Origin: Macrostomum lignano
Lineage: Eukaryota
Assembly: GCA_002269645.1 (NCBI GenBank)
Contig: NIVC01000785.1
Location: forward strand, 186,001-250,000
Direction of reading: 5' to 3'
Length of the DNA stretch: 64,000 nt
Both the position numbers and the translations under genes were made by a program. Within the stretch, counting starts at the first letter, position 1. Each line of letters starts with the position of its first letter. Under the pieces are notes generated by a model. That model was not told the origin of the DNA, searched no databases, and saw only the letters and a program-made list of their open reading frames with translations. Shown here piece after piece: positions 1 through 64,000 of the stretch.

Positions 1-429
1 TGAGTTAAAAAATCAAGCCATCCATTCTCGCGCAGTGTGCACCTCCACCCCTTTTTAACACTGAGCAAGTAGGCCGCCAATTCTCAAGTGCCGGCGACCC
101 TCCCCCAGCTAAAATGAAATACACTGCAGAGATAGGAGAAAAGTTGTGGCGCAACCATACAAAATAGCGTCAAGTGGGAAGTCCATGGAATGCGATATAT
201 AGACATCTGGTCTGGCTGTCTGGTTTGTGCTGTTTTCTGCTTTTTTGAAGCACTTAAAATTGAAATTTGAAAATGAATTTTAAACTGTAGCATCGTCGGG
301 ACATTTGACATGTTTTGGTACCGGTTTGAAAGTTGAGTTGCAAGAATCCTAGGAGGAGATCGTCGACAAACCCGGCCCACCGGCCCACCCTACCACCGGA
401 CCACGACGTCAGCTTTAGTATATAGAGGA

Positions 430-716
430 TTGATTACACCTGCCCCAATTGGGCCAGATGTGCTACCGACAGCTCAGCCGCAGCTATTGCGCGGCGCATC
501 TGAAGGCTGCGTACGGCTGTTCAGTCCAAGGACTGGGGGGAGGCCGGGGGGGGGGGGTCGCCACACACAGCCTCAATTACACCAGCTAATGCTGGCACCC
601 ATTTCACTCTTGCTCTTGCTCAAGGACACGAATTGTTCCAGTTGGATCGGGAATTGAACCCCCCCTCCCCCACCCACCTTTGAAGTCACGAGTCTGACGC
701 CCTAACCACTAGGCTG
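430..716 (-). mobile_element. tRNA-derived SINE (family B)
   Basis: Minus strand reads GCCTAGTGGTTAGGGCG (A box) ... GGTTCAATTCCC (B box), then GTGTCCTTGAGCAAG and AAATGGGTGCCAGCATTAGCTGG, resembling conserved SINE central domains. A second partial copy lies at ~39660-39735. Left boundary approximate. Confidence 0.65.
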
Positions 717-2751
717 CAATCCCCAGCTTTACACAAGAATACACTTCCGAAGTTACATGAAATGAAACGACGCGACACTGAAGATGAGCCTGAATCTTGA
801 ATTCGGACCCAATGCCAAATTGGCATCCTGTTTTTTCTCCAACCAAGCAGCACACTATGTAATTTAGGTTCCGTAGTTTTAGCAATCCAAACTTCTTTGA
901 AGTATCAGTAATTTCATAATTATTGCGACTCCTAAGATTTGAAAAACATCTAATCAATTATTAAATTTGAGTGATCTGTAAACATGGAGTCTACAGACTT
1001 CTGCAACTTCATTGAGTCAGAGAGACTCAGCAGTGTAAAGGTTAGGGTAGATGTTGCTATTTTATTTTACATGAACTCGGACCCAGGATACCAAATAGCG
1101 CTATTAATCGGAGGCTTAAATTAAGATTTTTATTTAAAATTAAAACGCCAAGCTCTCATTTAGTAACTCACCTTTGTAAATCAAATTTGTTCAACAAAGA
1201 TGTCAGTAAGATGCAGGCAAAAGTGTCACAAATGAAACAAGAGCAACTAGAACTATTTGCTCTTTAAAAAATGTTATATTTCAGCAACTAGGCGAGCTCA
1301 CTAAATAGATGCCGCACAAAAGAATGCTTGCTAGAGTAGAAATTCAATTTTACTTGATAATAACACTCGCGGACAATAAACTGGGTCGGTCGGGGGATTC
1401 ACAGAGCAGGCGCTCGGGAAGGCGGAGAGAAGGCCAGAGAGAAAAAATGAATATACATACATAAAGACATCTAGACAGAGAAATAGAAGACAGAGAACTG
1501 AACAGCATTTTATTGGCTGGAAAGCAGCTCCTTGTACGCGGTGCAAAATAGGGGGAGAGGGTTTAGAGAGAGGGGGAGAGACTTGTCGCGGGTGACTGAA
1601 ACAGTCAGCCCAAACTAGATGCGGGTCATGCGGGACTGCATTCCAACTCTTGGGGCTACCGCTAGGAGTCGCGAAATTATAATATGAGTAAAGAGCTGAG
1701 CATGACCATAGCTGAAGAGACAAAATAAAAAAACGAATAGAGAACAGGAAAACGAAAGACAAACTAGCATTTGCGGGCAATATAGTTTACAAAATAATAC
1801 CAAATTTGTCTGTTTTACGGTACTGAGAATAGCCGAAATAACCTTCAAACGTACTGACAGGCCAGCAGACCAAAGAGGTTATTGTTAAAAAAAGACCGGA
1901 CGAGTGTACATAAATTCTAATAGTAGTAGATTATATAGTAGTGGGAGCCTACACTCATTAGTCAATTACGAGTTGCTCAAGCCTACAGTAACCTGCAAGC
2001 GAGGTCTGAAAATAATAATTATTGAAGCTCAACAGGTGCACGTGAAATCCATGCAATCACAGTCTAACAAAGCATAATTATAGATGGGGGATTAGTATTT
2101 TAACCGAAATCCAGATTCAACTAAGTGAAAATAAGAACAGAAAATCACCCAAGCGGAACTACGCTAAAGCCATCCAGCTCTTCCCAACAACCGAAATTCG
2201 CCTGACCTCGCTCCGTGCTTGGGGCAAGGGCGGGCTTGTCGTAAAGATGTGATTAGCCCAGACAATATTATTTACAGAATCATTTCCTGAGATGATGGAG
2301 CAATTCTATGTTTTTTACTGAACTAAAATGCAAACAGCTATGCTTAAACTATAGTGTCAGAGCTGTAAGTGTAATCTTATCAACTGTACAGGTTTGTAAG
2401 TTGGCGTATACCAAGTACACAGAAAAGGAGGTCATTTTTCAAATCTATGAAAGTTCAAGGTAGGACACAGTGTGTCTAAGTAAAATTACATTAGCTGGCA
2501 GGTTAGAACTGATCTAAACTAGTCTGCAGCTAAAAATAGACCAAACCCTGCACTTACACACTAATGAATAGTAACTCTAAAATGTCCATTAATAAAGCAC
2601 TGGGCGTTTTTATCATTTTTGCAACCGACAGACTAATGAATAAATAATTTAAAAGCCGGGACTCCGGACCCAGATAGCCCAAATTTATTCAAAAGACAAA
2701 ATTTAACCATCACGAGAGAAACCGAATTTACAAATTTCTAATAGGTACTCG

Positions 2752-3025
2752 CATACATGCGCAACAGTCGGCCAAGTCGGCCGATCCGGCCGACCGATTT
2801 GGCGGCCAACCAAGGAAGTCGCAAAAATGCCCACCTGAAAAAATACCAAAGTAGTAGTACTAAGTAGCTGACGAGGCATTTTGACTTAATAAGACAGTCA
2901 TAGTTACTCCTGCCGTTTACCCAAAGTAGCGTTAATTTCGTGTTAGGGTTTTTTTACATGTAAGTCGCATTTTTGTTAAAACTAAGTCGCATGGCCGACC
3001 GAATTTTGGAGGTTGCGCATGTATG
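2752..3025. mobile_element. hAT-type MITE
   Basis: Perfect 14-bp TIR CATACATGCGCAAC; perfect 8-bp TSD GGTACTCG (2744-2751, 3026-3033); subterminal GGCCGA repeats. Confidence 0.9.
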
Positions 3026-3044
3026 GGTACTCGTGAAATAGATC

Positions 3045-3500
3045 AATTAGGCTAAGGAATCAGGTTGGCTAACAATCAATCAGGCTAAGAAATCAGGTTG
3101 GCTAACAATCAAGCAGACTAAGGAATCAGGTTGGCTAACAATAAGCAGGCTAAGGAGTCAGGTGGCTAACGCTCAATCATGCTAAAAAGATAGGGTTGCG
3201 AACGCTCAATCAGGCTAAGGAGCTAGGGTTGCTAAGGCTCAATCATGCTAAGAAGATAGGGTTGCTAACGCTCAATCAGGCTAAGGAGCTAATGTTGCCA
3301 AAGATCAAGCAGGCTAAGGCGCTAGGGTTGCCAACGATCAAGTAGGCTAAGGCGCTAAGGTTGCCAACGATCAAGCAGGCTAAGGAGCTAGTGTTGCCAA
3401 CGATCAAGCAGGCTAAGGAGCTAGTGTTGCCAACGATCAAGCAGTCTAAGGAGCTAGTGTTTCCAACGATCAAGCAGACTAAGGAATCAGATGGCAAACG
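3045..3500. repeat. ~30-33 bp minisatellite
   Basis: Units such as AACGATCAAGCAGGCTAAGGAGCTAGTGTTGCC, drifting in sequence along the array. Confidence 0.9.
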
Positions 3501-4378
3501 ATCAATCATGCTAGAGAAATCAAATCAGGCTGATAAGCAAGTTCCAGTTAAGGAGCATAATTACAACTTATACAACAAAGCATACTAGAGCAAAGCCGCT
3601 TAGCACTAGCTAGTTAGCTATACTCATACTCGCTTGATAATTAAGAAGGTAAGCCAAAAAAATGCATAAATCTTCCATCTCAATAAAGCACTAATTTCTT
3701 GCTAGAGCTATTTCTGCCCCGAAGAATCATGATGATCTATAGTCAAGTAGGTACGCGTCCACTCCATAGCGAATGAAGTAATTCGAGAGGTTTAATCTCC
3801 CAACATGCATTGAACTGTCCTAAGAAGCCACAGCCACACCCTAAATGCATACTTTTTCGTGACTATTTCTTAGTAAACTAATTCAAGCCATTTGATTGCT
3901 TTGAAAGAATCATACATTCGTTAAGATGAATTTTCAAATGCTATATGTTTTATTAAAAGCATGGAGGATAGGCCTAACCACACCCTCATTCAGCAAATAT
4001 CTCAAAAAGGATCTATTCATATGTACCATGGATATAACTGAATTTGAATGAGTTAGCCTTGCCATTTGTCTTGGAAACAACAATGATTTCTACTGTCCCA
4101 ATTGACCAATAAACTAGTCTCACTGTAAAATAGGAATGCTACACTACATGCTTGGCATTGTAGTCATGCATCCCAATGTTATCATTAAAAACTGGTTATA
4201 ATAGGCTTGGCATGCCTTTTACTAACTTTGATAAGTTTTCTATTCTAATACCATTGACAATATTAAGATCTGGTTATTCAAGGGAGCTATAGAGCCTATC
4301 TTGCTATATATGGGCTAGTGGAGGTAGTCCCTATTATAATAGGTTAACTAGCTTATATTGCACTTTAGATGTTTCTTA

Positions 4379-5494
4379 TGTAGTGAGCCGCTAGTTTATG
4401 GCTAGGCGTCACCCTTGTCAGCCGTTCCCTCGCCCTCCCTTTGGGTTGCTGTCTGCCGCTGGTCAGCTTCCCGCCCTCCTTTCGCTTGCCTGTTGCCCCC
4501 GTGTCCTTTCCGCCCTGCTGCGTTTCCGTTCTCAGCCCTCAGTCTCTCGACTGTGGGCTGTCTCTGTTTCGCTCCCGTCCCGTTTTCCCTGTCTTGTGAG
4601 CAAGTCACATGACAGTTCTTGCGTTCTTTGAGTCTTAAAGTGCAGTAAACATGTTTACTGCACTCGTTGGCCCTGTTTACCGGGTGAGTCACGTGCTTTC
4701 GGACCCCTCCCTTCTCTAAGGAGAGGAGTGACTCATGTTGCTAAAAATAGCAACTGAGTCACAGCCGCGTGTACTCTGGCCGGGGACCTCAAGTGACGTC
4801 AGTTCTAAAAATAGAACAAGTCACGAGGTCTTCCGCGCGCTTGTACCCTGCCCAAGACTCTCGAGTGACGTCAGTTCTAAAAATAGAACAAGTCACGAGG
4901 TCTGGAGCGTGGGAATTTCCCGGCTATAAATAGGAGCCCTCTCCCCCTTGTTTCCGTCAAGGAGTCTTCCTTCTGTTCAACCTCGAGTTCTACGTCCGCG
5001 TGTGACTAAGTCCCGAGTGTCCGAGTCTTTGCGCACATTGATTCTGTTCCTATTGCTCCGACTGAGACCCGACCAAACCAACCCAAGTCTACGAGAGGCT
5101 AACTCAGCCCTCCCTGTACCATCCAAGCCCGGCAGGTGCTGCTGACGAGACGCCTTATACGTTGAGCTGCAAATCTGCACGTCGTGCTGTGTTCGTTGAC
5201 TTCATTATTTCGTTCCGACGGGAAGCTCACCTCACCGAAGGCCGAGACCTGAAGGAACTGGTGGCAGCACTACCTACGCTACTGAGAGAGTTCAGAAGGC
5301 TTCCGAGTGAGAAGACGGAGGGCCCAAGTCACTGCGCTGTACAGCAGGACAACCACAGGTACAACATTGGTGGCAGAGGTGGGATTCAAAGACCTACCAG
5401 GCCACCCCGAGAAAACCCCAAAGTATTTCACTGGTGGCAGCGGTGGGATTCAAAGACCTACCAGGCCACCCCGAGAAAACCCCAAAGTATTTCA
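4379..5494 (+). mobile_element. Solo LTR, probably Gypsy-like, copy 1 (young)
   Basis: TG...CA termini; 4-bp TSD CTTA on both sides; TATAAATA at 4925; duplicated U3 enhancer block; two tRNA-Leu PBS-like motifs (5368-5387, 5432-5451); homologous to 58557-59639. Confidence 0.88.
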
Positions 5495-5610
5495 CTTACT
5501 ATTAGCTACTATATTATAAGATAGCTAGCAACCTGCTTGCAAGTGCCATGACTACTAAAGTACCAATTATATTCCAAATCATGTTGACTACATGGTCGAA
5601 TATACATAAC

Positions 5611-5965
5611 CAGGGGTAGATTTAATAGGGGGGGGGGGGTAGGGGGAGGGGCAGCTGCCCCCCCGCAAATAGCTTGAAAGAACATATTGCGCCCCCCATA
5701 ACCTGAGTTTATGCCTCTCTAAACTTGATTTTTTATCCCAATGCCTTTTTTGTGCCTTTAAGTTTGACTTTTCCCCCTTTACATGCATTTTTGCACCCCT
5801 AAGCTAGATTTTTTCCCTCTAAATGCATTTTTGGATTCCTAAGCTTGACTTTTCCCTTTATACACATATTTTTGGCAACCCCTAGCTTCAAAATTGGTGT
5901 CCCTTTTACTTATGTTGGCACCCCAAACTTGGACCCCCCAAAATGAAACTCTAGATCTGCCACTA
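5611..5965. mobile_element. hAT-type MITE (old)
   Basis: Imperfect TIRs CAGGGGTAGATTTA / TAGATCTGCCACTA; flanks TACATAAC vs GATATAAC (6/8, decayed TSD); internal degenerate tandem units. Confidence 0.6.
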
Positions 5966-8306
5966 GATATAACATAATATACATTTTTTTAATTTGCTAA
6001 TGATAAAACTCATAAAAGTAAGAATGTAAAAAGTAAATAGGCTTATAATATAATTATTATTGTTTAATCTAAATATACTAAATCTCTAATATTTGTTTGT
6101 TTGTATGCTTGTCCATAACGCTCTAGAGATTGCAATTCTTCACCGATTTTGATCGCGTTTTCGCCAAAACATTCAAAATTTATAAAACTTACTATATACC
6201 ATGCCTTTATGCCTTAAATAGGCCTATAATATATTTATAGTAGGCCATATTATACTTATATTTTATCATGATATACTATGCCATGCTACTATATTACTAT
6301 GCTAGGCTTGTGTACCCTAAATCTTTGCCAATATAAGCTATAGCCATAGGCCTACTAAAGCTTTATAATAACATTTTTTATCCAAAACTAAATCTTCTTT
6401 ATAACTAATACTAGAATATTATAAAATAAGATAAACAATATTTTTAGACTATTAAAACATAACTTTCAACAATAACAATTTGTCTTAATGGGCCATTGTC
6501 TCTTAGGTTCTATAGCCATGGTTCATGGTTGGCAAGATGCCCTTTCCCTAGACCCTAGCTACCTTAATGTTATAATCTTATATCTAACCTGTTCTAACTA
6601 AGTACCTAGGCTATGCATTAATTAAAGCTAAGCCTATACTATACCCACTTGAAAATGCTCTAGCGGCCCACAAGGGGTCTGCTAGGGGCCATCGGCAAAC
6701 TAGCGGGAAGGTTGGCCGAGAAATTTTCCAAACTGAGCACTAGCGGGATGATGGGGGGTGCCGCTATAGTGACAAGCCGCTAGATTCCTGCTACTTTCCC
6801 GCTAGGCAGCTTGTCATGTTGTCCGGCCGAATCACGTAGAAAAACAAGCTCATACTAAAGTAAAATAACATTGCCAGATAAGATAAATTATTATTAATTA
6901 AATATATAAAAAATAATTTGCAACAAATAATTTTATACCTATGAAGCCAGGCACCCCACAGTTTTTAAATGTATCCATTCTCCATGCGTGCTCACCAGAA
7001 TAATATCACAGCAGACGGCAGACTATACAGCAGAGATTTAGGAGCAACTGAATCCAATAATCATACAAACTGTGTTCATAATATGCATTGCTTAGATTAT
7101 TTGCAAAAACGCTGGATTTTAGGCAACCGGACCGTTTGACAGATAAATATGCATCCATCAGGCGAAATCCCATGAAACAGCCTGAATTTTTAGATATTCC
7201 TCATTCATTGATTCTGCTATTTCTGCATTGCTGAACACTATAAATATATTTTGCTCAATCTACCAGTCTTATAGTTGATTCGCCAGCTAAGTATTCACCA
7301 TTTAAGTCCCACATATCGTTTAAATTACCAGCCTGCTCCATGTGTTCCACAATTTACAATTTTAACATGACAATTATTGAAGCATGCTCTAGTCCATACA
7401 ATTTTATGCCAATATTTTATTAGCTTGTACTACTTGCTAGTATGGAATAATTGGTACAGTTTGCTCTTGACAGTTGACTGTACTTTAGTATGGAATTAAA
7501 TGCTTTAAAGCTATTTATTGAAATTTTCTTTTGGAATTAATGCAAAATTGATTTGAATAATTTGAATATATATTTTTTAATATAATGCTAAGACATGTTT
7601 TTATATCATTGGTTTAGTGAGTAAATGTGCATTATTAATTGACTTTTAATGTGACCTTAATGTAATACTTAATGTACTTAATGAAAATCTTGTCTGCAAT
7701 TATATTGTTACACTTGGAAAACAAGTTTAAATTAACTTGTTTACTGTTTGCAACTTTTTAGTTTTGAATCTCAAATAATTTAGCAGAGTTTAACAGTTGT
7801 CTCACTGGCTCTGGGGTTTTCTGCAAATCCAATGTGAAATATCTTTACACAGGCATTATATGAAGTTATTTTGTTTATACTGAATAAAACTGTTTATGAG
7901 TACTAAGTATTCTAGCATGCTCAAACTTGTAGGTTCTAATAAAATTTTGCATGATTTGTTTACAAAAATTGTTTACAAATAATTTCCAATTGTTTAATCT
8001 AGATTTTTAATTGATATTTTTAGGTAAATGTGATTTTAACTGATAAATTAATTTCTAACTATTCAGTTTAATATTATTATATACATTTATTTTTATTGGT
8101 TACTGATATGAAAAAGTGACAAATGGAGTAGATGGGATACTAAATATGTTAATTTGAATAGTTAAAAGGAAGAATGTTGTGTTGCATTTCCTTATATGAT
8201 TCAGATGGTTAATCAATAGTCCATTAGCTAATCAATTCTAAGGGTTCTAAGATCATTTTTATTGTAACACAAACTTAAATTGAGTGTAATTTATTGGACA
8301 TTCTAG

Positions 8307-8549
8307 CAATGTCTTCACGAATTCATCGGCCCAATGGATTCGCTCGTACAAGCCGCAGCTCGCCGTGCGCACCCCACCGAAGTTGAAACTGACATCATCG
8401 ACGCCATTGCGAAGACGTTGAAGAACTCGCGCGACAGAGATGGCGGCAGAGAAGACAGGAGACGCCGGGAGCCTGAACAACTGGAGCGCCAGGGCGGTCA
8501 ACCGAGGTCCCGATGCCGGAAAAGGCGCTCGGACAATTCGCTCACCTGA
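8307..8549 (+). pseudogene. Last exon of a transposon accessory gene (DUF4806-like C-terminus)
   Basis: Acceptor TTCTAG, then QCLHEFIGPMDSLVQAAARRAHPTEVETDIIDAIAKTLKNSRDRDGGR. The LK-x2-RDRDGGR ending resembles proteins of animal EnSpm-type elements (recalled, not searched). Confidence 0.45.
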
Positions 8550-8560
8550 TTTACATTCAT

Positions 8561-8712
8561 CTCACGCTCATCTCATTCAACTCTCTCTCATTCAACTCTC
8601 TCATTTAACTCTCTCATTCAACTCTCTCATTCAACCCTCTAATTCAGCTCTCTCTCATTCAACTCTCTCTCATTTAACTCTCTCTTTTTTAACTCTATCA
8701 TTAAACTCTCAT
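8561..8712. repeat. CTCTCATTCAACT-like minisatellite
   Basis: About 10 degenerate 13-17 bp units directly after the 8549 stop. Confidence 0.8.
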
Positions 8713-9693
8713 CGTCTAATCTTCTGTGAGTATTTTAACTATACTACTATATAGCAAAAATTAATATAAGTAACTATAACTTTATGCTCATTTCTCACTA
8801 AGTTTCGCTCTCCCTTGTTAAACGACAAGTCTCTTTATGATAACCCGCTTTTATTCCTTGGCAAGTCATGGTGTGAAAGCCATTTGCTTACCAAAAGTGA
8901 CTGCAAATGCTACTGTAAAATAGTTTAAATTGAATTTTGCTACGGTATGGCTGCTGTGTACGAGTACTTCATGAAGAAGAATGGCGACACTCAAAGTGTG
9001 GGGGGCTGACTGGGGCACGCCGCTATTGCAAGGGGCTGTCAAGGGGCACGCCGCCACCACAAGGGGCTTTTAAGGGGTACACCGCTAGTGGCCCCCTAAG
9101 CGGGCCACTAGCGGAGCCGCGGTGCAAATGCTAGCGGGGGTTTAGGGGGCCGAAGGGGGCTGCCGATAAAGGCCCGCCAGCGGCAGAGCTGTTTTTTTCA
9201 AGCGGGTAATCATATAATCTATATTGATAGAAAACCTATTAAACATTGCTTTGACTCTTTAGATTGCCATTCTCAGTCCCACTGACTGAAGTCTTTTAAC
9301 CTGTTTAAATAGCATATGCTTTCTTTCCTTGCTAGGCCTAACACTGGTCTCTAGTATCAATAATAACATTAATGAATAGAAAAAAAATAATATTTAAAAT
9401 GTTTTTATTCATTGGGCCTAAGCCCTAATGATAGGCCCTATTATTTTTAGTGATTATATGGTAATATTTATAAACATATATAGGCCTAGCACTTATGCCT
9501 TAGGCCTATAGTATACCACCTAAGCCTTTCTAATTAGCAAGATGAAATTAAAAAGACAATTTTTAGACAAGGTAGGCCTAATAAAAATTGATCCTATTTT
9601 AGTATTATAAAAATCAAACTTGTTTCATAGGGCCTAGGCATAAATAAATATACAGAAGCTATACTGTAATGTGAACTGTATTATATTTACAGG

Positions 9694-9880
9694 TCTATAT
9701 GACTTTTGATAACATTTCAGTTTCAGACATACATTTAATACTTTTTCGTGACACTTAAAATGTCACAAAGTGTCAGAAAGTGTCATAACAATTAACTTTT
9801 TTGATACATTTTCAGACACTTTTTTCAGTATTTTAAGTGTCAGAAGATGTGTCTGAAAATGTGTTAGCGAAAGTTATAGA
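9694..9880. mobile_element. Palindromic MITE-like element
   Basis: Ends are imperfect inverted repeats (TCTAT(AT)GACTTTTGATAACA vs TCTATAACTTTCGCTAACA); AGGTCTATAT occurs at both junctions. Confidence 0.55.
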
Positions 9881-11888
9881 GGTCTATATTTGCTAAATTT
9901 GATTTAGCTAAAACTCTTAGTCTTAGTTAGTTAGATTTAGAACATAGAAGTTATTTTTATCAAGTGAAAATTGAGGCCCCACTTTCAGTTCTATAGTATG
10001 ATTGGCAAATCAAAACAAAAAACCCTGGTCTGGTCTTGTCTGTTGATGATAATCAGGTGCTGGATCGGACCAACGTGCTGCCAGTGCCATGCTGAAAAAA
10101 ACCAAGTGAGTCTCTGCCAAAAACGAATTTCCAAGAAACCTTTGTTATCGCGTCTTTCATTGATTTTAACAAATTCTTTTTAGGATAAGCCTATAGGAAG
10201 CCTCAGTCTTCTAAATTATCCAATTTCTCACTGAAAAAATGGTGATTAGGTTGTTCAAGTGCTGACTAAATTATCTGGTGCTAAAAATGAAGTTTTTAAT
10301 CAAATTTTGGGGTTAAATATGTGCTGCAGGTTAGTATGAGTAGGTCGAGCCGTACCACCACCGCCGTGCAGTTACCGCTATTAGCAAAGAAAAAAATGTT
10401 TTTTTACACTTTTCTAATCCAGTCTGAAAATAAAAAATTACAGCCATAAATTATGTGCTATACAAGCACAATGACCAGCAATTTGGGCTAAAGTGAGCAT
10501 GTACATATGAATTTAAAGGATGCTTATTATAAATATCCATATCAGATAGCAGAAAAAAGCAGAAGATAGATATGAAAAATTAGCATAGAATTCTAATTAT
10601 TTGAACGAAAAGCTTTATGAATATCGATAGAGCAATAAGAATTAGGCACAGCATATCAAAAGATGAACACTGGACCTGCCTCCTATCAAAAGGAATAACA
10701 ATTTTTGTGCTGAAAAAATGATGAAAACTTCCTATCTCCGTAGTGAATTTTTATTCGGGAAAACCTGCCTTCTAAAATTTTCTAAGAAACGAGGTTTCCC
10801 GTCCTTCTACTTAAGTCTTCCTTGGTACATAGCATACATGTAGCATACATTAATATTTTTCTGCGAGTAAAATGCACTCATGTCGCACGGGATTCATAGA
10901 TAAGAACCTGCATGTTACTATTAGTATAACTAATTCTTGCATGGTCTAAACACTCTACCATGCACATGTATTTACATTTCACAGATTCAAGATCAGTCCC
11001 AAGACCCTATAGCTATGCAGACCATTTGAAACTATCAAAAACCAAAACCACTGTGGCATCGAAGACGAGATGACCCCCTTTATGGTATCTCAAATATAAT
11101 TGATAGATGACAGCCCCTTTGACCTCACAAGGATAACTGTCCTATGCAATGGGTAATCTCAAATCTCAGGGGGTTCCCTATAGCTGTTCCGGTCCTACAT
11201 AGCTGTTCCGCGATTCCCTGCCGTAAAAGCAACCAGCACAAGTTTTTAACGAAAAAATTGCTGCGATATATACACGTAGGAGAAATAGACAGTTTAGCTA
11301 CAACACGGCACGTGCTGCAGTCCAGCGTTTCAGACAGAACTGAAAGCTTCAATTATTAGCTTAGGTAGCAATTGTAGCGATACAGAAATATACATTCTGC
11401 TCGTTGAACTTCTCTGGTTTCTGTTCATTCCGTCTTTTTTTGCTTCTCTGATGCTGCTGCTTGCGGTAAATTGGCAACCGCGGGGAGCGCTCCAGGTTCA
11501 GGATGGATGCTTGCTTCAATTAACTTTGCCGTCTTTTTGCATTCATGAAGCTTAGCTTAATAATGGGACGCGGGCCTGCATCGGGCGGACAGCTGGAACT
11601 AATAAGCTATAGCTTCTGCACAGCGTTTTACCCGAGGACTAGCAGATAAGCAAGCGATGTTAGTTTGTGTTTTAAGATTTACACTGCCTGGCCGGACTAA
11701 TGCAGAAATTCAAGAGTATGTATACTTCGTAAATGCATGTGCACACCTGTTGAAGTTTAAGACAATAAGGATCGCTAAGAATTACAGATAAGAAAGGACG
11801 GGACATGCTCTTGCAGCAATGATCCAAGTCATAACGATTTTTTAGATTTTTAGTATCCTGTATACAAGAATATACACATGACGGATAT

Positions 11889-12845
11889 TCTCTCCTCTCC
11901 TCTCCTCTTCTCTCCTCTCCTCTCCTCTCCTTTCCTCTCCTCTCCTCTCCTCTCCTCTCCTCTCCTCTCCTCTCCTCTCCTCTCCTTTCCTCTCCTCTCC
12001 TCTCCTCTCCTCTCCTCTCCTCTCCTCTCCTCTCCTCTCCTCTCCTCTCCTCTCCTCTTTTCTTCTCTCCTTTCCTATCCTATCCTCTCCTCTCCTCTCC
12101 TTTCCTCTCCTCTCCTCTCCTCTCCTCTCCTTTTCTTTCCTCTCCTCTTTTCTTCTCTCCTTTCCTCTCCTTTCCTCTTCTCTCCTCTCCTCTCCTCTCC
12201 TCTCCTCTCCTCTCCTCTCCTCTCCCCTCCTCTCCTTTCCTCTCCTCTCCTCTCCTCTCCTCTCCTCTCCTCTCCTCTCCTCTCCCCTCCTCTCCTTTCC
12301 TCTCCTCTCCTCTCCTCTCCTCTCCTCTCCTCTTCTCTCCTCTCCTCTCCTCTCCTCTCCTTTCCTCTCCTCTCCTCTCCTCTCCTCTCCTCTCCTCTCC
12401 TCTCCTCTCCTCTCCTCTCCTCTCCTCTCCTCTCCTCTCCTCTCCTCTCCTCTCCTCTCCTCTCCTCTCCTCTCCTCTCCTCTCCTCTCCTCTCCTCTCC
12501 TCTCCTCTCCTCTCCTCTCCTCTCCTCTCCTCTCCTCTCCTCTCCTCTCCTCTCCTCTCCTCTCCTCTCCTCTCCTCTCCTCTCCTCTCCTCTCTCTCTC
12601 TCTCCTCTCCTCTCCTCTCCTCTCCTCTGCTCTCCTCTCCTCTCCTCTCCTCTCCTCTCCTCTCCTCTCCTCTCCTCTGCTCTCCTTTCATCTCCTCTCC
12701 TCTCTTCTCATCTTCTCTTCTCTCTTTTACTCTCCTCTACTCACATCGGTCCTCTCTCCTCCTCTCCCCTCCTCTCCTCTCCTCTCCTCTCTTTTTATCT
12801 CCTCTCCTCTCCTCTTTTCTTCTCTCATTTTCTTTCCTATCCTCT
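11889..12845. repeat. (TCTCC)n pentanucleotide microsatellite
   Basis: Long near-perfect run with degenerate ends; explains the LLSSP/EERRG ORFs. Confidence 0.98.
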
Positions 12846-13432
12846 CAAAGTCCCTCCTTGCCTCTTCTCTCATCTCCAAAATACTAGCTTACCTTTAGTA
12901 GTATGGGCATATGGGGCTACACTGTTATAATGAATTTTATACGGCAGTAAGATCTCAAATTCACCTGCACTCAAACGCAACATCTAAGAGTAAATTATTC
13001 CTATGTCCTGCACTGGGGGGCCTTAGATACAGGTTCAGACCAGTAGGGTTCTTAGAGTCTAAATAGGAGCTGCACTACCTGCAGCGATGATGGCTCTGAC
13101 TGCTGCTGCACGGGACAGAGGTACTGAGCATGAGCACGGGATCGCTAAGTGGTGCATCAGGAATTATAGTGGGAAAGAGAGGCAAGAGTTGCAGCGGAGG
13201 CCCAGCAGTGCCTACCAGCAGGTGCAGTCATTAAGAGAGAATTCTAACTCAATACCAAGGTGGAAGGGTCGTGCGTGTGTAATGAGATGCCTTTTTCAAC
13301 TGTTCTGTTGCAGTATACGAGTGTAGATGCCCTTGCAGCTAGGTGGCTGGCGCGGCCGAGCTAAGCGTGAGGTGAGGCAATGAATGCAGGATAAAATTTA
13401 CCGAGAAGGGCATAAAACAGGCAAAATGACAG

Positions 13433-14470
<1,038 letters not shown>

Positions 14471-14684
14471 GCAGACCCGTACTCTCGCAGGGCGAATCAG
14501 CCAGCGGAGACTGGAGGATGGCCGCAGGAGACAGTCCAGCGGTCAGCCAGCCAATGGCGGAGCGACATCGCCAACGATCGAATCGCCCAGCTGCTCACCT
14601 GATTTACGGCCAGAGGCAGGCAGGGCTGGCCAAAACTCAGTTGCGAGCGGCATTCAGCAGTTCCGCCAGCCAGCCAAGCCAGCC

Positions 14685-15332
14685 ATGCCCAGCGGCTGGG
14701 ACATCTTCCTCGGCGACTCCATCGTCATCCTGGTGGTGTCCGTTGCGGCTCTGATCCTCGTCGCCTACTGCCTGTTCCGCTGCTGCTCCAGCAGTCCCAG
14801 TTCGGACGCTCAGAAACTCGTCGAAGACCAAGACGATAACGATGATTATGACGATTTCGACGAGAATGACGACGAAATGGACGGGGACGAATTCGAGGTC
14901 AACGACGGCTTCAACGACCTCCAGGAGGACGGGGACGGCGACGAACTTTGGCGTCGAAGATTTGTGTCGGCAACGGCGGCAGGTCGACGAGACGAATTCG
15001 ACTGCGACACCTTCGTGTTCGACGACGAGATGGCCGCGGCCTCGGACGATGAGCACGATGATGTACATGTAGGTGCAGCTGAGCACCTTGGCGGAGCTCC
15101 ACGGGCTGCGGCTGCTGCTGCCGAGGTCGACAGCAACGAGGAAGAAAGGGTCGGCCTGTTGGCCTCGCAGATTGCTGAAACCAACGTCGACGCCGCGATG
15201 TCACGACGGACACCAGCGGCTCGCAGCCGTGGTCGCAAGTTAAGCCGGGTCAAAGCGCCTGCAGCCACCATCGTGCGGCTCAGTGAGCCCTGCGGGGACG
15301 CCGCAGATCCGTCAAAGGCCGAATTTCTCTGA
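14685..15332 (+). CDS. Orphan single-pass membrane protein with acidic cytoplasmic domain (215 aa)
   Basis: Intact ORF, GCC-ATG context, GC3-rich codons like the mei-P26 exons; N-terminal hydrophobic helix SIVILVVSVAALILVAYCLF followed by RCC; D/E-rich tract; ERVGLL acidic dileucine motif. Confidence 0.7.
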   Translation: MPSGWDIFLGDSIVILVVSVAALILVAYCLFRCCSSSPSSDAQKLVEDQDDNDDYDDFDENDDEMDGDEFEVNDGFNDLQEDGDGDELWRRRFVSATAAGRRDEFDCDTFVFDDEMAAASDDEHDDVHVGAAEHLGGAPRAAAAAAEVDSNEEERVGLLASQIAETNVDAAMSRRTPAARSRGRKLSRVKAPAATIVRLSEPCGDAADPSKAEFL

Positions 15333-15340
15333 TTTATCTG

Positions 15341-15683
15341 CCCACCTGGCTGACCCACCTGGCTGACCCACCTGGCTGACCCACCTGGCTGACCCACCTG
15401 GCTGACCCACCTGGCTGACCCACCTGGCTGACTCACCTGGCTGACCCACCTGGCTGACCCACCTGGCTGACCCACCTGGCTGACCCACCTGGCTGACCCA
15501 CCTGGCTGACCCACCTGGCTGACCCACCTGGCTGACCCACCTGGCTGACCCACCTGGCTGACCCACCTGGCTGACCCACTTGGCTGACCCACCTGGCAGA
15601 CTCACCTGGCTGACCCACCTGGCTGACGCATCTGGCTGACCCACCTGGCTGACCCACATGGCTGACCCACCCAGCTGACCCAC
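15341..15683. repeat. 13-bp minisatellite (CCCACCTGGCTGA)n
   Basis: About 26 copies, starting 9 bp after the orphan stop codon. Confidence 0.98.
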
Positions 15684-15711
15684 TAACTCACCTGATTCAC
15701 TTTATCAATAA

Positions 15712-18462
15712 TCCGAATCTGATCTCCCGAATATCCCAATCTGATCTCCCCAATATCCCAATCTGATCTCCCCAATATCCCAATCTGATCTCCCCAATAT
15801 CCCAATCTGATCTACTACCCAATGTCCCAATCTGATCTATTCAATATCCCAAACCTTTTTCCCAATATTCCAATCTGATCCCCCAATATCCCAATCTGAC
15901 CTCCCCAATATCCCAATCTGACCTCCCCATGCCATATCCCAATCTGATCTCCCCAATATCCCAATCTGATCTCCCCAATATCCCAATCTGATCTCCCCAA
16001 TATCCCAATCTGATCTCCCCAATATCCCAATCTGATCTCCCCATGCCATATCCCAATCTGATCTCCCCAATATCCCAATCTGATCTCCCCAATATCCCAA
16101 TCTGATCTCCCCAATATCCCAATCTGATCTACTACCCAATATCCCAATCTGATCTATTCAATATCCCAAACCTTTTTCCCAATATTCCAATCTGATCCCC
16201 CAATATCCCAATCTGACCTCCCCAATATCCCAATCTGACCTCCCCATGCCATATCCCAATCTGATCTCCCCAATATCCCAATCTGATCTCCCCAATATCC
16301 CAATCTGATCTCCCCAATATCCCAATCTGATCTCCCCAATATCCCAATCTGATCCCCCAATATCCCAATCTGACCTCCCCAATATCCCAATCTGACCTCC
16401 CCATGCCATATCCCAATCTGATCTCCCGAATATCCCAATCTGATCTCCCCAATATCCCAATCTGATCTCCAGAATATCCCAATCTGATCTCCAGAATATC
16501 CCAATCTGATCTACCCAATATCTCAATCTGATCTCCCCAATATCCCAATCTGATCTCCCTAATATTCCAATCTGATCTCCCCAATATCCCAATCTGATTT
16601 CCCCAATATCCCAAACTTATCTATCCAATATGTCAATCTTATCTCCCCATGCAATATCCCAATTTGATCTCTCCAATATCCCAATCTAATCTATCCAATA
16701 TCCCAATCTGATCCCCCAATATCCCGATCTGATCTCCCCAATATCCCAATCTGATCTCCCCAATATCCCAATCTGATCCCCCAATATCCCAATCTGATCT
16801 CCCCAATATCCCAATCTGATCTCCCCAATTTCCCAATCTGATCTCTCCAATATCCCAAACTTATTTCCCAATATCCCAAACTGATCCCCCAATATACCAA
16901 TCTGATCTCCCCAATATCCCAATCTGATCTCCCCAATATCCCAATCTGATCTCCCCAATATCCCAATCTGATCTCCCCAATATCCCAATCTGATCTCCCC
17001 AATATCCCAATCTGATCTCCCCAATATCCCAATCTGATCTACTACCCAATATCCCAATCTGATCTATTCAATATCCCAAACCTTTTTCCCAATATTCCAA
17101 TCTGATCCCCCAATATCCCAATCTGACCTCCCCAATATCCCAATCTGACCTCCCCATGCCATATCCCAATCTGATCTCCCCAATATCCCAATCTGATCTC
17201 CCCAATATCCCAATCTGATCTCCCCATGCCATATCCCAATCTGATCTCCCCAATATCCCAATCTGATCTCCCCAATATCCCAATCTGATCTCCCCAATAT
17301 CCCAATCTGATCTACTACCCAATATCCCAATCTGATCTATTCAATATCCCAAACTTATTTCCCAATATCCCAATCTGATCCCCCAATATCCCAATCTGAC
17401 CTCCCCATGCCATATCCCAATCTGATCTCCCCAATATTCCAATCTGATCTCCCGAATATCCCAATCTGACCTCCCCATGCCATATCCCAATCTGATCTCC
17501 AGAATATCCCAATCTAATCTCCAGAATATCCCAATCTGATCTATCCAATATCTCAATCTGATCTCCCCAATATCCCAATCTGATCTCCCCAATATTCCAA
17601 TCTGATCTCTCCAATATCCCAATCTGATCTCCCGAATATCCCAATCCGATCTCCCCAATATCCCAATCTGATCTCCAGAATATCCCAATCTGATCTCCAG
17701 AATATCCCAATCTGATCTACCCAATATCTCAATCTGATCTCCCCAATATTCCAATCTGATCTCCCCAATATTCCAATCTGATCTCCCCAATATCCCAATC
17801 TGATCTCCCGAATATCCCAATCTGATCTACCCAATATCCTAATCCGATCTCCCCAATATCCCAATCTGATCTCCCCAATATCCCAATCTGATCTCCCGAA
17901 TATCCCAATCTGATCTACCCAATATCCTAATCCGATCTCCCCAATATCCCAATCTGATCTCCAGAATATCCCAATCTGATCTCCAGAATATCCCAATCTG
18001 ATCTACCCAATATCTCAATCTGATCTCCCCAATATCCCAATCTGATCTCCCCAATATTCCAATCTGATCTCCCCAATATTCCAATCTGATCTCCCCAATA
18101 TTCCAATCTGATCTCCCCAATATCCCAATCTGATCTCCCGAATATCCCAATCTGATCTACCCAATATCCTAATCCGATCTCCCCAATATCCCAATCTGAT
18201 CTCCCCAATATCCCAATATTATCCCCAATATCCCAAACTGATCTACCCAATATCTCAAACTGATCTCCCCAATATCCCAATCTGATTTATCCAATATCCC
18301 AATCTGATCTCCCCAATATCCCAAACTTATCTATCCAATATGTCAATCTTATCTCCCCATGGAATATCCCAATTTGATCTCTCCAATATCCCAATCTTAT
18401 CTATCCAATATCCCAATCTTATCTACCCAATTTCCCAATCTGATCCCCCTAATATCCACAAA
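15712..18462. repeat. 22-bp satellite (CCCCAATATCCCAATCTGATCT)n
   Basis: About 125 units with recurring variant blocks (higher-order structure). Confidence 0.98.
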
Positions 18463-18691
18463 TCCACATATATATTATACAATATCTACATGTAGGTGGC
18501 TGTCAAGACACTCAGCCTGCTCATGCGCGGTGTAAATATATTTGAGACAATGTTTAAACGAAATATTAATGATCGTGCTGAATGTAGTTGAGAGTTGAAA
18601 TTTTTTGCAATTTTACGGCTAGAAACTGGATTATAAAGGATTGAAACTGATCAGTTAAAAGTTTAGGTTGAAACTGTGCTCAATAATTGGA

Positions 18692-20822
18692 GAGTCAGGT
18701 GAGTGAGTAGGGAGTCACGTGAGTGAGTAGGGAGTCACGTGAGTGAGAGAGTAGGGAGTCAGATGAGTGAGTGGGGAGTCAGGTGAGTGAGTAGGGAGTC
18801 AGGTGAGTGAGTAGGGAGTCAGGTGAGTGAGAGAGTAGGGAGTCAAGTGAGTGAGTAGGGAGTCGGGTGAGGGAATAGGGAGTCAGGTGAGTGAGTAGGG
18901 AGTCAGGTGAGTGAGTAGGGAGTCAGGTGAATGAGTAGGGAGTCAGGTGAATGAGTAGGGAGTCAGGTGAATGAGTAGGGAGTCATGTGAATGAGTAGGG
19001 AGTCAGGTGAGTGAGTAGGGAGTCAGGTGAGTGAGTAGGGAGTCAGAGGAGTGATTGGGGAGTCAGGTGAGTGAGTAGGGAGTCAGGTGAGTGAGTAGGG
19101 AGTCAGGTGAGTGAGAGAGTAGGGAGTCAGGTGAATGAGTAGGGAGTCAGGTGAATGAGTAGGGAGTCAGGTGAGGGAATAGGGAGTCAGGTGAGTGAGT
19201 AGGGAGTCAGATGAGTGAGTGGGGAGTCAGGTGAGTGAGTAGGGAGTCAAGTGAGTGAGTAGGGAGTCAGGTGAGTGAGAGAGTAGGGAGTCAGGTGAGA
19301 GAGTAGGGAGTCAGGTGAGTGAGTAGGGAGTCAGGTGAGTGAGTGGGGAGTCAGGTGAGTGAGTGGGGAGTCAGGTGAGGGAATAGAGAGTCAGGTGAGT
19401 GAGTAGGGAGTCAGGTGAGGGAATAGAGAGTCAGGTGAGTGAGTAGGGAGTCAGGTGAATGAGTAGGGAGTCAGGTGAGTGAGTAGGGAGTCAGGTGAGT
19501 GAGAGAGTAGGGAGTCAGGTGAGTGAGTAGGGAGTCAGGTGAGTGAGTAGGAAGTCAGGTGAGTGAGTGGGGAGTCAGGTGAGTGAGAGAGTAGGGAGTC
19601 AGGTGAGTGAGTAGGGAGTCAGGTGAGTGAGAGAGTAGGGAGTCAGGTGAGGGAGTAGGGAGTCAGGTGATTGAGAGAGTAGGGAGTCAGGTGAGTGAGT
19701 AGGGAGTCAGGTGAGTGAGTGGGGAGTCAGGTGAGTGAGTAGGGAGTCAGGTGAGTGAGAGAGTAGGGAGTCAGGTGAGTGAGTAGGGAGTCAGGTGAGT
19801 GAGTAGGGAGTCACGTGAGGGAATAGGGAGTCAGGTGAGTGAGTAGGGAGTCAGGTGAGTGAGTAGGGAGTCGGGTGAGTGAGTAGGGAGTCGGGTGAGT
19901 GAGAGAGTAGGGAGTCAGGTGAGTGAGTAGGGAGTCAGGTGAGTGAGTAGGGAGTCACGTGAGTGAGAGAGTAGGGAGTCAGGTGAGTGAGTAGGGAGTC
20001 AGGTGAGGGAATAGGGAGTCAGGTGAATGAGTAGGGAGTCAGGTGAGTGAGTAGGGAGTCAGGTGAGGGAGTAGGGAGTCAGGTGAGTGAGTAGGGAGTC
20101 AGATGAGTGAGTGGGGAGTCAGGTGAGTGAGTAGGGAGTCGGGTGAGTGAGAGAGTAGGGAGTCAGGTGAGTGAGTAGGGAGTCGGGTGAGTGAGAGAGT
20201 AGGGAGTCAGGTGAATGAGTAGGGAGTCGGGTGAGGGAATAGGGAGTCAGGTGAGTGAGTAGGGAGTCAGGTGAATGAGTAGGGAGTCAGGTGAATGAGT
20301 AGGGAGTCGGGTGAGGGAATAGGGAGTCAGGTGAGTGAGTAGGGAGTCAGGTAAGTGAGTAGGGAGTCAGGTGAGAGAGTAGGGAGTCAGGTGAATGAGT
20401 AGGGAGTCGGGTGAGTGAGAAAGTAGGGAGTCAGGTGAGGGAGTAGGGAGTCAGGTGAGTGAGTAGGGAGTCAGATGAGTGAGTGGGGAGTCAGGTGAGT
20501 GAGTAGGGAGTCGGGTGAGTGAGAGAGTAGGGAGTCAGGTGAATGAGTAGGGAGTCGGGTGAGGGAATAGGGAGTCAGGTGAGTGAGTAGGGAGTCAGGT
20601 GAATGAGTAGGGAGTCAGGTGAATGAGTAGGGAGTCGGGTGAGGGAATAGGGAGTCAGGTGAGTGAGTAGGGAGTCAGGTAAGTGAGTAGGGAGTCAGGT
20701 GAGAGAGTAGGGAGTTAGGTGAATGAGTAGGGAGTCGGGTGAGTGAGAAAGTAGGGAGTCAGGTGAGGGAATAGGGAGTCAGGTGAGTGAGTAGTGAGTC
20801 AGGTGAGTGAGTAGGGAGTCAG
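18692..20822. repeat. 20-bp satellite (GAGTCAGGTGAGTGAGTAGG)n
   Basis: About 100 units with 18-24 bp variants. Confidence 0.98.
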
Positions 20823-21262
20823 TTTAGTAGGGATTTAAGTGAGCTTTGAAATGTTCGTGAAGGCAGCTACAACAGCAATATAATACAATATTTATATTAA
20901 ATATATAAGTAAGCAAGTGCGACACCCAAGCCGAACCCCTTAAATCCTTGGCAGCTGATATTTGCCTATCAGCTCTCGCTCCCATTCCCATGCTCAAGCT
21001 CCCAGAGCACGCACTTGGTGTCGACTCAAATTTTTATTAAGGAACGAGAAACGGGGAAAGAAGAATCGGGGGCTGGGGGCTGGGTGGAAGGGAAGAGCGA
21101 GGGAGAAAATCCCAAAGAGATGAAGGACTGCATGGGAAAGGAGTTCTAGACACAACATCTGGAGGGAAATGACTGACTGAATTCCTTATTTAAAATCACA
21201 ACTGTCTAAAACAGTCATAACCCATTCTGCTGACTCCTGCGCACATACAAACGCTTGGATAC

Positions 21263-21690
21263 TGTACATAGACTTGTACATAGACTTGTACATAGACTTG
21301 TACATAGACTTGTACATAGACTTGTACATAGACTTGTACATAGACTTGTACATAGACTTGTACATAGACTTGTACATAGACTTGTACATAGACTTGTACA
21401 TAGACTTGTACATAGACTTGTACATAGACTTGTACATAGACTTGTACATAGACTTGTACATAGACTTGTACATAGACTTGTACATAGACTTGTACATAGA
21501 CTTGTACATAGACTTGTACATAGACTTGTACAGTAGACTTGTACATAGACTTGTACATAGACTTGTACATAGACTTGTACATAGACTTGTACATAGACTT
21601 GTACATAGACTTGTACCGTAGACTTGTACATAGACTTGTACAGTAGACTTGTACATAGACTTGTACACAGACTTGTACAGTAGACTTACT
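21263..21690. repeat. 12-bp minisatellite (TGTACATAGACT)n
   Basis: 22 perfect units, then units mixed with 13-bp variants. Confidence 0.98.
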
Positions 21691-22087
21691 TGTATAGACC
21701 CTCACGGAATCGGGCCTGCGTACCATTCCAGTTCTTCCATACTTAGAAGTCCATGTTCATCGCATGGAATACCGAGGAGGAACCCTTGGAGGCAGGAGGC
21801 TCGGTTCAGTGACTCTGGGCGGGATCGAGGGAGATTGAGGCTGCAGAGTCAATCAAGAATCGCCGCTGCTGTTGTTGCTGTTGAAGGAAAAATTGGGATT
21901 ACAAAAAGTAAATCAAGTTGGATGAAACGTCCCAGCTAATTATGCTAATGAGCTTCTATATTGTGCCGACTGTTCAGATTTACGGGAATTGCAGCGTTGA
22001 TAAACCGCTGTTGCGATCTGATATCCTCCGCAGTGATTCTGGGCTTGTGGTTAGGGTCCTTCAACATAGCAAAATGTACGATTATTG

Positions 22088-23095
22088 TGGCCATCTCCTG
22101 ACACTTACTCTGATGACCTCCTGACGCTTTTTCTGGTCACCTCCTGACACTTATTTTGGCCATCTCCTGACACTTATTTTGGCCATCTCCTGACACTTTT
22201 ATGGCCAACTCCTGACACTTTTATGGCCAACTCCTGACATTTATTCTGGCCATCTCCTGACATTTATTCTGGCCACCTCCTGACATTTATTCTGGCCATC
22301 TCATGACACTTATTCTGACAACTTTCTGACACTTATTCTGACAACTTTCTGACACTTATTCTGGCCACCTCCTGACACTTATTCTGGCCACCTCCTGACA
22401 CTTATTCTGGCCACCTCCTGACACTTATTCTGGCCACCTCCTGACACTTATTCTGGCCACCTCCTGACACTTATTCTGGCCACCTCCTGACACTTATTCT
22501 GGCCACCTCCTGACACTTATTCTGGCCATCTCCTGACACTTATTCTGACCACCTCCTGACAGATATTCTGGCCACCTCCTGACAGATATTCTGGCCACCT
22601 TCTGACATTTATTCTGGCCACCTCCTGACACTTATTCTGGCCACCTCCTGACACTTTTATGGCCAACTCCTGACATTTATTCTGGTCACCTCATGACACT
22701 TATTCTGACAACTTTCTGACACTTATTCTGGCCACATCTGACACTTATTCTGGCCACCTAATGACAGTTATTCTGGCCATCTCATGACACTTATTCTGAC
22801 AACTTTCTGACACTTATTCTGGCCACCTCCTGACACATATTCTGGCCACCTAATGACAGTTATTCCGGCCATCTCATGACACTTATTCTGACAACTTTCT
22901 GACACTTATTCTGGCCACCTAATGACAGTTATTCCGGCCATCTCATGACACTTATTCTGACAACTTTCTGACACTTATTCTGGCCACCTCCTGACACTTA
23001 TTCTGGCCACCTCCTGACACATTCTGGCCACCTCCTGACACTTATTCTGGCCACCTCCTGACACTTATTCTGATCGCCTGTGACACTCATTCTGG
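22088..23095. repeat. 23-bp minisatellite (CTCCTGACACTTATTCTGGCCAC)n
   Basis: About 44 units with several variant types. Confidence 0.97.
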
Positions 23096-24051
23096 CTTAC
23101 CTTACAATAGAAAACTCATTTAGCTTGTATCAGGATGAGTTTTAGAGTCAGCAGTCATACGTAATTTAGTTATCCATCAGGCTATCAAACACCGATTTGA
23201 CAAAACACTTCAATACCAGTATAAAAGTACTTATAATCTTTGCGTCCAAACGCAAATTATTATAGAGAGAGAGACAGACACACACACGCTAATCCTGTCT
23301 AGACCGAACTGTCAGTCAGGCCTGATCCCTTGACCTCTGTTATAGCGATCCCTAGTCAATGCGAAAGTCAATTTAATGAGAAAGTTTCAACAGAGAGAAT
23401 TCAGGCCGGAATGGTAAGGCAGGAATGAAATTAATTGAATTCTGCAGGACTGCCCCGGCCGGTTGTGACCCTGCAGCAGAAATTTGCGTGTCAAGGGTCA
23501 GCAGCCGCTGCAGATGCAGCCAGGAGAATGTCGCCCTCAGCTAGAAAATCGTGGGGATTTCCTGACAAGCGGGGATGGGAGTCTGGCCTTATACCTATAT
23601 AGAGTTTGGGGGATTAAAATGGAACTACAATGTCACGCCTAGATGAAGGGTGGGGTTTAAGGGGCTCAAAGGTATGTCGCATATCTGCTGTTTATGCCTG
23701 CTGCAAGTTGCTTTAATCCCAAGCTTTGTGTGGGGATTGTGAGATCAGCTGCTGTACAAATGCTCGGATTTATGAATCTAAGAGTAGTAATGGTGGACTT
23801 GTCACTCAGTTATTTCAGCTTACAAACTGAAACTCAGCTTCTAATCATCAGGCGTGCACACTCAACAAAATGTGCACTTTTAGGGCTCGGCCCTTGGTGA
23901 GTGCGAATTCTAAATTGAACTGGAAACTCCAGGTGTCTGTCTAAAGGCTGATCCACTGAAGACCTCGAGGCCAGATGAACCGTCGGGGGTCATCGTGTGC
24001 TCTTTGACGAGGAGGCACCAGCCGAGGATCCAGCTGGCACAACCACAATTT

Positions 24052-24420
24052 ACTTTTTAATTTTATTAGACGCAGGGGGGTTGGGTGCACCCTGGCGCAC
24101 TTTAAGCGACATTGTCACACAACCGGCGAGAGGCATTGCTGCCCATTCCGCCGACTACACTGAGCAGGCACACAAGCGCGCGGATACGTACGCAGGCACA
24201 CACTCACACAGTAGTGTACAGCGGCCCTAACTTTATATATCGTTAGGCATGTACACTTCACTGTGCCCTGGGGGTTAGTTGGCCATCAAGGGCGTTAACT
24301 GCACGAGCAGAGCCAAGCCGAGATTCCTATTTAGCCCCGAATTAATGGCTGCACACTTGGAATCGAGCCTGGGCCGCTGGCACACCAGAGCGCCGCACTG
24401 GACCACTCATGGGCTACGGC
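24052..24420 (-). mobile_element. tRNA-derived SINE (family A), copy 1
   Basis: Head GCCGTAGCCCATGAGTGG ... GGCTCGATTCC (A/B boxes); A-rich tail; colinear over its whole length with 39937-40303. Confidence 0.85.
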
Positions 24421-24823
24421 CCCTGACATATCGAACTTCCTTGAGATATCCTCATGGAGTTGCTCCAGAGAGATACGCTGGCGTCGCTTCTGTCTGTTCT
24501 GCTGCTTGACATGGGTGCTACGGATAATTGCTCTTCCTACCAACAATGACGGACGTCAACCGGAGAGGCGGTTCAACGTGATCGGCTATCGGCTATCATC
24601 TCGCCCTGCTGTCATCAACTGTCGCGAGCTCTCAACTGTCAACGGACCCAGTTTTCCTGCTTCTTCGAACCAGGGTTCATCATGGCGTGAGTTTCACCGT
24701 TGGGCTGCTCCCTGCCTGCATGCCTAATAAACGAGGCTTCCTTAAGAGAAAATTTCATCCAATAGGAAACTCGCGGCTGGTAACGGTCGAATTTCACAAA
24801 AAATCTCATAATTTCCGACACAC

Positions 24824-25346
24824 TTAGCTCTGCAGGTGAGGCCTTAGTGTCAGTTTAGCTGTGCAGGTAAAATTTTAGTGTCAGTTTAGCTGTGCAGGTG
24901 AGGTTTTAGTGTCAGTTTAGCTGTGCAGGTGAAATTTTAGTGTCAGTTTAGCTGCGCAGGTGAAATTTTAGTGTCAGTTTAGCTGTGCAGGTGAAATTTT
25001 AGTGTCAGTTTAGCTGTGCAGGTGAAATTTTAGTGTCAGTTTAGCTGTGCAGGTGAAATTTTAGTGTCAGTTTAGCTCTGCAGGTGAGGCCATAGTGCCA
25101 GTTTAGCTGTGCCGGTGAAATTTTAGTGCCAGTTTAGCTCTGCAGTTGAAATTTTAGTGCCAGTTTAGCTCTGCAGGTGGGATTTTAGTGTCAGTTTTGC
25201 TGTGCAGGTGAAATTTTAGTGTCAGTTTAGCTGCGCAGGTGAGGTTTTAGTGTCAGTTTAGCTGCGCAGGTGAGGTTTTAGTGTCAGTTTAGCTCTGCAG
25301 GTGAAATTTTAGTGTCAGTTAATTAGCTCTGCAGTTTAGGTTTTAG
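24824..25346. repeat. 31-bp satellite, block 1 (GTGCAGGTGAAATTTTAGTGTCAGTTTAGCT)
   Basis: About 16 units. Confidence 0.95.
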
Positions 25347-26061
25347 CTTTCTAAAATCATTTAGAATGTTTTGTTGACAAATAATATAGACTACATATAA
25401 TTAATTTGAAGAGTCAAATTCGTTCGGCCATTTTGGTCTAAACAGATTTTCGCATCGAATCATATTGGAAAGTATACGTCCAAAAGACGACAATTTATTA
25501 ATTTGGTGCGTTTCTGTGCAGTTTTTGCGCCACTTCAAACCGACAGAAGCAATGCATAGATTATTATTGAATCATAATTCTAACCATTGAGACTTATGAT
25601 ATGTTTATGGACACCGCGAGCTCTGAATGGGAGCTGGACATGTTGGGTCGCATTTCCATTAGATGCATTTTCACTGGGATATAATTCCCTCTATATGCAG
25701 AGTTTATTGCACCGGGGGTATTTATGATGATGTCTGTGGTTGGGGCTGGGGTTTTAGCCAAGTAAAGCCAAGCTCTAATTAATGCCTCCCAGGAGACTTT
25801 GCCCTGCACTGCACGCGACTGGGATAGCTAGCATAGATGCAGACGCATTCGAAAGCACAGATACGCCTGACCCCGGCATTCATAGCTATTTCATTTGGTC
25901 CCCAGTTTGTTTAATTGCACTTAATTCGTTGGAATTGAATGCATCATTATCAGCATTTGTTCAAGTCAGCCTATAAAGGTCCATCGGAAAGAGGTTTAAA
26001 CTCCCAGCAACAGGACAATTGTTGCATATGTGTCCTTAGTGGCGTAGCCTTCCCATGGACA

Positions 26062-27043
26062 GAGGTTTTAGTGTCAGTTTTAGCTGTGCAGGTGAGGTTT
26101 TAGTGTCAGTTTAGCTGTGCAGGTGAGGTTTTAGTGTCTGCAGTTTAGCTCTGTATGTGAGGTTTTAGTGTCTGCAGTTTAGCTCTGTATGTGAGGGTTT
26201 AGAGTCAGTTTAGCTGTGCAGGTGAGGTTTTAGTGTCTGCAGTTTAGCTCTGTATGTGAGGGTTTAGAGTCAGTTTAGCTGTGCAGGTGAGGTTTTAGTG
26301 TCTGCAGTTTAGCTCTGTATGTGAGGTTTTAGTGTCTGCAGTTTAGCTCTGTATGTGAGGGTTTAGAGTCAGTTTAGCTGTGCAGGTGAGGTTTTAGTGT
26401 CTGCAGTTTAGCTCTGTATGTGAGGGTTTAGAGTCAGTTTAGCTGTGCAGGTGAGGTTTTAGTGTCTGCAGTTTAGCTCTGTATGTGAGGTTTTAGTGTC
26501 TGCAGTTTAGCTCTGTATGTGAGGGTTTAGAGTCAGTTTAGCTGTGCAGGTGAGGTTTTAGTGTCTGCAGTTTAGCTCTGTATGTGAGGGTTTAGAGTCA
26601 GTTTAGCTGTGCAGGTGAGGTTTTAGTGTCTGCAGTTTAGCTCTGTATGTGAGGTTTTAGTGTCTGCAGTTTAGCTCTGTATGTGAGGGTTTAGAGTCAG
26701 TTTAGCTGTGCAGGTGAGGTTTTAGTGTCTGCAGTTTAGCTCTGTATGTGAGGTTTTAGTGTCTGCAGTTTAGCTCTGTATGTGAGGGTTTAGAGTCAGT
26801 TTAGCTGTGCAGGTGAGGTTTTAGTGTCTGCAGTTTAGCTCTGTGTAGGTGAGGATTTAGTGTCAGTTTAGCTCTACCGGTGAGGTTTTAGTGTCTGCAG
26901 TTTAGCTCTGCTGGGGAGGCCTTAGTGTCCTTAAGTGAACCCTTACATGTACATGTACTGACCTCACTTACATGTACATGTGCAGTGAGGTCAGTTTAGT
27001 TGTGCAGGTGAAGTTTTAGTGTCAGTTTAGCTCTGCAGGTGAG
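26062..27043. repeat. Same 31-bp satellite family, block 2, with higher-order dimers/trimers
   Basis: Alternating GTGCAGGTGAGG...TCTGCAG and GTATGTGAGG units; remnant units to ~27043. Confidence 0.95.
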
Positions 27044-27861
27044 ATCTGTACCCAACGAGCAAAGTTCCTATACATTTATTTTTTCTGGTACGAGCCCGTA
27101 CATGTAAGTTTGTGGTGGACGAACAAACTGCATAGAGATTAATACATCAATTTCCGCAGTGGCAAACATGCTCTGCATAAGTAATTATACTTATGGAATA
27201 AATATGATTGCGGAAACTGAGTGAAGCCACGGCTCTTAGTGCGGACAAATGATCGAGTGAATTGGTCTTGGAAAGGTTTCCTACCGAAAATTACATGTAC
27301 ACTGTGTCCTCAAGCATAGTTTAGATCAAGTTAAGGCGCCAGTACAGTTTTGGGAGTACCATATGCAATGGTAATTGATTCTGCTGCTACGACACCCTGT
27401 GGCTTAACGACACAGAGCCACTTTTCAATGTTAGAGGTCAAAGGCGCAAGATAGCGTCAATATGATAGTTACTTTTACATGTACATATTGGTCAGAGACG
27501 CCACTACATCAGAGCCAGGCAAATGAGGAAAATACACTGACAAAAAGCAATTGACAAGGCCAAGGATACGGCGCAAAGGAATTCCACGTCTGCGGCAGAG
27601 ACCGAGTAATTGAGAGTCCCAACGAAAAAGTTCTCACCGACATCAAGAGAAGCTGAAGTAATCTAATTAACTCGCGCTAACAAACTCGCAACAGTACAGG
27701 CGCGAGCTACCACCAGCTGTATATTAAGTTTCCGGATCAAAGACTGCAAAGACTTGGGATCAAGGACTTTCATAGGAACATTATTGTAACCGACTGATAA
27801 TCAGGAACAGTTGCGACCATGACCAATGGGGTTTGGGTCATTATATCTTGCTTTTTGCGAC

Positions 27862-28175
27862 AATCACGCACCCAATGCGTGGCATGCCGAACAGTCCGCC
27901 TTGAATCACGCACCCAATCCCTGGCATTCCGAACAGTCCGCCTTGAATCACGCACCCATTGCGTGGCATGCCGAACAGTCGGCCTTGAATCAAGCACTCA
28001 ATGCGTGGCATGCCGAACAGTCGGCCTTGAATCACGCACCCATTGCGTGGTATGCCGAACAGTCGGCCTTGAATCACGCACCCATTGCGTGGTATGCCGA
28101 ACAGTCGGCCTTGAATCACGCACCCATTGCGTGGCATGCCGAACAGTCGGCCTTGAATCAAGCCCCAATAGCGTG
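27862..28175. repeat. 42-bp tandem repeat, ~7.5 copies
   Basis: Unit GAATCACGCACCCATTGCGTGGCATGCCGAACAGTCGGCCTT. Confidence 0.95.
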
Positions 28176-30736
28176 ACAAAATGAAAGAAGACTAGTAAAA
28201 CGCGTACGACGTACATTTTTTGCTTGATTTTACTAATCCAAAAACAATTAAAATGGGTTTTTGATTAAAATTTGAAACCCGAATAGCCAATTACTTATTT
28301 ATAACTAATATAATGTTTAATAAAATTATTGATGATATCGAACAATCAACAGAACCAAATTAAAGGTGGCAAACTAAAGCTATTTAATAAAATCAACAGG
28401 CAAAAAGGTAACTAATAATAATATATTATTAGGAGCCAACAACCACAGGCTGAAGCGTCGTAGGACTGAAAAGTTTCGTGCACAGCAAAAGGAAGAGCAC
28501 AAATTCGCATTGGTCTTAAGATCGAGAGAGAGAGAGAGAGAGAACGAGAGTGCCAAGGTCAGCAATAGCTGGGCCTCCACTTTGCTGCGTTAAAACAGCA
28601 GTGGCGGCGCGGCTAATACTGCCTTAGAAGAGAGACCCGTGGGAAACTAACACATCCTCTTTTGCCAGAGAGGCGGAACCGAAATCCCCAAATCCCATTT
28701 CCCACTCACTCAGTCTCCCTCCCTCATTCTCTTTCAGTTTTAAGATTATTTTTCTCTACGCAAAGCAATTTTCCCGTGCACTCTCTCTCTCTCTATTTCT
28801 CGATCTGGCTCTGAAGCCCTCGACTAGGTTATAATATAAATTCTCAACACAAATACTCGTATGCATTAAAAGGAACATTAGCCAATTAGGGCATCAAAGC
28901 CAGTAACAGTGATTCAGCGCAGAGATGCATAGTGAGCACGCATTTTTGTGTGTTTTATTATTATTATTTTTTCTTAAAGATTTTTGTCACACAGTAAAGT
29001 GCTCAGATAAAAAAACTAAAACTGTACAAGCAGCAGGACAAATGATACAGGAACTGTGTTTGTGTGTGAGTAAAATACAGCGGACTTAAACGAGTAGAAA
29101 AAACATTGGCTAACCATCTCCGAGCTACAATCAACTACTGCGGAGACGAATATTTACTAAAATAAATGGATAAAACTGAACAGAAAAAACACACGTAAAC
29201 AGCAGAGAAAAAAAGCGGCGGTGATACTCTCTGCGCTTTACTGCGAGCGGTATATAGTATAAATGCCGGATAAGATTACAGGGTAGAAGTAGATGAAATT
29301 TAAACTGAACATAAATTTGTAGAGAGTCAGCCACACGTTACTATAGATAACTAAATAAATGACTGAACTAGTCATAGCAAAAGCTATTAATTTATTTTAA
29401 TAAAACTCTCCTACGAATAGTAGAATAAAGGGCGAACAGTGCCAGAATTAAATATAAAAAAGGGGGACAAAAAAGTGCAAACGCGCCCAAGACACGGAGC
29501 AGCACCAAGACTTGCTTGAAGAGAAATAATGAGAGACAACTGACAGTTTGCTAAGCTAAATAAAATCTCGAAAAAAACGTTTGATCAGTCTAATTCGACT
29601 ACCCGGAGTTTTAGGCGAGAAAAAAGCGTTATAGACGCTGATTAAATTGTTTAGCGGAAATGAAATATTAAACGTATATACATACTTATAGGCAGTGTAT
29701 TGCAAAAAGATGCTCTGATCTCTCTCTCTCTCTGTGTAAATGGGGGCTGTTAGATACGTACCAAGATAAATCATTAATTAACAACGAACACGCATACCAA
29801 TTAGATTCGTGTAAATGTGACAAAAAGGACACAAAAAGAAGATGCACAGAAATAAAACAGAGAGGCAAAACACATCTGGATAGGGAGCATGTAAAATATT
29901 GACCATAAATAAAACAAGAAATGTCAGTTAATTAGGGGGCCGATGCAGAACTTAAAAGAAGCGGACAAAGCTTTCTGATAGATTCTGCACCAAGGCCCAG
30001 CGAGACGGGAAATTCGAAGAGTCTTCAAGAGCAAAAAAACTTGTTTCGTATCAAGCGCATTGTCAGGGTCACTAATAGGCAGGTAAAAGTGCAAGCAGTG
30101 CGCGTTACAACACAGAAAAAGTACAACAAAATTGTTTTTTTCACATTTTCACATTTTTGTATTTTTATTGCTTTTAAAAGATTTTTTTGCCAGCAAAAAC
30201 TCTGTTACAATAGAAAGCCACAAATCGGAGCATATCATATAATTAAAAAAACAAAAATAAAAATATAGACTTTTTTAATTGCAATTTTGAAACAGGATAA
30301 AACCAGCGAGAGGAGCTCAAAAGAACATTGATAATTGATTAAGAGGAAGGAAATTTTAAAAAATGTACAATACTCTAAATGTAATTGAGAGTTTGAAAAT
30401 TAATCATTTAATCATTTAATAGGAGTGCTAAGTAATTAAGATGCACTTAAGATTGTATGTTTGGTTTGTGTAGAGATCCCTCTTAAAGTGTATAAATTTA
30501 TGCCGATAATAAAGTAATATATAAGCGTTGAGCAAATCAGAGTTAGTGTGAAGATGCGAGCGAAATCAGCCCCGCTACAAGCACTCTATTTGACGCATAA
30601 ATAAATAAATACACGTACAGTAAAATAAAAACGGATTAAGAGAATTAGACAGCAGTAGTATTAAATCTACGAGGCGATAATTGACTAATTAAAGCGTTAA
30701 GCCGGGTGTCCAATCAATCTGTTGAATAAATATCTA

Positions 30737-30792
30737 GGGTAAAAAGCGGGAGTAATCCTGACTGAGAATTATTGTCTTGTCATCTAACTAGT
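30737..30792 (+). other. Degenerate 28S rRNA-derived fragment (helix 69-71 region)
   Basis: GGGTAAAAAGCGGGAGTAATCCTGACT matches 22/27 and TGTCTTGTCATCTAACTAGT 17/20 to the conserved 28S segment; the middle is deleted or diverged. Confidence 0.6.
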
Positions 30793-31088
30793 AAGTATTT
30801 GCCATAACAATGGGCAACGTTTCAAGAGAATTCTACAGGTAACAACAAATTACAAGTATGACGTATTAATTAAGCTGTCTAGACGAATGTCCTTGGCCTA
30901 AACCCGATTCGGCTACAGACTGGGAAGCCGCGTCTACTCTTTCTTCAGTAGCTTGTCTGCGCAGTGTCATTTAAATTTAATGTGGTAGCTAAAATTTCCT
31001 TTTCTTCCTCAGGGTTTGCGGCCTCGGAAGCATATTGAGTTAATTATGAACAACAGGCATTTAACTCTGTGTACACAAGTGAACGCAA

Positions 31089-31808
31089 GACGAACAAAAC
31101 TTAGTCTAGGGGGGGGGGCAGGCCTAATCTAGCTCAGCCAATGAGAGAGCAGTAAGGAGAGAGGGCAAATTTAGACGGACGAAACTCAAGCTAGGGGGGC
31201 AGGCCTAATCTAGCTTAGCCAATGAGAGAGCAGTAAGGAGAGAGGGCAAATTTAGACGGACGAAACTCAAGCTAGGGGGCAGGCCTAATCTAGCTCAGCC
31301 AATGAGAGAGCAGTAAGGAGAGAGGGCAAATTAAGACGGACGAAACTCAAGCTAGGGGGCAGGCCTAATCTAGCTTAGCCAATGAGAGAGCAGTAAGGAG
31401 AGAGGGCAAATTTAGACGGACGAAACTCAAGCTAGGGGGGCAGGCCTAATCTAGCTTAGCCAATGAGAGAGCAGTAAGGAGAGAGGGCAAATTTAGACGG
31501 ACGAAACTCAAGCTAGGGGGGCAGGCCTAATCTAGCTTAGCCAATGAGAGAGCAGTAAGGAGAGAGGGCAAATTAAGACGGACGAAACTCAAGCTAGGGG
31601 GCAGGCCTAATCTAGCTCAGCCAATGAGAGAGCAGTAAGGAGAGAGGGCAAATTTAGACGGACGAAACTCAAGCTAGGGACAGGCCTAATCTAGCTTAGC
31701 CAATGAGAGAGCAGTAAGGAGAGAGGGCAAATTAAGACGGACGAAACTCAAGCTAGGGGGCAGGCCTAATCTAGCTTAGCCAATGAGAGAGCAGTAAGGA
31801 GAGAGATC
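31089..31808. repeat. ~80-bp minisatellite, ~9 copies
   Basis: Unit G(n)CAGGCCTAATCTAGCTTAGCCAATGAGAGAGCAGTAAGGAGAGAGGGCAAATTTAGACGGACGAAACTCAAGCTA; variation mainly in G-run length. Confidence 0.97.
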
Positions 31809-32035
31809 AAATCAGAAACAATCGGGCAAGAGAAAAGCCTAACTGTTTATCGGCCTGGTTGGGGCTGGGGCGCCAGTCCTTTTCGATAAAACAGGATGGA
31901 GATGCTAATTTAATGGTCCTGCTTTTAGAAAGCCAGAGGCGATTGCTTCAGCTTTAAAACCCTGGGGCCTAAATATCTTGAAAAATGTAATGATTTTTTA
32001 TTTTACTTTTATAAAGGCAAAAACGCTAATCATAC

Positions 32036-32226
32036 TACCGAAGAAGAGTAATAAAAGGCATTTTTTGCGATGTGTCAAATCTGGATATTCTATTGTAGTA
32101 CCGAAGAAGAGTAATAAAAGGCATTTTTTGCGATGTGTCAAATCTGGATATTCTATTGTAGTACCGAAGAAGAGTAATAAAAGGATTTTTTTGCGATGTT
32201 TCAAATCTGGATATTCTATTGTAGTA
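32036..32226. repeat. 63-bp tandem triplication
   Basis: Three near-identical TACCGAAGAAGAG...TATTGTAG units. Confidence 0.95.
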
Positions 32227-34085
32227 TCTGTGGCCTTAACCAGATTGCGGACACCCTGCCGAAACGAGCACAGCGCACTACAAAGTGTCAAAAAGATGAG
32301 CGAGAAACACAAAATATGATAAAAAAGTGATTTGCACACAAAAATAGGAGACAGTGTTCAGGGCTGAGAGACAGAGAATACTGACCATTGTATTATAAAT
32401 ATATATCAGCAAAACTGGTTACTATAAGTAGGCAGCGCGCAATTATGATTAGCAGAGCAGAAAGGTGTTAAAAATTAGCATAATCTTAAGCTCGAAACAG
32501 CTGCTTTGAGGATATTTGTCACTGTTAATAAATGAAAATGTGTGTATAGACTTAATAAGCACTATTAAATAAGTAATTTGAATCTTAGTAAACCAATGTA
32601 AAACCTGTAATTAGCACACGAGCTGGGCTAAGGGGCAAGCAGTCTGCAAAAGTATGCAACTGGGATTTCGTACACGGCGCAGACTTGATAAAAATTAAAT
32701 TTGCAATTATAATAAAAACATTAAAGCTAATATAGAATATACATTATTTTCCACAGGAAAGCAAGTTCATTGTAAAGAATTGTAAAATGTAAACAATATA
32801 TAGATACACATATATATCAATATTTGAGGAAGTATTTTAACAGGCTTATTGGGGCCAGCATGTAAAAGTGAAAGTTAATTCAAAGCTGAAATTATAATGA
32901 ACTAGAAGAAAATTCCTTATTAATTTATTAAATTGACAATTAATATTAGTACATAGTAAAGGTAAACAATGAATGGTAATTTCGGGGAATGCAATGCACT
33001 GCGTGGCTGTGTTATCAATCACTTGTACAGTCTTGTCTCACCTCTCGCACGAATAAAGAGCATTTAAAAAAAGATGTTTGTATAATATATAATAAAGAGA
33101 CACAATTGAGAAAGCACACAGAAGAGCTGGGTATAGTAAACAATAATATAAACGTGTATAAACAATAATTTTAATGTATTACTCAACTTAAAACTCTTGA
33201 CTGCATTTATAAGGGACACAAAAAAGCTGGGGTGAGGGAAAACACACAAAATTAGCCAAGGAAGAACAAAAGCATAACACAAAAAGATAATTTTTAATAG
33301 TAAAAAAAAGCTGAAAAAGCAAACGTAAGCCTCTGGTTGAATTTTTAGGGAAAAAACTTTAACCAAGGCGTAAGTATAGATGTACGCCAGGTGGGTGGGT
33401 AAATAAAATAGGGGGAAAAAGTGTTTTTTTAGCGGTGCGGCATGTTGAGACAAATATTAAAGTTCAGGGAGACTGGTGGGAGCAGCAGTGCAGTCTATCG
33501 AATCTTTCTAGCTAATTAATATACGCAAAAATACTTGCTTTTTGTGTTCGTTTTTTGTTGTTTTCTTTAAATCTTTAAAATCAAATAGCAGGCAAATTTC
33601 AATGTAAAAAATAGCAACACTATAAGCAACACGTAGATAGAGGATGACTTCGAATCGCCTTGCAAAGGTGCTTAGTTGACATTGAATTGTCAAGCGCGCG
33701 AAATGATAAATAACAAGAATTAATAAAAGGAAAATAAAATAGAAACAATAGGACAAACAGAGAGTTGGCATCTTGAGTTGCAAAATTGTTTTTGTTATCG
33801 ATAATGGTTTGGGTTGTAAACAGTAAAAATAGATTATAGACTTGAAGAAGATAGACAAGAATGAGACAAAAATGTTGCAAATATATTTTTTTGTTTTTTT
33901 TCAATATGGATCATTTTTATCCCTCACAAAAAGCGCAGTTTATCCGGAGCAATGAACGCCAGAAAAAACTAAGAAAACATAAATCAGTCCCGACAGAGGG
34001 TCCGACAGGTAGAGTAGGATTTTGCCTGAAATTGGGACAGTGATTGTTTTTTAGTTCAATTGCTGGATGTACTACTAGGAATCTA

Positions 34086-34873
34086 CCCTGATGCTGTACA
34101 CAGTGTCACTGATGCTGTACACAGTGTCACTGATGCTGTACACAGTGTCCCTGATGCTGTACACAGTGTCACTGATGCTGTACACAGTGTCCCTGATGCT
34201 GTACACAGTGTCACTGATGCTGTGCACAGTGTCACTGATGCTGTACACAGTGTCCCTGATGCTGTACACAGTGTCACTGATGCTGTACACTGTCCCTGAT
34301 GCTGTACACAGTGTCACTGATGCTGTACACAGTGTCCCTGATGCTGTACACAGTGTCCCTGATGCTGTACACAGTGTCCCTGATGCTGTACACAGTGTCC
34401 CTGATGCTGTACACAGTGTCCCTGATGCTGTACACAGTGTCACTGATGCTGTACACAGTGTCACTGATGCTGTGCAGTGTCACTGATGCTGTACGCAGTG
34501 TCCCTGATGCTGTACACAGTGTCACTGATGCTATACACAGTGTCCCTTATGTTGTACACAGTGTCCCTTATGTTGTACACAGTGTCCCTTATGTTGTACA
34601 CAGTGTCCCTGATGCTGTACACAGTGTCACTGATGCTGTACACAGTGTCCCTGATGCTGTACACAGTGTCACTGATGCTGTAAACAGTGTCACTGATGCT
34701 GTACACAGTGTCCCTGATGCTGTACACAGTCCCTTATGTTGTACACAGTGTCCCTTATGTTGTACACAGTGTCCCTTATGTTGTACGCAGTGTCCCTGAT
34801 GCTGTACACAGTGTCCCTTATGTTGTACACAGTGTCCATGATGCTGTACACAGTGTCACTGATGTTGTACACA
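34086..34873. repeat. 21-bp minisatellite (CTGATGCTGTACACAGTGTC(A/C))n
   Basis: About 37 units, starting ~155 bp downstream of the mei-P26-like stop. Confidence 0.97.
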
Positions 34874-35029
34874 ATATTCCTCTGTACCCGATCCTGAACA
34901 CCATATCCCAAGTGGCAGTGTCCCTGATCCCGTACAAAACACCATAAATATCAAAGTCGGAGTTTAACTTACACAATAAAGCGAAACAGCTCCAGCAGTT
35001 GCAGGTCGCTCAGAAAGTAAAGTGCTCGC

Positions 35030-35725
35030 TTAGCTGATGTACAGGGTGTTGAGCACCAATACGTGGTGATTGTTTTTAGCCAGGGTCACCACATAGCCCT
35101 CGCCAGTGATCTTCAGGCCGCAGCAGCGGGACACTTTCACAGTCGGGCACTCGAACTCGGAGGTCAGCTGGCCCAGCCTGTTAAACACGGCCACGTGGAA
35201 TTTGTTGCCATGGGAATCGCCGACTAGAACGTCGCCGTGGTCGCTAATGTCGATGCCGTTAGGGAAATTGGTGATAGCCTCGGAGCCGATGCGGCGAAGG
35301 TACACGCCATCCTCCTGGAACACGCAGACGCAGTGGCCCTTGAAGTCGCAGATGAAATACTCGTTACCGTGGATAGCGATATCAGACGGCTCGCGCATAT
35401 AGCTGGAACAGTCGAACCATTTCACCAGATCGCCAGCCTCGGCGATGACAAACACGGTTGGCGACACGGAGTCCACGGCGACGATGTGCTGCTTACTGTT
35501 GATAGCCAGGCCGGCCACAATGTCAATGTAGCGGATGGTGATTTTGCGCAGGAAATTGCCGGACCGGCTGAAGATCTGCATACGGCTGCGCTCGCTGCCG
35601 CGGTCGCACACGATGAACTTGCCAGTTTGGCGGGCCACCACCACTTTGCGCGGATACCAGAGCTGGCCCTCCTCTCGGCCGGGCACGCCGAATTGGAATT
35701 TGTGCTCGCCGGATTTTTCGAATAC
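35030..35725 (-). CDS. mei-P26: TRIM-NHL mei-P26/NHL-2 ortholog, coding exon 7 (NHL repeats, stop)
   Basis: Acceptor TTGCGCAG; [28 protein letters not shown]...[14 protein letters not shown]...[11 protein letters not shown]...[30 protein letters not shown] closely matches Drosophila Mei-P26 NHL as I recall it, not Brat. Confidence 0.93.
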
Positions 35726-35859
35726 CTGCGCAACAAATATGGGAGTCAGGCTTTTTTCTAACTACTACTATCAGTACTAAGTAGAGAGAGTCACGTAGGG
35801 TATCCAATTGAATCGTTTGAGTCATTGTACGCGACTCTTGTGGCGACTCAAATCGGGCT

Positions 35860-35998
35860 TTCAAGGGAGCAGCTCTCAGCGCCACGACCCCCTTGCTTCG
35901 ATTCCGTGCGCAGCATATCCCGGCCAACACCCAAGAGAGTGTACATGCCTGACGATTAGAAAGTCAGGGCTGCTGTACACTCTGTGTGGGCGTGTGCT
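35860..35998 (+). mobile_element. Diverged, internally deleted SINE family A copy (intron 6)
   Basis: TTCGATTCC head remnant; GTGTACATGCCTGACGAT...AGGGCTGCTGTACACT matches the family A body. Confidence 0.6.
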
Positions 35999-36061
35999 CA
36001 TATGTTTTGTTACGCTACTAAGAATTCGTATTTAGAAAATTTTGTCTGTTCTCTTTTTTAC

Positions 36062-36694
36062 CTGAACTCGATGATTTTGCGTGTCGGCCACAACAATTTC
36101 TTCGTCAACGCCCAGACAGAAGCCGTGGGGCGAATTGAACTGACCCCTAGACGAGCCCAGCGAGCCCCAACGATGCCGTACAGTCATCGAAGAGCAGCGG
36201 CCCATGCGATTAGGGTAAGAGCTACTGCCGCCGCCGCCGCTAGCAGAGGATTGCAGCGGGCTGCCCAGACTGCCGGGCGCTCCGCCGCCTGTGATGACGC
36301 CGCCGCCAGTCGCGGCGCCGAAATCCAGGCTGCCAGTCGGCGTGCCAGTTCGACCAATGGCGGCGGCGGCCGCTGCTGCCGCGGCGGTGCTGAGAGCAGC
36401 GGGATCCGTGACCAGCTGCAGCTTGGCGGCTAGCATAGAGCTCAGCAGCGCATCGGAGCCGTTGCTAAGGCCGCTGTCCGAGCCGGGGGCGCCGGGGCTT
36501 GGCTGCGATTGCGTCGGTGGCGGCAGGCCAAACAGGGCCGGGTTGCTGTAGGCGGCGGCGGCCGCGGCTACGGCGGCAACCGAAGGGTTGGAGGATGCGT
36601 GCGCGGCATCGAGTGCCGGCTCAGAGACCGCGACGGCGCCTTCGACATCGGCGGCGCCGACACTGCCAGCAACGGACGCGACAATCGAGGTAGC
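36062..36694 (-). CDS. mei-P26: mei-P26-like exon 6 (Ala/Ser/Gly-rich linker and first NHL repeat)
   Basis: Acceptor CTCTTTAG; open phase-0 frame ending GQFNSPHGFCLGVDEEIVVADTQNHRVQ; donor GTAAAA. Confidence 0.88.
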
Positions 36695-36705
36695 CTAAAG
36701 AGAGG

Positions 36706-37925
36706 GCAGAGGCGGTGCCCCAATGAATAACCAGGGGGAGGGGGTGGGTGCGAGAGAGAGGCGGTGGCCATATAAATAATCAGGTGGGGTGGCTGCGAGA
36801 CAGAGGCGGTGGCCCTATAAATAATCAGGGGGGTGGCTGCGGGACAGAGGCGGTGGCCCTATAAATAATCAGGGGGTGGCTGCGAGACAGAGGCGGTGGC
36901 CCTATAAATAATCAGGTGGGGTGGCTGCGGGACAGAGGCGGTGGCCCTATAAATAATCAGGGGGTGGCTGCGAGACAGAGGCGGTGGCCCTATAAATAAT
37001 CAGGGGGTGGCTGCGGGACAGAGGCGGTGGCCATATAAATAATCAGGGGGGTGGCTGCGAGACAGAGGCGGTGGCCCTATAAATAATCAGGTGGGGTGGC
37101 TGCGAGACAGAGGCGGTGGCCCTATCAATAATTAGGGGGGGTGGCTGCGGGACAGAGGCGGTGGCCATATAAATAATCAGGGGGGTGGCTGCGAGACAGA
37201 GGCGGTGGCCCTATAAATAATCAGGTGGGGTGGCTGCGAGACAGAGGCGGTGGCCCTATAAATAATCAGGGGGGTGGCTGCGGGACAGAGGCGGTGGCCA
37301 TATAAATAATCAGGGGGGTGGCTGCGAGACAGAGGCGGTGGCCCTATAAATAATCAGGGGGGTGGCTGCGGGACAGAGGCGGTGGCCATATAAATAATCA
37401 GGGGGTGGCTGCGGGACAGAGGCGGTGGCCATATAAATAATCAGGGGGTGGCTGCGGGACAGAGGCGGTGGCCATATAAATAATCAGGGGGTGGCTGCGG
37501 GACAGAGGCGGTGGCCATATAAATAATCAGGGGGTGGCTGCGGGACAGAGGCGGTGGCCATATAAATAATCAGGGGGGTGGCTGCGGGACAGAGGCGGTG
37601 GCCATATAAATAATCAGGGGGGTGGCTGCGGGACAGAGGCGGTGGCTATTTAATAATCAGGGGGGTGGCTGCGGGACAGAGGCGGTGGCTATATAAATAA
37701 TCAGGGGGTGGCTGCGGGACAGAGGCGGTGGCCATATAAATAATCAGGGGGCTGGCTGCGGGACAGAAGCGGTGGCCCTATAAATAATCAGGGGGGGGGG
37801 TGGCTGCGGGACAGAAGCGGTGGCCCTATAAATAATCAGGGGGGTGGCTGCGGGACAGAAGCGGTTGCCCTATAAATAATCAGGGGGGTGGCTGCGAGAC
37901 AGAGACGGTGGTCCTATAAAAAACA
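36706..37925. repeat. 43-45 bp minisatellite filling intron 5
   Basis: Unit CAGGGGGTGGCTGCGGGACAGAGGCGGTGGCCCTATAAATAAT, about 27 copies. Confidence 0.97.
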
Positions 37926-37966
37926 GAGGGTGGTGGGAATGGGCCAAGTCGCTGTTCAGGTCTCAC

Positions 37967-38446
37967 CTGCAGGTCTCCAGCCGTGGTGGTGGTCACGGGA
38001 GCTGCAGCAGAAGCAGCAGTGACAGTGCCAGAATTAATCTGAGCCCTATCGCTGCCAAAAGTGCCGAAATTGGCCATTACAATGGCTTTAAAACTGGGAT
38101 GATTGGCCGTGAAGGGCACTGATGTGGGCAGGTCAGTGTCCCAGTGGGCCCGGAGCAGAGTGGCAGACCAGTCGTGCAGCACTTTAGCAGCGTAGGCCAG
38201 CACAACGGGCCCGGCCCGGTCAGTATACGCCTGTACAAAGCTGGCAGCCTCGGCCATCTGCTCGGCGCCTTTGGCAGTGTGCTCCATTAGCTCCATAGCG
38301 CGCATCTCAAGCTCGGAATGGACTCGACGATTCTCTTCAAGAAATCGTTTGCCAGCTTCGTCTAAGAAGGCCCGATAGCTGGCCAGGGCCTCCTTGATGG
38401 CGCCTTCGTTGTGCTGGCGGCTGTCGGCGATTTCGGACAAGCGCTC
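37967..38446 (-). CDS. mei-P26: mei-P26-like exon 5 (coiled coil)
   Basis: Acceptor CCTTCTCAG; ERLSEIADSRQHNEGAIKEAL...GDLQ; donor GTGAGA; 160 codons. Confidence 0.88.
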
Positions 38447-38659
38447 CTGAGAAGGGGGTAGAGAGATTGCCGCTAAACTGTGTTAATATGAAATGCTATC
38501 TGTACTACTCAGTGCATTTAGTAAAAGCTTCTGCGCATAACTTTTAAAAGTGTAAATTCATACGATATGAAGAATAGCAATATCCATTAATTATATTTGG
38601 ACTTAAGCGTGTATGGTGTTTATCTGTCTTTACTAGAGGCAGGTATAAAAATACAGTAC

Positions 38660-38955
38660 TAGTGATAGACCGAATGTGGATTTATGCAAGCTTCCGAAAC
38701 CGAATCCGAATGTACAAAAAATTCCGAATTCGAATGTGTTTCCGAATGTAAGCAAAGTAAAGGGTGAACGGCGGGAGTAACTATGACACTTTTAAGTAAC
38801 GAAAATGCCTTGTCGTCTAACTAATGATCTAAGTAAGCAACTAGACTACTCTTTAAGTGAAATTCAAGTGAAATTGCAAGGATTGAAACTTAATAGAGAC
38901 TAAATAAGTTTGAATAAGCGAGACATTTTTTTCGGATTCGGCGGATTCATCAATA
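38660..38955. mobile_element. hAT-type MITE carrying a 28S rRNA fragment (intron 4)
   Basis: Imperfect TIR TA(G/T)TGAT; CCGAAT subterminal repeats at both ends; TSD TACAGTAC / TACAGTAG (7/8). Confidence 0.8.
38762..38827 (+). other. 28S rRNA fragment (helix 69 through the R2/I-PpoI target), ~80% identity
   Basis: GGGTGAACGGCGGGAGTAACTATGACACTTTTAAGTAACGAAAATGCCTTGTCGTCTAACTAATGA vs conserved GGGTAAACGGCGGGAGTAACTATGACTCTCTTAAGGTAGCCAAATGCCTCGTCATCTAATTAGTGA; first 26 nt match 25/26. Confidence 0.88.
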
Positions 38956-39044
38956 TACAGTAGATATGAAACAGCTTTTGAAAACGCACTGTACTTACAT
39001 CAATGAATATAAAATGTGTACTAAAACAAACATGGATGACCAAC

Positions 39045-39248
39045 CTGCAGTTTATCCTGCTCTCGCTCCCAACGCCGCCGACTATCGCGCAGAGATCGAG
39101 CGTCTTGGCTAAGCAGAGTCTGCAGTTCGGCACCGGCAGTGGTAGCCTGATCAATATTGTGCAGCTTGTGCCCGGTGGCCACACATTCCGGGCAGTGAAG
39201 ACTGCCACAATCACGGCAGTAGTATTTCAGCTGATCGGCTGGGTGCTC
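39045..39248 (-). CDS. mei-P26: mei-P26-like exon 4 (B-box 2, start of coiled coil)
   Basis: Not in the ORF track; my translation EHPADQLKYYCRDCGSLHCPECVATGHKLH...DKLQ completes C-x2-H with exon 3; AG/GT boundaries; 68 codons. Confidence 0.9.
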
Positions 39249-39332
39249 CTGGTTGGGATGGGTGGGGACAGGTTTAATGGTTTGAAATCGATCGCATAGA
39301 AGCTAGATAATGCCAACCATTCATACATGTAC

Positions 39333-39557
39333 CTGGCAATAAATAGGCTTATGCAGCAGTCCGCTATCAGCCTCGGGGTCGCTACCCGGCTGCTCAAGAT
39401 CTTTCACGTGGTGACGGCTGAACATTTTCATAACGGAATGCGCCTGTCGGCAGGTGCTGCACAGATAATCGGCGCATTCACGACACTTGGCCACGGCCTC
39501 CGCTCCGGTGGTGCAGCCGCCGCATTTCACCTCGGCTAGATGGGAGCCTTGCAGTTC
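39333..39557 (-). CDS. mei-P26: mei-P26-like exon 3 (B-box 1)
   Basis: CGGC...C-x2-C...C-x2-C-x3-H...H pattern; acceptor CCGCGCAG; donor GTACAT; 75 codons. Confidence 0.9.
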
Positions 39558-39659
39558 CTGCGCGGATGAAAAGGATGGGGGAATACTATAATTAGGCCAG
39601 GGTACAATAATGTAACACCAGTACTGAGTAATACCGAGGTTTGAGCTTGTAAAGTTGAT

Positions 39660-39735
39660 CGCCACACACACACCCTCAGTTACCCCAGCTAATGCTGGCA
39701 CCCATTTTACAGCTGGTCCTGCTCAAGGACGCATA
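39660..39735 (-). mobile_element. SINE family B fragment (intron 2)
   Basis: CCCAGCTAATGCTGGCACCCATTT...GCTCAAGGAC matches 570-630. Confidence 0.65.
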
Positions 39736-39936
39736 TCACGGTACAAGTCGCTAAAAAGTCGTCAAAGAGTTGCCTAAGAATCAATTTGAAGCGTTTTATC
39801 GTCTAAGACTTTGAAATGATTCTGGGGCGACGGTATAACGACTTTCGGGTCGTATAGTCACTGAGTTGCGTTCGAAGCGCATTTGCATTGCTTGATGAAT
39901 TAGAGTCACATCACGTGACGCGCTTTTGACGCTTTT

Positions 39937-40303
39937 GCCGTAGCCCAGCGGTCTAGCGCAGCTGCTCTGGTGTGCCAGCGACCCAGGCTCGATTCCAAGT
40001 GCAGTCACATTAATTTGGGGCTCAATTGGAATCTCGGCTTGGCTCTGCTCGTGCAATTAACGGCCTTGAGAGCCAACCCCCCAAGGCGCAGTGAAGTGTA
40101 CATGCCTAACGATAAAATAAAGTTAGGGCCGCTGTACACTCCTGTGTGAGTGTGTGCCTGCGTACGTATCCGCGCGCTTGTGTGCCTGCTCAGGGGAGTC
40201 GGCGGAATGGGCAGTAATGCCTCTCGCCGGTTGTGTGCCTATGTCGCTTAAAGTGCGCCAGGGTGCACACAACCCCCTGCCTCTAATAAGAAAAAAAATT
40301 AAA
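39937..40303 (+). mobile_element. tRNA-derived SINE (family A), copy 2 (intron 2)
   Basis: A/B box head, body and A-rich tail colinear with the reverse complement of 24052-24420. Confidence 0.85.
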
Positions 40304-40326
40304 TCGCAACAAACTTAACAACTCAC

Positions 40327-40683
40327 CTGCAAGTACAGGTGATCTCTAGTCAGGCCAGCCAGTCCAGCCTCCGGATTAAGCACGGTAGGAGTCTGGCAGC
40401 GCGGACAGAACAGCAGGAAACCGCCAGCCGCGGCAGCCTGAGCGGCCTCCAGACAGGGCAAATCGAACCGGTGCAGACAGGCCAGAATCACCGGCTCGGT
40501 CAGCTGACGCTGGCACAGGGAGCATTCCGAGTTCGCGCCGCCGATTATCGCGTCTGCGCCGTTACCGCCGCCGCCGCTACCGCCGGCGCTGCTGCCGGCC
40601 CGGCCGCCGTCGCCGCTGCCGTTCAAGCCGGAGCCATTGATGTCGTCGTCGGCGTCGCTGCCGAAAGTTTCGCGCAGAAGGTT
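40327..40683 (-). CDS. mei-P26: mei-P26-like exon 2 (RING finger)
   Basis: Acceptor ATTTTCCAG (phase 0); CSLC...CLHRFDLPC...CPRC; donor GTGAGT; 119 codons. Confidence 0.87.
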
Positions 40684-40946
40684 CTGGAAAATCAGTGGCA
40701 ATGGGCCGGTAGGCTCTATCAATAAATTATTATTCATATTCTTACCGACTCTTCTCAGTGATCGGATGAGATAAAAATAATCCGGATCAGGATCCCATGT
40801 TATGAATTTTGGATTAATGGTGTCATTTCGGATACTGTCCAATCTGTAACTAGAATTAGAGGATCGGACAAAGGAAGCAAAACGTTCGGGAGTTGGTACC
40901 GTCCCATTTTCACTGGAATTATTCTAGGCCCTTAGGACTAGGAGGC

Positions 40947-40980
40947 TAAGACAGACAGACAGACAATCAAAAAGGCAGGC

Positions 40981-41011
<31 letters not shown>

Positions 41012-41208
41012 AACTCAGAGAGGCAGAAAGACAGACAGACAGACAGAAACTCAGAGAGGCAGACAGGCAGACATACCGACAGACACTCGGAGAGGCAGAC
41101 GGACAACTCATGCAGTAAGACCGACAGGTAGATAATCAGAAAGGCAAACAGACAGACAGACAGGTAATCAGAAAGGCAGACAGACAGCCACTCAGAGGCA
41201 GACAGACA
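40947..41208. repeat. Degenerate (GACA)n in intron 1
   Basis: Directly visible. Confidence 0.85.
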
Positions 41209-41303
41209 CACTAAGACATACTAGCCAAAACGTGACTGCTGATTGGCGAGATGCACATTGGGGATCATACAATACATGGGCAAAGAAAGCAAGCTAAACT
41301 AAC

Positions 41304-41519
41304 CTGGTCGTCTTCTTCCTCCTCGCCGCCATTGCCGCCGAGAAGGCACTCGCCAGCATTCTCTAAAGCATCTCCGGCGGAGCGCAGGTCGTCCCCTGGG
41401 ATGCCTAAACCGCTGCCAGAGTCGTTGCCAGAGGCTGAGCCATTATTCATCATCATTAGCAGGGAGACCTCGCGATCTTCAAGTAGGTCTTCCACAGCAT
41501 GCGCCATATCGTCGGACAT
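41304..41519 (-). CDS. mei-P26: mei-P26-like first coding exon (acidic N-terminus)
   Basis: AAAATG start; MSDDMAHAVEDLLEDREV...EEEEDDQ; donor GTTAGT; phase 0 joins exon 2 in frame. Confidence 0.75.
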
Positions 41520-42984
41520 TTTTAAACTACTTGCACTGATTCCCTGACAAGTGCTGTATATAAACAGTTATAACTGTCCAAATCTTCCTCTTAAATTTAA
41601 TATACTTTCCGTTGGCACTTTAGAAATTAAAAAACGTAGAAGTGAAGCTACTAAACTGAGCGATTTTATAATTAGCACTGCACTGGCGTCCTTAGAGATC
41701 TAGATGCTGCCAAAATTGAGATGAAAATTGGCAGGCATGAATCAACAAATAGGATTTATGCAACTTCAATAGTCTGATACTTTTACAATGCACCACAAAA
41801 TTACTGCCATGCAGCTACACTGCAAAAGTAGTATATGATTTTGAAATGCTATGAAAAACATTAAGTATAATCTATGTTGCTTAACACAATGAAGTCTACT
41901 TAGAGCTCTGACTTAAAATATAAAAATTATATATAAAATTTACTGATTGAATACAATAACTATATAGTGTAAATATAATAGCTAATATAAAGACATGTTA
42001 AAATTGTGCAAAACCAAACTAACCATGCTAGCAACAATAAAAAATTGTTGTATTTGTATTAAAGCCCTTAAAGGCACAGGTAAACAGTCAGGAAATTGAG
42101 TTGAATGACTGCTTGAGTTATGAGTCAAATATATCTGCCTTGTAATGAATGACTTACTATTGATTAAGTCTATATACCTGACTGATAGCAGACTTCAGGC
42201 CAAAGACATCTTTCAAACTGTTACTTAGCTGACTATTATTTTGTTTATTACAATATATGACAAATATGATATTACCCATTGGTTTTGAGTTTAGAAAAAC
42301 ATAGTGATAAGATAATCAGATAATGAACTTATTTTTTAATATAAACAATTGACAACTTATGCTAGAAGCATGAGCATATCTAAAATAATCCCCACATATC
42401 TTCATGAACAATAATTTTTCATTTATACTAGCAATCTAGTGCCTCCCTTTGAGGCATGCAATAAGCAAGGAGCAAAAATTATTGATGCAAATCAATTATA
42501 AAGCACATTTCCTTAGGAACAATTTTTTCTTCAGTTTTATAAATCACCTTATTCAATTAAAATTGTCACACACAAAGATGTTTGCTAAGAATCTCTTTTT
42601 TGTAAAAAAAATAACAAAAATACAGTAAAAAAAGCCTTTATAAAGATAACATGCATTTGTCTCTTTGACACCTGCTCAGAGCTAGTGAATGCTAAGCTTG
42701 GGTAGGCCTGAGTTCTAAGCACAAACAGCAACAAAACAGCAATAAAACAGCAAGAAAAATGAATTTTTAAAGGCCTTTTTTCTGCTATTTATTAAGACTT
42801 TAAACTCAAATTAAGCACTTGGAATTGTGCTATCTGGAAAAAAGCAATAAGAAATTTAATGATTAAATAATCACAAAAGCTATATAGACCATAGTATACT
42901 TTAAGTGAAATTGTCACACAACTGGCAAGAGGCATTACTTACTATCCATTCCACAAACTCCACTTGAGCAGAAGGATAGAAATG

Positions 42985-44020
42985 AGCTTGCTGAGAAGGA
43001 TAGAAAGGATAGAGGAGAGGGGATAAGAGGGGAAGAGAGGAGTGAGAAGAGATGAGATAGAGATAAGAGAGTGGTGAAAGAAGAGGGGAGAAAGGAGATA
43101 TGAGAGTAGAGGGAAGAGGAGAGAGGAAAGAGATGAGGTTGTAGAGATGAGAGTAGAGATGAGAGATAAAAGAGGAGAGAGGAGAGTGCAAAAAAGACAA
43201 GAGAAGAGAAGAAGGTAGAGAGTATAGAAGAGGGAAGAGAAGAGAAGAGCAAGGAAAGAGAGGAGTCAGAAGAGGGGAAAGAGAAGAGTACAGAGGAGAT
43301 AAGTGAAAGAACATATAAGAGAGTAAATATGACAAATGAGAGAGCTGCGAGAGCAGAGATAAGAATGAACAGATGAGAGACAGGAGAGTAGAGAGAACAG
43401 AGGAGAGATAAGAGATTATAGAGACTAGAGGAAAGAGGAGAGACAGGGAGAGAAATGAGTGAGGAGAGAAAAGAGGAAAGAGGAGAATAGAGGGGAGAAA
43501 GTAGAGAAGAGAAGAGAGATGGGAGGAGAGAAAAAAGAGAGAGAGAAAGAAAGAGCAGAGCAGAGAGAAATGAGAAGAGATAAGAGAGAAAAGATAAAAG
43601 AAAAGAAAGGAGATGAGATAGCAGACAAGAGAGAAGAGAGGTAAGGGAAGAGACGAGAGATGAGGGGAGAGAGGAGATATTAAACAAGAAAAGAGATGAC
43701 AGGAAAGAGGAGAGATAAACCAAGAAAAGAGATGAGGAAAGAGAGAGAGGAGAGTGGAGAGGAGAAGAAAGAGATGAGAGAAAAGGGGGAGAGGAGAGAG
43801 AAAAGAAGAGAGATATAAGATAAGAACAAGAAGATAAGAAGATAAGATAAGATAAGAAGATAAGAAGACAAGATAAGAAAGATAAGATGGATGAGGGAAG
43901 ATATGAGAGAAGAGGGGAGAGAGGAGAGAGGAGAGAAGAAAAGAGATAAGAGGAGAAAGAGAAGAAAAAAGAGACAAGGGAGAGAGATGAGAGGAAACAG
44001 AAGAGAAGATACAAATTGCA
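42985..44020. repeat. Aperiodic purine-rich (A/G) low-complexity tract
   Basis: About 1 kb almost free of pyrimidines on the plus strand; explains the Leu/Ser/Phe-rich minus ORFs. Confidence 0.92.
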
Positions 44021-45646
44021 ATGGATCCAAGGGACGTAGGGAGAGTCAGAGGCAGAGGCCAGAGTTTGCCAATACATGTTTTAGAGTCAGATAGACATTG
44101 CTTGACATTCTGCATAGCATCTCAGCCAACAATATCAAATGTTTGCCTGAAATCCTAATTTTACAAAAACGTACTCCATTTTATGTGTACTCTATCTTAC
44201 AAACTTTTAACAAGTTTGTTTGAGTATGGCCTTAGATTTCAAAGCCTATGCACAAATATTTTAGGGAATTGGAATTCACTGGGTTCAAAATCCACGGGTT
44301 TCAAAAGCTTATATACTATAAATTTCAGTGTTTTGCACAAGCAAAGCCAAGCCAAAGTTTCAATTTAGCCTACAAATTAATGTGACTAAACTTGGAATCA
44401 AGCCTGGGCTATTGGCATATCAGAGTGCCATACTATACCTCTAGACTAAGCCTTTTAAATTAAAGTCAAATGTTCAAAATGCCATATATCCTCAATTCAA
44501 AATGTGCTTACAAATTGTTAGGCCTTTCTTATCTAACTTAAGTATTATATAGGGGATAATTATATATTTTAAATATTCTGATAAAAACTTAACTATAAAA
44601 AAGAAAACTTATTATAATATAAATTATTTTTATATAACTTGCTATATCTTATTATAAAAAGTAATCATATCATTAATATAACTTTTATATTCCTTTTTTA
44701 AATTGGAAGTGCTTATCCCCACAGGCCACAGTCCCATACTGATAATTCCAATTTTATATATATGGATATATGTTGATAATTTCTAGCTTATCCCCATAGC
44801 AGCTTATTAAAATGGCTGCCACCATTCAAGTCTAGGCTATGTCAATAATTCAAATTTTATTCACACAGATCCATGTTGATAATTTTTAGCTTATCCCCAC
44901 AGCAGATTGGAATAAAGAATCTTAAAATGAATCTGTTAAAAAAGCATCTATTTGTTTTCACTGTTTTACAAATCTTCCAATTTAAATAAACTAGGGCCTA
45001 TTGAATTGAATACTGAATAGTATTGAGTACTTTGTTAAAACTTTTTTATCATTAAAAGGATTAATTTTAAATATTTGCTTAGCTGTTGGCTTTGCTTAGA
45101 ATGACTAAACAACCCTAAAATTGAGGCAAATGAGATGAGACTTGCAAAATTCAAAATGTAATAATAATAATGATTAATAATACTGATAATGACAATATCA
45201 ATTTAACATCAGTACACAAAACTAAACACAAACAACTGCAGAATCTTAGCTGTGGGGATTAGCTAAAAATTATCAACATGGATCTGTGTAGGCCTAGATA
45301 AAATTGGAATTATTAACATGGCCTATAGACTTAAATAGTGCAATGGAAGCTATTATAATAAGTGGTTCCAGCCAAAGTTGTCATATTTGAGATTGTCATC
45401 TGCAGCTTACGGGAAAAACAACTAGATTATCTAAATTGTCATCATCTCAGTATTAGACAATGCTGCATTCACTAAATTGTCATATTGTGTTGCATTGGCT
45501 ACACAAGGATCTTAGCTCATGGTGGCAGCATATTTTTGTTTGGCAACAAATTAAAATGATTTACAGTGTATAACTTAATGCTTATTCAAACTACAATACT
45601 TGTATTCTAGAAACTTCCGCAAAACACGCACTTTCTATAGGCCTGT

Positions 45647-47825
45647 GATGTCATTGCACTACAGGAGATGTCTATCAGAGCCGACCTCAGACTTTACTGT
45701 GAGGACCTGGGCGCCGGTTGGACACTCTGGTACACTCAGCGGATGAGCCGTGGAGGAGTTGGAGCGCTGATCGGACCAAGGCTGCAACAGAGCTGTCGCT
45801 GCGTCTCCTTGTCTTCTTGGCTGCTTTGGGTTGATATCCAACTTTGCGGCCGGAATGCCCACCTGTTCTGTGCATATGCGCCACCTGCTACCTGCTCCAA
45901 TGAGGCTCAGGCCTTCTTTGAGCAACTCTTGGTGTGGGTGGAGGGGATGGCACAACGTGACACAGTGGTCATTTTTGGAGACCTGAATGCAGTTCTGCGT
46001 AGGTCCGAGCAATTGCTGTTTGTGACAGCGCGCAAGAACGGCAACACCGGAGCGCTAGAGGACTTCTTGGAGAGACAGGACATGGTGTCGGCCAACACCA
46101 GATTCTGCAAGGGAAGATCTGGAGAGGCTCCATCTGAGTGGGCGGCAAAATTGCGAGGCGGAGGAGACTCTGGTGGCTGTTTACCTGCAGCGGCAGCAGT
46201 TTGCTGTCGTTGACGCCATTCAAGCCATCTCTGACGCAAGGCCCGATGCCAGAGGGCGCGTAGCCTGGTCCATCATCACTCTGACGGGGCAAAAGCGGCG
46301 CATCGCGCTCAACCTAGCAGGCAACACTCTGGATGAACACAAGAATGAGCTGCGCGAGTTCTTCGCTGCCATTGTCAACGCACCACCTCTTCCACTTCCA
46401 GAAAATCTGAGACTGCCGCTGGAGATGCCGTTGCTGGCAGAGGAAAGCTTCAACGTTGCCCCAGTCAACACAGCCGATGTTGTGAAGTTTGCTTAGCAGT
46501 CGCTAGGCGGCAAAGTGCTTGGTCTGGACGAGGTGCCCACCGAGGTGCTACGGATCCATTGCGTGGCTACTGAGGTCGCCAGAGTTATGAAACGCGTGCT
46601 TTCTGGTGAGGTGGCGCCAAACGAATGGACCACGGCGCACATCATTGCCATTCCAAAGAAGCCGGGCACCACCAAGCTTGAGGAGCATCGAGGCATCTGC
46701 CTACAGTCCTGCGCCACAAAGCTGTTCAACCGCATGCTACTATTGCAGTTACAGCCTGTGCTGGACCCGTACCTGCGGCCTGAGCAGAACAGATTCCAGC
46801 CCCATCGCGGCACAGTGACGCAGATCCTGGCTTTTTGGCAAGTCATCGAGGGGGCGCGCATCCACCAGTTGACCCTGATCCTGATTGATTTCAGGAAGGC
46901 CTTTGACTTGGTCATGAGTGACGCACTCCCAGAGGTGCTCCATGCGTATATGCCAGAGCTGCTGATTTCTGCTGTCATGGCGCTGTACCACGGCACAACG
47001 GCTGCTGTCTCAACACCGGACGGCCTATCGGATTTCTTTGAAACATCCTCTGGGGTGCTCCAAGGAGATACGCTAGTGCCGTTCCTATTTATTCTGGTGC
47101 TTGACTAGGTGCTATGGACTGCTCTGCCTTCCAACAACGACGGCTTCCTGCTGTGGCGATGTGTGGGTCAACACCAACTAGAGAGACGGCTCAGCATGCT
47201 TGGCTACGCCGATGACCTCGCCCTGCTGTCCTCGACCGTCGAGGGCGCCCAACGACAGCTGGATAGGCTGGTTGCCGTTGCGGCAAGCGTCGGCCTGGTA
47301 GTCAATATGCAGAAAACCGAAGTGCTATGCATGCCAAACCACATTGAGGCTACAATCTTTTGCCAAGCGCTGACGGACAGGAGAGTGAGCTTCCAAGATG
47401 TCAGCAGTTTGTCTACCTCGGTGGTCTGGTTCCTGACATCTGCAAGGATCTGCTGCGTCGCCGAGGACTTGCCTGGGCTGCCTTTCATTCTATAAGCCTG
47501 CTGCGTGCCGCCTTCAAGATTGGCAACGAGCGAGTCACCAACATGGTGCTCTATCATTGCACTGGCCTGGCCCATCCTAGCAATCTGCTATGCCGTCGGC
47601 GACTCCAGCTGGCAGGCCACGTCATCAGCGCTGAGGCCTACTATCTAGAGCCAGTGCAGGAGGTGCGCTACTTACGTTGCAGACACCCTACCAGTAAGGA
47701 CAGGCGAGGACTCGGCACTACGTCAACTGTCTACTGGCTGATGCCGGCGCCCCGGACTCTGCTGGTGGTGCGGCCTTTGTTCGCATCCAAGCTTTGAAGT
47801 GCACAATTGACGCTGCTTTTGTGAA
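45647..47825 (+). mobile_element. Decayed RTE-like non-LTR retrotransposon (APE endonuclease and RT)
   Basis: EN motifs DVIALQE, GGVG, AYAP, GDLNA; RT motifs IPKK, DFRKAFD, GVLQGDTL, YADD; stops, frameshifts and internal deletions. Confidence 0.93.
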
Positions 47826-48249
47826 CTGGCAGCATATTCTGTTATTGTTTTTAGACCTATTTGGCATTTTGAACTCCCGCGTACCCCTTTCTAAAAACTG
47901 CTTCTAGAACTTTCTGGATTCTAGAATGTTCTATTAACACATATAAATAATATACAGCATCCTAACACGCGATTACTTGACTATTTATTATTTTCCACAT
48001 AGAAAACAATCAAAGAAAAATTAAAGAAAATGAACCACTGCGTTTCATGCCTCATTTAGGCCTTATTTACATAATTCTACAGGTGCATGCAAGGGATTTT
48101 TGCCTGAAGGTAGGAAAATCCTAAATTAATACACCCTTGCCTTTGGTCAAAGTCGTCATATTTAAATGTTTAAGTCTTCCAGATTTGTTCAAGTTGTCAT
48201 CATCATATGACGATTTTGAATAAAACAATTTTGGCTGCATCCTAATAGG

Positions 48250-48380
48250 CCTAAGCAGCAATCTTCAAGTTTCGTTCATTTAATTATTTCCGGAATTATT
48301 TCGCCCTCTATTCAAGGGTGGTGGGGGGGGGGGTGGGTGTTGGAATTAAACGAACGAAACTTGAAGATACCCGCCTAAGC
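48250..48380. mobile_element. Small hairpin MITE
   Basis: About 35-bp inverted repeats (ATCTTCAAGTTTCGTTC core) around a G-run spacer. Confidence 0.65.
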
Positions 48381-48559
48381 TGCCATGGGGATAAGCTAAA
48401 AATTAAATTATCAACATGGATCCGACTCATCCATGTGGATAAAATTGGAATTATTGGTATGGGACTAGGGGAGAAGTACTTCCTTCAAATATTCCTACTT
48501 TTAAATTTTAAATATATCTATTACCTAGATTTTTCTATCATTCTATCAAGCTAGGTTCT

Positions 48560-48942
48560 TCTGCTGGCAATGGCTAGAGTTCTGGCACTGGAACCTATTC
48601 TCTAAGGGCTATGGATCCAGCAGTGGTACTCATTACTCTAGTAGGCCGGACTAGGCCCTAGTGCAAGTATAATTTATGGGTATAATAAATAATAGACCTA
48701 TAGTATAGGCATAGCAGAAACAATGAAACATTTTACTTTTTAATGGGTGGTTGTGTTGATATTTTGTTTAGGATAGGCCTTAGGCTAAGATTAAAATGAA
48801 ACAATGAGATTTAAAACAAGATACTTCGAATCTAATGTTCAAAGATTTTCTTAGTAGATAACTGCCTGCAGAAGACTGCTAGATCTATAGGCCTAGCCAT
48901 TAGAAAATGGGTTCCGGTGCTAGAACTCTACTAGCCATTACC
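48560..48942. mobile_element. MITE-like element with ~60-bp imperfect inverted repeats
   Basis: GGCAATGGCTAGAGTTCTGGCACTGGAACC... vs the reverse complement at 48875-48942; no TSD found. Confidence 0.55.
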
Positions 48943-48986
48943 AAAATAGCACTAATAAATAACTGTTTTAAAATATACTTCTTTGC

Positions 48987-49226
48987 CGGGGTTTTCTTTT
49001 TTGCCAGAGACAAGCAAGGTGCAAAATCGCACCCTATGCTCACTTTCATAGTGCAATTGTAAGGCTCAAAGTGCAATTTCTCTTTTTTCTTACTTCAAGG
49101 CAATGCAAATGAGGTTATAAATAGGTTATAAGATTGCACCTAAACTGCACCTACATTTCAATTTCAGGGTGCAATTTTTAAATTTAAGGTGCATACGCAC
49201 ACTCTATGCACAAAAAATAAACCCTG
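48987..49226. mobile_element. hAT-type MITE
   Basis: TIR C(A/G)GGGTTT..TTTT; perfect 8-bp TSD TTCTTTGC; GGTGCA/TGCACC subterminal repeats. Confidence 0.85.
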
Positions 49227-50949
49227 TTCTTTGCAATGTAGTTGATCAAAATGGCAATCAAACATAGCATTAAACAGTGAGATAAGGAGTTCCTACGACA
49301 TTAAGTATAAAGCATAAAGCGTAAAGCTACGCATTAAGCACTTATAAGCATTCTAAGGAATTAGCGAGTAAAATTTCTCAATACTCGAAAAATACTGATT
49401 TGAAAGCATAACTTAGTTACCTGAACATTTTGCAGTAAACAGTTTTAACAAAAGAAAATTTACAACGTATTTTGAACTTTGAAATAAAAGCATAGTTGCT
49501 AAACGAAAGAATTAAAACTGACGATAATACAATAAATTCAACTTATAATGAATAACCTTTGCTACTTCATTTTTTTCATTTTTATAAATTGTGAAACAAC
49601 CTTTCATGTTACCTAATAAGTTCCAATGGGGTCGTTCTCAAAGCTAGGTCACAACTTTTTGTTATTGCAAAAAAAGTTTATACATCGACCAATAATCGTA
49701 CAAAAAAAATTATTTCGACAATTTCTGTAAGAAGCTGCTACTAAAACCACAAGAAAACTTGAAATTGAGAAGAAATCAAGGCTATTTGTTATTCTTTGTT
49801 GCGGAAAATAAACGACAAAAATATTAAAGAGAAAATAAAATTTTCTTCTATTTTTATTTTAAATATGCAGTTAAATTTCTTTTGCAAAAATAAAAGAACA
49901 AGAAATTGACAAAGGAAATGTTTTTGAGCACAGCATTTTGTTACTCTGCTCTAATTCCCAGACATTTAAAATTATCGTGTGCGAAAAAGTGCGAAATTAT
50001 TATAGCATGCACTCGAAAGGACTTCGATCAGTTTAACTAATCACTGAATTAAGAAGTCTAAATAAGTCTTGAAAGGTTGAATTAAAAATCAAGTTTTCAC
50101 TATGTATATTTTCAAAGTCAAGATGATTCGACAAATAAAGAATGTTCATTTTTACGGTGAATAGAATTGTTCATTTTTACATTAAATATAATAAAATCTA
50201 ACTAATAATAGAAAAAGTCAGGGAACTATCCTTGAACACCAAAAAGCACATTGTGGATTTAATATCAACTGCATGTTCCTTAATAAAGGAATTCGGATTC
50301 TAGTATATATTTGATTATTTGTAGCATAATTTCTGAAAACTATAACTTGCTTGATTTTACTTTAAGTAGTTATTACATTAATACTTATACCAAAGCTACA
50401 TGTACTTAAAATAAAAAATTATAGTTACTTATTAGACATTTTACTCCAATTAACTTGAAATAATTCAAATTTATTTTAATTAATTCATTTTTTGAAACTT
50501 TTTGGAAAATAGACAAAATTGAATTATTTAATTACCAAAAACCTACTAGCTTAACTAAAATAGCAATTAGTCTTTAAGAAAAGAATTCACTTGTTAATTG
50601 AGAAAAATGAGGATGTGCGAGGTGTAAAAATGCGAAAGAGCATGCAGGAAACAGAGACAAACAAAAATGTAGGTAAAAGACACTGCACATGCACATAATA
50701 TGATAACCAGACATAATGTCACGTTATTGGCGTAGCGGCCAGCTATGCGGTGACCCTTAAAAGGGCCGTTTTAGTCCCAAAATAAGTTGAAGTCAATTCT
50801 TGTAAAGCGGATTTTGTAGCGGAGCACTTGGCGATAAAGGCAGGAACTGCCGTAGTTGTCTTTATTGTTAATATCAGTATTAAGCTTGGTTGTTACTGGC
50901 AATAAACAGACTATAGCTTTCTGGGCACTGGCGGCTGCAACAATGGGTT

Positions 50950-51720
50950 GAATATAATTTGGATATGAAGTCAAGTGGCAGGCGAATGACACAATGGCGA
51001 CGTGACGTGAGCAGTGGCTATGAGCACAGTGAAGGCAGTGAAACGTAGTGGCGAGTTGGCGTCGGTCGTGGCGTTAAACAGTCAAGTAAGTGTGTGAGCA
51101 GGCTGGCCCAGACAGAAGGGCCGTGGTGAGAAATAAGGAGGCTCGAGGCAGCCAGACAAACAGATAAGACAGCTAAGAGGCCGCAGGGAAGGAAACAAGG
51201 AACAAGCGGGGAGTGCCGCCGCCAGGCGGGGGGGGGTTTAATAAAAGAGCGCAGAGGGGGTAGCGCGAGCACGAGTGATTTCATTGGCTGGCGAGAGAAC
51301 TTAAAATTATCGATCGTGCCAATTTTATACGGTTGCGAGAGAGGATAGCAAAATATACAATGAATTATAAATTGCCACAAAATCGTTGGGCACTACTACA
51401 AGTAAACGTCGCAATAAACGAATGGAAAAGTTTAGTTGAAACGGTGAAACTGAAGGGTTGAATGACTATGGAGAACAGCAGTCCAACGGCCCTTTTCGGG
51501 ACCACCTTAAACTGACAACGTCACAATAATGCGCACACTGAAACACCAGTAGCAATGACGCCCAAGCTTTTGATGATCACAAGCGAAAAGGCAAAACCCA
51601 GCCATCAATCAAAGAAGTAGACTTTAGCACGCATCTTGAGTGCATCACGCATTTTTTGCAGAGAAGCTCGAAAATTAACATTGTATTCTGTGCACAACCA
51701 CCAACTGCGACAGGGTCTGC
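50950..51720. promoter_or_regulatory. Candidate CpG-rich promoter region
   Basis: Non-repetitive, GC/CpG-rich; ATTGG at ~51291; plus-strand GTAAGT donor at ~51086; lies upstream of mei-P26-like (-) and of the 60034 exon (+). Inference. Confidence 0.35.
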
Positions 51721-54700
51721 CGGGGGATTTGTGGGCACGCGGTCGCGGATACAAATCGGAGGAGTCGCTGACCATTCTGAAATTACTAGCTAGTACATGT
51801 AATTTTGTGTATTAATATATTTAGCCCGCTTTATTTCTATGCTCTCGTCCGCCTCTCGTTAATGCATCCCCAGACCCCAGACTCTTGCAATAATCAAACT
51901 TATGATCGAACTATGCATGGCTTCCGTCCCTCGCTTTGAATCTCTCACCTCCCCATAGTTCCATCAACCTTACCTTAGTGGCTTCCTATGCAAAAATCAT
52001 CCCTCCGCATCTTACACAGGCTACTTCAGGCTGTAGACTGTACTACACTTTTACTTCAGTAATTAGTTGCGCTATAAGGAATCTACATGCATTTTGCTCG
52101 CAGCGCAGCGCGTTGCTCAAAGAAGTTTAGTTCTATCTAGATATTCTAGTAATTTCAGGTTTGTCGATAGACTAGAGCTCATGAGATGAGAATTCCATTA
52201 ACTAGTACATTTAATATGAATGAACTGCGTGTGTGTGTGCTGTGCATACATATGTATAATATACGAGTAGTTTATGGGCCAAACTATTGTGTGGCACAAT
52301 TCTTGGCATCACTCAGCAGGCACAAGATGCAGTTAAGCAGCGCACGAAAATTCTACAAAAGAAATTGAGCCTGGTTGAGGTGATGCGAGGAGGCAGATCC
52401 ACACAATCTCAGTGAATACACCAGACTGCACCAGATACGAGTCCAGTCGAATGAGTGCACTGGTCTAAGCAGCACACGCATGTCCTTCTGACAATGACGG
52501 CACCTAGCTTCGTCCAAGCCTTTGCCAGCGTCACTGACAGCGTTAATACTACCATGCAGTGCCACCTGCAGCACCGACAACGGCAATTCCTCCAGTTAGC
52601 CCACAACAGTGGCTAAACTGAGGGACAGGGAACCTACCCACAGAAGACACACACATACACACACAGCACCGGCAGCAGCACTCTGACAGCATAACCTAAA
52701 GCTCCATGAGCTCAGTTTTCAAGCATTGAAGAAGCAGAAGCAGTCATCTTGGATCCAGGGATCAGGAAGAGTGTTGCATGTCCGACATGTGCTGTTTCCG
52801 TGGCAAAAGGTGATGGAGCAAATTAATCAACACTTACTATCTAGCTCGTATTAAGACTAAAAAACTGAGGCAAGCAGGGATTAAACCAAAGAAAATTTTT
52901 TACTATACTTTTTTACCATACTTTTACTATACTTCTATAGTATAGTAGAGAGGTAGGCCTACTCTATTTAAATGCAGTAAGAAGTGAAACAAATTTATAT
53001 ATTTAATTATTAAATTAAATTAATTCAAGGTAAATAACAAATTTAACCAATTTATTAGGAGTATTTATTATTATAATAAATTGATTTTTATACCTTACAC
53101 GAAATAAGCTCTACATTCATTTCTTAGCTTGGGGCCCATCTGTATAAGGTCAGTTTCTTCAAAATGCTGATTAATTAATTAAGGCCTGTTGTCTTTACTT
53201 AAATTTATAAGGGCATCTTAGAAGTTAATATTACTATATAATACATGTATAATAGTATTACTATATTATAATAATATAGTTGCAATTTTAATGACTATTA
53301 AATAAGTTTAAATGCTTCCCCTATTGACTCTAAATATATGGTATCTTTCCCTTCAGAAAAAATTAGCATAGAATGACTTGATGAAAACAAAAAAATCATT
53401 TAGAGATACACATTTGCTGATCATTCAGGTCAAATTTCAAGGTCCAGTTTTGCACATGTTTCTCTGTAGCTTGGTTACAAGGATTTTAATAAAAATATAA
53501 TAAATATGTCCAATGAACTAACTGATACATAGCCAAATTGAAGTATTTTCAAAAACAAAAAAAATCATTTGCTCAGTTTACTTTACTGGATATCTGTGTA
53601 AAATTTCAGCTCAAAAGGTGCTCCATGGAGAATGCTAGTGTGGTTACAGGATATTTATTTTGTGCTTCAAAGTAGGAGTTTATTGCGATGCATGGTTGCT
53701 TTTAATTATTTTTATCAACAATAGTGCTCTATTTCATAACAATTTTTTACAAAAAGATAATAAGACATGTTTTTCTAATTATCTGCATCAAAATGTATCA
53801 TTTTAAGCACGCATTCTAGACGTCAGCCGAAAAATACATTTTGTGAGACGCAAAGAGGCTATCCCACCGGAAATGCTAGGCGTACAGTTAAGCGTCTATA
53901 AAATCATTTGTAGTGCAGTTTATTGAGCTTTAAAAAATTCTTAAATTAAATTTATATAAGCTTTAATTTTAAATGTAATATAGCAAGGTTTCAACACAAC
54001 AACAACTTTTTTTAGCTACAGACATCTTGTAGTATCAAAAATTAACATCGGTGAAATGATTGAATTTGAATTTTTTCAATGCTAATTATCGCTTAATACC
54101 GCCAGATGATTAAAAACACTGTTGTATGATAAAGTTCAACCCAAAAATTATCTTTATTGACAGATAAAAGTGTCCTATTATTTTCAATATGGCAGTAATA
54201 ATAGTAAATGTTTGGAAAATTGTTAAAATTTTTGCTCCTCCTAGAATTTGCGAACGACCCAATGGCCCCATGAGCATGATTAAATGCATGCATGGTTCGT
54301 CGTCCCCTCTGCTTTTGTGATAGGGTAACGTCAGGTACTTGTGTATGTCCTTTTGCTCCTAGACTTGTCTCGCATTTTGCCAAAATAGACAAAACTGTCA
54401 CAAAAATTTCTATTCACCATCCCTAGACACTAAGACACCACTAACTAACCACTGACTAACTACCTAACTACCTAACTACCTAACTAACTAACCACTAGGC
54501 CTAGGCCTAACCACTAACACCACCGACTAGGCTTAACATTATTTAATATCTTAATATGTAATAATATATGTCGCCAAAATAGCTATCCATTCCTTTTGGT
54601 GTCTATATATTATTGCATTTTTGCATTGCATTTTTGCATTGCATTGCATTTGCATTTGCATTGCATTTGCATTGCATTTATTGCATTTTTGTTTACTCAC

Positions 54701-54950
54701 TTAAATTTAGGATGCTAGGCCTAGGGCCTATTTAAAAATTAAAATAAATAAATACTAAATAAAAATATTATGTAGCATAGCATCTTTATAATTATATGAA
54801 GAATAGCAGCATGTTTAACTCTTGACCAGCACTTATTTTTTTTATTTTACAAAGACATGTTTATGCACTTTTTACTTGATTGGTGGTTCTTTAAAATTAG
54901 GCCTAAAAAGGTCTAATAACAGAAATAGGTAGTGTATACCAAGACTGCCA

Positions 54951-57494
54951 CCATGGTCAGGAAGGTGCAGCGCGTGCGCCGTAATAACATCCATCAAAAT
55001 TTTTGTTGTGCGCCACATGCGCCAAGAAAAAAAATTACTTGTGTGCCATATGCCCAGAAAAATACACTTGAAAAAGCACCAAGTATTAAGTATCTAAATT
55101 GAATCAATACCAATTGAAGTTCAAGCAGTTCAATCATGGCTTCTATTTGCAAAATATTTAAGCAAAAAGGCACAACAAAAGCTGCAAAAGGCACAAATTT
55201 GTTAAGTAAAAAGTACATTGTACATGATATAGTCAGACATATATGTAGTAAGCATATGTATAAGTATAGTAAGCATTATAAGCATATACTAAGTATAAGT
55301 ATTAGGCCTAAGGCCTATTCACACCGGTCAAAGAGACCAAATTTTGTGTGATCATGTAATTTTTTTTATTGATTTTCATTCCTTTTGTGTCGTGTAAGTT
55401 GGTGGCTCACACCCTCACTCGATCGCAGTGTGAATGGGCCTCAGATAATAGGCCTAAGTGAAATAAATTGCATTGTCCTTCTCTACTCAACTCATAGACC
55501 AACCTACTCTAGCTAGACTCGTCACTGCTCCTCAGCTTCTGCTTCCTCAGCCAACTGACGCCGCTGATGCTGATACTGGCCAATGAAAGGACAGTGAGGG
55601 ATGGAGTTGCTGTGCCAGTCAACAATCTTGCTTACGCAATACTTTTTTGCTGCCTGCTGCTGAATGTCGTAGAAAAATGGGCCACGATAAGGCCGAAGAC
55701 CGCGTTGCCTGTCTCCGACAAAAAAGAGCCTAGCAGCTTTGTTCAAAAGCAGTCGGCACTCCGGCATATTTACTTTGAGGGGCAGCATCCAGCTTAGTTT
55801 AGTTCATAACGCTAGAGTGTCATTAGTTTGGCCCCTTTGCTGCTCCTGCAATCGCATTACTGAGTAATACATTTCAACTATCGCCTCTGAAATTAAAATA
55901 TATGTTGTTTCTCCTGTCTATTGTCATATTTTATAATTGCTAACAGTACTTGTAGCTCGTACTTTTAAACCTATTTCTATATACAGAAACTTTACAAGCA
56001 GAAAGAAACTTATATAGACATCAAAATACTTTAAGAATTACTAAAATACTTTATGAAAGGCATAAAAAAAATATTTTCACCTGTGCCTCCAAGGTGAAGC
56101 ACAAAGTCTAGCAAGCGGCATGCCTCCTGGCCAGCTGCTTTGTAAAGCCTTGGATCGGAGTACAGCGACCTGTACATGGCAGCTTTGTTCAGCCATACTG
56201 AGCTCTTGTATCCGGACTCAGTAGTCACAACAAGCTGCAATGAAGCGAAAGCACGTTTGGAGCACACAACTCTGAGCATACGACTCGTTTGATGGGCCCT
56301 TTCATGCTGGGTTCGAGCCAGGAATCGCAGCCAACACCAGACAAAAATTCCTGGTGAATGGCACCGGCATAGTCGGCCACGTACTTCCGAGCCAGCTGAG
56401 ACCTCACACGCAGACTCTAGTGCTTCTCAGCCTGCTCGACGAACTTCAGAATGGTGGCAGAGGTGGTGAACTCCTCAGTGCTAATTTTGGGGTTGGCGGA
56501 GGTCAGAAACAGGATAATATTAGTTGCATCCAATACCATCGCACTAGCAGCCACAGAGGAGTGCTTGTCAGCCTTCGCTATACATGATGAGAGGCTCTCA
56601 AGCAGGGCAGCAGACAGCCAGACCAAGTCCTGCTCCATGTCACGGAGGTCCCGAGCAGTCCAGTTGACACGCTGGTCTCTCTCGTCATCGTCCGTAAGCC
56701 AGCTGTCAAGCAGGGGCACACCGCAGAATGTACCACCTGTTGATAGAATTTGATTTATTGAAAATATGTTGCTTGGGCTAGCTTATAGAAATTTTTATAA
56801 ATTAATAAAAATAAGATTTAGCACCCAGTCTGAGTCTACCTGGATGAAGTGATCCGTAACAAGCTTTTAGCCTCGGATAATCCTCGACATTAAAGCCTCA
56901 AGCTCGGCATTCTAAGAAGCTAGCCACCTTCAGAATATCATGATATATGATATTCGATATTGATAATTGATAGTCATCATTGGAAATTTGGAATTTGACT
57001 CCACTTGGAGTTGGACGACCCACCTTTGGCATTTTTACTGATGGTAGTAGCCGTGCCCGTAACTCCAACTTCAAAATCTGCATCACGATCACTGTCACTG
57101 TCACTTGAGTGACTTGACCTTGACTTACTCATACTGAACTGAACTCAAGATGCTCCAACTTGCTCCATTGCTCGTTGCTTTGCAATCATTAAAAGCTATG
57201 ATTTATGAAATTTGAAATAGAAACAACATTGGAAATAATGACTATCATATCGACTATCGTTTATTTTATTGATTGATTGACATTTAATATACGTTTTTTT
57301 ATTATTCATTATTATATTGTCACGTACACTGACATACCTTGTGCACCATGCGCCAAGCCATGCACCAATGCACCGAGCCATGCGCCGATGTGCCGAGCCC
57401 ATGCGCGCGGCGCAGTGAAGTGTGCGCCGTGTGCCAGCAAATTGCTGATTTGCGCCAGAAAATTCCGAGGATTCTACCATCTTCCTGGCTGTGG
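54951..57494 (-). mobile_element. hAT DNA transposon, 2.5 kb, non-functional
   Basis: 14-bp TIR (11/14, CCA(T/C)(G/A)G(T/C)CAGGAAG); perfect 8-bp TSD GACTGCCA; TGCGCC subterminal repeats; internal transposase remnant. Confidence 0.88.
55522..57132 (-). pseudogene. Intron-containing hAT-like transposase pseudogene
   Basis: Phase-1 splices join SLHP-G-GTFCG (acceptor at 56736) and LGGT-E-AIVEMYYSVM (56081 to 55886), resembling the hAT C-terminal EAxVExxxSxM motif; premature TAG/TGA codons and a frameshift; probable internal deletion. Confidence 0.72.
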
Positions 57495-57600
57495 GACTGC
57501 CACACTTGAAAAGCTAGGGAGGAATTTGGCTCAATGTTTTATTGGATAGTGCTAAAGAAGAGATAAGTGGGTAGGAAAGCCAGTAAAACAAGGCTGTGAG

Positions 57601-57994
57601 CTAGGTTTTTTGGGTTATATAGGGTTTTTGTTTTTTGGCCCCTTGAAAATCTCATTGGCAACTGGATTTTTGGCATCAGAGGCCAATCTGGCACTTCATT
57701 TCCTTGTGCCAGTTGCCACTTTCAGAAAATGATTTTGCAAATGTAATAAAAGTGCCATATGAATCTAAGTTGTGGCAAATACTAAGTTGCAAAAATTGCC
57801 AATGTCAATAACAAGTCCCAGATAGTCTCATTCCCATAGTCATATAGTGCATACATGTTTAATGAGCCTCGGAAATATCTATCCTCAAGAATGTGGCTAG
57901 TTGCCAATGGGCAACCAAAAATAGCCATTGGCAACTAGATTTTAGGCCCCAAGGGCCAGCTGGCATCTAAATTTCCAACCTTAAAAAAACCCAG
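57601..57994. mobile_element. Old hAT-type MITE
   Basis: Termini CT(A/G)GGTTTTTT; flanks GCTGTGAG vs GCTGTAAA (6/8); TGGCAAC/GTTGCCA subterminal repeats. Confidence 0.55.
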
Positions 57995-58556
57995 GCTGTA
58001 AAAGAGGTACCTGTGAGAGGAATAGCAATGCTAGAAGATTGGTAGCTCCCTTTCAAAACTAGTAGCCAGTAATAGGCCCTAGCTGTGGCAAATAAGCTAT
58101 ACCAAATAGGCTATGCACGAAATAGGCTATGAGTAGGCCATTGGGAAGTTGCTTTTTTAAAAAGTACCAGCACCTTAACTAGTACTGGAAGTTATTATCC
58201 AGTACTGGGAACATAAAGGTTGGTAAACAGTAAAATACTTATAGACCTAGATATTTTTTAATTTTTGGTTATTTTTTAAAATAGGTTTTATTTTTCCTTT
58301 TGATTTCTTTTTGTAATGACTTTATAAAAAAAGAATTGAATTTATACCAGTTTTTTTAAAGTATTAGAATATTTATTTGCTAACACTAATAGAAAAATAA
58401 TCTAATCTAAACCAAAAGTATAAAGTAGTTTTTAAATCTAAAACCAATTTTAGATTAAATAAAATAGGGCCTATATGCAAATATACTAGGCCTTAGGCTA
58501 AATTAACATATCAAATAAGTTATATTAATAACTTAAACAGTATATTATTTTGCATG

Positions 58557-59639
58557 TGTAGTGGGCCGCTAGTTTAGTGTTTGGCGTTCCCCTTTGTTAG
58601 CAGTCTCCCTCGCTCTCGCCCTGGGTTGCTATCTCCCGCTGGTCAGCTTCCTACCCCCTTGGCCCATTTGTTGTTGCCCTTGGCTTGTTCTGCCCTTCCA
58701 GGTCTCTTTTCTTAGCCCTCAGCTTCTCTGCTGCAGGCTGTCTCTGTTTCATTCCCATCCCATTTTCCTCTGTCATGTGAGCAAGTCACATGATATATCT
58801 TGCATTCTTGGAGTCTTAAAGTGCAGTAAACATGTTTACTGCACTCGTTGGCCCTGTTTACCAAGAGAATCACATGCCTTCGGACCCCTATCTTCTCTAA
58901 GGAGAGGAGTGACTCATGTTGCTAAAAATAGCAACTGAGTCACAGCCACATGTACTTTGGCCAGAGACCTCAAGTGATGTCAGTTCTAAAAATAGAACAA
59001 GTCACAAGGTCTTGTGCGCACTGAGACACTGCCCCAAGACCTCAAATGACATCAGTTCTAAAAATAGAACAAGTCACAAGGTCTTTTGCACGGGAGAATC
59101 CTGGCTATAAATAGGACCCCTCTATTTAGTCACTTGTTTCCATCAATGAGTCTTTGCCGGAGTCTTTGCGTGCTTCTAAACTTCTAAGATCCCTTGTGCA
59201 TTATTGACTGAACTAAGTGCCCTTTGCTTACACTGAATCTGCTTGTACTGGTCTGACTAAGACCCCACTAAAGCCCAACCTCAAGCCTACAAGAGGCTAA
59301 CTCAGCCCTCCCTGAACCAACCAAGCCTGGCAGGTGCTGCTGATGAGATGCCTTGTATTGTTGAACTACAAATCTATACCCGGTGCTGAGTTTGTTGACT
59401 TTGTTATTTCATTCTGACAGGAAGCTCACCTCATTGAAGGCTGAGACCTGAAGTAACTGGTGGCAGCACTACCTATGCTACTAAGAGTTAAGAAGGCTTC
59501 CAAGTGAGAAAACAGAGAGCCCAAGTCACTATGCTAGACAGCAAGAGAAACCCCAAGACAACCATAAGTATTTCACTGGTGGCAGCAGTGGGATTTGAAG
59601 ACCTACCAGGCCACCCCGTAGACAACCATTAGTACTTCA
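58557..59639 (+). mobile_element. Solo LTR, copy 2 (old, CpG-decayed)
   Basis: Colinear with 4379-5494; TG...CA; TSD CATG/GATG (3/4); one PBS-like motif at 59577-59596. Confidence 0.87.
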
Positions 59640-60033
59640 GATGTTATTCTATATATTAGACCTATTATTTAGAATATTCTGTATAGTATTCCTACATTCT
59701 ATATATTTTGTGTATTACATATATTCTATAAATTATATATTTTTCCATTTTCATTTTTCTATAATGTGGATAAACTTTATAGGATATAGAATAATATTTT
59801 AATAATTCATGACTTACTCATAGCTTATTGTTTTTCATATAAAAGTTATAGTTTTTTGTATATTTAGAGTACAAGCATATTTAGCTATTGTATTTTCTAT
59901 TGTCCGTTTCAGATTTGTTTTATTAATATATAGCTTGAATCTAAAAGAAGTTAGCAACTAATCCTGACATTACTCTGCTTTGTTAAAGTGCACTTCCTGT
60001 GTGCTAGATTGTTGGAGAAATCTACTTCACAGG

Positions 60034-60280
60034 ATGCTGTTATTGCTATTGATAAGCACTTCGCTATTGGCGGCATCGCCTGTCAGAGCTGTTTGCCATA
60101 TTTGGCAGGACATTGTCAGCTATAGTTTGACCAAATCGCAGACAACTAGAGGTGGTATTTGTCACACTGACAAGCTGTTTCAACAGACTGGCCAGCTGAT
60201 GACGATTGCCATCACCTTGTACAGGTCTGACGAAATGTCGCTTTCTTATCGAAACAGTTTGCTGCACTTCAATGCCACTG
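60034..60280 (+). CDS. Probable first coding exon of a secreted or membrane protein
   Basis: Acceptor-like TTCACAG 1 nt before ATG; signal-peptide-like MLLLLLISTSLLAASPVRA; NAT sequon; phase-1 donor G/GTGAGG. No family recognised. Confidence 0.45.
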
Positions 60281-60505
60281 GTGAGGATTCATTTGGTTTT
60301 GAATGTTAAATTGAGTGCGTGTCTTTTCACGAAGCCAATATCTGATTGTTTTTTTGCCTGAGTCAGCCCGAGTTATTCAGCTCTGCATTTTTGTTTTCGG
60401 TTTTTGCTTTTGCCTGGCAGTTAATAATTATGTATTTATATAGATTTATACTATCAACAATTGTATATTATCTGTGGTCTCACCCCAAAGATTCTCAACC
60501 CATAG

Positions 60506-60728
60506 ACTCTCACCCCTCGCTAAGGAGTCTCAGCCCTAAGATTCTCACCCTTCGCTAAGGAGTCTCAGCCCTAAGATTCTCACCCCTCGCTAAGGAGTCT
60601 CAACCCTTAGACTCTCATCCATCGCTAGGGAGTCTCAACCCTAAGACTCTCACCCTTCGCTAAGGAGTCTCAGCCCTAAGATTCTCGCCCCTCTCCAAGG
60701 AGTCTCAACCCTAAGACTCTCACCCCTC
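60506..60728. repeat. 35-bp minisatellite
   Basis: CTCACCCCTCGCTAAGGAGTCTCAGCCCTAAGATT, about 6 copies. Confidence 0.92.
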
Positions 60729-61043
60729 TCAAAATCTCACTCTAACCTCAGTTTTTACCTATTTCTATGTTAAATGTTTAATCTCTTTTAAACTGCTCTT
60801 TTCGTGCTTGGATTGCTTTTATTATTAAGTAACGGTTTGAAACCGTTTTAAAACGCTTCTATTGTCTTTTTATGCGTGCCTGAGGCTGCTAATTTAACAA
60901 AAAGCTTTTGTTTAGCCACTGTTTTTTGAGAGGGCTTGTTTAATTTTATATTGAACTCGTTCTCGTCGATTTTTTTTACTGTTCTTCAATCGTTGTTTGC
61001 GTGTCTCACGCAGTTCCAAGGCCTGCTACCTAAGCGGGTAGGA

Positions 61044-61046
<3 letters not shown>

Positions 61047-61112
<66 letters not shown>
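61047..61112. repeat. (GA)33 microsatellite
   Basis: Perfect run. Confidence 0.98.
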
Positions 61113-61114
<2 letters not shown>

Positions 61115-61802
61115 CCAATCCGTGCATTTTATTTCAGGTGCATTGCGAGATACAAAAATTGTCAAATGTAAACCCGGTGCATTCTGGCTTGCCGGCTTTA
61201 CTCTGTGAAAAGAAAGGGTTGGGGGGGGGCGTTAGCTGTCACGGGTTTGTTCTCCGGGCAGCCCCGGTCCAGGAGAACTAATAATCAGAGTCTGGTGCGA
61301 TATAACTTGTCTGCATTCACAAATCTTAGATGAAAATATCAATATTTATATTTAGAAATAAATTTTCTATATCTCCCGGAGCTACGAAAATTTTATTTTG
61401 GTTTTAAATGTGAGCAAAGTTTGTACAAAAAAATCGTGTAAACAAAAATGACGTTAAAAAACGGGTAAGAGTTGTTAGTCCGGAGCTCTGGCTCTAGACC
61501 GCCTTGACCGGAGCTGACCTCTTTCTGTTTGCTTTTCTTTTTAGTTCAGGTCGTCAGTTCACTGCTTGTAAGATAAGTGTTTTTTTGTCGTCGCTATTTC
61601 TAAATACGCTTGTAGCTCTTCAGCTCTTGTTTTGTTTCAGGCGCGTGTAGGTTTTGTAGTTAAACGAGTTCGGGGTCATAAAAACTTTGCAATGGTTATA
61701 AATTTAGCGGCATACTATGAGTAAGAGCCAAACTATGAGCTATTGACTTAGGCAGGTCGGCTCAAAGGGTAAACGTATCTGACTCTTGTATCGGGGTCGG
61801 GG

Positions 61803-62716
61803 CTGGATCTCGGGACAATTCAGGACTGAATCTCGGGACAATTCGGGACTGAATCTCGGGACAATTCAGGACTGAATCTCGGGACAATTCGGGACTGAAT
61901 CTCGGGACAATCTGGACTGAATCTCGGGACAATCTGGACTGGATCTCGGGACAATTCGGGACTGAATCTCGGGACAATCTGGACTGGATCTCGGGACAAT
62001 CTGGACTGGATCTCGGGACAATTCGGGACTGGATCTCGGGACAATTCGGGACTGGATCTCGGGACAATTCGGGACTGGATCTTGGGACAAGTCGGGACTG
62101 AATCTCGGGACAATCTGGACTGAATCTTGGGACAAGTCGGGACTGAATCTCGGGGCATTTCAGGGACTGGATCTCGGGACAATTCGGGATTGGATCTCGG
62201 GACAATTCGGGACTCGATCTCGGGACATTTCGGGACTGGATCTCTGGACAATTCAGGACTGGATCTCGGGACAATTCAGGACTGAATCTCGGGACAATTC
62301 GGGACTGAATCTCGGGACAATTCAGGACTGGATCTCGGGACAATTCAGGACTGAATCTCGGGACAATCTGGACTGGATCTCGGGACGATTCGGGACTGGA
62401 TTTTGGGACAATTCGGGACTGGATCTCGGGACAATTCGGGACTGGATCTCGGGACAATCTGGACTGAATCTCGGGACAATTCGGGACTGAATCTCAAGAC
62501 AATCTGGACTGAATCTCGGGACAATCTGGACTGGATCTCGGGACAATTCGGGACTGGATCTCGGGACAGTTCAGGACTGAATCTCGGGACAATTCGGGAC
62601 TGGATCTCGGGACATTTCAGGGACTGGATCTCGGGACAATCTGGACTGAATCTCGGGACAATCTGGACTGGATCTTGGGACAAGTCGGGACTGGATCTCG
62701 GGACAATTCAGGACTG
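61803..62716. repeat. 22-23 bp satellite (GGGACTGGATCTCGGGACAATTC)n
   Basis: About 40 units; explains the SRDPVPNCPEIQ ORFs. Confidence 0.97.
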
Positions 62717-63225
62717 GCCAGGAATGTTTCATTCAGCTCAGCTGATAATATAACCAAGTCATTTTTGCTTGGCAACTCATCCAGTATTCGGACCGGTTGA
62801 ATATTCCTCTGGGATTTCGAGAGTGCGTAGGGGGAATGGTTTCATAACTAGCAATTTTCCCGTATATTTAGCTTATATTCGCTCCTTACTGGGCGCTCTT
62901 TTGGCCTTTGGTAGAATCTGGCGATCTAAAGGGTGGAGATCCTCCTTCAGCTCCTCCCTGTGTGCGCGCCTCGCGCCTGTACTGGTGGTGAACGAACGAC
63001 CTTGGCCTTCCCGCCACCCCCTCCTCCCTCTCCTGAACCGCTAAGCTTATTAGAGAGAGAGGGGAGGAGAGAGCGAGTCACATGACTGGATTTCCTATTT
63101 ACAACCCCTCCTATCTCTGTTTTTCTTCTCTCTCCTCTTCTCTCCCCCCACTCCCCCATTGCCCTTGGCCTGTACTAGTTAGTGCGCCTGCACTGATAAG
63201 TGAGTGCCCTCCTGGACCGCGTGAC

Positions 63226-63446
63226 TAGGGATTCCAAAATCCCGACATTTTACAATCCCGGGATTGAATAGTCCCGAAATCCCGATGCTGTTGAAATCCC
63301 GGGATTCAAAATCCCGGAATCCCGGTGCTTTTGCAATCCCGGGATTAAAAATCCCGGGATTCGATTCCCAAAAAAATCCCGGGATTCAAATCCCGGATTT
63401 TTGGCCCCAATCCCGGGATCCCGGGATCCCGGGATTGGAATCCCTA
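63226..63446. mobile_element. MITE-like element built of ATCCCGGGAT palindromes
   Basis: TIR TAGGGATTCC / GGAATCCCTA; many internal ATCCCGGGAT motifs; no TSD found. Confidence 0.65.
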
Positions 63447-64000
63447 AATTGCTAGACGGACTGTGCGGCGTGCCGCGTGCAGTAGTCATGGTCTCGCGAC
63501 TCTCAGAGTCTCAGGGCCTTTTCATATTACCAATTCCAGAACCAGAATCGGTTCGGAATTCGAAGAAAAACAGCAGTATAACTATTAAACTCTGTTAATA
63601 TTTGACTGCCTTAACAGCCTCACTTAGCACAATTTTTCACTTTCTTCTTGGCGACTGTCATTCAATAATAAAAACTTTATAGCACGTATCTCCCTCTAGT
63701 TATGGAGACAAAAAGTTTATACTTCACAAATTGGTTCTTGTTCTGGAACCAGAGCAAGCAATATGAAAAGGCCCTCAGTCTCGTCTCGTGGTAGAAAACG
63801 AAAAAAAAGTTAAAATTATCTATAATTTACAGTTCACATTAACAATTTTTAGCTCAATTAGGACAGGAGCTTTGCAAATGTTTAACGTTTCATTGAGAAA
63901 CAGCAAAAACAAATAAATGTTTTATTATTCAAATAAACGTTTAGACTTTAAATTATCTAATTTAGGCATTGAAAGGTCGTTCTGATCCCGGACCAATCCC

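What the first reader, a model, noticed from the sequence alone, without database searches (positions are those of the whole stretch)
5368..5494. Solo LTR whose integrated end contains tandem tRNA-Leu primer-binding modules
Seen: inside the TSD-bounded unit (CTTA...CTTA) are two 64-bp modules of PBS (TGGTGGCAG(C/A)GGTGGGATTC, complementary to the tRNA-Leu 3' end GAAUCCCACCGCUGCCACCA) + spacer + att-like end (GTATTTCA). The independently inserted copy at 58557 has one module. Established: a PBS normally lies just outside the 5' LTR and is lost in solo LTRs. Inference: U5 in this family grows by duplicating PBS-att modules, so full-length elements carry 2-3 PBSs. This could give redundant priming, decoys against 3'-tRF silencing, or an unusual replication route.
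Basis: partly seen in the sequence, partly recalled or inferred. Interest (0 to 1): 0.75.

Follow-up and report, generated by a model that had tools for sequence, protein, structure and literature searches.

The report
LTR ends grown from primer-site modules
Two isolated ends of a jumping gene in this animal genome carry one and two copies of the tRNA primer site inside the repeat, where such elements normally have none, and a second animal shows the same design, likely because copying starts from a later primer site and so pulls the earlier ones into the end.

Summary
Observation confirmed. Unit A (4379-5494, TG...CA, CTTA on both sides) ends in two 64-bp modules: tRNA-Leu primer-binding site (PBS), spacer, att-like CA end. 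Unit B (58557-59639, CATG/GATG, 83% identical) ends in one. Contigs of public runs confirm A's two junctions. A and B share the PBS-spacer junction, so the module is inherited, not a one-off accident. A metagenome scan found three loci of another animal with the same layout but an unrelated spacer. One is a 359-bp element made of five modules plus an inverted module tail, with a 4-bp duplication. Another ends in an extra PBS followed by different sequence, as predicted for a 5' end. Best reading: solo LTRs of a Ty3/gypsy-like family whose reverse transcription likely starts at a downstream PBS, so upstream PBS-att modules become U5. No full-length element of the window's family was seen, and the host tRNA was not checked. 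A's second module may be a later slippage copy. Redundant priming and tRF-decoy roles are untested. Six targeted literature searches found no description. New variant of a known kind; interest 0.6.

The parts
4375..4378 (+). left target-site duplication of unit A (CTTA)
   Evidence: junction covered by a single-copy-depth contig (X5 record 25)
4379..5494 (+). unit A: solo LTR, 1116 bp, TG...CA, two terminal modules
   Evidence: no gypsy coding remnant in the window by tblastn with the L006 polyprotein
4639..4664 (.). perfect 26-bp palindrome in the U3-like part, identical in unit B
4766..4903 (+). two 66-bp direct repeats 72 bp apart (86%), enhancer-like, U3-like part
   Evidence: function inferred
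4925..4932 (+). TATA-like box (also at 59106 in B)
   Evidence: promoter role inferred
5257..5268 (+). truncated PBS word (PBS0) identical to the att-PBS junction 12-mer; likely fossil of an older captured junction
   Evidence: 4 occurrences in the window, all in A or B; highest summed depth bin in 4 of 4 runs except X1, where it is second; origin inferred
5359..5366 (+). first att-like end (att0) of the LTR body
5368..5387 (+). PBS of module 1 (tRNA-Leu-AAG type, one mismatch)
5388..5430 (+). spacer plus att1 of module 1; 5393-5406 is predicted to pair with the PBS
5432..5451 (+). PBS of module 2
5452..5494 (+). spacer plus att2 of module 2, the integrated right end
   Evidence: junction confirmed by X4 record 24 (5456-5580, 0 other letters)
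5495..5498 (+). right target-site duplication of unit A (CTTA)
58553..58556 (+). left target-site duplication of unit B (CATG)
58557..59639 (+). unit B: second solo LTR, 1083 bp, CpG-decayed, one terminal module
   Evidence: 867 of 1041 aligned positions identical to A; CpG o/e 0.22 against 0.78
59456..59467 (+). truncated PBS word (PBS0) of unit B
59568..59575 (+). first att-like end of unit B
59577..59639 (+). single module of unit B: PBS (59577-59596), spacer, att
   Evidence: 51 of 63 identical to module 2 of A
59640..59643 (+). right target-site duplication of unit B (GATG, 3 of 4)

Best explanation
Units A and B are 1.1-kb TG...CA repeats with 4-bp flanking duplications that end in two and one PBS-spacer-att modules, and they are most likely solo LTRs of a Ty3/gypsy-like family whose reverse transcription likely starts at a PBS downstream of the modules, which would copy every upstream module into U5 of both new LTRs. 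Steps: (shown) modules lie inside the integrated unit and end at an att-like CA; the same module junction is present in two copies 17% apart. (Established, recalled textbook mechanism; outlined in PMC10886601) everything between the RNA 5' end and the priming PBS becomes R-U5 of both LTRs. (Inferred) the parent RNA therefore read U5-att-[PBS-spacer-att]n-PBS-leader and was primed at the last PBS; integrase used the last att; LTR-LTR recombination left the solo units. (Inferred) the module began as a duplication of the U5 tail plus PBS, and module number changes when the plus-strand strong-stop DNA pairs with the wrong PBS copy in second-strand transfer, or when an internal PBS primes. I favour a largely neutral or selfish accordion over a benefit to the element.
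For: Both window copies stop exactly at a module CA with a 4-bp flank match. Module divergence A vs B is 12 of 63, close to the LTR body (88 of 551 and 37 of 254), so it is inherited. Contigs from 3 of 4 laid runs join the U5 body to the spacer with no PBS between (joint 5288->5389 or 5453), so the spacer plus att also exists as a plain U5 end. One contig goes PBS-side, other spacer, att, PBS (X1 5463->5427). Same layout with an unrelated spacer in another animal (spacer identity to the window 0.30-0.43): L003 has three modules and then a fourth PBS followed by different sequence, and its PBS mismatches run 2,2,0,0 from 5' to 3', as expected if only the last PBS is renewed from tRNA; L002 is bounded by GCAT on both sides. 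The same 18-nt PBS is used once, next to the LTR, by an intact gypsy-order element (L006). Engineered precedent that PBS position decides what is copied: LTR1 vector (PMC5542766, passages).
Against: No full-length element of the window's family was seen, so neither the terminal PBS nor equal module numbers in both LTRs is shown. A's two modules are 62 of 63 identical in a window with 82 TRF rows, so the second may be a slippage copy made after insertion. B's duplication is 3 of 4. The 5'-to-3' decay gradient is absent in L002 (1,0,0,0,1) and L001 (0,0). L001 has no recognisable left end or duplication and L003 no right end. The three metagenome loci come from one assembly and were selected for tandem PBSs. 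The matched lengths on either side of the X1 joint were not displayed.
Confidence: 0.6

Rival explanations
1. One module is a fixed old part of this family's U5 (gained once by downstream priming), and further copies are ordinary tandem duplications made in the chromosome after insertion; there is no replication-driven accordion.
For: A's modules are 62 of 63 identical; the window is full of minisatellites (82 rows); B has one module.
Against: Both A and the five-module L002 end precisely at a module CA with the duplication intact, which slippage allows but does not require; L003's graded PBS decay and shared modules on three different LTR bodies fit growth at the PBS end.
Confidence: 0.2
2. 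The module exists only at the right end of the cDNA and is remade in each cycle: the plus strand copies the tRNA end, slips back onto the U5 tail and copies it again, giving a new att that integrase uses; solo LTRs keep that 3' end.
For: The spacer plus att exists as a plain U5 tail in some copies. PBS overhangs at cDNA ends are real and reactive in Tf1 and HIV-1 (PMC11042837, Discussion). Solo LTRs cannot tell which LTR carried the module.
Against: In A and B the spacer's first part is not present upstream of the first att, so it could not be copied from their own U5; the junction is the same in both copies; L003 shows modules at what looks like a 5' end. It may still be how the first module arose.
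Confidence: 0.1
3. The units are truncated 5' LTR-plus-leader fragments or decayed TRIMs, and the flanking matches are chance.
For: B's duplication is imperfect; in A two of the four right-hand letters fit a continuing module; no empty site was found in the window.
Against: Three bounded units (A, B, L002) end at a module CA with 4-mer matches of local chance 0.005, 0.027 and 0.012. No purine run of 8 or more lies in any module of A, B, L002 or L003, so there is no PPT and no second full LTR as a TRIM needs.
Confidence: 0.07

Closest known systems
Solo LTRs of tRNA-Leu-AAG-primed Ty3/gypsy elements (Gypsy-130_CGi, Gypsy-57_CaAu as printed in the supplement of PMC10886601; lennie and ta-TRIM of taeniid flatworms, PMC4558846; L006 here)
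   Same: Same PBS type, TG...CA ends, 4-bp duplications (ta-TRIM 52 of 57, lennie 63 of 65).
   Different: There the PBS is single and lies outside the LTR (L006; passages); here one or two complete PBSs and a truncated one lie inside the integrated unit.
TRIMs and tandem TRIM arrays (biv-TRIM PMC6934838; Helenus and Ajax PMC10886601; Cassandra, listing only)
   Same: Small non-coding LTR derivatives; PBS between repeated ends; tandem forms; Helenus has tRNA-derived sequence inside its LTR and 4-bp duplications in animals.
   Different: TRIM units are LTR-PBS-PPT-LTR; the module has no PPT and repeats only about 44 bp of U5 tail. Helenus carries a sense tRNA-like pol III promoter, not an antisense PBS.
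Two-PBS retroelements: Drosophila gypsy 5' and 3' PBS (PMC1635307), HIV-1 with dual PBS (Li et al. 1997, title seen in the reference list of PMC11181671 only), LTR1 vector (PMC5542766)
   Same: More than one tRNA-binding site per genome; LTR1 shows that PBS position sets what is reverse transcribed.
   Different: Gypsy's second site binds a different part of the tRNA at the far end of the RNA and is dispensable; the HIV cases are laboratory-made. None is a natural tandem array of PBS-att units inside the LTR, as far as the passages seen show.
Integrase-independent tandem insertion of Tf1 through PBS overhangs (PMC11042837)
   Same: PBS copies at cDNA ends pair with other PBS copies and build tandem structures.
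   Different: It yields whole tandem elements sharing an LTR, without integrase; here 64-bp units end at an att with a target duplication.

Membership tests
Solo LTR of an LTR retrotransposon | TG...CA ends with short inverted termini | tested here: met
   left end TGTAGT; right ends match its reverse complement at 4 of 6 (A) and 5 of 6 (B)
Solo LTR of an LTR retrotransposon | 4-6 bp target-site duplication | tested here: met
   A 4 of 4, B 3 of 4; no empty site available
Solo LTR of an LTR retrotransposon | dispersed multi-copy family with promoter-like U3 | tested here: met
   two copies in the window; summed contig depth far above the flanks in 4 of 4 runs, not a copy number; TATA-like box and repeats
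Solo LTR of an LTR retrotransposon | no PBS inside the unit | tested here: not met
   two PBSs in A, one in B; this is the departure reported
Solo LTR of an LTR retrotransposon | a parent element with the same sequence as both LTRs | not testable with these tools
   no genome held; runs are short contigs
Ty3/gypsy (Metaviridae) | pol in the order PR-RT-RH-IN and RT phylogeny | not testable with these tools
   no coding region linked to the LTR; tblastn with L006 found nothing in the window or L001-L003. Assignment rests on the PBS type and 4-bp duplication only
Ty3/gypsy (Metaviridae) | PBS complementary to a host tRNA 3' end | tested here: inconclusive
   matches tRNA-Leu-AAG of another animal over 17 nt; host tRNA not available
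TRIM (incl. tandem TRIM, Helenus, Ajax) | two full terminal repeats around PBS and PPT | tested here: not met
   no second full repeat; no purine run of 8 or more in the modules
Helenus / Ajax (TRIMp3) | tRNA- or 5S-derived promoter in the LTR | tested here: not met
   no tRNA by ARAGORN; no tRNA or 5S match in Rfam for unit A down to E 10

The most novel reading that the evidence does not exclude
In tRNA-Leu-primed LTR elements of several animal phyla, PBS-spacer-att units are selfish mini-cassettes: they add themselves at the primer end of the LTR during reverse transcription, pass between unrelated LTR bodies through PBS pairing, leave a polar record of past priming sites (the truncated site at 5257 being the oldest here), and can be integrated with no U3 at all, as the 359-bp all-module element L002, whose left end is a 35-nt inverted module tail as snap-back synthesis would give.
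Probability: 0.25. Interest if true: 0.82.

Novelty: new variant of a known kind. Interest (0 to 1): 0.6.

Why it matters
The PBS is taken to mark the outer edge of the LTR, and annotation tools rely on that. A natural family in which PBS-att units sit inside the integrated end, in variable number, would show how LTR boundaries move in evolution and would give a natural test of which of several identical primer sites is used and whether 3'-tRNA fragments, reported to repress LTR elements through the PBS (PMC12853362, abstract start only), select for or against extra sites. It would also mean that many solo LTRs scatter intact tRNA-binding sites through the genome. If the all-module element is mobile, it is among the smallest integrase substrates.

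Tried and rejected
Whole-genome copy census: impossible, no genome held. Module counts from public runs: not possible; all four runs are short contigs and the answer showed 15 of 57 joints, 24 of 677 loose ends and 32 of 4830 pieces. No RNA holder listed on record; no conclusion on expression. Tandem-PBS pattern: 0 hits in viral contigs and 0 in prokaryote genomes, both uninformative for animal elements. Single-PBS scan of viral contigs: 2 loci, one a chance match in a phage terminase gene (L005), one a gypsy-order element of another family (L006); no further relatives of L006. Rfam: 2 weak matches, both far below gathering score, treated as chance. tRNA-side motif scan gave one T-arm-like stretch (L004) that ARAGORN did not call and that is not the host's. 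PBS masking by the spacer as a general rule: rejected. It is weakly supported in the window family (17, 26, 17 and 37 of 1000 shuffles; 22 tests in all) and upstream of L001's first PBS (11 of 1000) but not in the modules of L001-L003, and predicted accessibility does not favour the last PBS. Empty-site search in the window: none. The 152-aa frame over the modules was not followed: it has no start codon near its beginning and runs out of the unit. Earlier scan notes: nothing on this genome or sequence; 8 notes on palindromic or self-priming sites in other genomes do not bear on this. Host: an invertebrate-type brat/mei-P26 gene lies in the window; a recalled guess at a flatworm host led to and stayed unconfirmed. 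Li et al. 1997 is not held.

Full report
1. Observation. Unit A spans 4379-5494, begins TG, ends CA and has CTTA on both sides. Unit B spans 58557-59639 with CATG left and GATG right. These are the only two long copies in the window. They agree at 867 of 1041 aligned positions, and B has lost most CpGs (o/e 0.22 against 0.78). In A the module has period 64 and two copies, 62 of 63 identical; B has one, 51 of 63 identical to A's second. The local chance of the flank match is 0.005 for A and 0.027 for B with one mismatch allowed. In A the first two letters of the right CTTA are also the start of a further module, so the stronger point is that both units stop exactly at a module's CA. Public contigs confirm A's left junction (X5 record 25) and right junction (X4 record 24, 5456-5580, no differing letter); none of the listed pieces spans both modules. 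These runs may include the window's source, so they guard against assembly error only.

2. Anatomy. Upstream lie LTR-like features: a 26-bp perfect palindrome, two 66-bp repeats and a TATA-like box. Then come a truncated PBS word (12-mer at 5257 and 59456, identical to the att-PBS junction and absent elsewhere in the window), a first att-like end, and the modules. The PBS matches tRNA-Leu-AAG over the 17 nt printed in the supplement of PMC10886601, next to two gypsy families (supplement passages). The host tRNA could not be checked. The modules hold no purine run of 8 or more, and no gypsy coding remnant was found in the window.

3. The family beyond the window. Twenty runs of one organism, in nine studies, hold half or more of the sampled words. 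On four laid runs the summed depth over the unit is far above the flanks; the tool warns that this is no copy number. Two joints matter. In three of four runs a contig passes from the U5 body (5288) through 38 other letters directly into the spacer with no PBS, so spacer plus att also serves as a plain U5 end. In one run a contig passes from 5463 through 37 other letters back to 5427, that is PBS side, another spacer, att, PBS; it could be a second module or the normal 5' junction of a full-length copy, and the matched lengths were not shown. Only 15 of 57 joints and 24 of 677 loose ends were displayed, so modules per copy cannot be counted.

4. The same layout elsewhere. An exact tandem-PBS pattern found 3 loci in the metagenome collection, all from one marine assembly, and none in viral contigs or prokaryote genomes. 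The loci are AT-rich, animal-like DNA (inference) and share only the PBS with the window (spacer identity 0.30-0.43). L001 has two 60-bp modules and ends at the last CA; its left end was not found. L002 (4516-4874, minus strand) is a 359-bp element with GCAT on both sides (local chance 0.012), made of a 48-bp near-palindrome and five modules of about 62 bp; its first 35 nt are the exact reverse complement of a module tail. L003 (minus strand from 3423) has a 61-bp first unit, three modules and a fourth PBS followed by different sequence; no right end was found in the rest of the contig. PBS mismatches run 2,2,0,0 in L003, 1,0,0,0,1 in L002, 0,0 in L001 and 1,0 in A. The three first units differ from one another while the modules are related. 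Because the pattern selected for tandem sites, these loci show existence, not frequency. As a control, L006 is an intact element with protease, RT, RNase H and integrase-zinc domains in gypsy order and the same 18-nt PBS once, directly after the LTR.

5. Mechanism. By the standard scheme (recalled; outlined in PMC10886601, passages) U5 of both new LTRs is copied from the RNA between its 5' end and the priming PBS. A module that is inherited inside the LTR must then lie upstream of the PBS that primes. Inheritance is indicated because A and B share the junction and the module has diverged about as much as the body (12 of 63 against 88 of 551 and 37 of 254). So I infer a parent RNA U5-att-[PBS-spacer-att]n-PBS-leader primed at the last site, integration at the last att, and later LTR-LTR recombination. 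The module likely began as a duplication of the U5 tail and PBS. Number could change when plus-strand strong-stop DNA pairs with the wrong PBS copy or when an inner PBS primes. The LTR1 vector shows that PBS position decides what is copied (PMC5542766, two passages). PBS overhangs pair with other PBS copies in Tf1 (PMC11042837, abstract and Discussion). None of these steps was observed for this family.

6. Against this reading. No full-length copy was seen. A's second module could be a slippage copy made after insertion, in a window with 82 TRF rows. B's duplication is imperfect. The decay gradient holds in L003 and A only. A hairpin between spacer and PBS is predicted for A (z -2.4; 1 of 200 shuffles) but weak for B (z -0.8) and absent for L001's module; duplex tests gave 17-37 of 1000 in the window family and nothing in the other family's modules, and accessibility does not favour the last site. 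It therefore cannot explain why a downstream PBS would be chosen.

7. Comparison. It works like an ordinary tRNA-Leu-primed LTR element with 4-bp duplications (ta-TRIM and lennie, PMC4558846, passages), but fails the rule that the PBS lies outside the LTR. Gypsy membership rests on PBS type and duplication length only. It is not a TRIM or tandem TRIM (PMC6934838, passages), having no PPT and no second full repeat, and not Helenus or Ajax (no tRNA or 5S match). Drosophila gypsy's second PBS binds another part of the tRNA at the other end of the RNA (PMC1635307, passages). An HIV-1 with dual PBS is known to me only by a title in a reference list (paper not held), and the HIV-1 23-nt insertion beside the PBS by passages (PMC11181671).

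8. Novelty. Searches for tandem, multiple, two, duplicated, repeated or LTR-internal PBSs gave no description of natural PBS-att arrays inside LTRs. Earlier scan notes had nothing on this. Verdict: a real feature and a new variant of a known kind, seen in two hosts with unrelated spacers; mechanism inferred at about 0.6; interest 0.6, and about 0.8 if the modules prove to be mobile cassettes in their own right.

Noticed in passing
L002:4516-4874 (minus strand): 359-bp element made only of a 48-bp near-palindrome and five PBS modules, with GCAT on both sides; its left 35 nt are an inverted module tail, as snap-back synthesis would give.
   Followed up: partly
L001:785-860: The U5 end just before the first PBS is a diverged antisense copy of the PBS (z -4.3; 11 of 1000 shuffles); the modules after it belong to the L002/L003 type, not to this LTR body.
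   Followed up: partly
L006:1-5276: Intact single-frame gag-pol element (1571 aa) with the same PBS, LTR ends that are not TG...CA, and an unusual ADD motif at the RT active site; family not determined.
   Followed up: partly
window 5257-5268 and 59456-59467: Truncated PBS word about 110-120 bp upstream of the first module PBS, well conserved across the family; fossil junction or auxiliary tRNA site.
   Followed up: partly
window 58557-59639: Strong CpG decay in unit B (38 of A's CpGs read CA or TG) against a CpG-rich unit A, pointing to methylation of older copies.
   Followed up: no
window 4639-4664 and 4727-4759: A perfect 26-bp palindrome, identical in A and B, and a neighbouring inverted repeat in the U3-like part.
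   Followed up: no
window 35030-40923 (minus strand): Exons of a brat/mei-P26-like TRIM-NHL gene (NHL part 80% identical to an insect protein), with minisatellites in its introns.
   Followed up: partly
window 45641-47108: Fragments of a non-LTR retrotransposon (endonuclease-like and RT-like frames; names recalled).
   Followed up: no
joint 5202->5267 in run X5: The 13 letters between the sides include a telomere-like TTAGGG-type stretch; unexplained.
   Followed up: no
L004:280-325: 3' half of a tRNA-like sequence in a viral contig, possibly an attachment site; not called by ARAGORN.
   Followed up: no
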